Below are positions 1-37,580 of a DNA stretch of 37,580 bases, piece after piece. The stretch is taken from positions 1-37,580 of the forward strand of contig SKSS01000101.1 in assembly GCA_007122875.1 (NCBI GenBank). Direction: 5' to 3'. This stretch comes from Salinarchaeum sp. GTDB lineage: Archaea; Halobacteriota; Halobacteria; Halobacteriales; QS-1-68-20. Position numbers and translations under genes: made by a program. The number at the start of each line of letters is the position of its first letter. The first letter of the stretch is position 1. A model generated the notes under the pieces. The model did not search any database and was not told the DNA's origin. It saw nothing but the letters and a program-made list of their open reading frames with translations.

Positions 1-582
1 CAGTTCTCGGGCGGCATGCGCCAACGTGCGGTGATCGCGATGGCGCTCGCCTGTGATCCCGACCTGTTGATCTGTGACGAGCCGACGACCGCGCTCGACG
101 TGACCATTCAGGCGCAGATCCTCGAACTGCTCCAGCAGCTCCAACGCGAGCGCAACCTGGCGATGATGTTCATCACCCACGACATGGGCGTCATCGCCGA
201 GATCGCCGACCGGGTGAACGTGATGTACGCCGGCCAGATAATCGAACACGCCGACGTCCAGACGATATTCGACGAACCAAAACACCCCTACACCAGGGGG
301 CTGCTCGAAAGCATCCCCGGACGGAACCCCGATGCCGATCGCCTGCCGACCATCGAGGGCGACGTTCCGACCCCGACCGAACCGGCGCAGGATTGCCGGT
401 TCGCCCCCCGCTGCGGGGAGGCGTTCGACGCCTGCCACCGGGTCGCGCCGCAGGCCGTCGCCGTCGGTGAAGGAGAGCACCACACGGCCTCGTGTCTGCT
501 CTACCCGGAGGACCGGTCGAGAGAGGACGCGATCGACCACCATCGACGGCTGCTCGCAGGCGAGGAGGGTGAGGACTCGTGA
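1..582 (+). CDS. dppD: Dipeptide/oligopeptide ABC transporter ATP-binding subunit (DppD/OppD), 5'-truncated by window edge
   Basis: Frame open from base 1: QFSGGMRQR signature, [18 protein letters not shown] Walker B, FITHD switch, HPYT motif and Cys-rich oligo_HPY C-terminus. Confidence 0.93.
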
Positions 583-1928
583 GCCAGAACGTCGAACAGG
601 CTGCCCACGAGCGTGCGAGTGTCGGCGAGGCGCTCGTGCAGATCGACGGTCTGAAGACGTACTACGAGGACGGTGGACTGCTCTCCAGCCATCCCGTCAA
701 GGCCGTCGACGGCGTGAGCTTCGAGATCGACAGAGGGGAGACCCTCGGGTTGGTCGGCGAATCCGGCTGTGGGAAGACGACGCTCGGACGGACGCTCGTC
801 CAGCTCGAATCGGCCACCGATGGCGAGATCCTTTTCGACGGGACCGACATCACTGAACTTCGCGGAGACGATCTCAAGGAGTGGCGGCGGCGGACTCAGA
901 TGGTGTTTCAGGATCCCGATTCCAGCCTGAACAACCGGATGACGATCGGAGAAATCGTCCGTGAACCGCTCGACGTGCACGCGGTGGGAACGCCGCGAGA
1001 GCGTCGTGCACGGGTGCGAGAACTCCTCGAAGTCGTCGGACTACGCGAAGAGCATTACTACCGGTACCCCCACCAGTTCTCCGGCGGGCAGCGCCAGCGG
1101 ATCGGCATCGCACGGGCGCTCGCGCTCGAACCCGAGTTCATCGTCCTCGACGAGCCGGTGAGTGCGCTCGACGTCTCCGTCCAGGCACAGATCCTCAACT
1201 TACTCGAGGATCTCCAGAAAGAGTTCGATCTTACCTACCTGTTCATCGCCCACGACCTCTCGGTCGTCCGCCACATCTGCGACCGCGTCGCCGTGATGTA
1301 TCTCGGACACGTCATGGAGATCGGCGCCACCGAGGAGATGTTCCGTGACCCGGCGAACCCGTACACGCAGTCGTTGCTGTCGGCGATCCCCGAACCCGAT
1401 CCGTCCCACGACACCGACCGGATCACCCTTCGAGGGACCCCGCCGAGCCCCCGCGATCCGCCCGAGGGCTGTCCGTTCAGCACGCGCTGTCCGATGAAGG
1501 TCCGACCGTCGGCGTACCGCGATCTCGACGGAGAGGTCTGGGAGCGCATCCAGATCTTCCGTGAGGTGCTCCGCCAGCGGATGAACGCGGAGATGGGATT
1601 GAAAGATCGGATTCGTGATCTGCTGGGGCGTGACACCCGCTTTAGCGACATCGACGAAATTCGCGAAGAGCTGTTCGGCGACGTCACCCTTCCGGATTCC
1701 GTTCGTGGCCATATCGAGGAGGCGATCGATTACGTGGCCGATGCCGACGAGGCGGCAGCACACCAGTACCTCGACGAGCAGTTCGGAAGCACCTGCGACG
1801 AGGACCCCCCAATCCAACACGACGTGGGAGGCGGACGGCTCAGCCTCTGTCACCGCCACCTCGACGATCACGCGAACCCCGAGGACGTTCACGACGAACT
1901 GAACGTCTTTACGGGAGAGTCGGAGTAA
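579..1928 (+). CDS. dppF: Dipeptide/oligopeptide ABC transporter ATP-binding subunit (DppF/OppF) with expanded C-terminal domain
   Basis: GESGCGKT Walker [28 protein letters not shown]; GTGA overlap with upstream ATPase. Confidence 0.93.
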
Positions 1929-2067
1929 CACCTCACGCCTCCGGTGGGGAGAACCGTACGGGTTCGCGCTGATTCTTCTCGCGTGTGACGATGATTCTTC
2001 CTCACGGTTCGCGTCGAGCGCCCGGGTGAGCAACACCCATATACGCTCGCGTTAGAAAAGGCCGACC

Positions 2068-2577
2068 ATGGCGGGATTTCGAGAGCAAGACCCCGACGGC
2101 TCCCCGAGAGAACCCGACGTGTACCGAAACGCCTGGCAGCACACGCTCGACGACATGGAGGCGATGGCCGACGAACTCGAAGCTGACGGGTGGGAGGTGG
2201 TGACGATTCCCGCCGGAGATACCGCTCCGGAACACCCGGATGTCGGCGATAGCGACCGGTTCGGGCTGGTCCACGTGGTTCCCGGCAACAAGGCGGACGA
2301 CCTCGCCGAGTTGGTCGACGGACGTGAGTTCCCGACATACGATGTCTACCGGGCGACGTTCCAGCGGCGGGTGTTTCTCGTGACCGCGTTGTTCGATGAG
2401 GACGCGAAGTGTGCGATCATGATCGCCGGAACGTACGAGCGCAAGCACGCTCGTCAGTTGATCGAGACCGCACGGGAGGAGGGTGTGATGTACACTCACG
2501 TCCAACGGATCGACAAGACGCCGGTCGCGAGGTTCGAACACACCGACGTAGAGAAGTTCTTCCCGGAAACCGAGTGA
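2068..2577 (+). CDS. Conserved haloarchaeal hypothetical protein (DUF7529-like)
   Basis: Acidic 169-aa ORF with typical codon usage; W..TL.DMEAMA.ELEADGWEV motif; paralogous to 14157..14762. Confidence 0.75.
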   Translation: MAGFREQDPDGSPREPDVYRNAWQHTLDDMEAMADELEADGWEVVTIPAGDTAPEHPDVGDSDRFGLVHVVPGNKADDLAELVDGREFPTYDVYRATFQRRVFLVTALFDEDAKCAIMIAGTYERKHARQLIETAREEGVMYTHVQRIDKTPVARFEHTDVEKFFPETE

Positions 2578-2672
2578 TCGCCGTTCGTGCGCTGCGACTC
2601 GCTCCGGATGGCGGCCGCAGTCGAGGCTGCCGCCACCGGTAGGTACTTGCAACGGGCAACGGTGGTGGTAAT

Positions 2673-3656
2673 ATGTCAGTCACACACCGCAGCGAGCGAA
2701 TCGAACTCGCCCGGTTGCCCTCCGGAGTCCGGATCGAAACGACGGTTCACACCTACGAGGGCGACGAGGACGGCCCGACGCTCTACACGCAGGCCGCCCA
2801 GCACGGCCGCGAGGTCAACGGAACCGCTACCCTCCGACGGCTTCACGAACGGCTGCTTGACGCCGACGGCTTCGCCGGACGACTGGTTGCCGTTCCCGTC
2901 GCCGATCCGCTCACGTTCGATCACGTCTCCTACACGACGCCGGAGATCCTCGACAGCGTCAACGCGAACATGAACCGGTGCTGGCCGGGCGACGAGGACG
3001 GGTCGCTGCACGAGCAGATGGCCGCGACGCTCTGGGAGCACGCGACCGAGGCCGACGCCATCGTCGACCTTCACACCGGGAGCCCGGACATGGCGACGCA
3101 CGTCGTGTTCATGGAGGGCGACGGTCCCTCCCGCGATCTCGCGCTCGCGTTCGGTACCGACCTGCTCCTCGGCGAGCAGGCGGGCGAGGACGCCGACGAG
3201 GAGTGGGAACAGCGTGACTTCTCCGGAAAACTCCGGGTCGCCGCCACCCGCGAGGGGATTCCGTCGATCACGCCCGAACTCGCACACAGCAAGCAAATCG
3301 TTGAGGACGCCGTCGAGATCGGCGTCGTCGGCATGGAGAACGTCCTCCGCGAACTCGACATGCTTCCGGGCGATCCCGTCGAGAACGGCGATCCCGTCCT
3401 CGCACGCAATCACCTCGGACGGGTGACGGCCGAGACCTCTGGGCTGTTCCGCTCGAACCCCGACATCGCTGTCGGCCAGCGGATCGAGGAGGGCCACCCG
3501 CTCGGGACGCTCTACGATCCCACGACGTTCGAGGTCCTGCAGGAACCCGTCACCGACCGCGACGGGGTGCTGTACTCGCTCGCGCTGGAGGCGACCGTCA
3601 CGTCGGGGGCTGGGCTGGGGAACGTGGCGATGATCCGCGACGAGAACCCCGAGTGA
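2673..3656 (+). CDS. Succinylglutamate desuccinylase/aspartoacylase family (M14) hydrolase
   Basis: AAQHGRE zinc motif, NMNRCWPG, IVDLHTG, catalytic E in ITPEL, C-terminal barrel-sandwich segment. Confidence 0.88.
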   Translation: MSVTHRSERIELARLPSGVRIETTVHTYEGDEDGPTLYTQAAQHGREVNGTATLRRLHERLLDADGFAGRLVAVPVADPLTFDHVSYTTPEILDSVNANMNRCWPGDEDGSLHEQMAATLWEHATEADAIVDLHTGSPDMATHVVFMEGDGPSRDLALAFGTDLLLGEQAGEDADEEWEQRDFSGKLRVAATREGIPSITPELAHSKQIVEDAVEIGVVGMENVLRELDMLPGDPVENGDPVLARNHLGRVTAETSGLFRSNPDIAVGQRIEEGHPLGTLYDPTTFEVLQEPVTDRDGVLYSLALEATVTSGAGLGNVAMIRDENPE

Positions 3657-3668
3657 TCGGCTTCGCGT

Positions 3669-4307
3669 TTACAGTTGTGCTTCGATCTCTTCTCGCAGCG
3701 CCATCGTTTTCAGTTCCACTCGTACGTCCTCAGCGCTCATCGGTGCCCGAGGGTCCGCACCGATACGCGTCGCGAAGGCCTCGACCGTAGGCAGTGCGAT
3801 CTCGAAATGATCGAGGTCCGAACGGACCGGTATCGTCTCCTCGTAGCGTTCGTTCATACGGACGAGTACTTCTGCTCCAGTCACGGGGTCCTGTATGAGT
3901 GTGTACTCCGACGCGATAGCCGGGACCATCGCGCGCTCGGTCCGCAGGACATCATAGGACTCTTCGATCAGGAGTGTCAGTTGAGGAGGATCACGCCCCT
4001 GTCGGTCGTCCCGTTTTGCGTACGTGAAAAACGACTGTTCGTCGAGGGCTGCGGTGAGCGTCACGTGCTCGGCATCATCGTCGATGCCACCGAGCAGATC
4101 GGCGATCGTCTCGGCATCGACTGGATCGAAGACGGCCCGGAGAACGGTCTCCAGCGTCTGCTCCGGTCCCTTCATGACAGCGATCGAGTGCGGCGAGCGA
4201 ATAGTCGTTTCGGAGGGCGTCGATCCCGCCGTGTTCACGAGCGGTCCGTGAAAATGTTCGATATCGTGATCGTCGACACGAGTTATCCCCGTCGGTCGAT
4301 AGCTCAC
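3669..4307 (-). CDS. Hypothetical protein (start uncertain: GTG 4307 or ATG 4175)
   Basis: Acidic ORF filling the gap directly downstream of the amidohydrolase stop (4318); no motif recognised. Confidence 0.6.
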   Translation of the reverse strand: MSYRPTGITRVDDHDIEHFHGPLVNTAGSTPSETTIRSPHSIAVMKGPEQTLETVLRAVFDPVDAETIADLLGGIDDDAEHVTLTAALDEQSFFTYAKRDDRQGRDPPQLTLLIEESYDVLRTERAMVPAIASEYTLIQDPVTGAEVLVRMNERYEETIPVRSDLDHFEIALPTVEAFATRIGADPRAPMSAEDVRVELKTMALREEIEAQL

Positions 4308-4317
4308 ATGTGGGAGA

Positions 4318-5568
4318 TCAAAGCGACCGGACCGTCCGTGCCAGCACGTCCACGCCGATCGGAAGTGAGTCCTCGTCGATGTCGAAGCGTGCGGTGTGGT
4401 GGCCGGCGGGATTGCTCGCGCCGATCCCGACGTACGTGGCCGTTCCGCCATTCTCCTGTACCTCCCGGATCAGATAGGAGGCGTCCTCGCTCGCGCCGAA
4501 GTCCACTCGGCCGACGACTTCGTCGACACCATCGGCTCCGCTCGCGGCATCGACGACCGTCTCCACGAGGTCGTCGTCGGCCTCGAACGTCGTCGTCTTC
4601 CCGTACAGCGAGGTCTCCACGTCGACCTGGTGGGCCGTTGCGGCACCGTCGATGATCGACCGCGCCCGGTCGAGCATGTACTCGTTCAACTCGGCGGTTC
4701 GTCCGCGGACCTCGACGCGCATCGTCGCGCGTTCGGAGATGACGTTCTGGGCGTTCGGCGAGTACACCTCGCCGACGTTGATCCGGGTGACGCCATCGGC
4801 GTGTCGCGGAATCCCGTAGAGGTTCTGGATCGCCGTCGCGGCCGCCTGCAGGGCGTTCCGGCCGGCGTTCGGTTCGCCGCCTGCGTGAGCGGGTTCGCCC
4901 TCGAACGTCACGTCGAGTTTCGCGTTCGCCAGCGGGCGCTCGTAGGAGGCGATCACGGTTCCCGTCTCGCGGCCGAGACCGAGGTGGACCGCGAGCAGGT
5001 GATCGACGTCGGTGAGATGCTCGGTCCGGCTCATCGGGAGACCGCCACGACCGCCCTCCTCGGCCGGCTGGAAGAACAGCTTCAGCGTGCCGTCGAAGCC
5101 GCTCGACTCGTCGAGTTCTCGCGCCAGCCCGAGACCGATCGTCGCGTGGCCGTCGTGGCCGCAGGCGTGCATCTCGCCATCGTGCGTCGAGACGAACCCC
5201 TCGCGAGCGGGGCGGTGGTCGTCGTCGGTCGCCTCCTGGCGTTTCAGCGCGTCGATGTCCACCCGAATCCCGACGGTCGGCCCGGAGCCGTCACCGTACG
5301 TCTTCTCGGCGACGACGCCCGTGATCCCGTCCATCTCCTCGAGGTACTCTTCCGGGGCCCCCTCGTCGCGAGCGCGCTCCTCGGCGGCCGTGAGCGTGTC
5401 GTCGTCGGGTACGCCCAGTCGCTCGCCAGGGGCCACGGCGTCCGAGCCGAGGTGGAGGTCGAAGCCGCGCTCGTCGAGTTCTTCAGCGAGCAGTGCGGTC
5501 GTCCTGAACTCGGTCCAGCCGACCTCCGGGTGAGCGTGGAGGTCGCGTCGAAGCTCCGTGAGATCCAT
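4318..5568 (-). CDS. M20 family amidohydrolase (AbgA/aminobenzoyl-glutamate hydrolase-like)
   Basis: RRDLHAHPEVGWTEFRT, RVDIDAL, MHACGHDGH, FQPAEEG, GASEDA, HHTARFDIDE. Confidence 0.92.
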   Translation of the reverse strand: MDLTELRRDLHAHPEVGWTEFRTTALLAEELDERGFDLHLGSDAVAPGERLGVPDDDTLTAAEERARDEGAPEEYLEEMDGITGVVAEKTYGDGSGPTVGIRVDIDALKRQEATDDDHRPAREGFVSTHDGEMHACGHDGHATIGLGLARELDESSGFDGTLKLFFQPAEEGGRGGLPMSRTEHLTDVDHLLAVHLGLGRETGTVIASYERPLANAKLDVTFEGEPAHAGGEPNAGRNALQAAATAIQNLYGIPRHADGVTRINVGEVYSPNAQNVISERATMRVEVRGRTAELNEYMLDRARSIIDGAATAHQVDVETSLYGKTTTFEADDDLVETVVDAASGADGVDEVVGRVDFGASEDASYLIREVQENGGTATYVGIGASNPAGHHTARFDIDEDSLPIGVDVLARTVRSL

Positions 5569-5758
5569 GTCGGCAGTGCTGACCATGGTGATGAGAGGGC
5601 AACGAACGGAGAAAACGGTGTGGATACCGGCCAGTCGTCGAGTGCTCGTCGCGGGGCGAGTCGTCAGCGTCGCCGGATGGGCATCGGTCGGATCGGTGGC
5701 CTGACTTCGCCCACGACCTCAGCCGTGGGCGGAGCCAGATCGAGCAGTAGCTTACTTC

Positions 5759-5800
5759 AAGGTAACGTTACACTTACCTTCCAGTCAGAGTACACTTATT
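5759..5800 (+). promoter_or_regulatory. Inverted-repeat operator candidate next to a TATA-like box upstream of the lipoprotein/fibre unit
   Basis: AAGGTAA-N8-TTACCTT (5759-5780) overlapping the perfect palindrome GTAACGTTAC (5762-5771); TACACTTA repeated at 5769 and 5791; CTTATT at 5795. Confidence 0.45.
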
Positions 5801-5953
5801 ACCCATCCTTCGCTTGTCAGTTTCGAACCGGGATCGAAGGGATATGTCGCAGAATCCAGAGTATCGGGGCCATCGGTTGAGGAGAAAACCCCGACGATGC
5901 CGACCGACTCGACGCAACTGCTGAAGCGCTGTGGGATCCGGGAGCATGTGAAG

Positions 5954-6220
5954 ATGACAGACAAACAACAACCGACGACGAGGCGACGTGCGTTGGTGGG
6001 GGTCGGTACCCTGTTAGCGACGGTCTCGAACGCTGGCTGTACGGTCACTATCGGCGATCACGAGATAACCGTCTTCGACGGGGAGGGAGGTTCGCCCCGC
6101 GAAGCCGACGGGACGACGCCATCGACGCCGACCTCAGAGGAGACGCCGACGCTCGAACCGACCGAGGAGTACGGAGGCCATGGGTACGGCGAGGATGGCT
6201 ACGGGGGCGTCGACCCGTGA
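5954..6220 (+). CDS. Small Tat lipoprotein with Thr/Pro linker and C-terminal triple YG motif
   Basis: TTRRRALVG twin-arginine, NAGC lipobox (Cys codon 6038), TTPSTPTSEETPT linker, ends EEYGGHGYGEDGYGGVDP. Confidence 0.75.
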   Translation: MTDKQQPTTRRRALVGVGTLLATVSNAGCTVTIGDHEITVFDGEGGSPREADGTTPSTPTSEETPTLEPTEEYGGHGYGEDGYGGVDP

Positions 6221-6239
6221 TGCGACCCAGGAGAACGAC

Positions 6240-7421
6240 ATGACTCGAACACCAAACCACAGATACAACGTACCCGAGGAGGGTGAGCAGAACTGGCACG
6301 TGCCGCTGAACGAGAACTTCGAACGGTACGACGTCGACATCGAAATCCGCGACGAGAGCCACGCGATCGACGAGTACGAACCGAGAGAGGGCGCGAAGTT
6401 TCTGGCGACAGACACCGGCGTCGTCTACATGGGTGATGGAACGGACTGGGAGGAGGCGTTCGATCTCGGGGGGTCCGGCATCCAGAGCGTCGGCAGCGTC
6501 GAACCGGACGACGACGGGAATCTAGCTCTCGTCTCGCCGGACGGGTCACTGAGCATCGCGCCGGACGATACCGAACACGCGATCGAACTCAGCGTCCCCG
6601 CCATCTCCGACCTCGCCGACGCCATTGGGGTTCCCATCGAGCAGCTCAACGGCACGCCGCCCGACGGGGATGGAAATCTGGATCTCGTCTCGCCGGACGA
6701 GTCACTGAGCATCGCATCGAACGAGACCGAAAACATGATCGAACTCAGCAGTCCTGCCATGTTCGATCTTGCCGACGCCGTTGCTGAGACGGTCAGACAG
6801 GTCAACAGCACGCCGCCCGACGGAGCTGGAAATCTGAATCTCGTCTCACCGGACGACTCGCTGAGCATCGCGCCAAACGAGACCGAAAACACGATCGAAC
6901 TCAGCGTGCACAGCCAGACGCAGTTGAATGACGATGGCGACCTCGTCGGCGTACGAAACGTCTTCGCGAACGATGTGTTCGAGAACTCGGACGCCCGTCT
7001 GAAGCAGAACGTTTCGCCGTTTGAAAACGGGCTCGAAACGGTGAATGCGCTCCGTCCGGTCACCTTCGAGTGGGCCGACGACGACGAAGGGAATGATCGC
7101 CAAGTGGGGCTGATCGCCCAGGACGTCGCGGACGTCCTCCCGGAGATCGTTGAACGTCGAAAAGACGACGCAGACGGGGAGGAGGGACACCTCGGGGTCA
7201 ACTACTCGAAGCTGGTTCCGGTGCTTCTCGACGCCGTTCAGCGCCAGCAGGCGGAACTTGCGGACCGGGACGAGCGGATCGACGCCCTTGAAACCGAGCG
7301 TAACCGGAACGCCGACCGGATTGACACCCTCGAAACCCGAAACGAGTCACTGGAAGACCGGCTGGAAACCCTGGAGGCGCGCGTAGGTTCTGCAACGAAC
7401 GGAACTCCATCTGACGACTGA
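6240..7421 (+). CDS. Tail-fibre-like protein with C-terminal peptidase S74 intramolecular chaperone and coiled coil
   Basis: SDARLKQNV...LRPVTFEW...VGLIAQDVADVLPEIV...GVNYSKLVPVLLDAVQ matches the S74 consensus; heptad tail; AGGAG SD at 6229; no signal peptide. Confidence 0.88.
   Translation: MTRTPNHRYNVPEEGEQNWHVPLNENFERYDVDIEIRDESHAIDEYEPREGAKFLATDTGVVYMGDGTDWEEAFDLGGSGIQSVGSVEPDDDGNLALVSPDGSLSIAPDDTEHAIELSVPAISDLADAIGVPIEQLNGTPPDGDGNLDLVSPDESLSIASNETENMIELSSPAMFDLADAVAETVRQVNSTPPDGAGNLNLVSPDDSLSIAPNETENTIELSVHSQTQLNDDGDLVGVRNVFANDVFENSDARLKQNVSPFENGLETVNALRPVTFEWADDDEGNDRQVGLIAQDVADVLPEIVERRKDDADGEEGHLGVNYSKLVPVLLDAVQRQQAELADRDERIDALETERNRNADRIDTLETRNESLEDRLETLEARVGSATNGTPSDD
6480..6908 (+). 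repeat. Intragenic tandem repeat, 156-bp (52-aa) unit, about 2.75 copies
   Basis: CTCGTCTC(G/A)CCGGAC at 6528, 6684 and 6840; GNL.LVSPD.SLSIA...E..IELS three times. Confidence 0.92.
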
Positions 7422-7551
7422 TGTCTCGTCAGTCGACCGTTCCACCACGAGACCATGGGACCCCCTGAACGATACCGTCGACCGGCTGGAAGGTGTGGCG
7501 ATATTGACTGGCTGGACGGTGCGGACGGTTCCGTCTCCGATCGAACCGCGA

Positions 7552-9261
7552 TCAGTCTCGCGTCAATCCGGGGTTCGTGACCGCCCCTTCGGATGCGGAG
7601 TCGAACATCGCGCCGTACTTCGCCAGCACGCCCGCGTCGTACGGTGGCTCGGGCTCATCCCAGGCCTCGCGTCGACGGTCGAGTTCCGCCTCGCTCACGT
7701 TCACGTCGAGCGTTCGATCCGGCACGTCGACCGTGATCGTGTCACCGTCTTCCAACAGCCCGATCGGGCCACCGACGAACGCCTCGGGTGCGACGTGGCC
7801 GATCATCGGGCCGCGGGTTCCACCGGAAAACCGTCCATCCGTGATGAGCGCGACGTCGTCCTCGTGGCCGGCCCCGACGACGGCAGCCGTCACGCCGAGC
7901 ATCTCGCGCATCCCGGGACCGCCACGGGGACCCTCGTTGCGGATGACGATCACGTCACCCGACTCGACGTGCCCCTCCTGGACGTAGGCCATCGCATCCT
8001 CCTCGTTCTCGAAGAGTCGGGCCGGTCCCTCGTGGTGAAACTGATCCCCCCCGGTGGCTTTCAACACGGCCCCGTCCGGCGCGAGGGTTCCCGAGAGGAT
8101 CTTGATCGCGCCCTCCTCCTCCTTCGGGTCGTCGACCGAGTAGAGAAACTCCGCGTCGATCTCGTCGTCGGGCGCGAGTGGGAGCCGTTCGAGTTCCTCG
8201 ACGATCGTCCGCCCAGTGACCGTCATCGCGTCGCCGTGTATCAGATCCGCATCGAGCAGCCGCCGAATCACGACGGGGACGCCACCGAGTTCGTGAAGGT
8301 CGTTCATCACGTGTGAGCCGCCGGGCTGGAGGTCGGCAATCTTGGGCGTCCGCTGTGAGACCGCATCGAAGTCCTCGATGTCGAGGGCGATGCCCGCCTC
8401 GCGGGCCATCGCGAGCAAGTGTAAGACGCCGTTGGTCGAGCCGCCGATCGCCGTCTGGACGGCGATGGCGTTCTCGAACGATTTCCGCGAGAGGATGTCG
8501 GACGGTCGGCGATCCGCCTCGACGCACTCGACGGCGAGTTCGCCGGCCTGCCGGGCGACGGCGTACCGCTCGTGGTGTTCGGCCGGCGCACCGGCGCTTC
8601 CCAGCGGTGCAAGCCCGATCGCCTCGGAGATCGAGGCCATCGTGTTCGCGGTGAACATCCCGCCACACGAACCCGCACCGGGACAGGCCTTCCGTTCGAG
8701 GTCGTCGAGTTCGTCTTCGGACATCTCGCCGGAGGCGACCGCCCCGACGCCCTCGAACACCTGGACGATCGTCACGTCACGGCCGTCGTGCTCGCCGGGC
8801 ATGATCGAACCGCCGTAGAGGAACACGGAGGGGAGATCCGTGCGGATCGCGGCCATCATCATTCCGGGGAGGTTCTTATCACAGCCCGCGACCATTACGA
8901 GCCCGTCGAGACGCTCGCCGAACGCGACGAGTTCGACCGAGTCGGCGATGAGTTCCCTGGAGATGAGCGACGCCTTCATGCCCTCGGTTCCCATCGAGAT
9001 CGCATCGCTGATGGTGATCGTCCCGAACTCGATCGGCATCCCACCGGCCTCGTCGGTCCCCTCGATCGCCGACTCGGCGACATCGTCGAGGTGGACGTTA
9101 CAGGGCGTGATGTCCGCCGCCGGGTTCGGGACGCCGATCATCGGCGAGGCGAAGTCGTCGTCGTCGAAGCCCATCGCCCGGAACATCGAACGATGGGGGG
9201 CTCGTTCGGGACCCTCGGTAACGTCGTTGCTCGGGAGGCTCGGATCCTTCTGGTCGCTCAT
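7552..9261 (-). CDS. ilvD: Dihydroxy-acid dehydratase
   Basis: [66 protein letters not shown]; start at MSDQKD. Confidence 0.97.
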
Positions 9262-9391
9262 AACCCGAGGATGGCACCCGACTGGCTTAAGCCCGGCTAC
9301 CGGACAGCCCCCTCCGTCGAACCCGACGTGGGACGCCGCCACGATCTCCGCCGTCGAAACCCCCTTGTCGGGCCCCCCCAAACCCGGATTC

Positions 9392-10372
9392 ATGTCCGCA
9401 CGGGTCGTCGCCCCGGCTCGCCTCCACTTCGGCTTCGTCAACCTTTCACCGGCCCGCGAGCGGCTCTACGGCGCTCTCGGGGTTTCCCTCGACGGGTTTC
9501 GAACGAGCGTCGAGGCCACCCCGGCCGATCGGGTCGAGTGTTCCGATCCCGAAGCGCGTCGATACGCCGAGCGCGCCGTCAGCCATCTCAAGGTCCCCGG
9601 GGCGACCGTCCGGGTCGAGAACTCCCCTCCCCGGCACGTCGGTCTCGGGAGCGGCACACAGCTTGCGCTCGCCACGCTCGTCGCCGTCGGAGCGGCCTAC
9701 GGCGAACGGCCTGCGGCCCGCAGACTCGCCCCCAACCTCGGACGAGGGGGTCGAAGCGGCGTTGGCGTCGCCGCCTTCGAGGGCGGCGGATTCGTCCTCG
9801 ACGCCGGCCACCCGACGGGACGGTTCACCGCGGAGCCACCCGCTCGCGGCGAGTGGACCGTCCCCCCGATCGTTTCACGCCACGAGATACCCGACGACTG
9901 GCGGTTCGTCCTCGCGCTTCCGGACGCCGATCCCGGCCGGAGCGGCGCGGACGAGGACGACGCCATGCGCCGAACGGTGGAGGACGCCGACCCAGCCGTC
10001 GCCGACGAGATCGCCCGAACCGTCGTCCATCGCGTGCTTCCGGCGGTCGCCGAAGGGGACGCGAGGGCGTTCGGAGCGGCCGTCTCCGAGATCGGCCGGT
10101 TGAACGGGGCCTGGTACGCCGACGCGCAGGGTGGGATCTACCGGCCGCCGGTCGGAACGATCGTCGAGGCACTCGCCGACGATCCGGCGGTCGACGGGGC
10201 CGGGCAGTCCTCGTGGGGGCCGGCGACCTACGCGATCACGACGGCGGACCGGGCGGAGCGCGCGCTGGACGCGGCTCGTCGAGCGCTCGACAAAGCGGGG
10301 GTCGATGGCCGGGTCGAGGCGGTAGCGGGGTGTAACGAGGGGGCACAAGTGGAACGCAAACATGGCGCGTGA
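9392..10372 (+). CDS. Beta-ribofuranosylaminobenzene 5'-phosphate synthase family (GHMP fold)
   Basis: [47 protein letters not shown]. Confidence 0.9.
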
Positions 10373-10414
10373 GGGCGGTGGAGTTTTTGAGTGCCGGGCG
10401 AGTACGTCCTCGAT

Positions 10415-10738
10415 ATGCAGTTCTGCGACGACTGCGGTTCGATGATGAAAGCGGCGGACGACGAGATGGTCTGTTCGGCCTGCGGAAACCGCGAGCCCCG
10501 CGACGAGGAGCGTGCGGCCGCGTTCGTCAGCACGGAAGAGCAGGCAGACGACGACGTGATTGAGACCGAGGAGGGTGCGGACTTCGAGGGCAAGCCGACC
10601 GCGAAAGACGTACACTGCGACGAGTGCGGCCACGACAGGGCGTGGTACACGATCAAGCAGACGGCCTCCGCGGACGAGCCACCAACGCGGTTTTTTAAAT
10701 GTAAGGACTGTGGCAATAGGTGGCGAGAATATAACTAA
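10415..10738 (+). CDS. tfs: Transcription factor S (TFS/RpoM family)
   Basis: MQFCDDCGSMM N-terminal Zn ribbon; CDECG...QTASADEPPTRFFKCKDCG C-terminal ribbon with DE dyad. Confidence 0.95.
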   Translation: MQFCDDCGSMMKAADDEMVCSACGNREPRDEERAAAFVSTEEQADDDVIETEEGADFEGKPTAKDVHCDECGHDRAWYTIKQTASADEPPTRFFKCKDCGNRWREYN

Positions 10739-10762
10739 CGTGGTTGGCGTAGTATCATTTCC

Positions 10763-10843
10763 ATGTTAGTTCTGGTCGCCGAGACCTGGGAGTTCATTCG
10801 GACGGACGTCGGCCCGGAGATCCTTCGCTGGCTGGTGAGCTAA
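10763..10843 (+). other. Short 26-codon ORF or 3' gene remnant (MLVLVAETWEFIRTDVGPEILRWLVS)
   Basis: ATG 10763 to TAA 10843; GC3-rich codons after an AT-rich start. Confidence 0.3.
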
Positions 10844-10928
10844 TCGGCCTCCGACCCGGATGTGCGCGTCGAGTGACCGACTCGTGGACGAGCAGAACCA
10901 TTACCTGCTAGCCGGACGTATCACGGCC

Positions 10929-11741
10929 GTGAACGTCTCGATCGATGGAACGAAGCTGCTGTACGCCGTCGGCGTGCTGCTCGGCGTGGTGGCGCTCGGC
11001 TACTTCGGCTTCGAACTGCTCACCGGGCTCTCACCGACGATCACGGCCATCCTCCTCGCGATCGTCTTCGTTGGCCTGCTGTCGGTCGCGCTGACGATCG
11101 ACGGCGGCGGACTCGAAACGGTCACCTACGCCCTCACCGCCGGATCGTACCTCGTGACCATCGCGTACGTCCTCTCGCGGTTCGACCTCGGGGACGTGGG
11201 CGTCTTTCTCGTCCTCGCGCTCTCGTCGGCGCTGTTCGTCGGTCTCGGCTACGGCGTCCGCGAACGAGGGATTGCGCTCACCCGCCCGCAAACCGCTCGA
11301 ATCGTCGTCGTGCTCGCGGTCGCAACCGCCCTCCTCGTAGGCGTCGATGTCGTTGGGGCCCAACCGACCTACGAGGTGGAGACCGAAGACGAAATCGAGA
11401 TGCTCGAACCGCGCGAGCAGCGCAGCATCGGAACCGTGACCGCCGAAAACGGGTTCGTCCTCTCGCGCTCGGTCGACTCAGTCACCCTGCGGATCTGTGT
11501 GACCGGACCGGAGCCCGAGCAGCTCTCCGCCCACGCGTTCCGATCCCAGGTGCTCGCGGGCGGGGAGTCGGTCGAAGGCGAACTCACGATCGCCGGTGGG
11601 ATCTTCTACGACCGCGATGGGGAGCCTCGGGACGCCTTCGCCGATCTCGAGTCGATCCCCGTCGATACCCACGACGGGACCGAGTGTCCGACCGACGACG
11701 AGGTTCGACTCGTCGTCCTCACGGGCGATCTCGGCGAGTGA
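10929..11741 (+). CDS. Haloarchaeal membrane protein (about 5 N-terminal TM helices plus extracytoplasmic domain; DUF1109-like)
   Basis: Hydrophobic N-terminal half (KLLYAVGVLLG...SSALFVGLGY) and acidic beta-rich C-terminal half; GTG start inferred. Confidence 0.75.
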   Translation: MNVSIDGTKLLYAVGVLLGVVALGYFGFELLTGLSPTITAILLAIVFVGLLSVALTIDGGGLETVTYALTAGSYLVTIAYVLSRFDLGDVGVFLVLALSSALFVGLGYGVRERGIALTRPQTARIVVVLAVATALLVGVDVVGAQPTYEVETEDEIEMLEPREQRSIGTVTAENGFVLSRSVDSVTLRICVTGPEPEQLSAHAFRSQVLAGGESVEGELTIAGGIFYDRDGEPRDAFADLESIPVDTHDGTECPTDDEVRLVVLTGDLGE

Positions 11742-11753
11742 GAAAGACTTATT
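11742..11753 (+). promoter_or_regulatory. BRE/TATA promoter for the uORF-proS transcript
   Basis: GAAAGACTTATT, with the TATA-like CTTATT about 28 nt before ATG 11779 (leaderless geometry). Confidence 0.55.
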
Positions 11754-11778
11754 GCTCGGATGGGCCACCTGCAAACTG

Positions 11779-11853
11779 ATGCGTCGCGCATACACGAACC
11801 GCGGGTCCAGCACGGCCCGTGGACGCGTTCCGAGCGGAGTATCGAGCGAGTAG
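11779..11853 (+). CDS. Candidate leader peptide/uORF (MRRAYTNRGSSTARGRVPSGVSSE)
   Basis: ATG at the predicted TSS; 24 codons; stops 152 nt before the ProRS-like start. Confidence 0.4.
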   Translation: MRRAYTNRGSSTARGRVPSGVSSE

Positions 11854-11896
11854 TCACTTCTGTGCGACGCGCCGTGAATTCCGATCTGCGAGCGGC

Positions 11897-11964
11897 GCGT
11901 CCGTCACCCGATCGATCGTCGACGCTGCGTCCGTCACCCGATCGATCGTCGACGCTGCGTCCGT
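11897..11964. repeat. 30-bp tandem direct repeat, about 2.3 copies
   Basis: GCGTCCGTCACCCGATCGATCGTCGACGCT at 11897 and 11927, partial GCGTCCGT at 11957. Confidence 0.95.
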
Positions 11965-12005
11965 AACACACACATCCACACCCGCCACCCCCGGAGGTGG
12001 TTGCC

Positions 12006-13283
12006 GTGCGGCGTAGCGACCTCTTCCTCCCCGCCACCAGGGAGACACGCGGTGCGGGGACGGAGACGACCAAACTCCTCGTCCGGGCCGGACTCGTCCG
12101 AGCGTTCGGGAGCGGTCTGTGGGGGTATACGCCCGCCGGGGTTCGCGTCCGTCGGAAGCTGATCCGACGACTCCGCGCCGGCATGGACGCCGTTGGCGGA
12201 CAGCGGGTCCGACTTCCCGGTCTCCAGCCCCGACGACGGTGGGACGAGAGCGGGCGCTGGGCAAACTTCGAGGGCGAGATGTTCACCCTCGAAAACCGGG
12301 ACGGGAAGGACATCTGTCTCGCGCCCAGCCACGAGGAGGGAATGGTTCACCTCGTCGACGGCCGCATCCGGTCCTACGACGACCTCCCCCTGTTGCTGTA
12401 TCAGATCGAGTCGAAGTTCCGTGACGACCATGCTCGAAACGGACTCGTCCGCTGCAAGGAGTTCACCATGAAGGACGCCTACAGCTTCCACGCCGACGAG
12501 GACTGTCTCGATCGGACATACGGCGAGGTTCGAGCGGCGTACGAACGCATCTTCGCGGATCTCGGCCTCTCGTTCGCGATCGTCGAGGCCGACGCCGGGG
12601 TGATGGGCGGCTCGAACTCCGAGGAGTTCGTCGCCCCCGTCGAGAACGGGTCCAACCGGCTGGTCTACTGTACGGCCAACGGCTGTCGGTTCGGCGTCAC
12701 GGACGAACACGCCGATTTCGACCGCTACACCGTGGCTGACTCCTGTCCCGAGTGTGGAACCCTCCTCGCCGAATCAGCCGGAACCGAACTCGGCCACGTG
12801 TTCCAGCTTGGAACGCGCTACTCGGACGCGATGGGGCTCACGATCGACGACCGGGCGGGCCGCGAACTCCCCGTCCTGATGGGCAGTTACGGCATCGGCG
12901 TCGATCGGTTGCTCCAGACGCTCGTCCAGCAGGGAGGGATCGACCGCTGTCGGTGGCCCGTCACCGACTGGGGCTGTGTCGCGCCCTACCGCGCGGCCGT
13001 CGTCCCCGTTGGCTACGAGGGCGAGGTTCGCGAGGAGGCTGACCGTCTCCACAAACGGTGTGGTCCCGAGGACACCCTGCTGTTCGACGATCCCGAGCAG
13101 TCGGTCGGTGAACGCTTCGCCGAGAGCGAGTTGCTGGGCCTCCCCGCTACGATCGTCGTCGGAAACCAGTACCGCGAAACCGGTCTGGTCGACGTCGAGA
13201 CCCAGGACGGCCGAACCGAGACGGTCGATCCCGAGGCCGTCCCCGAGGTCGTCGAGCGGTTCGCTGCTGGAACCACCGGATAG
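12006..13283 (+). CDS. proS: Bacterial-type prolyl-tRNA synthetase or paralog, lacking the INS editing domain
   Basis: LLVRAGLV..FGSGLW, WDESGRW, LAPSHEE, KFRDD...EFTMKDAYSFH (motif 2), ELGHVFQLGTRYS, MGSYGIGVDR (motif 3), anticodon-binding C-domain; GGAGGTG SD then GTG. Confidence 0.85.
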   Translation: MRRSDLFLPATRETRGAGTETTKLLVRAGLVRAFGSGLWGYTPAGVRVRRKLIRRLRAGMDAVGGQRVRLPGLQPRRRWDESGRWANFEGEMFTLENRDGKDICLAPSHEEGMVHLVDGRIRSYDDLPLLLYQIESKFRDDHARNGLVRCKEFTMKDAYSFHADEDCLDRTYGEVRAAYERIFADLGLSFAIVEADAGVMGGSNSEEFVAPVENGSNRLVYCTANGCRFGVTDEHADFDRYTVADSCPECGTLLAESAGTELGHVFQLGTRYSDAMGLTIDDRAGRELPVLMGSYGIGVDRLLQTLVQQGGIDRCRWPVTDWGCVAPYRAAVVPVGYEGEVREEADRLHKRCGPEDTLLFDDPEQSVGERFAESELLGLPATIVVGNQYRETGLVDVETQDGRTETVDPEAVPEVVERFAAGTTG

Positions 13284-13347
13284 CTCGGCTCGGATCGTCC
13301 GACCGCCGCGCACAATCCTTTTGTCGGGTCGCTGGGAACGTCCCGGC

Positions 13348-14160
13348 ATGACCGACGAGCCGGGCGATCCAGCCGAGTCAGCCGACCCGGACCCGAGACG
13401 ACGTGTCGCCTCCCGGACGGACGATGAGTACGACGATACCGACGAATCCGGTTTCGATACGTCCGGCCGCAGCGACGACGGAGATACCGAATCCGGAAAC
13501 AGTAACACGGAACTCGAAGATGCCGACACGGAACCCGGAGACACTGACACGGGATCCGAAGAGCGTGATGCGGAACCTGAAAACGGCGAGACGAAACCCG
13601 ACGGCGCCGACGAGCGGGACGTACCCGAGGACGTGCAAACGTACGAGCGGTTCACGAAGGTCGACGGCGCGGAGTACGAGCGCGTCAACGAGTTCCTCCG
13701 CAACCGGACGCACATCACGGCCCGCGAGTGGGCCATCGCACGGCTCTGCTCGGATTTCCGCACGGAGACGGGCGTCGAGATGACCAAAATCGGCGAGAAC
13801 CTCCCGGAACTCGTCCCGTTCATGACCGACACGTACACCCCGCAGGCGGTCAATCAGGCGCGGGCCTCGTTCGAGGAGAAGATTCGGATGGCGGGTGCGA
13901 CGTTCCTCTACGGCGCGATGTGTGATTTCTTCACGGCCGAGGAACTCGACGACGTGATGTACGAGGCGACCGAGGTCGCGAAGTTCCTCCTCGAAGTCGA
14001 GGGCGTCGAACTCTCCGTCGAGGAGGAACTGGAGGCCGAAGAGCGCATCTCGACGGTGATGCGTGAGGTTCGGGAGGCGAGCCAGCAACTCCGAACCGCC
14101 GAGGAACTCGAACTCGACGGCTCCTGTCCGCACTGCGGGGAGGAACTCACGGACGACTAA
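13348..14160 (+). CDS. Conserved haloarchaeal protein (DUF5806-like) with acidic N-terminal tail and C-terminal CPxCG
   Basis: RVNEFLRNRTHITAREWAIARLC.DFRTETGVEMTKIGENLP core; CPHCG at C-terminus. Confidence 0.8.
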   Translation: MTDEPGDPAESADPDPRRRVASRTDDEYDDTDESGFDTSGRSDDGDTESGNSNTELEDADTEPGDTDTGSEERDAEPENGETKPDGADERDVPEDVQTYERFTKVDGAEYERVNEFLRNRTHITAREWAIARLCSDFRTETGVEMTKIGENLPELVPFMTDTYTPQAVNQARASFEEKIRMAGATFLYGAMCDFFTAEELDDVMYEATEVAKFLLEVEGVELSVEEELEAEERISTVMREVREASQQLRTAEELELDGSCPHCGEELTDD

Positions 14161-14762
14161 CGGGAGTCCGACCGATCGTCGTCCGACGTGTCCGGGTCGG
14201 CGTCATCGGACTCGGTTCGTTCGTCGTTCCTCGCCCGCCACCGTCGGCGCGCTTCGAGACCGCGTCGTCGTCGATCCGCCGCCGGATCTGCCTCAGGGTT
14301 GTGTCGATTGAGTGGTAAGAACGGCTCGGCGTTGTCGTGGACGAACGTCACCCGGTCGTCTCCCGACAGCGGGCGGATGTGCGTCCGCATCACGCCCTCC
14401 TGGCGGGCCCGGCGGAACATCGGCCGATCCCCGATCCACCGGTAGTACGCCGGGACGATCACGGCGACCTCCTCGTCGGGGTTCTCGATTGCGGTGACGT
14501 AGTAGATGATGGCGTCATCTCTCGCTTTGAACACCTGAAAGCGGTCGAAGTCGGCCGCGTCCGTGACGACCTCCTCGACGGCCGCGTACTCCTCACCGGG
14601 AACGACGACGGTCACCCCGAACTGGTCGTCGGTCCGCGCGGTCACGTCACCGGGGGTGACCGTCACGACCTCCCACCCCTCCGCGTCGTACTCCGTGGCG
14701 GTCGCCTCCGCGTCCTCGATCACGTCGCTCCACACGTCGCCGGGGGGGCTGTGAGCGTCCAT
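14157..14762 (-). CDS. Conserved haloarchaeal hypothetical protein (DUF7529-like), paralog of 2068..2577
   Basis: W..VIEDAEATA.EYDAEGWEVV.V.PGD...AR.EGVM.TH aligns by eye with the 2068 ORF. Confidence 0.75.
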   Translation of the reverse strand: MDAHSPPGDVWSDVIEDAEATATEYDAEGWEVVTVTPGDVTARTDDQFGVTVVVPGEEYAAVEEVVTDAADFDRFQVFKARDDAIIYYVTAIENPDEEVAVIVPAYYRWIGDRPMFRRARQEGVMRTHIRPLSGDDRVTFVHDNAEPFLPLNRHNPEADPAADRRRRGLEARRRWRARNDERTESDDADPDTSDDDRSDSR

Positions 14763-14799
14763 GTGTCGATGAGGGTGGGGACCGTCGAAAAGGGTTGTC

Positions 14800-16095
14800 T
14801 TACCCGCGAACGTTCCGCCCGACCGCCTCGCCGAACCGCTCCTCGCCGTCACGGTCGTCGTAGACGATCCGCCCTCGAACGACCGTGAGTTCCGGGAAGA
14901 CGCCCGTCATCCCCTCGTAGGGCGTCCACCCGCACTTCGAGTGGAGATCCGATCCGCGAATCTCGCGGACGTTCTCCGGATCGACCAGCACGAAGTCGGC
15001 GTCCATTCCCGCTTCGATCCGCCCCTTGGTCGGGAGGTCGAACACGTCCGCCGGGTTCGTGGCCGTCAGATCACGGACCCGCTCCCAGGTCAGCCGGCCG
15101 TCACGGACCGCGGCGAGCAGCAGGGGGAGGGTCGTCTCCACGCCCGGAACGCCGCTCGGGGCCGCCGCGACCGCGGCCTCCTTCTCCGCTGTGAGGTGCG
15201 GAGCGTGATCGGAGGCGACGATGTCGACGGTGCCGTCTGCGACCCGCTCGAAGACGCCCTCGCGGCGCGCCTCACTTCGAAGTGGCGGGTTCATCTGGCC
15301 GAACGTCCCGAGGTCGTTGAGGTCGTCGCGAGAGAGAAATAGGTGGTGGGGACAGACCTCGCAGGTCGCGCCGTGCTCGACGGCCGCGTCGATCGCCTCC
15401 GGGGACGTGGTGTGAGCGACGTGCAGATCCGCACCCGCCTCCGTCGCGCGCTCGCAGGCGAGATCGATCGCGTCGACTTCCGCGCGGGCGGGTCGGTAGG
15501 CGCTCCAGGCGTCCGCGTCGGCATCCCGGCCGGTCCCGCTGCCGGCCGTTTCGAGGGCCGACTCGTCGAACAGCGCGTCGTCCTCGGCGTGGACGGTGAG
15601 GGTGAGATCCGCCTCTGCGGCCCGTTCGGCGGCGACGGAGAAGAGATCGGCGTCGATGCCCATCCCGCCGGTCGAATCCGCGAGGAACACCTCGCCGAGG
15701 GCGAACAGCGGGCGCGAGAGGAGGGTGTCGGGATCCCAGTCGGGAATCACGCCGCCGGAGATACCGTAGTCGACGAGCGACTCCTCGGCGACAGCGTCTT
15801 TCGCGTCGTAGCCCGCCCCGTCGATCGTGGGCGGATCGGTGTTGGGTTGGTCGACGATCGTGGTCACGCCGCCGGCCGCGGCCGAACGGCTGGCCGTCCC
15901 CCACGTCTCCTTGTGTGTGAACCCCGGCTCCCGGACGTGGACGTGCGCGTCGATCACCCCGGGAAGGAGGCGCTTTCCGGTCGCGTCGACGATTTCCTCC
16001 CCCGAGAGATTCTCTCCGACGGCCGCGATCCGGCCGTCCTCAACCGCCACGTCCCGGATCCGGCCACCCGCGAGGGTCGCGTTCCGAACGAGCAT
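14800..16095 (-). CDS. pyrC: Dihydroorotase
   Basis: LLPGVIDAHVHVREPG, AAAGGVTT..DQPNT, VHAED, CEVCPHHL, MNPPLR, ASDHAPH, HSKCGWTPY. Confidence 0.93.
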   Translation of the reverse strand: MLVRNATLAGGRIRDVAVEDGRIAAVGENLSGEEIVDATGKRLLPGVIDAHVHVREPGFTHKETWGTASRSAAAGGVTTIVDQPNTDPPTIDGAGYDAKDAVAEESLVDYGISGGVIPDWDPDTLLSRPLFALGEVFLADSTGGMGIDADLFSVAAERAAEADLTLTVHAEDDALFDESALETAGSGTGRDADADAWSAYRPARAEVDAIDLACERATEAGADLHVAHTTSPEAIDAAVEHGATCEVCPHHLFLSRDDLNDLGTFGQMNPPLRSEARREGVFERVADGTVDIVASDHAPHLTAEKEAAVAAAPSGVPGVETTLPLLLAAVRDGRLTWERVRDLTATNPADVFDLPTKGRIEAGMDADFVLVDPENVREIRGSDLHSKCGWTPYEGMTGVFPELTVVRGRIVYDDRDGEERFGEAVGRNVRG

Positions 16096-16216
16096 TACCG
16101 ACCGTGGGGGAGAGAGCGCCCTAAGTCTCTCGATTCGGAATACGCCGTGGACGGTTGGGCCGGCAACCCCACGGTCGGACGAACCACCGTAGAAATGACT
16201 ACAAAACGATCAATGG

Positions 16217-16230
16217 AGAAAGTATTTATT
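16217..16230 (+). promoter_or_regulatory. BRE/TATA promoter of the large Tat protein
   Basis: GAGAAAGTATTTATT ending 25 nt before ATG 16255. Confidence 0.6.
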
Positions 16231-16254
16231 GATGGCTGGTGCACTTTTTCGTGC

Positions 16255-18981
16255 ATGAAACAGCCCTCCAGGCGACGCTTCCTTACCGGTAGCGCTGCCA
16301 CAGTCGCCGGGATAGCCGGCATCAGCGGCGGATCGAACGCGAAGCAGTTCGACAGCAGCGATGTCGATCTGTCCGACGACGCTGACGACGTGTTCGCGCT
16401 CGTCCCGTCGGGATCAGCGGTCGACGCCGGGTACCAGGCGATCGTCCTCATCGATGTCGACGGCGATGACGACGCGACCGCCGGTCACGAGGTACGGTCG
16501 ATTCTCGATTCGGTCGACGAGGTGAGCGTCGACGACATCTCCCAGGTCGTGTCCGCTTACCTGACGGACGCTGGGGGACAACTCGGGGTCGCCGTCGGGT
16601 CGTTCGATCGACCCGAACCCGGACGGATAACCGAAGAGCGGAGCGACTGGCGACTCGCCGAGGAGACCGGGCGAACGTATGCGACGGCGGACGATCGACT
16701 GGTTGTCGCTCAGCGTGACGAGTCCGGCGATCTCGTCGATGCGGCGGTTGCGGCCGACGCGGGAGAGGCCGATACGTTCCTCGGTTCCAACGCCGACGCC
16801 AAGACGGCGTTCGAGTTACTGGCCGACCAGTCGCGGGTTCACTTCGTCGCCAATGCCAACCAGGCAGGTGTACCTGGAGTTGCGGCGGAAGCCATCGATG
16901 CGTTCGCCGCTGGCTTCGAGACGGTCCCGACACAGATCGACGGCACGGCCGAGAACGAATACGTGCTGTTTCCGGCCGACGACGCCGATCTCGACGATGA
17001 CGCCGTCGAGCAGATCGTGACCGAACTCGAACCTGGGACCGTCGTCACGCTGGACGCCGAGCGCGAGGATGACTTCATCTACGCGACCGTCGTCACCGAA
17101 GAACCGCCGGAGCGGGACCGTGACGCGGCACCAATAGCCCGGTTCGACACCGAGATCGACCACGAAGACGGCACCGTCGTTTTCCGCCACGGCGAGGGTG
17201 AGCCGGTCGACACAGCCGATCTTGAACTGTGGCGCGACGGTGACCTCGCCGACGAGCAACCGGCAGACGACCACGACGTACTCGAAGCGGGTGACGAGCT
17301 GATCGTCGACACCGATCCGGTGGCCACCTTCACCCTCCGGTGGTTCGACGAGGACGAGAACGTGTATTACCCGTACACGTCGATCCTCGTCGGACGGGAG
17401 TCCTTCGAGATCGAGTACGACGCCGAATCGGAGCGAATACGAATCGAGTACGGTGGCGAACGGCCGGCCGATCCGGAGAAGCTGACGGTCCGATACCGCT
17501 CCGAGGACGAGATCCGCTCACGGGATGACTTCGCGAGCGAGTACGACACGATCACCGCCGGCGACTCGATCACGATTGAGGGAGTCAGCGTCGGCGACCG
17601 GATCTCGCTGGAACTCGACGTTCCGAACCGGCCACAGCGCGCTCGCCGTCAACTTGCCCACTATCGCGTCCGCCCGCCACGACTGCATCTGCATCGGCGT
17701 CCACGCGACGGCATGATCGCCTACTACCGCGGCGACCAGGAGCGTGACGCCGGTGACTTCCGACTGCTGGTCGACGGCGAGGAGGGCGACACGCAGTTCG
17801 ATGACGTCGCGGACACCCTCGAAGACGGCGACACCGTACCGCTCGGCGAGTACGATCTCGGAACGACGCTGACCGCCGAGTGGACCGCACCCGAGGAGCC
17901 GGTGAACGTCGGCGAACTGATCGTGACCCCACAGGTCAGAACCGAGATGGAGTACGACGACGCGGACGGGGTCCTAACGATCGCTCATCGCGACGGCGAC
18001 GCCGTCGATGTCGACGACTTGGTGGTGGTGATCGACGGCGAGCCAGTCGACGGCGCGGTCGATGGAGACTCCGAGCGCTACGGACCGGGCGACAGCCTGG
18101 AAGCCGACGTCGATCCCTTCGCCACGGTCGAACTCCGCTGGAAACACGCCGAATCCGATCACGAAACCTCGCTCGGACGGACGGTGACCGCCGCCGAAAC
18201 GTTCGAAGCGAGCTACGACGGTAGCACCCTAGAACTCACGTACGTGGGGAAACAGGACGTTGATCCCGACCGACTCGGCGTCCATCGTCGATCGTCCGGT
18301 GGACCCGGTCGCGACGACCCCGAGCCGCTGTTCGCTGCGGAGTACGACACGCTGACGACGGGCGACGGAATCGAGCTAGAGGATGTCGAGATCGACGAGT
18401 GGATCTCGGTCGTGCTCCGCGATGACGACGGCGGCTACCGCCACCCGTTGTTCCAGTTCACGCCGAACCCCCGGTCTGCGTTCAGATTCCGTTCCGACGA
18501 CGGCGATGTCGTCGCGGCCTACACCGACGAGGTGTCCCGTGATCCTGGTGCGTTCCGGATCCTCGCGGACGGCTCCGAGACGGACGTTCAACCCGGCGAC
18601 GAGTACGACGAGCTTACTGCGGGCGACGAGATCGTCCTCGGATCCTTCGATTCGGGTACGGAACTCGTCGTCGAGTGGACCGATCCGGACGATCCAGTCA
18701 CGCTTCGCGACCACATCGTCACCCCCGAGGCCGAGTTCGACGTCGAATTCGACGACGAGAGCGAGGAGGTGACGGTACGCCACGCGGGTGGCAACGAACT
18801 CGACGCGGAGGACGTTCACCTGTACGTCGAACCCGGCGGGGGGACACTGATCGAGTGGGACGACGACGGAACCGTCGAGGCCGGTGACAGTCGATCGCTG
18901 ACGGTTGAGGAGGAGCCACACGTCGTCCTCGTCGTGTTCCGGGAACGGGACGTGATCTACGAGGGTCGGCTCGACGGCTGA
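16255..18981 (+). CDS. Large (908 aa) acidic Tat-exported protein with seven tandem beta-rich domains
   Basis: MKQPSRRRFL twin-arginine signal; recurring H.GG/GE...D.L...DG...D.L.AGD motifs. Confidence 0.85.
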   Translation: MKQPSRRRFLTGSAATVAGIAGISGGSNAKQFDSSDVDLSDDADDVFALVPSGSAVDAGYQAIVLIDVDGDDDATAGHEVRSILDSVDEVSVDDISQVVSAYLTDAGGQLGVAVGSFDRPEPGRITEERSDWRLAEETGRTYATADDRLVVAQRDESGDLVDAAVAADAGEADTFLGSNADAKTAFELLADQSRVHFVANANQAGVPGVAAEAIDAFAAGFETVPTQIDGTAENEYVLFPADDADLDDDAVEQIVTELEPGTVVTLDAEREDDFIYATVVTEEPPERDRDAAPIARFDTEIDHEDGTVVFRHGEGEPVDTADLELWRDGDLADEQPADDHDVLEAGDELIVDTDPVATFTLRWFDEDENVYYPYTSILVGRESFEIEYDAESERIRIEYGGERPADPEKLTVRYRSEDEIRSRDDFASEYDTITAGDSITIEGVSVGDRISLELDVPNRPQRARRQLAHYRVRPPRLHLHRRPRDGMIAYYRGDQERDAGDFRLLVDGEEGDTQFDDVADTLEDGDTVPLGEYDLGTTLTAEWTAPEEPVNVGELIVTPQVRTEMEYDDADGVLTIAHRDGDAVDVDDLVVVIDGEPVDGAVDGDSERYGPGDSLEADVDPFATVELRWKHAESDHETSLGRTVTAAETFEASYDGSTLELTYVGKQDVDPDRLGVHRRSSGGPGRDDPEPLFAAEYDTLTTGDGIELEDVEIDEWISVVLRDDDGGYRHPLFQFTPNPRSAFRFRSDDGDVVAAYTDEVSRDPGAFRILADGSETDVQPGDEYDELTAGDEIVLGSFDSGTELVVEWTDPDDPVTLRDHIVTPEAEFDVEFDDESEEVTVRHAGGNELDAEDVHLYVEPGGGTLIEWDDDGTVEAGDSRSLTVEEEPHVVLVVFRERDVIYEGRLDG

Positions 18982-19047
18982 TCTGATCGGTCCAACGACT
19001 GATCGATCGGCGATACTCGAACGATTTTTCGATCTCACCGCCGTTGG

Positions 19048-19752
19048 CTACTCCTCGATCGGCTTTTCGTCGAGCCACTCGTCCACTCGTTCGAACATTG
19101 GCTCTCGTGATCCAACCAGCCGCTCCTCGATGGCCCGCGCCACGGTTCCCGAGTCGGCCGTTCCGCCCGCCCGTTCGACGCTCCCGACCGAGTCGGGGTC
19201 GAACGGCACGCCGATGGCGTCGTAGATCGGACCGAGCACCCGGGCGATCTCCTCGTGACCGTCGACGATGACGACGCCCGAGACGAGTGCGGCATCCCCA
19301 CGAACCCGCTGTGCGATGCCGACAATCTTCCCGTAGTACGACAGTGAGTGGGAGCCCGGACAGAACGAGTCGTCGGGTTCGCCGCGCTGAGCCGGCACGC
19401 CAACGTCCCAGAGCGCACGCTGAATACGGGCGGTGACGGCCTCGTACCGGTCGGTTAGCCCCTCTCGCGGATCGTCGATGGGGCGGACGTAAGCGAACGC
19501 AAGCGTCGTCTCGACGTAGGCGACGGCATGGCCGCCGACGCTCCGCTCGATCGAGAGAAAGCCCGCTGTCTGGGCGATCTGTCTCGCCTGATCGTACCCC
19601 GGTGCGCGGGCGTCCCGTCGCCCGAACGCGACCTGTCTTCCGGGTGCCCAGACCCGGATCGATGGCTCACCGTCGCCCGCGCGGTCGAGCATCCGGGAGA
19701 CGACCGCGCGATCGGCGTCGAGATCACGAAGCCGGCCGCGGAGCACGCGCAT
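19048..19752 (-). CDS. Lipoate-protein ligase A family protein (catalytic domain only)
   Basis: RQVAFGRRD, ERSVGGHAV, FCPGSHSL, GKIVGIAQR. Confidence 0.85.
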   Translation of the reverse strand: MRVLRGRLRDLDADRAVVSRMLDRAGDGEPSIRVWAPGRQVAFGRRDARAPGYDQARQIAQTAGFLSIERSVGGHAVAYVETTLAFAYVRPIDDPREGLTDRYEAVTARIQRALWDVGVPAQRGEPDDSFCPGSHSLSYYGKIVGIAQRVRGDAALVSGVVIVDGHEEIARVLGPIYDAIGVPFDPDSVGSVERAGGTADSGTVARAIEERLVGSREPMFERVDEWLDEKPIEE

Positions 19753-19833
19753 ACACCCCCCACGTTCGAACGCGGGGGCGATAATGATAAGGGCCGACGA
19801 ACGGTCGTCGAGCGTGCCTCTCTCCGACCACGA

Positions 19834-21048
19834 TCACCCGTTCCCACCCAACCGAGTCGCCTCGGGGAGCGTCCGCAGTGTGAGCATCGCGAGCGTTCCG
19901 AGTATGGGACCGACGACCAGCGGGGCGAACGCCCACCGCCAGCCGACGGCCGCCTGAACGATCGGGATCAGCTGGATCGTGACGATGGTGAGCAGGAAGC
20001 CGATGGCGGTCTGGAGGGTCAGTGCCGTCCCGACGTAGCTGTCCTCGGCGAGTTCGGAGACGGCCGCCGAGAACTGCGCGGAGTCCGCGACGATGACGAA
20101 CCCCCAGACGAGGACGAACGGCACCAACACGACGAGCGAGGAACCGAACACGACACCCGCGAGCAGGCAGGCGCTTCCGGAGACGATCATCGATGCGCTC
20201 GTGACGAGCGGCCGCCCCCAGCGGTCGGCGGCCGAGCCTGCGAGCCACGCCCCGACGCCCCCGATGGCGATCGTTCCGAAGGCGAGCAGCGCGGCGATCC
20301 GCTCGGCGTCGGCCGTCCCGCTCGCTTCGAGGCTGGCGACGAGGAACACCGGAATCCACGTCCAGACGGCGTACAGCTCCCACATGTGTCCGAAGTACCC
20401 CGCGTTCGCAAGCACGACGCCGCGATCGGAGACGATCCGACGGACTGCCCCCGGATCGAACGGGGCCGTGCGGGGCTGGTGGGGACCGTCCTCGTAGGCG
20501 AGGACGAGGACGCCGGCAACGGCGGCGAGACCGGCGGTTCCGAAGAGGACGGTCCGGGGCTGGCCGATTCCGCCGAGCGCCCGGAGGAGGTGTGGCGTGG
20601 CCGATCCCACGGTGAGCGCGCCGACGAGTACGCCGATGGCGAGCCCGCGACCGCGTCTGAACCACGCGGCCATCATCTTCATTCCGGTCGGATAGACGCC
20701 GGCAAGCGCGACACCCGTGAGGAAGCGCAGGACGATGGCGGGAGACCCGCTGTCGACGACGCCGGCGATGAGCGCGGTTGCGGCCGCACCCGCGAACGCA
20801 CAGGCGGCAAAGAGTGTTCGCGGACGGATCACGTCGGCGATCGTGAGCGTCGCCGAGAGGAGCGCGCCAACGACGAAGCCGAGTTGGACCGCGTTCGTCA
20901 GCCACGCCGTCTCCGTCGGCGTGAGTCCCCACAGCTCGGCCAGCTCCGGACCGACCGCGGAACCGCTGAACCAGAGCGTCATCGCGAGCAGCTGGGCGAC
21001 GCCGACGAGCACGAGCGCACGCCACTTCGTCGCCGCGATACGGGCCAT
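19834..21048 (-). CDS. MFS transporter
   Basis: About 12 TM segments; AMTLWFS, LTNAVQLGF, YFGHMWELYA, ADRWGR, IVADSAQFS. Confidence 0.9.
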   Translation of the reverse strand: MARIAATKWRALVLVGVAQLLAMTLWFSGSAVGPELAELWGLTPTETAWLTNAVQLGFVVGALLSATLTIADVIRPRTLFAACAFAGAAATALIAGVVDSGSPAIVLRFLTGVALAGVYPTGMKMMAAWFRRGRGLAIGVLVGALTVGSATPHLLRALGGIGQPRTVLFGTAGLAAVAGVLVLAYEDGPHQPRTAPFDPGAVRRIVSDRGVVLANAGYFGHMWELYAVWTWIPVFLVASLEASGTADAERIAALLAFGTIAIGGVGAWLAGSAADRWGRPLVTSASMIVSGSACLLAGVVFGSSLVVLVPFVLVWGFVIVADSAQFSAAVSELAEDSYVGTALTLQTAIGFLLTIVTIQLIPIVQAAVGWRWAFAPLVVGPILGTLAMLTLRTLPEATRLGGNG

Positions 21049-21109
21049 CGATTGCTCTCCGGCGTACCGTTGGTCGGAGGTTACAAAACCGTGCTGGACG
21101 GCGAGGAAC

Positions 21110-22321
21110 TCACTCGGCCAGCGGCGACAGCGCCCGGTCGAGATCCGAGAGCAGGTCGTCAGGATCTTCGAGTCCGACGGGCGCGCGGACGAGCGAGTCG
21201 CTGATTCCTGAGGCTCGCCGCTGCGCTTCGGGGACGTATCCGGCGGACATGCTCGCGGTGTGTTCGACCAGCGACTCCGCGCCACCGAGCGAGACCGCGA
21301 GTGAGAAGCATTCGAGCGCCTCGACAACGGCTCTCGTTTCCGCGATGTCTCCATCGACCTCGAAAGAGACGACGCCGCCGTAGCCGGTCATTTGCTGGCG
21401 GGCGAGGTCGTGCTGTGGGTGCGTCTCCAGTCCGGGGTAATTCACCGTCCGGACGGCGTCGTGGTCGGCGAGGAACTCCGCGACCCGCTGGGCGTTCGCC
21501 TCGTGGCGATCCATCCGTGCGGGAAGCGTCTTCAAGCCACGGAGAACGAGATAACAGTCGAACGGCGAGAGCGGGGCCCCCACACCGTGAACCTGCATGA
21601 ACGACAGCGCCGGTTCGAGGGCGCCGTCGTTCGTGACGACGACCCCACCCATCGCGTCGCTGTGACCGTTGAGGAACTTCGTCGCCGAGTGGACGACCGC
21701 ATCGACGCCGAGTTCGAGCGGTCGCTGGAAGTAGGGGCTGGCGAAGGTGTTGTCCGCGACGACGGTTGCCGGATGCGAGGAGAGGCGTTCGGCGATCGTC
21801 CCGAGGTCACAGAGCCGGAGGAGTGGGTTTGTCGGCGATTCGAGCCAGACGAGTCTCGTATCCTCCCGAACCGCGTCGAGGATGTCTTCGGGATCGGTTT
21901 CGTCCGCGTAGGTCACATCGACGCCGAGTTGATCGTCGAGAAACTCGTCGAACAGGATCTTCGTCCCGCCGTAGGCCCCGCGAACCAACACCGCGTGATC
22001 GCCCGGATTGAGGGTCGCAAGCGCCGTCGCTGCCATCGCGGTCGTCCCCGAGGCGAACGTTCGGGCGTGGGTTCCGCCGCAGAGCGAGGCAAGTCGTCGT
22101 TCGAGTACATCCCGCGTCGGATTCCCGTTCCGGTCGTAGGTGTACGATCCGGGCTGATCGACTCGTTCTCGCTCGAACGTCGCAGCCAGATGGATGGGAA
22201 CGGTAGCGTCTCCGTAACCGCGCTCGGTCGGGTCGTAGCCGGCACGGATCGCTCGCGTCCCAAAGCCCGTGCGGTGCTCGTCGCCACGGTCTTCGCCACG
22301 CCCCTCGTACTCACCGCTCAT
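21110..22321 (-). CDS. metB: PLP-dependent trans-sulfuration enzyme (cystathionine gamma-synthase/lyase family)
   Basis: YDRNGNPT, WLESPTNPLL, DNTFASPY, HSATKFLNGHSD (PLP lysine), AVSLGGAESL; exact specificity uncertain. Confidence 0.85.
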   Translation of the reverse strand: MSGEYEGRGEDRGDEHRTGFGTRAIRAGYDPTERGYGDATVPIHLAATFERERVDQPGSYTYDRNGNPTRDVLERRLASLCGGTHARTFASGTTAMAATALATLNPGDHAVLVRGAYGGTKILFDEFLDDQLGVDVTYADETDPEDILDAVREDTRLVWLESPTNPLLRLCDLGTIAERLSSHPATVVADNTFASPYFQRPLELGVDAVVHSATKFLNGHSDAMGGVVVTNDGALEPALSFMQVHGVGAPLSPFDCYLVLRGLKTLPARMDRHEANAQRVAEFLADHDAVRTVNYPGLETHPQHDLARQQMTGYGGVVSFEVDGDIAETRAVVEALECFSLAVSLGGAESLVEHTASMSAGYVPEAQRRASGISDSLVRAPVGLEDPDDLLSDLDRALSPLAE

Positions 22322-22434
22322 GGCAGGAAACCCCCGCGGATTGGCTTGAATGTATCGGAGAGACTACGTTCCCTGTCGATTGATCGATCCCTGTCCCGTC
22401 ACGGCTATGGTTGCGGGATCCCGAACGCCAGGTG

Positions 22435-23268
22435 ATGGCCGTCACACTCCCGTCGTCGCTGTTCGACCGCTATCCCCGATTCACCCTCTACAACTCGCCG
22501 TATGCGGCCCACGACGACGGGTGTGCGATCGATCTGTATCCGATTTCGGGGGCCCCTTCCCCCGTCGAAGGCGAGGTCGTCGATGTCCGAACCGTCCGCG
22601 CGCCACCGAAACCATATGCCCCAGAACACGACCATCTGATCGTCATCGACGACGGAACCCACCTCGTCCGGATCCTCCACGTCGACCCCACTGTCGAGAT
22701 CGGTGAGTACGTCGAGGAGGGCGAGCAACTCGGAAACACGGTTCGAGCAGGCTTTTTCGCGCCGTGGGTGGACGATCACCTCCACGTCGGCGTTCGTCCC
22801 CGCGGCTCCGACCCCGTTCGCGCGTCCGGGTCGATTCGGCTTCGGCTTCCCGATGACGTACACGTAACGGGGCTGTCGTGGAACGGCACGGGAACCGTCG
22901 TCGAAACTGGGGACACGTACGCTGTCCTCGACTCCCCGGCGCATCCTGCTCCCGGCGAGCGATTCGTCGGGATCGCCGCGGACGATGGCGGGGTGCTCGA
23001 CGGTGGTGTTCCACACTACGATGGTGGCGGACTGCTGGGTGGGGCAAGCGGACCCGTTCGGTTGCTCGGCACCGAGATCGGCACGGGGGACGGACGGACC
23101 GTAGACTGGCACGACGTGACCGTCGTCGCCAACGGCGAACCGATCACCGGCCTGTCGTTCTTCTTCGCACGGGACGGAGAGTTCGGGGCGAAGCTGATCT
23201 GTCCGGGTCACGCGTTCGCGATCGGGGATCGGGTGCGGGTTGGGTTTCGGTCATCGACCCACGACTGA
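22435..23268 (+). CDS. Conserved hypothetical protein with M23/LytM-like fold features
   Basis: H...AIDL, SPVEGEV, ILHVDPTVEIGEYVEEGEQLG, HLHVG; no signal peptide. Confidence 0.65.
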   Translation: MAVTLPSSLFDRYPRFTLYNSPYAAHDDGCAIDLYPISGAPSPVEGEVVDVRTVRAPPKPYAPEHDHLIVIDDGTHLVRILHVDPTVEIGEYVEEGEQLGNTVRAGFFAPWVDDHLHVGVRPRGSDPVRASGSIRLRLPDDVHVTGLSWNGTGTVVETGDTYAVLDSPAHPAPGERFVGIAADDGGVLDGGVPHYDGGGLLGGASGPVRLLGTEIGTGDGRTVDWHDVTVVANGEPITGLSFFFARDGEFGAKLICPGHAFAIGDRVRVGFRSSTHD

Positions 23269-23362
23269 AGTCGTGGGCCTCCGCCTCGAATACGTGTGAG
23301 CGGGTACGGAACGAACGGGTGGGAGACAACACATATACGTGGCGAAGAAAGCGATCTAGTAG

Positions 23363-24205
23363 ATGGCGATTGACTCCTCTCGGCGGACGGTCATCGCCGG
23401 TACGGCACTCGCAGCCGGCGTTGGTGTACTCTTGTTCGGTTCAGACAGTGACGCCCACCTTTCGAGTGCGATTTCGCTACCGCAGACACCTATCGACGGT
23501 CGAAAGAAGCTTTCACCGGGTGACGACCGGATCACGTACGATGCAGACGACTTTCGAGAGGGGCTAGTCGGCTCCGACGTTCAACGGCGCGGCTCGGCGT
23601 CGGCGGACATTGAACCTGGATATCGATACGCTGTGCAAGCGAGCACCTACGGCGGTCGGAGCGCGGAGGCGATGCTCGGGACGTGGGTTGACTTCGACAT
23701 CGAAGCCTCCGCTGGCTCGACTCGGCTCTGGATCGGAATCGAGTACGAGTATCGGGCGACCCTCCAGACCGGCCACCTCCACGAGCGTCCCCGCACCTCG
23801 GAGGAGGAGTCAGTCGAACGCTCCGACGGTGATGAGCCACGCTACGACCCGTCGGCATCGGAACGGCCGATACGACTTTCCGGGTCGAGACTCCTCTCCC
23901 CGATGACGGATACCGTTGGAATGGCTGTCGGGTGTCGACTGTACGGTCTCGATGACGGAACCGTCGTTGACACGGATACACACGCCAAAGCGGCAACACA
24001 TCGCTTGAGCGGACTTCGAGACCGTGAAATTCGTGAGCGACACAGTACGTTGGAGATGACCAGGGGAGTGGACCCGAACCGGACGTACCGAGTCGCCATC
24101 CCGTTGATCGCAGTCGCACAAACCGGTCTCGGTCCGTCAGCGGTGGATCTCCGCACTGGTGGAAACCACTTCACTATCCGCGAGATTGCGGTCGAACGCT
24201 ATTGA
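23363..24205 (+). CDS. Hypothetical protein with Tat-like N-terminus
   Basis: SSRRTVIAGTALAAGVGVLLFG; 280 aa; more A/T-ending codons than neighbours. Confidence 0.65.
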   Translation: MAIDSSRRTVIAGTALAAGVGVLLFGSDSDAHLSSAISLPQTPIDGRKKLSPGDDRITYDADDFREGLVGSDVQRRGSASADIEPGYRYAVQASTYGGRSAEAMLGTWVDFDIEASAGSTRLWIGIEYEYRATLQTGHLHERPRTSEEESVERSDGDEPRYDPSASERPIRLSGSRLLSPMTDTVGMAVGCRLYGLDDGTVVDTDTHAKAATHRLSGLRDREIRERHSTLEMTRGVDPNRTYRVAIPLIAVAQTGLGPSAVDLRTGGNHFTIREIAVERY

Positions 24206-24269
24206 CGCTGGGGCTGGACCGGTCCATCGAACCGACGCCTACAAACCCCGGTCGGTCGAACGACCAGCG

Positions 24270-24731
24270 ATGTCCGAGTTCCCCGACGAAGCCGCCGACT
24301 GGCTCCAGACGTACATCGACGAGAACCACGAGTTTCTGTCGTGGCTGGGAACAAGCATCGACGAACTCGATGAGGGCTACATGCGGATGGTCGTCCCCTA
24401 CGATCGAAAGCTGACCAACCGGCGGCCGGACGGCGGCGGCGAGGAGCCTCTCGAGATGCACGGCGGGGTGGCGGCGACGCTGATCGACACGGCGGGCGGG
24501 TTAGCGCTGCGGACGGCGCTCGACGATCCCGTCTCGGGGGGCGTCGCGACGATCAACCTGAACGTGAACTACCTCCGACGGGCGACCGCCGATCTGGTCG
24601 CCGAAGCGGAGGTCGTCCGCGCCGGGGGGAGCGTCGGCGTCAGTCACGTTTCGGTCGAGAGCGAGGGACCGAACGGTGAACGCCGGCCCGTGGCGACCGG
24701 ACAGGGTGCATACCGGCTGTTTCGGAGGTGA
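24270..24731 (+). CDS. PaaI family thioesterase (hotdog fold)
   Basis: MHGGVAATLIDTAGG, ATINLNVNYLR. Confidence 0.9.
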   Translation: MSEFPDEAADWLQTYIDENHEFLSWLGTSIDELDEGYMRMVVPYDRKLTNRRPDGGGEEPLEMHGGVAATLIDTAGGLALRTALDDPVSGGVATINLNVNYLRRATADLVAEAEVVRAGGSVGVSHVSVESEGPNGERRPVATGQGAYRLFRR

Positions 24732-24778
24732 ACGGCGGAGGATCAGCGGTCGAACGGTGAGGTCAGTGGAGCGAAGCG

Positions 24779-25297
24779 TCACGAATCGTCGGGGAGAACC
24801 TCCTCGACCCGGTCGATCGGTGCGTAATATCCGCGATCTTCGATCCAAACGGTCAACCATTCGTTCGCAGACTGGACCGAGAGATCGCCGCCATCGACGC
24901 CGCGAACGAGTAATCCAACCGACCCAGTCACGTTGATTCCTGCCGAGTTCGCTGCTCTCCGGGCCGCTCCATCGTCGGTTGCGAGCGTCCACTCCTTTTC
25001 GACTGCCAGCATGAGTGCTTCGAACTCTCCAGCATCGAGCCGGTCGGTTTCGGCTGAGAACGGTGATTCGAGATCCGAATCGAATTCCATCGTTTCGATG
25101 GCACCGGAGTCGAGTGCCCTCCGTGCCGGTTTCAAAAACTCGTGACCGGCTTCGGTTCCGTCTATCAGTTCGTTCCGGACCGCAGGAACGGTGTACAGTG
25201 TCTCACATTCGTCGACCAGCCAGTCGACGGCATCCGAACTGGCAAAGTTGCTGAGTACGGTGGCGTCGAGAACCACTGCTGTCCCGTCTCCACTCAT
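24779..25297 (-). CDS. vapC: PIN-domain toxin (VapC, DUF3368-like)
   Basis: VLDATVLSNF, V.NEL, LDAGEFEAL, LATDDGAAR, TGSVGLL. Confidence 0.85.
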   Translation of the reverse strand: MSGDGTAVVLDATVLSNFASSDAVDWLVDECETLYTVPAVRNELIDGTEAGHEFLKPARRALDSGAIETMEFDSDLESPFSAETDRLDAGEFEALMLAVEKEWTLATDDGAARRAANSAGINVTGSVGLLVRGVDGGDLSVQSANEWLTVWIEDRGYYAPIDRVEEVLPDDS

Positions 25298-25521
25298 TCG
25301 ATATCGAGCGCGGCGTCGATCTCGTCGTCAAGCGCTGCCCGCGACCGGGGACCATACCGTCGCTCGACGCCGGATTGTTCCAGAATGGATTCCATTTTCC
25401 AGCGTGAGACCCCCGCCCGCTCGGCTGCGTTGCCGAGCGAAATACGTCCGAGGACGAAGAGTCCGATGGCTTCCGCGAGCTTCTCGTCGCCATCACCGCC
25501 GGACTCCGTACGGGTTCCCAT
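25294..25521 (-). CDS. UPF0175 family antitoxin
   Basis: AIGLF..GRISLGNAAERAGVSRW HTH motif; ATGA overlap with the PIN gene; TATTAAA about 26 nt upstream. Confidence 0.85.
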   Translation of the reverse strand: MGTRTESGGDGDEKLAEAIGLFVLGRISLGNAAERAGVSRWKMESILEQSGVERRYGPRSRAALDDEIDAALDIE

Positions 25522-25590
25522 GAACGTGGGTAGTCCCCGATCATTCTTTAATACTCGGTCGGTGTGCCTCCACCAGCCGACTCGATCTCG

Positions 25591-26166
25591 TCACCCCTCG
25601 AACTCGATCTCCTCGCTCGTGACGACCTCGCCGAACAGGAAGTCGGCGTGATCGAGGGCGTACGCCCGATCGTCCTCCTCGATGTATCCGACGGCGTCTT
25701 CAACGATCACCGGGCGGTGGTCCCGAAGGCCTGCGGAGGCGGCCGTGTGGAGGACGCAGACGTTCGCGAGCGTCCCACAGATAACGAGATCCGTGATCTT
25801 TCGTGCGGACAGCCAGCCGTCGAACTCCGTTTGCTGGAACGCGTCGTAGGTGTGTTTCTCGACCACGTGATCGTCCTCACGGACATCAAGTTCGTCGACG
25901 ATCTCGGCCTCCCACGATCCCTCGAGTACGTGCTCGCCCCAGCGGTCGAACTCGTCGTAATAGTGGGCGTCCTCGAACTGCTCGGGCGGGTGTACGTCCC
26001 GCGTGTAGATCACCTGTACGCTCGCATCACGGGCCCGATCGACGAGCGCCGATACCGGATCGATCGCTGCCTCGCTTCCGGGAGCGTACAGGCTCCCGTC
26101 CGGATGACAGAAGCCGTTTTGCATGTCGACGACGACGACCGCGGTGCTGGCTGGGTCGACGTTCAT
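25591..26166 (-). CDS. pncA: Isochorismatase-family cysteine hydrolase, probable nicotinamidase
   Basis: VVVDMQNGF, TRDVH, WGEH, EKHTYDAF, GTLANVCV (D-K-C triad); close to pncB. Confidence 0.85.
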   Translation of the reverse strand: MNVDPASTAVVVVDMQNGFCHPDGSLYAPGSEAAIDPVSALVDRARDASVQVIYTRDVHPPEQFEDAHYYDEFDRWGEHVLEGSWEAEIVDELDVREDDHVVEKHTYDAFQQTEFDGWLSARKITDLVICGTLANVCVLHTAASAGLRDHRPVIVEDAVGYIEEDDRAYALDHADFLFGEVVTSEEIEFEG

Positions 26167-26253
26167 ACGTGATCGATCGCTCCGTTCGAGGAAAATTCTT
26201 CTCGTCTTCGCGGCAACCGTGGCTTTTTTGCTGTTCACTCCGATGAGGGTGGC

Positions 26254-27912
26254 ATGCGCTCCCGACTCGTCGCGGCCCTGACCGTGGCGCTGCTCGTCGT
26301 CGGGTTCGCCCTGGTCGCCGGGGGCGCGGCGGCCGAGGTCGACGACGAGTACACGCCGATCTCCGAGTGCGCGGCGACCCCGCCCGACAACTTTTCCGAT
26401 CCCGACGATACCGGGATCGGCTGGGTCGACGGGTACTGGTACAACGAATCGATCGACGTCGAGCAGGGTGATACGCTGACCGACGACGATCTCGATGCGG
26501 TCGTCGCCCGATCGATGGCGCGCGTCGAGGCGATTCGGTGTCTCGAGTTCGAGGACGACGTACCGGTCGACGTGATCGACCGCGAGGAGTTCCAGGAAGA
26601 GCAAGCCGGGTTCGAGCCCGATGACGATCTGCGCACGTTCGACAACGCGCGGTACAAGGCACTGTTCATGGTCGGCGACGACGAGGACTCCGTCGAGGTC
26701 ATGCTCGACAACCGCGGCGACGCCGTCGGGGGATACTACGCGCCCGCCGAGAACCGGATCGTACTGGTTTCGGACGATCCCGACGAACTCACAATCGAGG
26801 AGGTCACGCTCGGCCACGAGCTCGGCCACGCCCTCCAGGATCAGCACTTCAATCTGAGTCGGTTCACCGCCGAGACGACCGACGGAAACGCAGCCGAACT
26901 CGGGCTGATCGAAGGCGACGTGGTCCACGTCGAGAACATCTACGCGGAGAACTGCGATGAGGAGTGGGACTGTCTCGAAGAGGACTCCGATCCTCCCGAT
27001 ACCGATGATATCCACATGGGACTGTATCTCACGATGTTCCAGCCGTACAACGACGGCCCGGTCTGGGCTGAAGCGCTTCGTGACCGAGGCGAAGGCGAGT
27101 GGGACGAACTCGACAGCGCGTACGACGCTCCACCGAACACGACCGAGCAGATCATCTATCCCGATCGGTACCTCGACGTCGAACCGCGAAACGTGACGAT
27201 CGACGACCGCAACGATCCCGACGAGTGGGACCGAGTGAGCGTCGACGGCGAGGATGCCCACGACCGATTCGGACAGGCCGCAATCGTCTCGATGTTCGTC
27301 TATCCGACCTATCACAGCGAAGGAACGACCGAGATAATTAGCGCCGAGTCGTGGTTGAATGTCGACGAGGGCGACGATCAGGAGCCAGTACAGCCGCTGG
27401 ACTTCGATCAGCCACAAGGTGATGGGTGGGACGGCGACCGCTTCCACGCCTACGAGAACGACGACGAGATCGGCTACGTCTGGCAGACCGCCTGGGAGTC
27501 CGAGGCCGACGCCAGGGTGTTCGTATCGAGCTACCAGCGGCTCCTCGACTACTGGGGTGGCGAACGGATCGCCGAGAACGACACCACCTACGTCTACGAG
27601 ATTCCGCCTCACGAATCGTTCGCCGGCGTTTACCACGTCGACTTCGACGGCGACGAGGTGCGGATCGTCCACGCACCGTCCGAAGCGGACCTTCCGCTGA
27701 TCTACGAGAACGCAACCGTCGACGACCTCGACGACGTCGGCGACGATCCGACGCCGATCGCCACGCCGACGCCGGTCGGTACGCCGACGCCGACCAACGA
27801 CACCGGGGGCGTGGCCGATGGCGTCGCCGACGAAACCGTCCCCGGATTCGGTCTGGTTGCCGTCGCGCTCGTCGCCGTCGCCGGCATGCTGGCCGCGGTC
27901 CGCCGCCGGTGA
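26254..27912 (+). CDS. Surface zincin-like protein (Hvo_1808-like family) with PGF-CTERM anchor
   Basis: Sec signal; HELGHALQDQHF plus downstream EGD; Thr/Pro linker; VPGFG-TM-RRR C-terminus. Confidence 0.88.
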   Translation: MRSRLVAALTVALLVVGFALVAGGAAAEVDDEYTPISECAATPPDNFSDPDDTGIGWVDGYWYNESIDVEQGDTLTDDDLDAVVARSMARVEAIRCLEFEDDVPVDVIDREEFQEEQAGFEPDDDLRTFDNARYKALFMVGDDEDSVEVMLDNRGDAVGGYYAPAENRIVLVSDDPDELTIEEVTLGHELGHALQDQHFNLSRFTAETTDGNAAELGLIEGDVVHVENIYAENCDEEWDCLEEDSDPPDTDDIHMGLYLTMFQPYNDGPVWAEALRDRGEGEWDELDSAYDAPPNTTEQIIYPDRYLDVEPRNVTIDDRNDPDEWDRVSVDGEDAHDRFGQAAIVSMFVYPTYHSEGTTEIISAESWLNVDEGDDQEPVQPLDFDQPQGDGWDGDRFHAYENDDEIGYVWQTAWESEADARVFVSSYQRLLDYWGGERIAENDTTYVYEIPPHESFAGVYHVDFDGDEVRIVHAPSEADLPLIYENATVDDLDDVGDDPTPIATPTPVGTPTPTNDTGGVADGVADETVPGFGLVAVALVAVAGMLAAVRRR

Positions 27913-27915
27913 CCC

Positions 27916-29391
27916 ATGGGGCTACGGAATCACCCCGGTCCGGTGATCGCGCTCGCAGTCGTCGCGACGATGCTCCTCGTCGGATGTACGGCTCCAACGG
28001 CCCCGGTCGACGATGGGTCGCTCCAGAGCGATGGACTCGGCACCGTCGACGGCGTCGCCTACGACGACGAACTCGACGTGAACGCCAGCACGGGGCTCAC
28101 CGACGAGGAACTCGACCTCGTCGTCGCACGGACGATGGCCCGCGTCGAGGTGCTCCGCGGACTCGAGTTCGAACGACGGGTTCCGGTTGAGGTGATCGAC
28201 CGAGCGGAGTTTCAGGAGCGTCGGGCGAACGGCGGCGAACCCAACGCCACCGAGGCCGCCTACGAGAATCAGGTGTGGGAAGCGCTGTTGATCGTCGACG
28301 AGGAGACGGACGCCGACGACGCGTTCCAGACCCTCTATGGTTCGGCGGTCGCGGGGTACTACACCACGGCCGACGACGGGAAGATCGTCCTCGTCAGCGA
28401 CGAGGAGCGACCGGTCGTCCACGAGGATACGCTCGTCCACGAACTCATCCACGCCCTCCAGGATCAGCACTTCGGACTCGGTCCACGTGGCACGGTCCTC
28501 GACGAGCAGCTCGCACGTAACGGCCTGCTCGAAGGGGACGCTGATTACGTCCCACAGCGGTACGAAGAGCGGTGTGCCTCCGGCGAGTGGCAGTGTCTCG
28601 ATACGCCGCCGCGGACCGCAACTGACCGCCCCGACGACTTCAACGAGGCGCTGTTTCTGACGATCTATCAGCCGTACAGCGACGGTCCGGCGTTCGTCGG
28701 CGATCTGTACGACCGGACGGACGATTGGTCGGTCGTGAACGCGGCGTACGACGATCGACCGGAGAGTGCGACGCAGATCATCCATCCCGATCGCTATCAC
28801 GACGACGGGCCGCGCAACGTGTCGGTTCCGGATCGATCCGACGATGGCTGGGAGCGCTTCGAGGATCGGCCGAACGACCGCCCCGAAAAGGAGCGAGTCG
28901 GCGAGGCGGCACTCGTGGCGACCTTCTACGCACAGGGAGAACTCGATCGATCGGACCTCGTCACGGACGACCCACGCTCGGTGTACGACTACGACCAGAA
29001 CGTCACCCGCGGCTGGGATGGCGACGCACTCGTCCCCTACCGGAGCGAAGATGGCGAGACCGGCCACGTGTTCGTCACCGCCTGGCGATCGACCGAGGAC
29101 GCCGACACGTTCGCCGAGGCCTACGAGCGAACGCTCGAGCGGATGGACGCCGAGCACCGCGACGACGTCCACGTCGTCCCCGAAAACCGATCGTTCAGCG
29201 GCGCGTATCGCGTCACGGTTGACGACGACGAGGTGACGATCGTCCACGCGCCCGACCGGGACGCACTCGACGGGATTCATCCGGTCGAGAGCGAAGACTC
29301 GCTCGACACCGTGACGATAGCCGATCCCGACTTTCGCGCTCCGGCAGCCGGCCTCGAAGCACCGACCACCATTCCGGCGACCACTGGGTAG
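27916..29391 (+). CDS. Surface zincin-like lipoprotein (Hvo_1808-like family paralog)
   Basis: LLVGC lipobox; VARTMARVE, HELIHALQDQHF, EGDA, YQPYSDGP shared with the upstream paralog. Confidence 0.88.
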   Translation: MGLRNHPGPVIALAVVATMLLVGCTAPTAPVDDGSLQSDGLGTVDGVAYDDELDVNASTGLTDEELDLVVARTMARVEVLRGLEFERRVPVEVIDRAEFQERRANGGEPNATEAAYENQVWEALLIVDEETDADDAFQTLYGSAVAGYYTTADDGKIVLVSDEERPVVHEDTLVHELIHALQDQHFGLGPRGTVLDEQLARNGLLEGDADYVPQRYEERCASGEWQCLDTPPRTATDRPDDFNEALFLTIYQPYSDGPAFVGDLYDRTDDWSVVNAAYDDRPESATQIIHPDRYHDDGPRNVSVPDRSDDGWERFEDRPNDRPEKERVGEAALVATFYAQGELDRSDLVTDDPRSVYDYDQNVTRGWDGDALVPYRSEDGETGHVFVTAWRSTEDADTFAEAYERTLERMDAEHRDDVHVVPENRSFSGAYRVTVDDDEVTIVHAPDRDALDGIHPVESEDSLDTVTIADPDFRAPAAGLEAPTTIPATTG

Positions 29392-29455
29392 CGTCACCGA
29401 CGCCCCTCCCGGCGAACACCGCGTAGCTTTTTCGCCCAGGTGACGAATTTCCGGT

Positions 29456-30607
29456 ATGGACGACGGATTCGACGTGATCACCCCGGAGGCGATCCGTGAC
29501 GGCACCGCGACCGACGCGTACTTCGAGCGGACCGAGACCGCACTGTCGGCGGCCGGCCGGAATCCGCGAGTCGTCGCCGAAGTGACCGCCGACCAGTTTC
29601 CGACCGGCTCGTTCGACCTCCTTGCCGGCGTGGCCGACGCCGCCCACCTGCTCGACGGCCTCCCGGTTGACGTGGATGCGATTCCGGAGGGGCGGCTGTT
29701 CGACGGCGGCCCAGTCATGCGGATCGAGGGACGGTATCTCGACTTCGCTCGATACGAAACGTCGCTGCTCGGCGTTCTATCACAGGCGTCCGGCTTCGCC
29801 ACCCGAGCGCTGGACGCGCGGCTCGCGGCTCCCGACTCGCAGGTGTTGAGCTTCGGCGCGCGTCACGTCCATCCCTCGATTGCGGCCGTCGTCGAGCGCA
29901 GCGCCCTCCGCGCCGGGTTCGACGGCATCTCACACGTCGCCGCGGGCGAACTCCTGGATAGGGAGGCGAGCGGAACGATGCCGCACTCGCTGGTGATCTG
30001 TTTCGGTCGCGGCGAGCAGGAGGCCGCCTGGCGGGCGTTTCACGACGGGGTCGATCCCGACGTGCCCCGGATCGCGCTCTGTGATACGTACGCCGACGAG
30101 GTCGAGGAGACCCTGCGTGCAGTCGAGGAACTCGGTGACGACCTCGACGGCGTTCGCCTCGATACCACCGGGTCGCGCCGGGGGGATTTCGAGCACATCG
30201 TCCGCGAGGTCCGCTGGGAACTCGACGCCCGCGGCTACGACGAGCTGTCGATCTTCCTCAGCGGCGGGATCGATCCCGACACCATGCGTCGACTTCGCCA
30301 CCTCGCGGATGGGTTCGGCGTCGGCGGCTACGTCACGAACGCCGATCCCGTGGAGTTCGCGCTGGACATCGTGGCCGTTGAGGGTGAGCCGGCGGCCAAG
30401 CGCGGAAAACTCTCGGGACCGAAAGAGGCGTACCGGACGCCGGACGGCGGCCACCACGTCGGCCTGGCGAGCCGTTCCGGGCCCGACGACGGCGAGTCAC
30501 TACTGGAACCGCTCGTCCGTGACGGCGAGGTCGTCCGGGAGTTCGACCTCGACGAGGCGGCTGAACGGGCGTTGGAGGACGCAAAACGGGTTGGGTTCGG
30601 CGAGTGA
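29456..30607 (+). CDS. pncB: Nicotinate phosphoribosyltransferase
   Basis: TATDAYF, SFGARHVHP, SGTMPHS, DTY, GVRLDT, SGGID, AKRGKLSG. Confidence 0.93.
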   Translation: MDDGFDVITPEAIRDGTATDAYFERTETALSAAGRNPRVVAEVTADQFPTGSFDLLAGVADAAHLLDGLPVDVDAIPEGRLFDGGPVMRIEGRYLDFARYETSLLGVLSQASGFATRALDARLAAPDSQVLSFGARHVHPSIAAVVERSALRAGFDGISHVAAGELLDREASGTMPHSLVICFGRGEQEAAWRAFHDGVDPDVPRIALCDTYADEVEETLRAVEELGDDLDGVRLDTTGSRRGDFEHIVREVRWELDARGYDELSIFLSGGIDPDTMRRLRHLADGFGVGGYVTNADPVEFALDIVAVEGEPAAKRGKLSGPKEAYRTPDGGHHVGLASRSGPDDGESLLEPLVRDGEVVREFDLDEAAERALEDAKRVGFGE

Positions 30608-30679
30608 CAGGAATATCCGTTTCGGAATATGACGGGAATATCCGTTTCGGAATATGACGGGAATATCCGTTTCGGAATA
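30605..30679. repeat. Three tandem 25-bp repeats with internal dyad
   Basis: TGAC(A/G)GGAATATCCGTTTCGGAATA at 30605, 30630 and 30655; no spacers. Confidence 0.95.
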
Positions 30680-30708
30680 GCAATACGACACACACGAGAA
30701 CGACTGGT

Positions 30709-30975
30709 ATGCAATCGATCACCGTCCTCGAAGGGTGGCGCTATGCGCTTTCGCTGCTTCGCTACCTCATCGAGGCGATCATCCCCGGTGTTGTCGTGTA
30801 CGTGATCGCCGGTGCGATCGTCGAGTTGGGCGGGCCGCAGTGGGTCGGGTCGCTCCTCGGGGTCGTCGCGATCGTACTGATCCTCCTCGGCGTACTCGCG
30901 ACCGTGTACAAACTCGTCGTGGACGGGACTGCCCGCGCCTTGGAGGGGCGGGCCGAGCGCTCAAACGCCGACTGA
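30709..30975 (+). CDS. Small membrane protein
   Basis: 88 aa with two long hydrophobic segments; EGWRYAL..YKLVVDG pattern. Confidence 0.75.
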   Translation: MQSITVLEGWRYALSLLRYLIEAIIPGVVVYVIAGAIVELGGPQWVGSLLGVVAIVLILLGVLATVYKLVVDGTARALEGRAERSNAD

Positions 30976-31067
30976 GCGACTGGCGTGGGGCGAATCGATC
31001 ACAGGTGCAGGATTGATGCCGGACATCGTCACCGACGTTTTTGTTCCTCAGCGGTGTTGTCCCGCGT

Positions 31068-31385
31068 ATGTCCTACGAAACGGTGAACTACGACGACGTC
31101 GAGCCGGTTGCGAACGGAATGCACTTCCTCCGCGATCCGCTCGGCTGTGAGCAACTCGGCGTGACGGTCGTCGATCTCGACGGTGACTGGACGGGCAAAG
31201 AACACGATCACGCTGACGATGGACAGGAAGAAGTGTACGTGCTGATCGAGGGCGAGGCGACGATCGAGGTCGAAGACGAGGCGATCGAGCTGTCGCCAGG
31301 GGATGCGGTCAGGGTCGACCCGGACGCGACTCGGACGCTCTCGACGGATACGGGTGGGCGACTCGTGATCGCGGGCGCGAGCTAG
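31068..31385 (+). CDS. Cupin domain protein
   Basis: EHDHADDGQEEVYVLIEG, L.PGDAVRVDP. Confidence 0.88.
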   Translation: MSYETVNYDDVEPVANGMHFLRDPLGCEQLGVTVVDLDGDWTGKEHDHADDGQEEVYVLIEGEATIEVEDEAIELSPGDAVRVDPDATRTLSTDTGGRLVIAGAS

Positions 31386-31988
31386 TCAAAGGGACTCGAC
31401 GCTTCCGTTCGGTTCGCGCTCCCGGAAGACGCGTCCCTCGAAGAGCGTCGTCAGTGCGTCCTCACGTTGCCACGTCGTCGGTGAAAGGTTCGAGACACGA
31501 CACGTTCGGTCAAGACACTGCTCGGGCGTCCAGCCGTGCTCTTCGGGGACGGTCGGCCAGAGCCACCCGCCATCGCTTCCGTACTCGACGGCCACACCGT
31601 GGGTTCCGATCTGCATGTCGGCGACGGGATCGTCCGTCAAGATGAGGTCGCCCACGACACAGACCGAGACACGGAGGTTCGGTAGCTCGGCCGCCGAGAC
31701 TTCCGACCCACAGGAGTCCTCGCTGGCGGCCTCGATCGCCGCGTCGACGATGGCGTGACCGAGTTGCTCGCTTCCGCGGTAGGCTCCAGCACAGCCTCGG
31801 AGCCGTCCGGGACCACGGGTCGATTCGAGACGCACCAGCGCCCCGGTGCGTTCGTAGAACGCTTCGCGCATGCTTCCAAGCTGTGGTCGCCGGCCGGACT
31901 CCACGAACGACGTGACGGCCTCCCGTGCGATCTCGACGGCACGGGTCCCGTCTTCGATGGTCAGGGGAACGGTCTCGGCCTCAGACAT
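31386..31988 (-). CDS. AMMECR1 domain protein (TIGR00296-like)
   Basis: AVEIAREAV, RLRGCAG, AAIEAA.ED, IGTHGV, WLWPTVP.EHGW, FEGRVFRE. Confidence 0.9.
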   Translation of the reverse strand: MSEAETVPLTIEDGTRAVEIAREAVTSFVESGRRPQLGSMREAFYERTGALVRLESTRGPGRLRGCAGAYRGSEQLGHAIVDAAIEAASEDSCGSEVSAAELPNLRVSVCVVGDLILTDDPVADMQIGTHGVAVEYGSDGGWLWPTVPEEHGWTPEQCLDRTCRVSNLSPTTWQREDALTTLFEGRVFREREPNGSVESL

Positions 31989-32173
31989 GGGATAGTACTC
32001 GGGGCTTAACCACCTTCAAGCCTTCCCTTGCGGCGTCGGTCGGTGGTTTCTCGAACGTTACTGGTATGTACACTGCAACAGCCGCTCCCGGTCGCGCTCT
32101 CGACGACCGGTGGCGACGACCCGGCGATGCGGACACCGAACGCCTTAACCCGGCGGATAGCATACGTTCTGGT

Positions 32174-32559
32174 GGCAGAGGGAGCCCGACTCCCGTGGGC
32201 GAGGCCGCCCACGAGGAAAGTCCCCCCACCGTCCGGGCGGGTGACCGGGTGCAAGCCCGGGGCGGGAGACCGTCGGCACTCGAACAGAGACGAGACCACT
32301 CCGCTCGACCGATGAGGTGTGCGAACCCGTCTGCGACCAAGGATGGCCCCAGGGCCGCCCGAGAAAGCGACGGGGAGTGAACCCACCGAGGAACGACGGG
32401 GCGGCGACAGCCGCCGGTCGCACGTCGTGTGGCTCGGAGAACGGATGGAACGGCGAACCCTCGCCGGTGCAAGTCCGCACCGCTTGGTAGCCCGGACACG
32501 GGTGCGGACGCTCAGCCGAATGTCGGGTCGAAACAGAAGGGGGCTTACTCCCCTCAGCC
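32174..32559 (+). ncRNA. rnpB: Archaeal RNase P RNA (type A)
   Basis: GAGGAAAGTCC (CR-I), AACAGA..CGA, GGATGGAACGGC.AACCC, GGTGCAAG, AACAGAAGGGGGCTTA (CR-V); 5' GGCAGAGGGAG pairs with 3' CTCCCCTCAGCC; CTTAAC TATA about 27 nt upstream. Confidence 0.97.
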
Positions 32560-32653
32560 GTCTTGTACGACGACGAGCGAACGCGATCGGCGTCGCCGCA
32601 TCTAACGGACGATGAACGACCGAATCATGGGTTTTGTTAACCTAACTCCGGTT

Positions 32654-32686
32654 CAGTACTAGAACTTATGGACGGGTGTACTACTG
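32654..32686 (+). promoter_or_regulatory. Imperfect inverted repeat flanking a TATA-like element upstream of cadA
   Basis: CAGTACTA (32654) ... TACTACTG (32679) around CTTATG. Confidence 0.4.
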
Positions 32687-32729
32687 TTGGCAGGAGTGTT
32701 CATAGCCAGTCACCACCTAGTCTGACGCG

Positions 32730-34997
32730 ATGAGCGACGCTCTCCGAGCGGTTCGTCTTCGAGTTCCGGGGATGGACTGTCCGTCCTGTGCCGGGACAAT
32801 CGAGCGGCGGCTCCGAGCCCTCGACGGCGTCGAATCGATCGAGACGCAGGTGACGGCGGGAACCGTCGTCGTCCGCTACGATCCGAGTCGAGCCGACGAG
32901 GACGCGCTCCACACCGCGATCGAGGACGCTGGTTACGAAGTTGCCGCCGAGGAGGACGACGAACCGCCACCGCCCCAGGCCGTCTGGACGAGTCCGAGAG
33001 CGGTCACGACCGCCGTCGGTGGAATCGTGCTGAGCGTCGGTCTCCTCCTCCACTTCGTCGTCCCGAACGCAGACCCCACGGTCTTCGAACTCCTGGGGCG
33101 GGAGTACTTCGCATCCCACCTCCTGTTCGTGGCGAGCGCGGCGCTCGCCGGAACACCGATCCTCCGGAGCGGCGTTCGGTCGGCACGTGCGCGGAATCTG
33201 AACATCGACGTGCTGATGAGCGTCGGAATCGTGGCCTCCGTGGCCGCTCACCACCCGTTCGAGGGGGCGCTGCTCGCGGTGCTGTTCTCGATCGCCGAAC
33301 TCCTCGAACGCTTCTCGATGGATCGCGCCCGCGACTCCATTCGCCGGCTCATGGAACTCTCACCGGAGACCGCGACCGTCGTTCGGGACCCGTCGGCATC
33401 CGGGTCCGAACCGCACTCGGCCCAGCATGAGGAGACCGTCCCCGTGAGCGAAGTCGTCCTCGGGGACCTGCTCGCGGTTCGGCCGGGTGAGAAGGTGCCG
33501 GTCGACGGCCTCGTTCGCACGGGATCGAGTCCGGTGGATCAGGCCCCGATCACCGGCGAGAGCGTCCCCGTCGAGAAGGCTCCGGGGGACGAGGTGTACG
33601 CGGGAACGATCGTCGAGGGGGGCTATCTCGAGATCGAGGCGACGAGCACGGCGGACGACAGCACGCTCGCGCGCATCGTCGACCTCGTGACGGACGCCGA
33701 ACGCGAGCGGACCGAACGCGAGCAGTTCATCGACCGGTTCGCCGCGGTGTACACGCCGGTCGTGATGGTCGCGGCGATCGCGCTCGCTGTCATCCCCCCG
33801 ATCGCGTTCGGCTGGTCCTGGGACACCTGGTTTCTGCGCGGGCTTACATTGCTGGTGATCGCCTGTCCCTGTGCGCTCGTGATCAGCACGCCCGTATCGG
33901 TGGTCTCAGGCATCACGAGCGCCGCCAGAAACGGCGTGTTGATCAAGGGTGGCCGGCACTTGGAAGCGATGGCCGCGGTCGACGCCGTCGCGATCGACAA
34001 GACCGGAACCCTCACGGCCGGGAATCTCACGGTCACGGACGTGGTAGCGCTCTCGGCCGACGACGAACGATCCGTCCTCTCGGTCGCGGCCACGCTCGAA
34101 CGGCGCAGCGAACACCCGATCGCCGACGCCGTCGTCGCGTACGCTCGGGAACGGGGCGTCGAGGCTGACGACGCCGCGGCGTTCGAAGCGCTGACCGGAC
34201 GCGGCGTCCGCGCCGAGGTCGACGGTGTTGCACACTACGCCGGAACGCCCACGCTGTTCGAGCGGCTCGGATTCGACCTCCGACGGACCAGAGTCAGAAC
34301 CGACGGCGGGCTCTGCCAACTCCCCCCGGAACGCTGTGAACGCGACTGTGAGAGCCTTCTCGAAACCGTGCTTCCCGAGTTCGAGCGCGCCGGGAAGACC
34401 ATCATGCTCGTCGGAACCGACGACGAACTGCTCGGCGTGATCGCCGTCGCCGACGAGGTTCGCCCGGAAGCCGCGTCCGCGGTCGCCGCGCTCCAGGCAG
34501 CCGACGTTCCGGTGACGATGCTGACCGGCGACAACGAGGGGACGGCGCGGACGGTCGCCGCGGCAGTCGGCGTCGAGGAGTACCACGCCGAACTGCTTCC
34601 CGAGGACAAACTCGACGCGATCCGCGATCTCGAAGCTCGATACGGAACGGTGGCGATGGTCGGCGACGGGGTCAACGACGCCCCCGCGCTGGCCACCGCA
34701 ACGGTTGGCGTGGCGATGGGGGCTGCGGGCACCGACGCAGCGATCGAGACCGCCGACGTGGCGCTGCTGGGCGACGACCTCTCGCGGCTGCCGTACCTGG
34801 TTCGGCTCGCTCGTCGTGCCAACGGGGTCATCCGTCAGAACGTCGGGGGAAGTCTCGCGGTGAAAGCCGCCCTCGCGGCCGGTGCCCCGTTCGGCGTGGT
34901 GACGGTGATCCACGCCGTCGTGATCGGCGATATGGGCATGAGCCTCGCGGTGACGGGCAACGCGATGCGGCTCTCGGGAGTCGATCCGGAGGAGTGA
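32730..34997 (+). CDS. cadA: Heavy-metal P1B-type ATPase (CadA/ZntA-like)
   Basis: GMDCPSC HMA domain, TGES, CPC, DKTGT, SEHP, GDGVNDAP. Confidence 0.93.
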   Translation: MSDALRAVRLRVPGMDCPSCAGTIERRLRALDGVESIETQVTAGTVVVRYDPSRADEDALHTAIEDAGYEVAAEEDDEPPPPQAVWTSPRAVTTAVGGIVLSVGLLLHFVVPNADPTVFELLGREYFASHLLFVASAALAGTPILRSGVRSARARNLNIDVLMSVGIVASVAAHHPFEGALLAVLFSIAELLERFSMDRARDSIRRLMELSPETATVVRDPSASGSEPHSAQHEETVPVSEVVLGDLLAVRPGEKVPVDGLVRTGSSPVDQAPITGESVPVEKAPGDEVYAGTIVEGGYLEIEATSTADDSTLARIVDLVTDAERERTEREQFIDRFAAVYTPVVMVAAIALAVIPPIAFGWSWDTWFLRGLTLLVIACPCALVISTPVSVVSGITSAARNGVLIKGGRHLEAMAAVDAVAIDKTGTLTAGNLTVTDVVALSADDERSVLSVAATLERRSEHPIADAVVAYARERGVEADDAAAFEALTGRGVRAEVDGVAHYAGTPTLFERLGFDLRRTRVRTDGGLCQLPPERCERDCESLLETVLPEFERAGKTIMLVGTDDELLGVIAVADEVRPEAASAVAALQAADVPVTMLTGDNEGTARTVAAAVGVEEYHAELLPEDKLDAIRDLEARYGTVAMVGDGVNDAPALATATVGVAMGAAGTDAAIETADVALLGDDLSRLPYLVRLARRANGVIRQNVGGSLAVKAALAAGAPFGVVTVIHAVVIGDMGMSLAVTGNAMRLSGVDPEE

Positions 34998-35079
34998 ACG
35001 GCCGCGTCGGTGGTTCACGCGAGGAGACTCGAAAGCGCGCCGAGAGCGAACGATCCCCTCACGGTTCCGAGACGGCCGA

Positions 35080-36384
35080 TCAGTCATCACCCGGCTGTCC
35101 GCCGACGGGAACCGTCACCCCGTCACGATAGCGGACGACGATCACGGCGGTGAGCAGCGCCGACAGCAGTGCCACCGCGCCCACGCTCGCGAACGCGACC
35201 TCGAATCCCGCGGTCTCGATGATCGCGCCGAACAGCGGCGGGGCGATCGTGTTGCCGACCATGATCCCGATCGTGACGATGGCGAAGTTCCGTCCAAGAT
35301 CCGCCCGTGCCGAGAGCACGTCCGCTAACTTGTCCTTCGCTGGCGTTCCGAGGCTGCCGACGCTCCCGGCCAGCACCGCGGCGACGACGGCGGCCAGTGG
35401 CCCGAGCGCGAACGACGCCAGCGCCAGTACGAACACCGTCACCAGCAGATACGCCCCCGTGAGGATCGGTCCGGGGGTGAACCGATCCGCGAGGTCGCCA
35501 CCGACGAGGATGAACGCCGCCCCCGTCACGAACATCGCGGTCAGCGTCAAACTCGCCGTCCCCGACGCCACGCCGTAGCCCTCCTCCAGCAACACGACGA
35601 CGTAGGAGGTCACGCCCCAGTGAGCCGTCGAGGCGACCATCGCGAGGACGCCGAGCGCGAGGATCGCAGGTGTTTCCAGAATCTCCCGCCCGCCCGAGAC
35701 GAACCGGGTTCGCCAACCCGCAACCAGTGACTCCGACGTGCCGTCCGCGGTCGCAGGCGTCCGCTCGGAGACGTTCGGACGAGTGACATCGTTGCTCACC
35801 CGTCGGGCGAGCACGACGCACGCAACGAGACCGTAGAGCGCGCCGACGACCGCGATCAGCCCGAACGCGTGCCGCCACCCGAGTCCTGGGAGCGCCATCA
35901 CGCCGACGATCACGACCGGCGGTGCGGCAAACCCGAGGTTCCCGGCGAAGCCATGGACGCTGAACGCACGACCGCGGTGGGCTTCCGGCGTCGCGTCGGC
36001 GAGCAGTGAGTAGTGTGACGGGTGGTGGCCCGCGATTCCGATCCCGAGGATCGCCTGCCCGACGAGCAGCCACTCGAACGTCGGTGCCAACGCCAGAATC
36101 GCCGTTCCGAGCGCGCCGAGACCGAGGCACAGACCGAGGGTGAGCGTTCGGTCGTAGTTGTCCGCGAGGTAGCCATAGGGAAGCTGAAACGCGGTGTTGA
36201 CGAACGCCTGGACGCCCATCGCCACGCCGAGGGCGGCGAGGCTCACCTCGAACTCCGCCGCCAGGATCGCCATGATCGGCGGGAACAGCACGAGGTACAT
36301 GTGGTTGATCACGTGCGAGCCGCTGATCAGCCCGACCACCAGCGCCGTCTCGCGTGGGATTCCCTCCGGCAGTACCCGTGCCAT
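35080..36384 (-). CDS. MFS transporter
   Basis: SHVINHMY, QLPYGYLADNYDR motif A, GHHP, RGRAFSVHG, GDLADRF. Confidence 0.9.
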   Translation of the reverse strand: MARVLPEGIPRETALVVGLISGSHVINHMYLVLFPPIMAILAAEFEVSLAALGVAMGVQAFVNTAFQLPYGYLADNYDRTLTLGLCLGLGALGTAILALAPTFEWLLVGQAILGIGIAGHHPSHYSLLADATPEAHRGRAFSVHGFAGNLGFAAPPVVIVGVMALPGLGWRHAFGLIAVVGALYGLVACVVLARRVSNDVTRPNVSERTPATADGTSESLVAGWRTRFVSGGREILETPAILALGVLAMVASTAHWGVTSYVVVLLEEGYGVASGTASLTLTAMFVTGAAFILVGGDLADRFTPGPILTGAYLLVTVFVLALASFALGPLAAVVAAVLAGSVGSLGTPAKDKLADVLSARADLGRNFAIVTIGIMVGNTIAPPLFGAIIETAGFEVAFASVGAVALLSALLTAVIVVRYRDGVTVPVGGQPGDD

Positions 36385-36501
36385 CGACAGTCGGGCGGAT
36401 GCCCCCAGCCCGTAAAACGGTGTCCGATGCGGCAGGGGTACGAGGACCATTCGATCACCGCCAACCGACCGTTTTTCCGCTCTCGGGCTGACTCCCCGAT
36501 C

Positions 36502-37431
36502 ATGACCGAAACCGTCCTCATCACCGGCGGAACTGGATTCATCGGCTCACACCTCGCCGCCCAACTCGTCGACCGCGGTCACGAGGTCGTCGCGTTTGAC
36601 CGCGATGGCGACACGAAACTGCTCGACCGCCTCGGAGTCGCGGACGACGTATCGATCCGAACGGGCGACGTGAGCGATCCGACCGACGTCTTTCGAGCCG
36701 TCGCACGCTCGGGGGCGACGCGAATCGTCCACCTCGCGGCGCTCCTGTCGGCGTCCAACGTGGAGCTTCCGACCCGAACGGCAGTCAACGTCGACGGCGC
36801 GGGAACCGTCCTCGAAGCGGCTCGGATCCTCGATGACCGAGTCGATCGCGTCGTGCTCGCCTCCAGCGAGACGGTGTACGCGCCTGATTCGGCGTATCCA
36901 CACGACGAGGTTCCCGAAGATGTTACCCTCCAGCCGGAGAGTCCCTACGCCGCCGCGAAACTCTACGCCGAACGGCTCGCGTACGCGTACGCCGACGAAC
37001 ACGGGCTCTCGACCGCGGTGATCCGACCGACCGGGGTGTTCGGGGCGGGTGGACACGGCATCGAGTTCTCCGACCTGTTCGAACGGGCGGCCCGCGGGGA
37101 ACCGGTTCGAGTGGGTCCGGCCGACGGGACGATTAGCTGGCTGTACGTCCGGGACGCTGCGAGCGCATTCGCGGCCCTCGCGCTCGCGGACGAGGGCGAC
37201 CTCTCACAGCGCGTCTACAACGTCCGGGGCGAGTACGCGACGGTGGCCGAGGTCGCCGAAACCGTCCGTTCGGCCACGGACGCGCCGATCACCGTCGAGG
37301 ACGGTGATCCGCTGGAGTGGTCTGCACAGCGGACGGATGTCTCGGCCGCACGGCGTGACCTCGGTTACGAGATCGAGTGGCCGATCGAACGATTCGTGCC
37401 GGAGTATATCGAACACGAACGATCGTGGTGA
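36502..37431 (+). CDS. NAD-dependent epimerase/dehydratase (extended SDR)
   Basis: ITGGTGFIG, IVHLAA, ASSETVY, YAAAK. Confidence 0.92.
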   Translation: MTETVLITGGTGFIGSHLAAQLVDRGHEVVAFDRDGDTKLLDRLGVADDVSIRTGDVSDPTDVFRAVARSGATRIVHLAALLSASNVELPTRTAVNVDGAGTVLEAARILDDRVDRVVLASSETVYAPDSAYPHDEVPEDVTLQPESPYAAAKLYAERLAYAYADEHGLSTAVIRPTGVFGAGGHGIEFSDLFERAARGEPVRVGPADGTISWLYVRDAASAFAALALADEGDLSQRVYNVRGEYATVAEVAETVRSATDAPITVEDGDPLEWSAQRTDVSAARRDLGYEIEWPIERFVPEYIEHERSW

Positions 37432-37580
37432 GCGAGCGACTGTCGAGCGGTCCACGTCCGCCGAAACCAGCCGTGAGTTGTCCGACGACCAGCCGTAGCC
37501 AAACGCCACGCTACACGACAGAATAGCTATTCCCTGCGATGACTTACTGCACATATGTTAGCAAACAGCACAGACTCGCC

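Follow-up and report, generated by a model that had tools for sequence, protein, structure and literature searches.

Two adjacent genes in a cellular setting

At positions 5954-7421 of the window (the whole 37.6 kb stretch of DNA that was analysed), two genes follow each other on the same strand, Table 1. The overall anatomy of this pair is confirmed as it was described in a first-pass annotation, and both neighbours are housekeeping genes. Among the 32 ORFs of the window scanned against Pfam, none matched a viral family, and the window contains no tRNA genes. The G+C content is 0.61-0.62 across positions 5501-7500 versus 0.65-0.69 alongside.

We scanned the 1.9-Mb assembly (12,999 six-frame ORFs, each of at least 50 aa) with regular expressions for the two motifs of the pair. 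The triple-YG expression matches gene 1 only, the head expression matches gene 2 only, and these two loci adjoin. A single fused gene is ruled out, as the reading frames differ and the partner has its stop codon in 35 out of 35 pairs. PADLOC and NCBIfam gave no relevant match for the pair. The promoter and terminator scan gave nothing useful; its models are of bacterial type, and archaeal promoters lie outside their reach. No RNA run is listed as containing the stretch, metatranscriptome contigs from the same sample cover the flanking genes only, and the stretch is present in two DNA runs of one study, one of which is possibly its own source.

Table 1. Features of the gene pair and its flanks. 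Positions refer to the window.
Feature	Position	Strand	Details and basis
M20 peptidase/amidohydrolase, flank	4321-5586	-	
Gene 1	5954-6220	+	88 aa; translation
Putative twin-arginine signal (R10-R11-R12), hydrophobic stretch, lipobox-like NAGC to Cys29	5954..6040	+	read from the sequence
Acidic Thr/Pro-rich linker, residues 44-70	6083..6163	+	
Candidate docking tail EEYGGHGYGEDGYGGVDP, residues 71-88, three aromatic-Gly units spaced 5 residues	6164..6217	+	alignment A2; predicted interface
Spacer, gene 1 to gene 2	6221-6239		19 nt
Gene 2	6240-7421	+	393 aa; tail-fibre-like protein without signal peptide
N-module, residues 1-76	6240..6467	+	alignment A1; AF2
Predicted contact loop, residues 12-21 (PEEGEQNWHV)	6273..6302	+	interface in all three modelled copies
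Shaft, 2.5 tandem repeats of 52 aa	6519..6907	+	Tandem Repeats Finder: period 156 nt, 83% matches
Peptidase_S74 intramolecular chaperone domain, residues 250-304	6987..7151	+	PF13884
C-terminal long helix or coiled coil, residues 322-386	7203..7397	+	weak coiled-coil family hits, e.g. DUF7310; AF2
ilvD, flank	7555-9393	-	

A putative Tat lipoprotein with a triple-YG tail

The product of gene 1 starts with MTDKQQPTTRRRALVGVGTLLATVSNAGC..., continues with a T/P-rich stretch and ends with EEYGGHGYGEDGYGGVDP. It is the smallest anchor protein in its family. A putative twin-arginine motif followed by a hydrophobic region can be read near the start (TTRRRALVGVGTLLATV), and a regular expression finds the same presumed signal in all 27 complete partners. 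The lipobox-like N-A-G-C29 agrees at positions -2, -1 and +1 with the motif [L/V/I][A/S/T/V/I][G/A/S]C, as quoted in the available part of PMC12462473, while position -3 is N and not L/V/I. An xAGC lipobox is present in 25 of the 27 complete partners, mostly as LAGC, TAGC or VAGC.

The C-terminal tail, YGGHGYGEDGYGG, comes after the Thr/Pro linker. In alignment A2 of the tails the residues G, Y, G, Y and G are invariant, and linkers rich in T/P/E stand before the tail in 34 out of 34 aligned partners. Gene 1 matches no Pfam family at E<=1, and tblastn against phage records gave no match.

A fibre-like protein with an N-terminal module

The product of gene 2 starts with MTRTPNHRYNVPEEGEQNWHVPLNENF and carries no signal. 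Its N-module consists of a putative docking head (residues ~5-30, YNVPxxGxxNWHVPLNENF) and a small beta unit (residues ~34-75). There are 15 invariant columns in alignment A1 of the module, including P12, G15 and W19. The shaft contains three GNLxLVSPDxSLSI units, located 52 aa apart. The Peptidase_S74 match (PF13884) has an E-value of 9.2e-18 and 64.7 bits, versus a cut-off of 22, and 68.6 bits in the genome scan. S74 chaperones of the endosialidase type use a serine nucleophile at the cleavage site, with a lysine five residues later. Here, Ser250 and Lys255 are found at the start of the domain (NS250DARLK255), and in 14 aligned fibres S250 is invariant and K255 at least 90% conserved. The C-terminal helix is probably shed along with the S74 domain.

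The full-length AF2 model of gene 2, obtained with a 14-row alignment, has a mean pLDDT of 49.4 and is unusable except for the C-terminal helix, where residues 341-380 form the sole confident stretch (block-mean pLDDT 87-93, with 63-65 on either side). The AF2 model of the N-module, head alone, has a pLDDT of 73.8, which is moderate only. Searches with this model in Foldseek and VIA-align gave nothing significant; the top fold rows are the phage HylP1 fibre 2c3f in Foldseek (E 0.09) and Geobacillus virus E2 ORF18 in VIA-align (Z 3.5). N-terminal parts of phage fibres and spikes are frequent among these weak matches, which serve as leads only. For Mtd_N (PF18454), a small trimerising beta unit known from phage fibres, gene 2 has no Pfam hit at E<=1, four of 34 relatives score 19.9-22.0 bits, under the cut-off of 26.3, and the fold matches of the head model to Mtd are weak (E 1.0, Z 2.9). 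A PDB sequence search with profile A1 returned a chance hit only (E 1.3) and no similar solved chain. In the ESM Atlas the clusters nearest to residues 1-80 are viral (0.91-0.92), and the named leads T4_gp9_10_N (0.88), PTL_trimer (0.87) and Mtd_N (0.86) all lie under the trustworthy level.

Genomic coupling of head and tail

We located the N-module at 137 places in 401 Halobacteria genomes; 91 of these genomes have it, and its distribution is patchy (41 of 91 genera). In the same 401 genomes the DNA pattern [YF]G-x3-YG-x3-YGG has 93 matches, located in 71 genomes. About one third of these may be chance matches, because the reversed control pattern gave about 34. Nearly half of the triple-YG matches, 44 of the 93, are located 6-59 nt upstream of a co-oriented N-module; the other 49 are not adjacent to a module, and 28 of them are found on the same contig within 50 kb. 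The adjacent pairs span 16 genera and six families, with 20 from a single genus, and since related genomes are not independent the adjacency counts overstate the number of independent events. The pairing of head and tail genes is not due to chance, and the claim that the two motifs co-occur across Halobacteria holds.

Among 35 pairs the intergenic gap varies from -10 to +42 nt, with several start/stop overlaps. Seen from the module, no strict YG pattern is located directly upstream at 64 of 108 strong module places (93 of 137 overall), and a YG-rich tail is found upstream in 15 of 32 module places from the 30 best loci. At E<=1e-3 the N-module is found in 949 representative proteins; among the 150 listed, 147 have it starting no later than residue 9. 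Heads with LNRNF go with FGE.GYG tails in nine out of nine cases; these sequences are close kin, and therefore we do not count the co-variation as evidence.

On plasmids of Haloarcula and Halorussus the N-module gene is located within clusters of glycosyltransferase, sulfatase and flippase genes. A YG-tailed partner adjoins it on pHH400 of Haloarcula hispanica, where the pair consists of HAH_RS18945, whose true start is upstream of the annotated one, and HAH_RS18950; no such partner was found beside it on the Halorussus plasmid. The expectation that pairs exist beyond proviruses is supported both by these plasmid clusters and by the position of the present pair between housekeeping genes.

Anchors and cargoes of the relatives

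The first-pass annotation regarded the pair as an orphan oddity. It is instead one member of a large, modular family in which anchors and cargoes are numerous. When the middle parts of 25 partners were scanned, LamG was found in ten, CBM6/35 in three, PPC in three and no domain in eight. The head is located within the first 60 residues in 59 out of 117 homologues, while the C-termini differ: a scan of 34 head proteins identified S74 in four, PL14 in five and no family in 23. None of the five head proteins with a PL14 lyase that we examined has an adjacent YG partner. At one locus (L074) the head motif is located at the C-terminus of another protein, again after a YG-tailed putative Tat lipoprotein.

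One subfamily of S74 cargo occurs in two contexts, behind a head (P0020) and, in the present genome, behind what appears to be a Tat signal and lipobox of its own (G000:C99). Over 157 aa the two cargoes share 50% identity (E 5e-44). As the same subfamily seems to carry its own signal, the S74 cargo class would work outside the cell.

These relatives bear on the idea that the pair is the remnant of a provirus tail module, decaying and with no present function. The viral type of the fibre and a cassette G+C below that of the flanks would fit such an origin, but both frames are intact, no other viral gene is found across the window and the anchor is a Tat lipoprotein of cellular type. Moreover, 16 genera retain the architecture, in combination with a variety of cellular domains, and the residues expected at the S74 cleavage site are conserved. 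We therefore consider a functionless remnant highly improbable.

Link to viral baseplates

A tblastn search of 50,697 phage records with the N-module gave no match, and the viral link therefore rests on 13 IMG/VR loci. In one of them, the UViG L059, a baseplate J-like gene (phrog_6, E 6e-42) is directly followed by the gene of a 383-aa protein that opens with the full module. In at least this viral contig the N-module is thus a fibre attachment head, as had been suggested from its resemblance to such heads. A nearby protein with an N-terminal YG repeat matches the baseplate family phrog_1160 (E 3.4e-6). The 12 further loci match the first 23-43 residues of the head, L059 being the only one with the full module. 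In L063 a phrog_1160 protein with the YG motif (E 1.2e-20) ends 31 nt ahead of the head-motif gene. Overall, an ORF with the YG triple is present in seven of the 13 viral loci; in two of the 13 the YG is found in proteins of the phrog_1160 baseplate family, and no annotation is available for the remaining viral YG proteins. In the predicted provirus L071 the neighbour of a head protein is a protein in which YG comes after a Tat-like signal.

A joint of viral type could also be directed against viruses. The exported YG tail might mimic the baseplate dock and capture fibres with the head from infecting haloviruses, or it might show a decoy or receptor-masking fibre, in both cases disturbing virion assembly or adsorption. 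The patchy distribution and the low local G+C are like those of accessory genes, and the arrangement in L071 agrees with such a role. However, no PADLOC defence family is matched, the cell's own matched cargo is encoded right beside the anchor, and many of the cassettes are located in polysaccharide gene clusters and have lectin domains. We find an antiviral pair very unlikely.

Predicted contact between head and tail

To examine the contact, three copies of the N-module (with alignment A1) were folded together with one tail (with alignment A2). The model obtained an ipSAE of 0.64, versus 0.02 for the best of three controls; the controls, consisting of unrelated partners and of the tail with an unrelated protein, scored 0.00-0.02. 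Among 80 solved complexes 58 attain an ipSAE of 0.64, as do 2 of 110 mismatched pairs, counts that are only rough here because our own alignments and the three copies differ from the calibration of the tool. The runs agree in at least 94% of the contacts, and the pLDDT of the partner is at least 58.

In the model each YG unit is placed on residues 12-21 of one protomer, and the tail is predicted to contribute residues 71-75, 77-80 and 82-88. The predicted interface uses the invariant P12, G15 and W19 of the head and the invariant Y and G residues of the tail. The first-pass annotation had proposed that the three YG units bind one protomer each, and the predicted contacts with all three copies are in line with this.

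The two genes could nevertheless be mere operon neighbours, encoding two independent surface or secreted proteins, with the YG tail serving as a spacer of low complexity or as a segment for cross-linking or wall binding, and the predicted contact being an artefact. Tyr/Gly-rich tails are indeed low in complexity, fold predictors can put peptides onto symmetric oligomers, and more than half of the YG matches (49 of 93) are not beside a head. Against this, the control folds stay at or below 0.02 and the contacting residues are invariant on either side. Further, the head motif of L074 still follows a YG-tailed lipoprotein although it is C-terminal in a different protein, and the two motifs also adjoin in viral tail modules. 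Mere neighbourhood therefore appears quite unlikely.

Proposed function

We propose that the pair is a phage baseplate-fibre joint that has been taken over by the cell and that docks a signal-less trimeric cargo onto Tat lipoproteins, a reading to which we assign a probability of roughly 60%. Computation provides the anatomy of the pair, the coupling of its genes across genomes, the contact predicted by folding and the link to viral baseplates; we infer the trimeric state, the cleavage by S74, the co-export and the tethering.

According to this proposal, the product of gene 2 would be trimeric and consist of the ~30-residue docking head, a small trimerising unit, the shaft of 52-aa repeats and the S74 chaperone. 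The chaperone would fold the fibre trimer and then probably cut itself off before Ser250. The product of gene 1 would contribute the signal, the lipid-anchor cysteine, a flexible linker, the tail with its three YG units and little else. Each protomer would receive one YG unit in its P12-V21 loop, around W19, so that a single tail ties up a single trimer. Assembly would take place in the cytoplasm, as the two genes are translated close together and export by Tat is post-translational and acts on folded proteins. The complex would then cross the membrane by hitchhiking on the twin-arginine signal of the lipoprotein and end up lipid-tethered on the cell surface, where it may serve in adhesion, glycan binding or virus interference.

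The export step is where another course of events has to be weighed, in which the docking is real but does not involve hitchhiking through Tat. The fibre would leave the cell by lysis, in vesicles or by another route, meeting the YG tail outside or on neighbouring cells, or it would stay inside. Co-export is supported only by the presence of a signal on one protein and its absence from the other, a trimer of 393-aa chains with its anchor is a large cargo for Tat, and many head proteins have no adjacent partner. On the other hand, the tight operons with their short gaps and start/stop overlaps favour a complex that forms where its parts are synthesised, Tat takes its substrates in the folded state, and the same class of cargo bears what looks like its own Tat signal elsewhere in the genome. 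In haloarchaea most secreted proteins use Tat, according to the available part of a review (PMC13673990). Docking without co-export thus seems unlikely to us.

As relatives of the pair bear other cargoes and lectin-type anchors, the joint would be a general display device. We tentatively extend the proposal to a portable docking code derived from a viral joint, consisting of the triple-YG peptide and the trimeric PxxGxxxWxxPLNxNF head, by which Tat lipoproteins and lectin scaffolds export and display signal-less trimers; this extension could well prove too broad. The cargo would then comprise fibres and still-unknown 440-aa domains; the PL14 lyases bear the head, with no adjacent partner found. 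If such a code is real, it would define a large family of non-redox Tat hitchhikers and a cellulosome-like display system in archaea, and could provide a reusable two-piece tag for exporting folded proteins.

If the model of the pair itself holds, a rule at the level of a peptide, three YG units per three protomers, fixes a homotrimeric fibre to one chain, and the same rule may also explain how fibres are attached in many uncharacterised viruses. It would also mean that a viral structural joint is reused by cells with no tail remaining, and it would supply many candidate non-redox Tat hitchhikers in organisms whose secretion runs mainly via Tat. With 949 representatives of the head, and no Pfam family for either the head or the tail, an explanation would be at hand for hundreds of haloarchaeal surface proteins now called "hypothetical". 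The 18-residue tail and the head of ~30-76 residues are possible tools for surface display in halophiles. We found no published description of the pair, the triple-YG code or the PxxGxxxWxxPLNxNF head in a search that left subscription journals and supplements outside its range, and PLNENF, DWHVPLN and YGEQGYG each have zero occurrences in the literature searched.

Comparison with known systems

The Tat-fimbriae (tafi) of Haloarcula hispanica have Tat-dependent subunits, one of them with a LamG domain, as described in the available part of PMC11821415. The present system would be similar in being a haloarchaeal surface structure linked to Tat, and LamG is also found among its partners. In tafi, however, as far as the same text goes, every subunit bears an RR signal of its own, assembly proceeds by donor-strand exchange, the genes are HAH_0237-0243, and neither a YG tail nor a head module is present. 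Identity of the two systems is ruled out by the different genes and the different mode of assembly given there.

The pair is also like the cohesin and dockerin of cellulosomes, in that two compact, portable docking partners would bring a range of carbohydrate-active or carbohydrate-binding modules to anchored scaffolds. The likeness lies in function alone: here a peptide would bind a trimer, whereas there a domain binds a domain, and the origin proposed here is viral. Neither protein matches a cohesin or dockerin Pfam family at E<=1.

Export by hitchhiking has precedents among Tat substrates such as HybOC and DmsAB. Rodrigue et al. reportedly described in 1999 such complexes, in which a signal-less subunit is exported bound to a twin-arginine partner. 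Our pair resembles them in having the RR signal on one partner only, in the adjacency of the genes and in the predicted binding. It differs in that the known hitchhikers are cofactor-bearing redox enzymes with large interfaces, while here an 18-residue peptide would fit into a trimer and the cargo is interchangeable.

The cargo itself is comparable to tail fibres and tailspikes with a C-terminal Peptidase_S74 domain of the endosialidase type, which cleave themselves and are released after the trimer has folded. In common with these, the fibre has a PF13884 domain above the cut-off, with Ser250 and Lys255 at its start, behind a shaft of repeats. In contrast to them, its gene is cellular, belongs to no virus or tail cluster and has a lipoprotein gene as its partner.

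The closest parallel for the joint comes from phage P2, where the flexible C-terminus of gpI, a "rope", holds the N-terminal adaptor of the gpH fibre, as stated in the available part of 10.64898/2026.09.14.750843. In the present pair, the peptide is carried by a cellular Tat lipoprotein or lectin protein, with no baseplate and no tail, and the likeness to the P2 joint would be one of arrangement. In both cases a flexible peptide of one protein would grip the N-terminal adaptor of a homotrimeric fibre and so solve the one-to-three symmetry problem, and in the viral contigs L059 and L063 YG motifs occur in proteins of the phrog_1160 baseplate family beside head-bearing fibres.

The gene pair and its genomic setting

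The finding of gene 1 and gene 2 is real, and every element that the first-pass annotation described for them (the translations, the spacing, the S74 domain, the repeats and the flanking genes) is borne out. Its interpretation is supported where computation could test it. The pair belongs to a sizeable, modular family; no published account of the pair or the family was found in a literature search, the coverage of which excludes subscription journals and supplements.

The DNA is haloarchaeal with high G+C, which drops to 0.61-0.62 across the pair. No viral families were detected among the 32 window ORFs scanned, and no tRNA was found in the window. The source assembly is 60% complete in 125 contigs, and among its 12,999 six-frame ORFs the YG and head regular expressions match once each, in gene 1 and gene 2 respectively. 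Two DUF7529 paralogues also lie in the window, see the table.

In gene 2, three GNLxLVSPDxSLSI units are spaced by 52 aa. The PHROG tail-fibre families match the C-terminal part only, with profile matches from residues 180-249, and the C-terminal long helix is the sole confident region of the full-length model.

Features of the gene pair and its surroundings. In the columns: the feature, its position in the window (or in the protein, where residues are given), the strand and the details.
Feature	Position	Strand	Details
DUF7529 paralogue	2068-2577	+	E 1e-63
M20 peptidase, upstream neighbour	4321-5586	-	
Gene 1	5954-6220	+	88 aa (translation)
Gene 1, n-region			twin-arginine TTRRR (translation)
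Gene 1, hydrophobic stretch			ends in NAGC29 (translation)
Gene 1, middle			short segment, then acidic Thr/Pro linker (translation)
Gene 1, tail			EEYGGHGYGEDGYGGVDP (translation)
Gene 2	6240-7421	+	393 aa; start 19 nt past gene 1
Gene 2, N-terminus			MTRTPNHRYNVPEEGEQNWHVPLNENF; without signal peptide
Gene 2, repeats	6519-6907		Tandem Repeats Finder: period 156 nt, 2.5 copies, 83% matches
Gene 2, Peptidase_S74	residues 250-304		E 9.2e-18; 64.7 bits vs cut-off 22
ilvD, downstream neighbour	7555-9393	-	
DUF7529 paralogue	14157-14852	-	E 1e-39

The N-terminal module and its cargoes

Judged by sequence, the N-terminal module of gene 2 is a family of its own. No Pfam family covers it; Mtd_N scores 19.9-22.0 bits in 4 of 34 relatives, below its cut-off of 26.3, and structure searches gave no identification of the head fold. 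Among the homologues found with gene 2, 59 of 117 have the head motif within their first 60 residues, and many head-bearing ones resemble gene 2 over the ~70 N-terminal residues only (45-76% identity), the C-termini being very different. Searched against 1.84 billion proteins, a profile of 51 modules matched 949 representative ones with E<=1e-3, 627 of them with E<=1e-10; among the matches listed, the module starts at or before residue 9 in 147 of 150 proteins. Of the 401 Halobacteria genomes sampled, 91 carry it, at 1-5 copies per genome and across 41 of 91 genera. It is also found on 20 haloarchaeal megaplasmids. A tblastn search of the module against 50,697 phage records gave 0 matches.

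The C-termini of 34 relatives are S74 fibres in four cases, PL14 polysaccharide lyases in five and sub-threshold Mtd_N hits only in two. The other 23 match no family and include ~440-aa proteins as well as tiny ones of 100-190 aa. Head-only proteins are known at 63-98 aa.

At two loci, L074:3022-4146(+) and L075:3340-4680(-), the head motif YNTPxxGTVDWHxPLNENF is found at the C-terminus of unrelated proteins of 374 and 446 aa, as 30 residues alone, then a short coiled coil in place of the beta unit. The L074 head gene directly follows a YG-tailed Tat lipoprotein gene (2179-2982). In the 257-aa protein P0191 a partner-type middle domain meets the head module at residue 138, and no YG tail separates the two; either a fusion or an ORF mis-call may be the cause.

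Genomic coupling of tail and head

The tail DNA pattern [YF]G-x3-YG-x3-YGG was scanned in the same 401 genomes and gave 93 hits in 71 genomes, compared with ~34 hits for a reversed control pattern; about a third of the hits may be noise. The suggested co-occurrence of the two motifs across Halobacteria holds, as 44 of the 93 hits sit directly upstream of a module, at 6-59 nt and on the same strand, where a rough estimate from the search space gives a chance expectation far below one. These 44 span 16 genera and 6 families; 20 come from one genus, and related genomes are not independent. Among the others, 28 share a contig with a module at a distance of up to 50 kb, 9 come from genomes with the module elsewhere and 12 from genomes without it.

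Counted from the modules, the strict pattern is upstream of 44 of 137 module places (44 of 108 strong places), and a YG-rich tail is upstream of 15 of 32 places in the 30 best loci. The strict neighbour is missing for over half of the head genes, a point against the coupling. The intergenic gap is -10 to +42 nt in 35 pairs, with several start/stop overlaps.

None of the five PL14 head proteins (loci L015, L017, L020, L026, L034) has an adjacent YG-tailed partner; a partner, if there is one, must work in trans. In L017 the gene upstream of the PL14 head gene ends in a degenerate ...SGEYGYSSLSA. Genus g12 (loci L007, L022, L030, L031 and others) has a second head gene of ~430-445 aa, convergent to the first at ~2.4 kb and adjoining a glycosyltransferase; one YG-tailed CBM protein may therefore serve two cargoes.

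The partner proteins

Signals were scored in 27 complete, non-identical partners, i.e. YG-tailed proteins encoded directly upstream of a module gene. RR with a hydrophobic region is present in all 27 and a lipobox Cys (xAGC) in 25. An extra xGYGG motif follows 30-47 residues past RR, shortly after the lipobox Cys, in 26 of them, e.g. L013:1721-2833(-); it is missing from gene 1 alone. The lipobox of gene 1 has N at position -3, a point against the proposed reading. All 34 aligned tails are preceded by a T/P-rich linker and acidic residues, with invariant G, Y, G, Y, G. In some Tat proteins the YG motif comes straight after the signal peptide.

The middle parts of 25 scanned partners contain one or two LamG (10), CBM6/35 (3), PPC (3), sub-threshold hits only (1) or nothing (8, the gene 1 type). 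Because its middle part is empty, unlike those of the domain-bearing partners, gene 1 is the minimal anchor of the family. In Haloarcula hispanica pHH400 (NC_015944.1, locus L007, 5679-7994) the partner is the CBM protein HAH_RS18945, annotated without a signal. The frame upstream of its start is open and contains a twin-arginine signal and a lipobox as well as the GYGG motif (DRRTCMKLAGVAAASLAGC...FGYGG); from the sequence, the RefSeq start looks too far downstream.

Predicted contact

Three module copies and one tail, each entered as an alignment, were folded together, alongside three controls. The proposed interaction of three fibre N-domains with one lipoprotein tail was predicted with a score of 0.64, against 0.02 for the best control. 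Of 80 solved complexes 58 score this high, as do 2 of 110 mismatched pairs; these counts hold only roughly here, as our own alignments and the three copies differ from the tool's calibration. The runs share at least 94% of contacts, and the partner pLDDT is at least 58.

In the model, residues 12-21 of all three copies face tail residues 71-75, 77-80 and 82-88, with Y78 and Y83 touching the W19/P12/G15 loops of different copies; the interface residues are the invariant ones in both alignments. No solved chain related to the module by sequence was found, which makes it unlikely that the prediction merely reproduces a known complex. The model supports head-tail binding but falls short of showing it. 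C-terminal heads, head-only proteins and post-signal YG motifs would all fit the docking idea as variants.

Proposed export, and S74 cargo elsewhere

Tat transports folded proteins. The anchor (gene 1) would provide the Tat signal for a cargo (gene 2) that has none, from translationally close genes, and head plus anchor would stand in for the cargo's own signal. We infer that export is the likely purpose of the pair. Most secreted proteins of haloarchaea are reported to go via Tat (PMC13673990).

In the same genome, locus L002 (G000:C99:41748-44915; ORFs 588-1034, 1042-1860 and 1936-2712) encodes a protein that resembles the T4 gp19 tail tube in sequence (its near-identical counterpart neighbouring the fibre gene in locus L014 matches PF06841). 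Next come two S74 proteins that lack the head module and have an RR signal or lipobox of their own. One of the two shares 50% identity over 157 aa (E 5e-44) with the cargo region of the head-bearing protein P0020, so the same cargo is found behind a Tat signal or behind a head. Such a swap would be expected if head and anchor replace the signal.

A three-gene set on the Natronosalvus amylolyticus plasmid NZ_CP101160.1 (locus L006, 7544-9219; also L014 and L016) codes for a tube-like protein of the Phage_T4_gp19 family (PF06841, E 6e-29), a 283-aa fibre with head and S74, and a hypothetical protein of 124 aa. Two giant PQQ beta-propeller proteins flank the set, and no YG partner adjoins it.

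Viral relatives and comparison with phage P2

In IMG/VR, a relative of the head is encoded at 13 loci. Locus L059, a 52.6-kb contig with acidic proteins, carries the full module at the start of a 383-aa protein, whose gene comes immediately behind a baseplate J-like one (phrog_6, E 6e-42). The gene two places on encodes a 190-aa protein that starts MSHVGYGRGGYGSGTYGDGGY and is a match for phrog_1160, a baseplate family (E 3.4e-6). At the remaining 12 loci (G+C 0.28-0.67) the match is limited to the first 23-43 residues of the query, and at 10 of them the PxxGxxxWxxPLNxN[FW] head is at the N-terminus of tail-type proteins.

A triple-YG ORF is present in 7 of the 13 viral loci, the background in the genome of the window being one such ORF per 1.9 Mb. 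At locus L063 the ORF encodes a baseplate protein of family phrog_1160 (E 1.2e-20) and stops 31 nt short of the head gene. At L071, a 40.7-kb provirus predicted by IMG/VR, a 143-aa protein (5562-5993) has a Tat-like signal and then at once FGYGEGAYGEAGYGG. Its ORF runs into the 5' end of the gene (5986-7791) for a 601-aa protein with the head, and two more YG-motif ORFs lie upstream.

According to a 2026 preprint on phage P2, the wedge protein gpI uses its flexible C-terminus to hold the trimeric fibre gpH by an N-terminal adaptor (10.64898/2026.09.14.750843). By analogy, the haloarchaeal pair can be read as the same kind of joint as gpI-gpH, a P2-type joint in which the peptide, unlike that of gpI, would have shifted to a cellular exported protein.
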